Origin: Candidatus Bathyarchaeia archaeon
GTDB lineage: Archaea; Thermoproteota; Bathyarchaeia; Bathyarchaeales; Bathycorpusculaceae
Assembly: GCA_038883795.1 (NCBI GenBank)
Contig: JAVZLK010000046.1
Location: 1-10,454 of the forward strand
DNA: 10,454 bases
Direction of reading: 5' to 3'
Position numbers and translations under genes: made by a program. Shown here piece by piece: positions 1-10,454 of this stretch (within the stretch, counting starts at the first letter, position 1; every line of letters starts with the position of its first letter). Under the pieces are notes generated by a model. It made no database searches, was not told the origin of the DNA, and was given only the letters and a program-made list of their open reading frames with translations.

Positions 1-1
1 T

Positions 2-229
2 GCAAACGCCGGATTAAGAGGCGGAACAAAACTGGTTCTAATAGCTGGACAATATGTAACCATCGGCGGCGACATAATAATAGCCATAAACGGAACAAAA
101 ATAATAGGAATAGACACACTTTCAACTTACCTTGAAGAAAACACCCTCCCAGGACAAACAGTAAACGTGACAATAATGAGAGAAAACCAAATAATAGATG
201 TTGCTATAATACTAGGAGCCCGGCCGTAA
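2..229 (+). CDS. C-terminal PDZ domain of an HtrA/DegP-family (trypsin-like S1C) serine protease, 5'-truncated by the window
   Basis: Frame 2 reads ANAGLRGGTKLVLIAGQYVTIGGDIIIAINGTKIIGIDTLSTYLEENTLPGQTVNVTIMRENQIIDVAIILGARP*. It has the AGL..G, GGDII.AI.G, PGQTV.VTI.R and LG.RP hallmarks of HtrA PDZ tails. TAA is at 227-229. Confidence 0.88.
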   Translation, partial: ANAGLRGGTKLVLIAGQYVTIGGDIIIAINGTKIIGIDTLSTYLEENTLPGQTVNVTIMRENQIIDVAIILGARP

Positions 230-252
230 TCATATCGTCTTAAACTTAGAAA

Positions 253-270
253 TGGACCAGCCGAAGATTC
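253..270 (-). other. tRNA 3'-end-like fragment (possible att remnant)
   Basis: Minus strand reads GAATCTTCGGCTGGTCCA followed by TTTC. This resembles a T-loop end, T-stem, acceptor strand CTGGTCC and discriminator A, as in archaeal tRNA-Ala-like ends, with one extra base. No 5' half is present. Confidence 0.4.
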
Positions 271-353
271 TTGTTCCTAAACTCACCTTTCGCGCTCGTC
301 TGTTAATAACGTGTAACCGAACGGTAACTCCGCTACTGAGGCTAATTTGTGGA

Positions 354-746
354 TTAAATGATTTTTGAGAATATTTCAACGATTTTCTCTTTTTCTTTGT
401 AGATTTCGGCTTCTCTCGCCTTTATTAAAATGTTTAGGAGGTTGACTAGCGGCTTCACTATCCTGGATGTTATCAGGTAGTCTACAAGTTCGTGTTTGAG
501 GGTTTGTATGGCTTTTCCCTCGTCTGCTTCGTAAATGTATATGGAGCCATCTTTGACTTCGCCGGATAGGCTGGCTTTTTTGTCGGGTATCCAGACAACT
601 TTAAGGCTGGAGTTTAAGCCTAAAACTTCTTTTAAACGTTGGAGTTCAGCCTCCAGCCTCTCCTCAACTGCATGTTTATGGCTTGCGCTCGTTAAATTAT
701 GGTTGCGCTTTGTATACCTGCGCTGACATTGTTGTTTCTTGTTCAT
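354..746 (-). CDS. Small zincin-like protein with a variant HExxD motif
   Basis: SLSGEVKDGSIYIY strand segment followed by AIQTLKHELVDYLI, which has zincin architecture with Asp in place of the second His. The C-terminus is helical. It is the last gene of the minus-strand operon. Confidence 0.6.
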   Translation of the reverse strand: MNKKQQCQRRYTKRNHNLTSASHKHAVEERLEAELQRLKEVLGLNSSLKVVWIPDKKASLSGEVKDGSIYIYEADEGKAIQTLKHELVDYLITSRIVKPLVNLLNILIKAREAEIYKEKEKIVEIFSKII

Positions 747-770
747 TTTTCAACGCCTTTTGATTGAGAC

Positions 771-956
771 CTACGTTTTAACCAGAACCCAGCGTCCCTG
801 TTCCTTTGAAAGCAGCAGGTTGCCTATTCCGCTGTGCAGGCTTTGCCAAAAGTCAACCAAGACGCCAGTAACGGGCTCTACATAGGTGTCCACGATTACA
901 TGGTTGCCAATGAAACATTCAAGGATACTCCTACTTTTTCCCTGTTTCCGCTTCAT
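771..956 (-). CDS. Sm/LSm-like (Hfq-type fold) small protein; probably extends past the amber codon to TGA at 750-752
   Basis: LECFIGNHVIVDT...VTGVLVDF...GNLLL fits the Sm1 pattern (L...G..V.V....G.L..F....NL.L). GRWVLVKT*VSIKRR* fits an Sm2-like strand pair that is cut by TAG at 771-773. Confidence 0.5.
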   Translation of the reverse strand: MKRKQGKSRSILECFIGNHVIVDTYVEPVTGVLVDFWQSLHSGIGNLLLSKEQGRWVLVKT

Positions 957-960
957 AGCT

Positions 961-1455
961 TCATCTATTGGGGTTTATCCATGGAGGCCTCTTCATTAAG
1001 CGGGTGATGCCATTGTAGGGTCCTTTCAGACTTAGGCCTTTTTTGCGGCAGTATTCTTCATAGGCCTTTTGGGCTAAGTTGTCAGCCTCATTCTGCCAAC
1101 GCGGAATGAGGGCGAAGCTTAGTATGGAAAAGTGACTTGCCAGCTTTAAGGTCCACTTATATTCCCTGTAATACCATGTTTGTGGGCTGGCTTTTTGAAG
1201 GCCGAGCATTTCATAATAAATTAAAGGGTTGTCAGTTTTAATGGCGATAGGCTCTTTTTCGCGAAAGCTTGCCATTAGCCATCTTAAAGCTTGCCGCAAA
1301 CAAAAATATGAAACCTGATTCTGAGTGCACATTTTCTCGTAAACGCCAACCTCTTCCCTAATTTTTTGGGTATTGTCGTAAGCCACGAAGGCGTAAACAC
1401 CAAAATTGTTCGGATTTACGGGTCGAACAATGGCCTTAATATAAACCGTTATCAA
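961..1455 (-). CDS. RNase HI-fold protein (archaeal RNase HI-like), predicted catalytically inactive
   Basis: Motifs align with archaeal RNase HI: VYIKA..RPVNP (vs YFDG..EP.NP), TQNQVSY..L (vs TNNVAEY..L), IKTDNPLI (vs I.GDSQLV) and IPRWQN-EADNLA (vs VPREEN.EAD.L). The first Asp is Lys7 and the Glu is Ser49. The TTG start overlaps the parB TGA. Confidence 0.8.
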   Translation of the reverse strand: MITVYIKAIVRPVNPNNFGVYAFVAYDNTQKIREEVGVYEKMCTQNQVSYFCLRQALRWLMASFREKEPIAIKTDNPLIYYEMLGLQKASPQTWYYREYKWTLKLASHFSILSFALIPRWQNEADNLAQKAYEEYCRKKGLSLKGPYNGITRLMKRPPWINPNR

Positions 1456-2330
1456 GTAGCTCCCTTCTCCCTTCTAATTTTAATTATCTCCTCGATAAGC
1501 CACTGAGCGCAGGCGTGGCAGAGCGAAGCGCTTAAAATTTGACCTCCGCGGACAGTTAGTGGCCTTTGCAATCCACAGATGAAACAGGTAAAGCTTCTCT
1601 CTCCTAAATTTGGTGAAGGTTCTCTCGGCCTAACGTGTTCTGCAAGCTTACCCGTCAGTCGTGCCCTGGCGAGAAACTCTTGCCTGGATATTTCTCCCAA
1701 AGCATATTTGTTGGCAAGCTCAGCTTGATGCTTAGGATCCTTAACCTTAAGCAACATTAATGCAAGCTTAACTGGAAGCCTTTTACGGTAAACGCACTCT
1801 TGGACGTCTGGGTGCAATTTTAAAAGCTGAAGCATACGACTGACATGCGCTTTATCAAGGCCCAATGCATGGGCTATCTCGCGAGTTGACATGCCAAAAT
1901 TTCTCTGAAGCTTCGCGAAGTACTCAGCCTCTTCTATAGGGTTCAAGTTTTTGCGCTGAAAATTTTCTAATCCTCGTAGAATGGCAGCTTGTTTGTCGTT
2001 GATAATATTAAAAACAAGAGCTGGTACCTCTTTCAGTCCAGCCTTTTTAGCGGCCATAAAACGGCGGTATCCGAATACCAACTCATATTTATCGCCTTTA
2101 AGCTTAACGCCTACTGGCTGAATCACTCCATCACGTTTCAAAGTTTTGGTTAGGCCGTCTAACTCAAGCGTCTCCTCGCCTCTGAGAACAGCGTTGGGTG
2201 GCACTATAATATCTGACAATTTCACCGATAGAACTTTAGATGTTGAAAGTGTCTCACCGTGAGACACTTTTTCCGCATTTTGGGCTTCTTTTCGGAAAAG
2301 CGCTTTTTTTCTCGGTTTTCTTTCTTCCAA
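1452..2330 (-). CDS. parB: ParB/RepB/Spo0J-family protein (CTPase domain, HTH, C-terminal C4 zinc ribbon); start uncertain (TTG 2330 or GTG 2267)
   Basis: GVIQPVGV, YELVFGYRRFMAAKKAGLKEVPA (GxRR motif), ENFQRKNLNPIEEA, the HTH STREIAHALGLDKAHVSRMLQLL, and a C-terminal CFIC-x18-CHAC. Confidence 0.92.
   Translation of the reverse strand: MEERKPRKKALFRKEAQNAEKVSHGETLSTSKVLSVKLSDIIVPPNAVLRGEETLELDGLTKTLKRDGVIQPVGVKLKGDKYELVFGYRRFMAAKKAGLKEVPALVFNIINDKQAAILRGLENFQRKNLNPIEEAEYFAKLQRNFGMSTREIAHALGLDKAHVSRMLQLLKLHPDVQECVYRKRLPVKLALMLLKVKDPKHQAELANKYALGEISRQEFLARARLTGKLAEHVRPREPSPNLGERSFTCFICGLQRPLTVRGGQILSASLCHACAQWLIEEIIKIRREKGAT
2246..2270. promoter_or_regulatory. Perfect 25-bp palindrome; parS-like site or candidate ParB operator
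   Basis: AAAGTGTCTCAC-C-GTGAGACACTTT has 12-bp perfect arms and a 1-bp spacer. Its core TGTCTCAC.GTGAGACA resembles bacterial parS TGTTTCACGTGAAACA. The palindrome is certain; its function is inferred. Confidence 0.65.
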
Positions 2331-2639
2331 CCTTAAACCCTCAATTTCTAAGCGTTTTGTAAAGATAGACCAAAATTTTGTTTGATCCGTCGTTTTTGGC
2401 TGGATAGCGAAGCGGAGCTCCGTAGAACCACTTTAGAAACAGCCAATGCCCCAGGGAAGCCTCGCTTTGCCCGTTATGATTTGAAGGGATTATGCATTTA
2501 AAGCGTGGGATAGGCGTTGAGCCTCGGCGGCTTATTCTAAGAATAACTTGGCGCTTCCATCAAGACATAGTGAGCTGACGCCTATGCAAACATTGCCATA
2601 TTTGACGAGCTTTTTCCGTTTCTTTTCGTCGAAAACCAA
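2331..2639 (-). pseudogene. Hypothetical gene interrupted by three in-frame TAA codons, in frame with parB
   Basis: TTG at 2639 directly follows the upstream stop. The frame reads MVFDEKKRKKLVKYGNVCIGVSSLCLDGSAKLFLE*AAEAQRLSHALNA*SLQIITGKARLPWGIGCF*SGSTELRFAIQPKTTDQTKFWSIFTKRLEIEGLR, with stops at 2532-2534, 2490-2492 and 2433-2435. It fills the only large gap in an otherwise tightly packed operon. Confidence 0.5.
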
Positions 2640-2975
2640 TTATAATTTCTCCCAATTTAGAAATCGGCCGTTATTTCGCTCTGTATAGGTAATCCAGCCG
2701 TTTTTCCACTTTTCTATGTTCCAGGAGTGCAATCCGCTACTGCTTTTTTCAGACCAGATTGTTTTTGGCATCTTTTCCAATCTAGCCCTTTGGATTGCCA
2801 TCTTTAGAACTTCCTCACGTAACCATTGAATTATCGCTTCTCTTCCCTTCTGTTGGCCAAATCTTGTCCTTTTGGCTATTCCCTCAATGCTTTCTGGAGT
2901 TTCTTTGGAAAAGTCGATGCCTAAGTTTAGTTCAAGCCATTCCTTTATGCGTGGGTAGCCTGAAACCTTACCCAT
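2640..2975 (-). CDS. Hypothetical protein (111 aa, Trp/Lys-rich)
   Basis: ATG directly follows the upstream TAA within a tight operon. No family recognised. Confidence 0.7.
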   Translation of the reverse strand: MGKVSGYPRIKEWLELNLGIDFSKETPESIEGIAKRTRFGQQKGREAIIQWLREEVLKMAIQRARLEKMPKTIWSEKSSSGLHSWNIEKWKNGWITYTERNNGRFLNWEKL

Positions 2976-3323
2976 TTATATTGCCACGCGCCAAAATCCG
3001 GTGGAAGAATCAAAAATCAAGGCTATTTCATCGCCAATTTGAGGGTAGTGACCGTATTGTAGCCGATAGCGCTGTAAGGAGCTGTTCGGATGGCTACTTA
3101 TGGACATGCACTTTCTAATTTGATAGTTGTCTGGTGTTTGAACGATCAATTGTAAGGCTTTTTGGCTAGCCTTTGCCGGGTTGCGTAGTTTAGCTTCCGG
3201 TATGAACTGGCTTAATGTTCCCAGCTGTATGCTAATGACTTTGCCAAAGGCCTTCTTTTTCCGCAACTTGATCTGCTCTTCCAATTCTTCGTATAATTTT
3301 TCAAGCGTTTTTTCTTCGCTCAT
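2976..3323 (-). CDS. Hypothetical protein, possibly an OB-fold-like nucleic-acid-binding protein
   Basis: Strong GGAGGTGA RBS just upstream. It has an N-terminal charged helix, then beta-strand patterns (GKVISIQLG, ALQLIVQT, PQIGDEIALIFD, GFWRVAI). The ORF is solid; the fold call is tentative. Confidence 0.7.
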   Translation of the reverse strand: MSEEKTLEKLYEELEEQIKLRKKKAFGKVISIQLGTLSQFIPEAKLRNPAKASQKALQLIVQTPDNYQIRKCMSISSHPNSSLQRYRLQYGHYPQIGDEIALIFDSSTGFWRVAI

Positions 3324-3539
3324 CTTTTCACCTCCTTTAAGTTTAATAGGGCTTTTAAGTGGGTGTAAATGGCTTCAAGACTGGCTAGAACTTGTTCAGG
3401 GGGAAGACCTTCAGGGTAGACAAAGACCCCCCTTCAAATTTGGGACAACTTCCAGCTTTGGCCCAAGGGCTTCAAATATTTCTTTCGGAATGTAAGCCAG
3501 CCTTTGTTGGGGGTGCACTTTTATGCGAAACTTAACCAT
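3320..3539 (-). pseudogene. AbrB/SpoVT-like small DNA-binding protein with a 1-nt frameshift in a G6 tract (not in the ORF track)
   Basis: GGAGG RBS and ATG at 3539. It reads MVKFRIKVHPQQRLAYIPKEIFEALGPKLEVVPNLKG, then G6 (3427-3432) leads to TGA at 3411-3413. With G5 it continues VFVYPEGLPPEQVLASLEAIYTHLKALLNLKEVKR* (72 aa), ending in an ATGA overlap with the 3323 start. Confidence 0.72.
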
Positions 3540-3605
3540 TTCTTAGTTCCTCCTTAGAAATTTTTAAGAGCTTGTGCTGGTACCATCTTTTAAAGGTTGT
3601 CAGCT
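3540..3605. promoter_or_regulatory. Divergent promoter region of the element
   Basis: Lies between divergent genes. It has a near-symmetric TATA-like TTTTAAA at 3588-3594 and a TGGTACCA palindrome at 3578-3585. Confidence 0.4.
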
Positions 3606-4081
3606 TGCGAAGAAAGCGCGAGTTAGGCTACTTGTATCAGCTTATTTTTAAAGGGGATAATCGTTTAGATATTGAGGATGAATGTGCTAAGTTCAAAAGG
3701 CTTGGTTTTTTCGCAGAAATTGTAGAAAACCCCCAAGGCGGAAGTCATTTAAAAGTAATCGTTGGAGCATGGCTTTTACAGATTTACGGCACGGGAACCG
3801 CAAATGTTTTCGTTATGGATAAAGTGGACGCGTATAAAGTTTGGCGTTTTCTAATTGGTTTGGGTTATAATTTAAATTTGGAGAAAGTTATGCCAACTCG
3901 GACGCAACTTTGGTACGTGTATGATGGTTCAGATGATGGTAAAAGTTCAAAGGAATATCCAAAATGTTTTAAGATAGTAAGGGCTTTAGAGGTTATAGTA
4001 CTGAAATCTTTATATCAAGTTGCTCGAATTGCCGATATAAACATGACTTGTACCAGTAATTCTCTCTCGCGGAAGGCTTAA
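3572..4081 (+). CDS. Hypothetical protein with a possible TBP-like half-domain; true start may be TTG 3606
   Basis: 169-codon ORF. The segment LKVIVGAWLLQIYGTGTANVFVMDKVDAYKVWRFL resembles the TBP-superfamily pattern (LIF.SGK.V...helix). Confidence 0.5.
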   Translation: MCWYHLLKVVSLRRKRELGYLYQLIFKGDNRLDIEDECAKFKRLGFFAEIVENPQGGSHLKVIVGAWLLQIYGTGTANVFVMDKVDAYKVWRFLIGLGYNLNLEKVMPTRTQLWYVYDGSDDGKSSKEYPKCFKIVRALEVIVLKSLYQVARIADINMTCTSNSLSRKA

Positions 4082-4113
4082 ATTTTGTGGTGTTTTTGGT
4101 TTTTTGGGCAAAA

Positions 4114-4452
4114 ATGGCTCTGCAACGGAAAAGGGGTAGGCCTCGTGGCCCATCCTATCTAACGATGCTTCGTTTTAGGGTTCTTAAGCGCGTGCTTTTG
4201 GAGTCGCCGAAATGGCCCTTTATTCGCCCCTGCTTAGAGGCACTAGACCTGCCTGAGAGGACCTATCACAGACACGCGCGAAATTTGCTTTGGGGCGATC
4301 CGGAATTTGTCGGCCGTCTAGCATCGAGGTATTTGTCTCGTCTTTCTGTGCCACTTTCTTTCGAGCCTGTTAAAAACGAAGGTGGAAGCCTTGACCGAGT
4401 CAAGCGTCTAGCCAAACTTTTGAGGGAGTTGCAGGAGCGAGCTTACAGTTAA
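4114..4452 (+). CDS. AT-hook plus HTH DNA-binding protein (terminase-small-subunit-like layout)
   Basis: ATG 4114 is in frame with the listed ORF (4087..4452). It has an RKRGRPRG AT-hook-like motif and the HTH-like CLEALDLPERTYHRH...DPEF. Confidence 0.55.
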   Translation: MALQRKRGRPRGPSYLTMLRFRVLKRVLLESPKWPFIRPCLEALDLPERTYHRHARNLLWGDPEFVGRLASRYLSRLSVPLSFEPVKNEGGSLDRVKRLAKLLRELQERAYS

Positions 4453-4521
4453 TTGTAGGACCTGTAACGCTTTGAGTCTAAAACCACCTGCCCTTCAATC
4501 ATGGACATTGAAAACTGTTTC

Positions 4522-4548
4522 GGCAAAAATGCCAAAAATGCCATAAAT
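4522..4548 (+). repeat. Three imperfect 9-bp tandem repeats
   Basis: GGCAAAAAT GCCAAAAAT GCCATAAAT. GGCAAAAATG also occurs at 4107-4116, and related inverted units (TTTTTGG) occur at 4083-4107. Confidence 0.55.
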
Positions 4549-4604
4549 CCCTTTTCCGACAGAGCTCCTCCTCCCATATATTTTTGCACACACACAACTA
4601 GCCT

Positions 4605-5432
4605 TTATAACAGGCTAGTTAACGATCTAACTACTTGGTAGGCTATTAGCCAACAGCCCAGTCGCTTATTAGTTGTGTGTGTGCCTATTCTAAATTTAGA
4701 ACTTTTTCTTTGTTTATCTATCAGACGGAGGATTGCTCCGAGGGCAGTGTTTAGACCGAAAAAGATTCCGATGGGTATGATTGGGATGAGAAATTCGTAT
4801 GCATATGAAATTCGCATGCCAAGTATGGTTAGACCATAAGGCGTCTCGTCAAAAATCATTATAATTGCGATCACCCCCAAAATTAGACTGCACACAACTA
4901 TCGCAAGCCCTTTAACTACTTCTATTTTCCAGATAACCTTTAAAGAGGTTAGCATTCCAACAAACAGCAAAACTATCCCGATAGTGATACCGGCCATATC
5001 TACATAAACAAACCATTCTGGAATACCCTCTTTTGTATAGCAATAATAAATCATTTCCTTCCACGCCCACTGCCTATAAGCTTCTAAATCATCAACGTAA
5101 TCAGACCTTTCTGGATACTGCCAAAGACCCCAAGTAATTGCAAATCCAACGCCTCTTAATGCTATATAGAATCCAAGAATAACTAGGAGACAGCTGAGAA
5201 TTAGGCTGACTATCCTCCATTTTTCGGCCTTCAAACACATTCGCTTACATAACAGGTACAAGAGAGTTACGAATATCCCCAGCGAAAATAAAACGGTTAA
5301 AACGGGATTTGCATGTGACAATGCTAAGATATATGGAGACAAAAACACTATTGCAAAAGCCAATACGTGAAATAAAACAACTCTAACGTTCATATAAGAA
5401 CTGCCCTTATCACAATTTTTCCCTTGCACCAA
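4605..5432 (-). CDS. Multi-pass membrane protein of unknown function (about 6 TM); likely start ATG 5393
   Basis: Several long hydrophobic segments with one polar aromatic loop (WQYPERSDYVDDLEAYRQWAWKEM) and a basic tail. Confidence 0.8.
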   Translation of the reverse strand: MVQGKNCDKGSSYMNVRVVLFHVLAFAIVFLSPYILALSHANPVLTVLFSLGIFVTLLYLLCKRMCLKAEKWRIVSLILSCLLVILGFYIALRGVGFAITWGLWQYPERSDYVDDLEAYRQWAWKEMIYYCYTKEGIPEWFVYVDMAGITIGIVLLFVGMLTSLKVIWKIEVVKGLAIVVCSLILGVIAIIMIFDETPYGLTILGMRISYAYEFLIPIIPIGIFFGLNTALGAILRLIDKQRKSSKFRIGTHTTNKRLGCWLIAYQVVRSLTSLL

Positions 5433-5448
5433 CTAAGCTTCTTTGACC

Positions 5449-7914
5449 CTATTTAGGACGTTCTGATCCCATGTGCTTAAGAATTATTGCAATAAGAGTA
5501 GTCAATATCAGTAGAGACAGCAAAGTTACGTGCGGAAACTCTGGTATTACTTCCACCGAATATGCAAGTGTTTCAAAATCTTGTAAGAAATAGGCTTGCA
5601 ACTCGATAATTTCGCCCATGTGGCTCGTCCAATCTAAGTCAAACCTAAATGTCATGGTGGAGTTTGGCATTATGCCTACCGACGGGTAATACCTTTCGAT
5701 AATTGTTCCATTAGCAAGTTTACATGTTATTTTTGTAACATTTATGTAGACATCTGATTCTGGGAAATTGCGTATTGTCACGTTGAAGTAGTCCGGGTGT
5801 TCTTCATAAAAGTCCACGCTTTGGATTAATGCAAATGCAACCTCCAACTCGACAGTCTCTCTGAATATATATCCCTGCTCTGTATCTACATAGATCACCG
5901 TTTTAACAACGCCATGCCAACTTCCATTAAACCTGAAATAGATAGAATTGTTAGGCTGAAGGCTTACCGGAACCGCTCGTATATCTGGATCCATATCTAC
6001 AATGTCTATGCCAGCCACTAGAATATCCCTAATTGTAAGGTTTACCTCTGACCAAGGATCATTCGTTATTGTTATATTAAACCTCCTGAAGGAAACTTTG
6101 GCGTTAAATTCCGGGGTTATATAAAGCTTAACATACGGCAATTTCGCCTCTTTACTTACTGTCGGAAACTCTTGAAAGAATACGTGGACAATAATAGTTT
6201 CTCCAGGGAATTTGCTGGCAATTTCTCCCCATGAAAAGTGAACTTCATCCTTACGAAATCGCCCACATGTGATATTCACGGACTCTCCTCTCGGAATTAA
6301 AATCCCATTTTCAATTGGAGGTTCCGTTTCCACAGCCTCGTAAATTTCTTCCCCACCCTTAAAGCCGACCCTAATTCTTGTAATTACCGCGTCTAACGGC
6401 GAATATTCAGGATTAAAAACTTCAATTTTTAAAGTTTTGACATTTTCCTTATCGATACGAATTTTGACTATTGAGGGGCCAACAGCCCATGGAGCCATTA
6501 ATGGATATCTGTCAACGTTGTTATCGTCAATATTGTATGGGACGTCGCTGATGCCATCACTGCCGGTAGTATTCTGATAAGGTCCACTGTACAAGTCAAC
6601 GCCTGTATAGTCGCTCCAAAAGTTTCCCCCTGAAGGGTAGCCATCATCCCAAATATTTATCGACGGAGAAATAACCAGTTCGTCCCATGATAAATCATAA
6701 ACTTGTCTGGTATTGTTTATGAAGTTATTGTGATAGATTTTGTTTTGAGACGACATTGCAAACCATGTGCCGTTTCCGTTGTTTTCTATTCGGTTTTCAG
6801 ATACCATGTTGCAGGCGGAAGCTTCAAAGTGTATGCCGCAATTAACATTTTCTTTTATGATATTTCTTGAAATAGTGTTGCCATGTGAGCCGAGAAGGTA
6901 AATGCCGTTCTCGTTATCTTCCAAAAGGTTCCCAATTAAAGTGCTGTTTGATGATCTGTTCACTTCAATGCCGCTTTGTTCGTTTGCTTTTATGATGTTC
7001 TTCGAGATGTCATTGTAATGTGAGGAGTCAGATATCAAAATTCCATAAGTATTATCTGTTATGTTGTTTAAAACTACACTGTTGTTATTGCTTGAATAAT
7101 AAAAAAGTATGCCCTCACCGTTGTTTGTAAGTTGGTTCTCCGCTATGATGTTGTTTGATGATTCAAAGAAGCGTATAACGTTTGAATGTGAATGAGTTAT
7201 CTCGTTTTTTAAAATGGCATTGTTAGAAGAATTATAGAAGTATATACCTTCTTTATTCCCTCGTAATTTGTTTTGAGAGATTATATTAAAAGCGGAATCT
7301 TGAAGGTATATTCCGCAGGGCATCCACCATTCAACGTGCTCTGCTATAACATTTCCAGAAATGGTGTTATTCCATGAGCCCCAGAGCCCAACACCATGCT
7401 CGTTTCTTGTTATGTTAATTCCAGAAATTAAATTGTGGCTTGAATATAGAAGCGCAACACCATTAGTGTTGTTTCTTATGCAACCACTTCCGAGCAACTT
7501 GCAACTAAAAGATCGATTAAGGAAGATACCAACGTAGAAACCTTCAACGTTTATATTTTTAACTGTCACATTGCCAACATTTGAAAGCAATATCCCCTTA
7601 CTTTTAGGCGTTCCCAACCCGTGAACGGTATAGCCTAGACCTTCAAATGTTATATTACTCCTTTCAACAATAATTCCATCAGCATTGCTAACGATATTAT
7701 CCACTAAAATGTAAGTAATATTCTTATAAGTCACTATAGGAGCGTCTGGGGGATCTATTGTACCATCCGCCCTGATATAAACAGTCCCAATCCAGCTTCC
7801 ATAGGCCTTCTTCAGGCTTATGCTATGCCAAATAGGCAACGCTACAGATATAGCTAATAACATAAGAACAAAAATTGATAATAATGATGGTGAGCCTTCT
7901 AAAGCCTTCTTCAT
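5449..7914 (-). CDS. Cell-surface glycoprotein: signal/TM, NosD-type right-handed parallel beta-helix, three beta-rich repeats, PEF-CTERM anchor
   Basis: Has ~22-aa GIxLxxSxNNxIxxNxIxxN repeats and the cap motif YHNNFINN...WDDGYPSGGNFWSDYTGVD...DRYPLMAP. The C-terminus is VIPEFP, a TM helix and a basic tail. Many N-x-S/T sequons. Confidence 0.9.
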   Translation of the reverse strand: MKKALEGSPSLLSIFVLMLLAISVALPIWHSISLKKAYGSWIGTVYIRADGTIDPPDAPIVTYKNITYILVDNIVSNADGIIVERSNITFEGLGYTVHGLGTPKSKGILLSNVGNVTVKNINVEGFYVGIFLNRSFSCKLLGSGCIRNNTNGVALLYSSHNLISGINITRNEHGVGLWGSWNNTISGNVIAEHVEWWMPCGIYLQDSAFNIISQNKLRGNKEGIYFYNSSNNAILKNEITHSHSNVIRFFESSNNIIAENQLTNNGEGILFYYSSNNNSVVLNNITDNTYGILISDSSHYNDISKNIIKANEQSGIEVNRSSNSTLIGNLLEDNENGIYLLGSHGNTISRNIIKENVNCGIHFEASACNMVSENRIENNGNGTWFAMSSQNKIYHNNFINNTRQVYDLSWDELVISPSINIWDDGYPSGGNFWSDYTGVDLYSGPYQNTTGSDGISDVPYNIDDNNVDRYPLMAPWAVGPSIVKIRIDKENVKTLKIEVFNPEYSPLDAVITRIRVGFKGGEEIYEAVETEPPIENGILIPRGESVNITCGRFRKDEVHFSWGEIASKFPGETIIVHVFFQEFPTVSKEAKLPYVKLYITPEFNAKVSFRRFNITITNDPWSEVNLTIRDILVAGIDIVDMDPDIRAVPVSLQPNNSIYFRFNGSWHGVVKTVIYVDTEQGYIFRETVELEVAFALIQSVDFYEEHPDYFNVTIRNFPESDVYINVTKITCKLANGTIIERYYPSVGIMPNSTMTFRFDLDWTSHMGEIIELQAYFLQDFETLAYSVEVIPEFPHVTLLSLLILTTLIAIILKHMGSERPK

Positions 7915-7922
7915 CTCATGAT

Positions 7923-8740
7923 TTACCTCGTTTTTATTAAAATAAATGTTGCTACAAAGGCAATAATCAACACTATCAGAAGGAGAGTGTATGAAAGGGG
8001 TTCGATGTTCACGTCTTTTGGTTGTGGTGAGGGTGAGGGGGTTGGCGTCGGAGGTGTGGAGTTGCTTATTTGCTGCATGGTTATGTTTACCTGCGACATT
8101 TTATCCTGTTGCACAGTAGCCGTAATTGATGCTGTTTGAAAGTTAGCTTTTGAGGAGACTATCGTGTATTGCCCAGGCGCTAGATCTGAAAATGTTATTT
8201 GCCCTGTAGAGTCCGTGTAGCCACCCCGTGACTCCGGTCCAGAAATGCTTACGTATGCAGCGTTAACTGCACTTCCATATGTATCCTTTACAATGATTCT
8301 TAAACTTCCAGCTATCCTTTCCCGCCATATCAGCTTTTCAGTCCAAGAATATAAGCGGGCCGCACTTCCCGCAAAGCCCATAACAACTACATAAAAATTA
8401 TCTGAAAATCGAACAACGAACTGGACACATCCGGATTGAGCTGTCTTCATAACCCTGTAGCTGGATGGCCCGCCATATCTTGGCCAATTTCTCCAGTCAA
8501 CCTCGTTAAGTATATAAACGATACAAGGCGATCTGCAGTCCATTCAACATAAATGGTCTTGTCAGATTCAACATAATAGGGTCCGGAGTAACGGTAACCC
8601 ATAAATCCGATGTCCAAATTTTGCCCCGAAAAGAGTATTTGCTCCTTGTTTATGATTTGAGCCGCGTTTACGTATACAATATTATTTAAGTATAGGGCGA
8701 AAATAAAAATGAGAGTAATTATAGAAGCTTTATGACTCAT
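7923..8740 (-). pseudogene. Secreted, membrane-anchored protein (signal peptide, beta-sandwich domain, carboxypeptidase-regulatory-like domain, Pro/Thr linker, C-terminal TM), split by a 1-nt frameshift near 8520
   Basis: ORF 8447..8740 supplies the signal peptide and ...IYVEWTADRLV. ORF 7923..8543 supplies VYILNEVDW...TDSTGQITFSDLAPGQYTIVSSKANFQT...PTPTPSPSP-TM. The span is 818 nt, one short of a multiple of 3. An AGGAGG RBS precedes 8740 only. Confidence 0.8.
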
Positions 8741-8835
8741 ATTTCCTTCCTCCTTTTGGTTTATTATAAACTGGTTATTAACTGGTATATAAAAAATCCG
8801 TTAAAGGTTTCACCATACATTGTTAGCGGGTTTAC
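8741..8835. promoter_or_regulatory. Divergent promoter region with TATA-like boxes and an AACTGGT direct repeat
   Basis: TATATAAA at 8786-8793 and TTATAAA at 8764-8770. AACTGGT occurs at 8769-8775 and 8780-8786 (11-bp period). Confidence 0.45.
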
Positions 8836-9003
8836 TTGCCGAGAAAGAAATACAGAATGGTCGGGCTTCCAGAAGACCTATACCTGAAAGTTGAGAAGAT
8901 AGTTGAGGCTGGAAGGTATGGCTATACTTCAATATCGGAATTCGTTAAAGATGCTGTCAGAAGGAGACTTGAAGAAATAACTAGAAATTCGGAGGATCAA
9001 TGA
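8836..9003 (+). CDS. Ribbon-helix-helix (CopG/Arc/MetJ-type) regulator, 55 aa (not in the ORF track)
   Basis: MPRKKYRMVGLPEDLYLKVEKIVEAGRYGYTSISEFVKDAVRRRLEEITRNSEDQ*. It has the strand-LP-helix-GY.S.SEFV..A.R pattern typical of archaeal RHH proteins. Start is TTG 8836 or ATG 8857. Confidence 0.88.
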   Translation: MPRKKYRMVGLPEDLYLKVEKIVEAGRYGYTSISEFVKDAVRRRLEEITRNSEDQ

Positions 9004-9250
9004 ACTTTTCAAGCAATAAAGCTCCAAAACGACATTCCACTTAAACTTGCAAAATTTCTATACACGAACCTTATTCAATAATCATACCCTTTATAGTTAA
9101 GCAGAGAGGTTCATGTATAGAAAGCTTACTTCTCTGCCACAGACGACGCAAATTCTCTGAATGCTGGACAAAATTTTATCTATGTATGCCTCGCATAAAA
9201 TAACATAAGAGCAAATTCACCATGGATGTTTAATATCTCTGACAAATAGG

Positions 9251-9757
9251 TTGAGGGAATTGGAAGTAAAAGATCAACGGTCAATGTTACAGCGGCAATA
9301 CTACACGTATATCAAAGAACCAAAAAGCATCGACCAATTACCGAAAATTAGTATAAGGGGGGACAATCTACCTAAAAATCAACTGCGTAAAGTAGTCAAA
9401 AAATAGCTTAAGAGGCTTAAGTTAGAAAAGTACTTGGTTATCATTGAGGAAGTACCAGCATGGGACTATAACGCTGACGACGTGGAGTCACATACATATG
9501 CAAAACTTTGGGTTATAGATGAAAATGGAGAGAGGGTTGAAACTCAAGGCCCTATAGTTCAACTTGACGCGAAAAGGGTGAAGGCAGGGGACTTTGTTTT
9601 AATCTATATCATGTTCTACCTGCTCAATTGGAAAACTATGTCTTTAAGAGAATGTGAGGAAAACGTGTTACATGAACTGTTACACGTTAAATACCCTGAT
9701 AAAAATGAAAACTGGATAAGGAAAAAGACAAGCGAACTTCTTAAAAGGTCATCCTAA
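9251..9757 (+). pseudogene. HExxH zincin-like metallopeptidase-family gene with an in-frame TAG at 9404-9406 (listed ORF 9434..9757 is the downstream part)
   Basis: The frame is open from TTG 9251: ...NQLRKVVKK*LKRLKLEKYLVIIEEVPAW...EENVLHELLHVKYP. Trp (TGG) fits the context at the stop. Confidence 0.6.
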
Positions 9758-9914
9758 AGCCTGGACAAACCGATTCCCTTCGAAGGATTCTAACATTCAG
9801 CTCAGTCAAAGTCATCATCATAACTTTACTAAAAATTAAATAGCTATCATTTCTATGAAGCCAAGATCCAGACTTTAACAACTTTAAGGATTCACTTAAT
9901 TTTTTAATTGCATA

Positions 9915-9926
9915 CGGCCCGGCCCA
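9915..9926 (+). other. Second tRNA 3'-end-like fragment (possible att remnant)
   Basis: CGGCCCGGCCCA followed by TTTT, a GC-rich patch in AT-rich DNA. It fits a T-stem 3' strand, acceptor CCGGCCC and discriminator A. Confidence 0.35.
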
Positions 9927-9979
9927 TTTTCAGCGTTTTGGCATCAATTTTTTATACTGCCTATGGAGAACTTTATTGT

Positions 9980-10454
9980 ATGATATCTGTTGAGGAAGTG
10001 GTTGCCACAGTTGTACTTTTTGTTTGGGTTATTTTTGTAGCTGAAGTTCTAACTAGAAGGCTTTATGGCTTTTTAACGGGGCGGGGTGTGGGGCATTATG
10101 TTGCAGTCTATTATAACCGGAAAATTATTCATATCTTGACCGGTGGAGTTGTGGCTTTTCTTGTGCCCTTCATTTTTAAGACGCCCATTTTTCCATTTGC
10201 TATGGCTATACTTTTGGCTGTTTTTCTCTATGTGCCGCATAGACGCGGCAAGCTTATGTACTGGTTCCAGACTGAGGAGAACGCTTACGAGGTTTCCTTC
10301 TGCATCATGTGGGGTGTTGTGATAACTCTCGGCTGGCTTGTTTCCGGCGGGGAAAGCTTCTGGTTTGGAGTCTTACCAGTTATTTTTATGTCTGTTGGGG
10401 ACGCCATAACTGGGATTGTGCGGAACATTCTTTATAAGAGGAGGACAAAGTCTT
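9980..10454 (+). CDS. Dolichol/phytol kinase-family (CTP-dependent) membrane protein, 3'-truncated by the window
   Basis: MISVEEVVATVVLFVWVIFV...VAVYYNRKIIHILTGG...WFQTEENAYEV...FMSVGDAITGIVRN...RTKS, showing the RK..H, GD...G and K-S motifs. Confidence 0.88.
   Translation, partial: MISVEEVVATVVLFVWVIFVAEVLTRRLYGFLTGRGVGHYVAVYYNRKIIHILTGGVVAFLVPFIFKTPIFPFAMAILLAVFLYVPHRRGKLMYWFQTEENAYEVSFCIMWGVVITLGWLVSGGESFWFGVLPVIFMSVGDAITGIVRNILYKRRTKS

Follow-up and report, generated by a model that had tools for sequence, protein, structure and literature searches.

Gene organization of the locus

The window analysed here is a stretch of 10,454 bp, which constitutes an entire contig (C46) of a 2.18-Mb, 87%-complete Bathyarchaeia genome. 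A string of genes on its minus strand encodes, in this order, proteins of 115 and 111 amino acids, a ParB-like protein, an RNase HI-like protein of 164 residues, and proteins of 61 and 130 amino acids (Table 1). The RNase HI-like ORF is intact, and its TTG start codon (1455–1453) shares two nucleotides with the TGA stop codon (1454–1452) of the parB-like ORF. This start is supported by the homologues, which open with the same MITVY.

Table 1. Features of the pseudo-RNase HI gene and of its neighbours in the window
Feature	Position	Strand	Remarks
RNase HI-fold ORF (pseudo-RNase HI), 164 aa	961..1455	(-)	Tetrad K7-S49-D75-D125
Codon 7, AAG, Lys	1435..1437	(-)	Site of the first catalytic Asp; read from the sequence
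Codon 49, TCA, Ser	1309..1311	(-)	Site of the catalytic Glu; read from the sequence
Codon 75, GAC, Asp	1231..1233	(-)	Second catalytic Asp, kept; invariant in the clade; read from the sequence
Codon 125, GAC, Asp	1081..1083	(-)	Last catalytic Asp, kept; part of the NEAD motif, which reads D here throughout the clade
C-terminal tail, residues 141–164	964..1035	(-)	Low model confidence; 21 of 24 residues identical to P0002
TTGA, start/stop overlap	1452..1455	(-)	TTG start of the RNase HI-like ORF overlaps the TGA stop of the parB-like ORF
GGGAG, Shine-Dalgarno-like	1460..1464	(-)	4 nt 5' of the TTG start; read from the sequence, putative function
ParB-like ORF, 292 aa	1452..2330	(-)	ParB N-terminal domain and HTH, C-terminal CxxC...CxxC; upstream neighbour in the window only
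61-aa ORF	771..956	(-)	Starts 4 nt past the RNase HI-like stop; downstream neighbour conserved in the clade
130-aa ORF	354..746	(-)	Part of this gene string; shares 71% identity with the corresponding ORF of L054, the decayed sister element

The upstream ORF carries both the ParB N-terminal domain and the HTH that define the ParB/Spo0J/Noc family, with matches to PF02195 (E 2.5e-13), PF17762 (E 3.1e-18) and TIGR00180 (114.8 bits against a cut-off of 58.45). The adjacent ParA of a ParABS system was not seen, with no ParA-like family match among the scanned ORFs of the window.

Scans with Pfam, NCBIfam and PHROGs assigned no family to the window ORFs at 354–746, 2640–2975, 3572–4081 and 4087–4452, and the ORF at 2976–3323 has no family and a single weak PHROG match of unknown function (E 0.003). 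The ORFs behind a replication-module context are unannotated and match no family. A reading of primase-like motifs into some of the neighbouring ORFs found no support and was dropped.

The 61-residue protein was modelled with AF2 from a five-row alignment as one helix and four strands with low confidence (pLDDT 55.8), and the model gives the impression of a possible Sm-like barrel. A search of the ESM Atlas returned no usable match by features, and structure matches came only from this poor model. The predicted complex of the RNase HI-like protein with this neighbour scored 0.00 against a mark of 0.32, which is evidence neither for nor against an interaction.

The runs that hold the window stretch are labelled as hot-spring metagenomes, and the best of these runs may itself come from the sample of origin; no RNA dataset is found among the listed holders.

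Fold and family of the protein

The first-pass annotation of the window had described the product of 961–1455 as an RNase HI pseudo-enzyme and had suggested an alignment with the enzyme of Sulfolobus tokodaii (Sto-RNase HI), which indeed reveals homology. A phmmer search against PDB sequences finds Sto-RNase HI (2EHG/3ALY) with E 4.5e-5, colinear from residue 1. The AF2 model of the protein, built from an alignment of 50 sequences, has a mean pLDDT of 91.1 and a pTM of 0.85, with only the tail (residues 141–164) uncertain. Foldseek ranks 3ALY first among PDB entries for this model (E 9.8e-11, TM 0.88 by target, rmsd 1.8 Å), followed by Halobacterium RNase H1, the N-terminal RNase H domain of Rv2228c, LC11-RNase H1 and then the E. 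coli RNase HI entries. The top matches are all type-1 RNases H, and an ESM Atlas search with the protein returned RNase H-like clusters only. As modelled, the protein has the type-1 RNase H fold of the archaeal Sto-RNase HI-like subgroup, an alpha/beta fold with a five-stranded sheet and helices A–E, and its homology is far above chance.

Compared with Sto-RNase HI and the corresponding family NF041175, the protein has the same fold and length and is colinear, with 28% sequence identity. It contains the motifs P12-x-N14-P15, N46...Y50..L53 and IPRWQNEADNLA, and shares with Sto-RNase HI the P-x-N-P and D-S/N motifs, R119, N-x-A-D and a C-terminal extension past the last helix. Unlike in Sto-RNase HI, Asp7 is replaced by Lys and Glu52 by Ser, PREEN (canonical PRExN) reads PRWQN with one residue fewer, and the gene is located on mobile-element-like DNA.

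NCBIfam NF041175 (RNAseHI_Thmprot, RNase HI of Thermoproteota) matches residues 1–139 with E 2e-14, although its score of 53.7 bits lies below the curated family threshold of 140, and the 164-residue protein is likewise under threshold for Pfam RVT_3 (13.6 bits against 21.6). For its three closest relatives (P0002, P0004 and P0153) matches to PF13456 are precomputed. The protein descends from the RNase HI family but is not a member in the functional sense, since it lacks the DEDD metal-binding tetrad that characterizes type-1 RNases H, with K7, S49, D75 and D125 in its place, and falls short of the curated score cut-offs.

The catalytic tetrad

The tetrad positions were examined in a MAFFT alignment of 152 rows, comprising the window protein and P0002–P0152. 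At the column of K7, 130 rows have Asp, three have Lys and 12 are gapped. Glu occupies the column of S49 in 140 of the 152 rows. The two remaining positions are aspartates in 149 of 152 rows for D75 and in 139 of 152 for D125. The loss of the first Asp and of the Glu, which had been noticed from the sequence alone, is confirmed both by the codons and by this alignment.

The register of helix A differs between alignments. In the pairwise phmmer alignment, which runs ungapped through this helix, Sto-RNase HI Glu52 lies opposite L53 and not S49, whereas S49 is the site of the catalytic Glu according to the multiple alignment and by the motif T-x-N-x-[AV]-x-Y. Residues 41–65 contain no Asp or Glu, and the catalytic Glu is therefore absent in either register.

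AAG at codon 7 differs at two positions from GAT and GAC, and TCA at codon 49 at two positions from GAA and GAG. Neither codon can be reached from one for Asp or Glu with fewer than two substitutions, just as the first-pass annotation had stated.

Other tetrads among the representatives have degenerated independently, reading HASA, GRDN, STDN, SGDR, ERCY and DSDE.

A clade with lysine at the first aspartate site

The clade to which the protein belongs comprises only four proteins, all with Lys at the site of the first Asp: the window protein (P0001), P0002, P0004 and P0153. P0002, from an NCBI Bathyarchaeia MAG, is 60% identical to the window protein and has the tetrad KTDD. P0004 is 38% identical, has the tetrad KADD and represents 21 member sequences from JGI metagenomes. 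P0153 is 37% identical, has the tetrad KEDD and corresponds to the ORF at 844–1353 of locus L015 in genome G254. At least five metagenome loci (L019–L023), all of them KADD, were confirmed among the 599 pattern matches listed.

A profile search of 5.8 billion clusters yielded five matches at E<=1e-15, the four clade proteins and one canonical enzyme, and among 1.84 billion representatives, all of which were searched, 157 matched at E<=0.001 and a single one below 1e-30. The clade is rare, with four clusters among 5.8 billion. A search of genome contigs for related loci with P0001 and P0002 found none, and a search of viral contigs gave 92 pattern matches and no relatives. In the partial collection of literature searched, neither an archaeal RNase HI with such a Lys substitution nor its clade was found to be described, and the main text of a paper on Bathyarchaeia viruses (PMC10848311) contains neither ‘RNase H’ nor ‘ParB’.

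The tree was calculated from 102 rows with IQ-TREE in quick mode under LG+C20, leaving out rows that are gapped at any tetrad column, shorter than 125 residues or longer than 200 residues. The four K proteins form one side of a branch with an SH-aLRT support of 98 and adjoin canonical DEDD enzymes of Bathyarchaeia (L026 from G413 and L005 from G031). Within the clade, the window protein groups with P0002 (support 94) and P0004 with the L015 protein (86). By this topology the D-to-K change arose once, in the presumed ancestor of the clade. The clade members have S, T, A or E at the Glu site, and the grouping of the two pairs, together with the Glu that is kept in L015, implies that two or more losses of Glu followed the one D-to-K change. 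Such repeated loss is the pattern that would be expected if catalysis was already gone.

Close homologues with an intact DEDD tetrad in the same context would have spoken against an evolved loss. The nearest DEDD proteins are at most 36% identical to the window protein, and the DEDD pair of G413 and G412 sits in a flank that is common to the two genomes.

Purifying selection and conserved residues

Synonymous sites are saturated between the lineages of the clade, and dN/dS was calculated within the KADD lineage with our own Nei-Gojobori script. The KADD genes of L019, L020 and L023 have dS of 0.36–0.52 and dN of 0.04–0.08, which corresponds to omega of 0.11–0.16, against 0.134 for a canonical DEDD pair from two genomes (L026/L027). 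A protein without the first Asp and the Glu is thus as constrained as the enzyme. The view of the first-pass annotation that the loss had evolved and is not a recent decay agrees with these results, as the closest homologues, KTDD, KADD and KEDD, share the loss, form one clade and are under purifying selection. Judged from the sequences, the inactivation is an evolved state kept by purifying selection and not decay, with omega taken from the KADD sister lineage and not from the window gene. The gene has the features of a pseudo-RNase H, with a fold that is kept, a degenerate tetrad and an intact ORF under purifying selection, the latter measured in the KADD sister lineage.

The residues K7, D75, N122, A124 and D125 are invariant in the four lineages, and position 119 is R or K across the clade. 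The invariants specific to the clade are W120, which replaces the canonical Glu, Y39, W59, Y96, Y99, C136, R137, P146, Y147 and W159. No new conserved acidic residue was found in the clade, where E34 is the sole other invariant acid and belongs to the family consensus as well. Five residues of the tail (L143, P146, Y147, W159 and R164) do not vary among the clade members. Between the window protein and P0002, identity is 49% for residues 1–117 and 87% for residues 118–164. All four clade proteins are strongly basic, with pI values of 9.6–9.95 (9.6 for the window protein).

T44 and N46 at the N-terminus of helix A, which we take to be residues that hold the DNA phosphate in type-1 RNases H, are kept as T-x-N only in the window protein and P0002, the corresponding residues being INH in P0004 and YNW in L015. 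The N-terminus of helix A is the place where type-1 RNases H hold the DNA phosphate (PMC4132731). These differences suggest that the canonical mode of hybrid binding may not be conserved throughout the clade.

Neighbourhood in other lineages

The loci of the KEDD and KADD lineages have a common gene order: a Zn-ribbon protein, an ORF of ~180–200 residues, an ORF of 157–161 residues, the RNase HI-like gene, a small ORF homologous to 771–956, and HTH proteins. In all six KADD/KEDD loci listed (L015, L019–L023) the gene upstream of the RNase HI-like gene is the unrelated 157–161-residue ORF. No family was found for this ORF or for the ~180-residue upstream ORF; the scans covered the ORFs of L015 (Pfam and PHROGs) and those of L019 and L028 (Pfam), and two neighbour ORFs were compared with PDB sequences.

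Translational coupling to parB had been proposed for the RNase HI-like gene. The TTGA overlap of start and stop is real in the window, but parB does not lie beside the gene in L015 or L019–L023, tblastn with the ParB of the window found nothing in L015, L017 and L019–L023, and parB was not detected on the decayed sister element L054. The coupling, as far as these gene orders tell, is specific to the element in the window and lies outside the conserved unit.

The small downstream ORF is the only neighbour that is common to all lineages. Its homologue follows the RNase HI-like gene in L015, L017, L019 and L021, as detected by tblastn, and in L020 and L023, as detected by alignment (32–33% identity), while L022 ends at the RNase HI-like gene, before the position of the small ORF. 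This ORF evolves fast, with omega of 0.45–0.52.

Mobile-element character

The clade sits on small mobile-element-like contigs of hot-spring Bathyarchaeia. Locus L015 also encodes a Cas1 (PF01867, E 5e-46), and a Cas1-like N-terminus is present on L021. A nearly identical copy of the KEDD gene with one frameshift (L017) occurs in G187, a genome of a different family, which points to mobile-element behaviour.

The 5,774-bp contig C27 of genome G433 (L054) represents a decayed sister element of the one in the window, with blocks of 77–80% nucleotide identity over the ORFs at 354–746 and 2640–2975 and over a beta-helix protein. Its RNase HI-like gene contains two frame changes and one stop, yet position 7 is still K, and the site of the Glu is T. 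The two decayed copies, L017 and L054, indicate that the gene is dispensable once the element degenerates. In one run (X3), a contig of 7,034 nt matches the window at 573–880, 952–1104 and 2354–2942, with 1,327 unlike letters in place of window positions 1105–2353, which hold the N-terminal two-thirds of the gene and parB.

The borders of the window element can be predicted only loosely. No tRNA was found at them, nor any convincing flanking direct repeats or compositional break. The PDZ-protease fragment at the 5' end has a 71%-identical counterpart in one of four genomes of the same genus, with no further synteny, and the membrane ORF at the 3' end has a counterpart in none of the four. Integration of the element into host DNA is plausible.

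Proposed function of the pseudo-RNase HI

The carboxylates of the DEDD tetrad coordinate two catalytic metal ions, and the first Asp bridges both (PMC9719913). We consider it probable, at roughly 60%, that the gene encodes a pseudo-RNase HI that is devoid of two-metal hydrolysis and acts as a cleavage-incompetent binder in the service of the element, the D-to-K change having occurred once and been under selection since. With the bridging Asp changed to Lys and the Glu to Ser, hydrolysis by two metals would not be possible. The ammonium group of Lys7 would fill the metal site, held by D75 and D125 in a presumed salt bridge, an arrangement that would account for the invariance of both aspartates next to a drifting Glu. 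The Lys7-D75-D125 arrangement could then form a metal-free, charge-neutralized site that docks a phosphate without cleavage. The basic protein would serve as a non-cutting binder of an RNA/DNA hybrid, of dsRNA or of a partner protein. One possibility, which like a decoy role had already been raised in the first-pass annotation as protection of R-loops or primers, is that an RNA primer or an R-loop is held or shielded from the host RNase HII, which is encoded on contig C18 of the host genome; no other type-1 RNase H was found in this genome, at 87% completeness. The protein would be co-expressed with the small ORF that is always next downstream.

Engineered enzymes show that binding can outlast cleavage. 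Mutation of E109 or D132 in the RNase H of Bacillus halodurans abolishes cleavage, and the D132N variant binds the hybrid better, while the inactive D210N variant of human RNase H1 binds both hybrid and dsRNA (PMC8943300). In a more specific, tentative and rather doubtful form of the proposal, the lysine would be a built-in cation that turns the fold into a metal-independent hybrid clamp, which together with the small protein shields primers or R-loops from host RNase HII, on elements some of which carry Cas1. By analogy, such a reader of hybrids would be the natural counterpart of the engineered D210N and D132N hybrid probes.

An unlikely but serious rival is a protein-binding adaptor or decoy without nucleic-acid binding of the RNase H type. 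Such an adaptor might scaffold the small protein encoded downstream, or host proteins of replication or defence, or it might inhibit some host factor. This rival has to be taken seriously because the pocket residues at the N-terminus of helix A are not conserved clade-wide. The invariants specific to the clade are mostly aromatic (Y39, W59, Y96, Y99, W120, Y147 and W159), which is typical of interfaces, the conserved C-terminal tail is missing from the nearest enzymes, the C-terminal third is far better conserved between P0001 and P0002 than the rest, and the small ORF is always adjacent. On the other hand, the strongly basic character of all members fits nucleic-acid binding, and a pure scaffold leaves the invariance of K7, D75 and D125 unexplained.

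A nuclease with an altered mechanism, in which D75 and D125 would bind a single metal such as Mn2+ and K7 and R119 would stabilize the transition state, appears improbable. The invariance of D75, N122, A124 and D125 and of R/K at position 119 among members that are only ~37% identical, at an omega of ~0.1, would accord with it, and a site that was simply dead would not be expected to preserve half of its residues so strictly. The E48A/D134N variants of E. coli RNase HI reportedly keep Mn2+-dependent activity. Titles of PDB entries record that these E48A/D134N variants were co-crystallised with Mn2+. Such a mechanism, however, would have to do without the residue that bridges both ions in the two-metal model (PMC9719913). 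At the Glu site three lineages now read S, T and A, a drift that speaks against continued catalytic use of the site, and no new acid is conserved in the clade. We know of no RNase H that works without the first Asp.

That the gene is on its way to loss, a copy of RNase HI that became inactive on a mobile element and no longer serves any function, is very improbable: the decayed copies in L017 and L054 and the other independently degenerate tetrads among the representatives would fit, but the four intact lineages, at 37–60% identity, have all preserved the reading frame together with the Lys, both aspartates (D75 and D125) and the tail, the omega of the KADD lineage equals that of a real enzyme pair and each substitution needs two base changes, and this reading is largely refuted by the conservation of the clade, omega and the tree.

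Comparison with known inactive RNases H

Sto-RNase HI cleaves both hybrids and dsRNA (PMC9719913), whereas the window protein, going by its residues, is not expected to cleave either. The RNase HI homologue of Bacillus subtilis is devoid of RNase H activity according to Chon et al. 2004 (cited in PMC9719913), and like it the pseudo-RNase HI is a stand-alone prokaryotic type-1 RNase H paralogue beside active RNase H of other types. The B. subtilis homologue is bacterial and chromosomal, the likeness is drawn from its published description, and the passage on it describes neither a Lys-for-Asp clade nor a mobile context for it.

The retroviral tether and the Tat gRNH domain have an RNase H fold with a degenerate DEDD tetrad, of which Tat gRNH keeps only the last Asp (PMC4408406). 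In these domains, as in the window protein, the fold is kept after the tetrad has degenerated, and they are non-catalytic modules of the replication machinery of a mobile element. The tether and gRNH are domains of the Pol polyprotein beside an active RNase H, whereas the window protein is free-standing, keeps two Asp and has a fixed Lys. Unlike in these retroelements, no active RNase H is encoded beside the window gene.

Carboxylate substitutions are also found in engineered dead RNases H (B. halodurans D132N/E109 and human D210N), in which cleavage is lost and hybrid binding is kept or improved (PMC8943300). They provide a working model for what a natural K7/S49 protein could do. The engineered proteins are laboratory point mutants at other tetrad positions, whereas the window protein is natural and ancient, with a positive charge at the site of the bridging Asp and many changes specific to its clade.

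Inactive modules of the RNase H fold in retroelements, and one in B. subtilis, are already known. The fixed Lys at the site of the bridging Asp, the constraint at the level of an enzyme, the free-standing form and the rare clade on mobile elements of Bathyarchaeia are new.

Implications

A free-standing archaeal RNase HI with a fixed Lys, maintained by mobile elements under a constraint like that of an enzyme, would amount to a natural experiment in the conversion of a nuclease to a binder. If the protein binds hybrids without cutting them, the protection of R-loops or primers would be a strategy of archaeal mobile elements, and the clade would offer a thermostable, metal-independent scaffold for hybrid binding. 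If it does not bind nucleic acid, it would be another case of an enzyme fold reused as an adaptor.

Conservation within the RNase HI-like protein

Residues 118–164 of the RNase HI-like protein (window 964–1104) are 87% identical to those of P0002, its nearest homologue, versus 49% for the remainder of the protein, and it is here that the X3 contig from a hot-spring metagenome matches, at 80% or above. The conservation of this segment points either to a recombination joint within the gene or to far tighter constraint acting on the last helix and tail.

Gene content of the window and of related elements

The C-terminus of the ParB-like protein carries a CxxC...CxxC cluster that resembles a zinc ribbon. 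Because the window contains no ParA gene, this protein may be a DNA-binding regulator rather than a component of a ParABS system.

Coding features of the window and of contigs carrying clade relatives
Feature	Contig	Position	Strand	Family match or motif
ParB-like protein	window	1452-2330	-	
NosD/right-handed beta-helix protein, 821 aa	window	5449-7914	-	PF05048, E 2e-50
CarboxypepD_reg-domain protein	window	7923-8543	-	
HELLH ORF	window	9434-9757	+	HExxH-like motif; no family match
HELVD ORF	window	354-746	-	HELVD placed similarly to HELLH; no family match
Cas1	L015 (G254:C5, 1-6187)	3905-4984	+	PF01867, E 5e-46
Cas1-like N-terminus	L021	1-662	-	

The HELLH and HELVD ORFs may be small metallopeptidase-like paralogues. 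The C-terminal half of the latter (window 386–605) is found on many separate contigs, with high summed depth, in all four hot-spring runs compared, and its coverage is far above that of the neighbouring stretches, as though the module were widespread or present in several copies.

The locus L054 (G433:C27, 1–5774), which shares blocks of 77–80% nucleotide identity with the window element, is its decayed sister. In L054, two frame changes and one stop interrupt the RNase HI-like gene, and the position of parB is occupied by P-loop-like ORF fragments. The beta-helix protein shares 71% identity with its L054 counterpart and therefore travels with the element.

Among the KEDD relatives, the gene at L015:844–1353 has a nearly identical copy in L017 (G187:C122, about 6492–6934), which is split by one frameshift and lies in a genome of the same order but a different family; such near-identity across families would fit either recent horizontal movement or mis-binning. 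The small contigs of both the KEDD and KADD relatives encode Cas1, adjoined by RHH, wHTH and Zn-ribbon proteins, and neither a CRISPR array nor a polymerase is seen within the 6.2 kb of L015. Contigs of this type may represent a small mobile element of Bathyarchaeia that carries Cas1.

Degenerate tetrads in the archaeal-type family

Six other archaeal-type RNase HI homologues, P0083, P0090, P0113, P0118, P0139 and P0152, carry the tetrads HASA, DSDE, GRDN, STDN, SGDR and ERCY, and their degeneration represents independent events. Judged from these residues, loss of catalysis seems to be recurrent in the archaeal-type RNase HI family.
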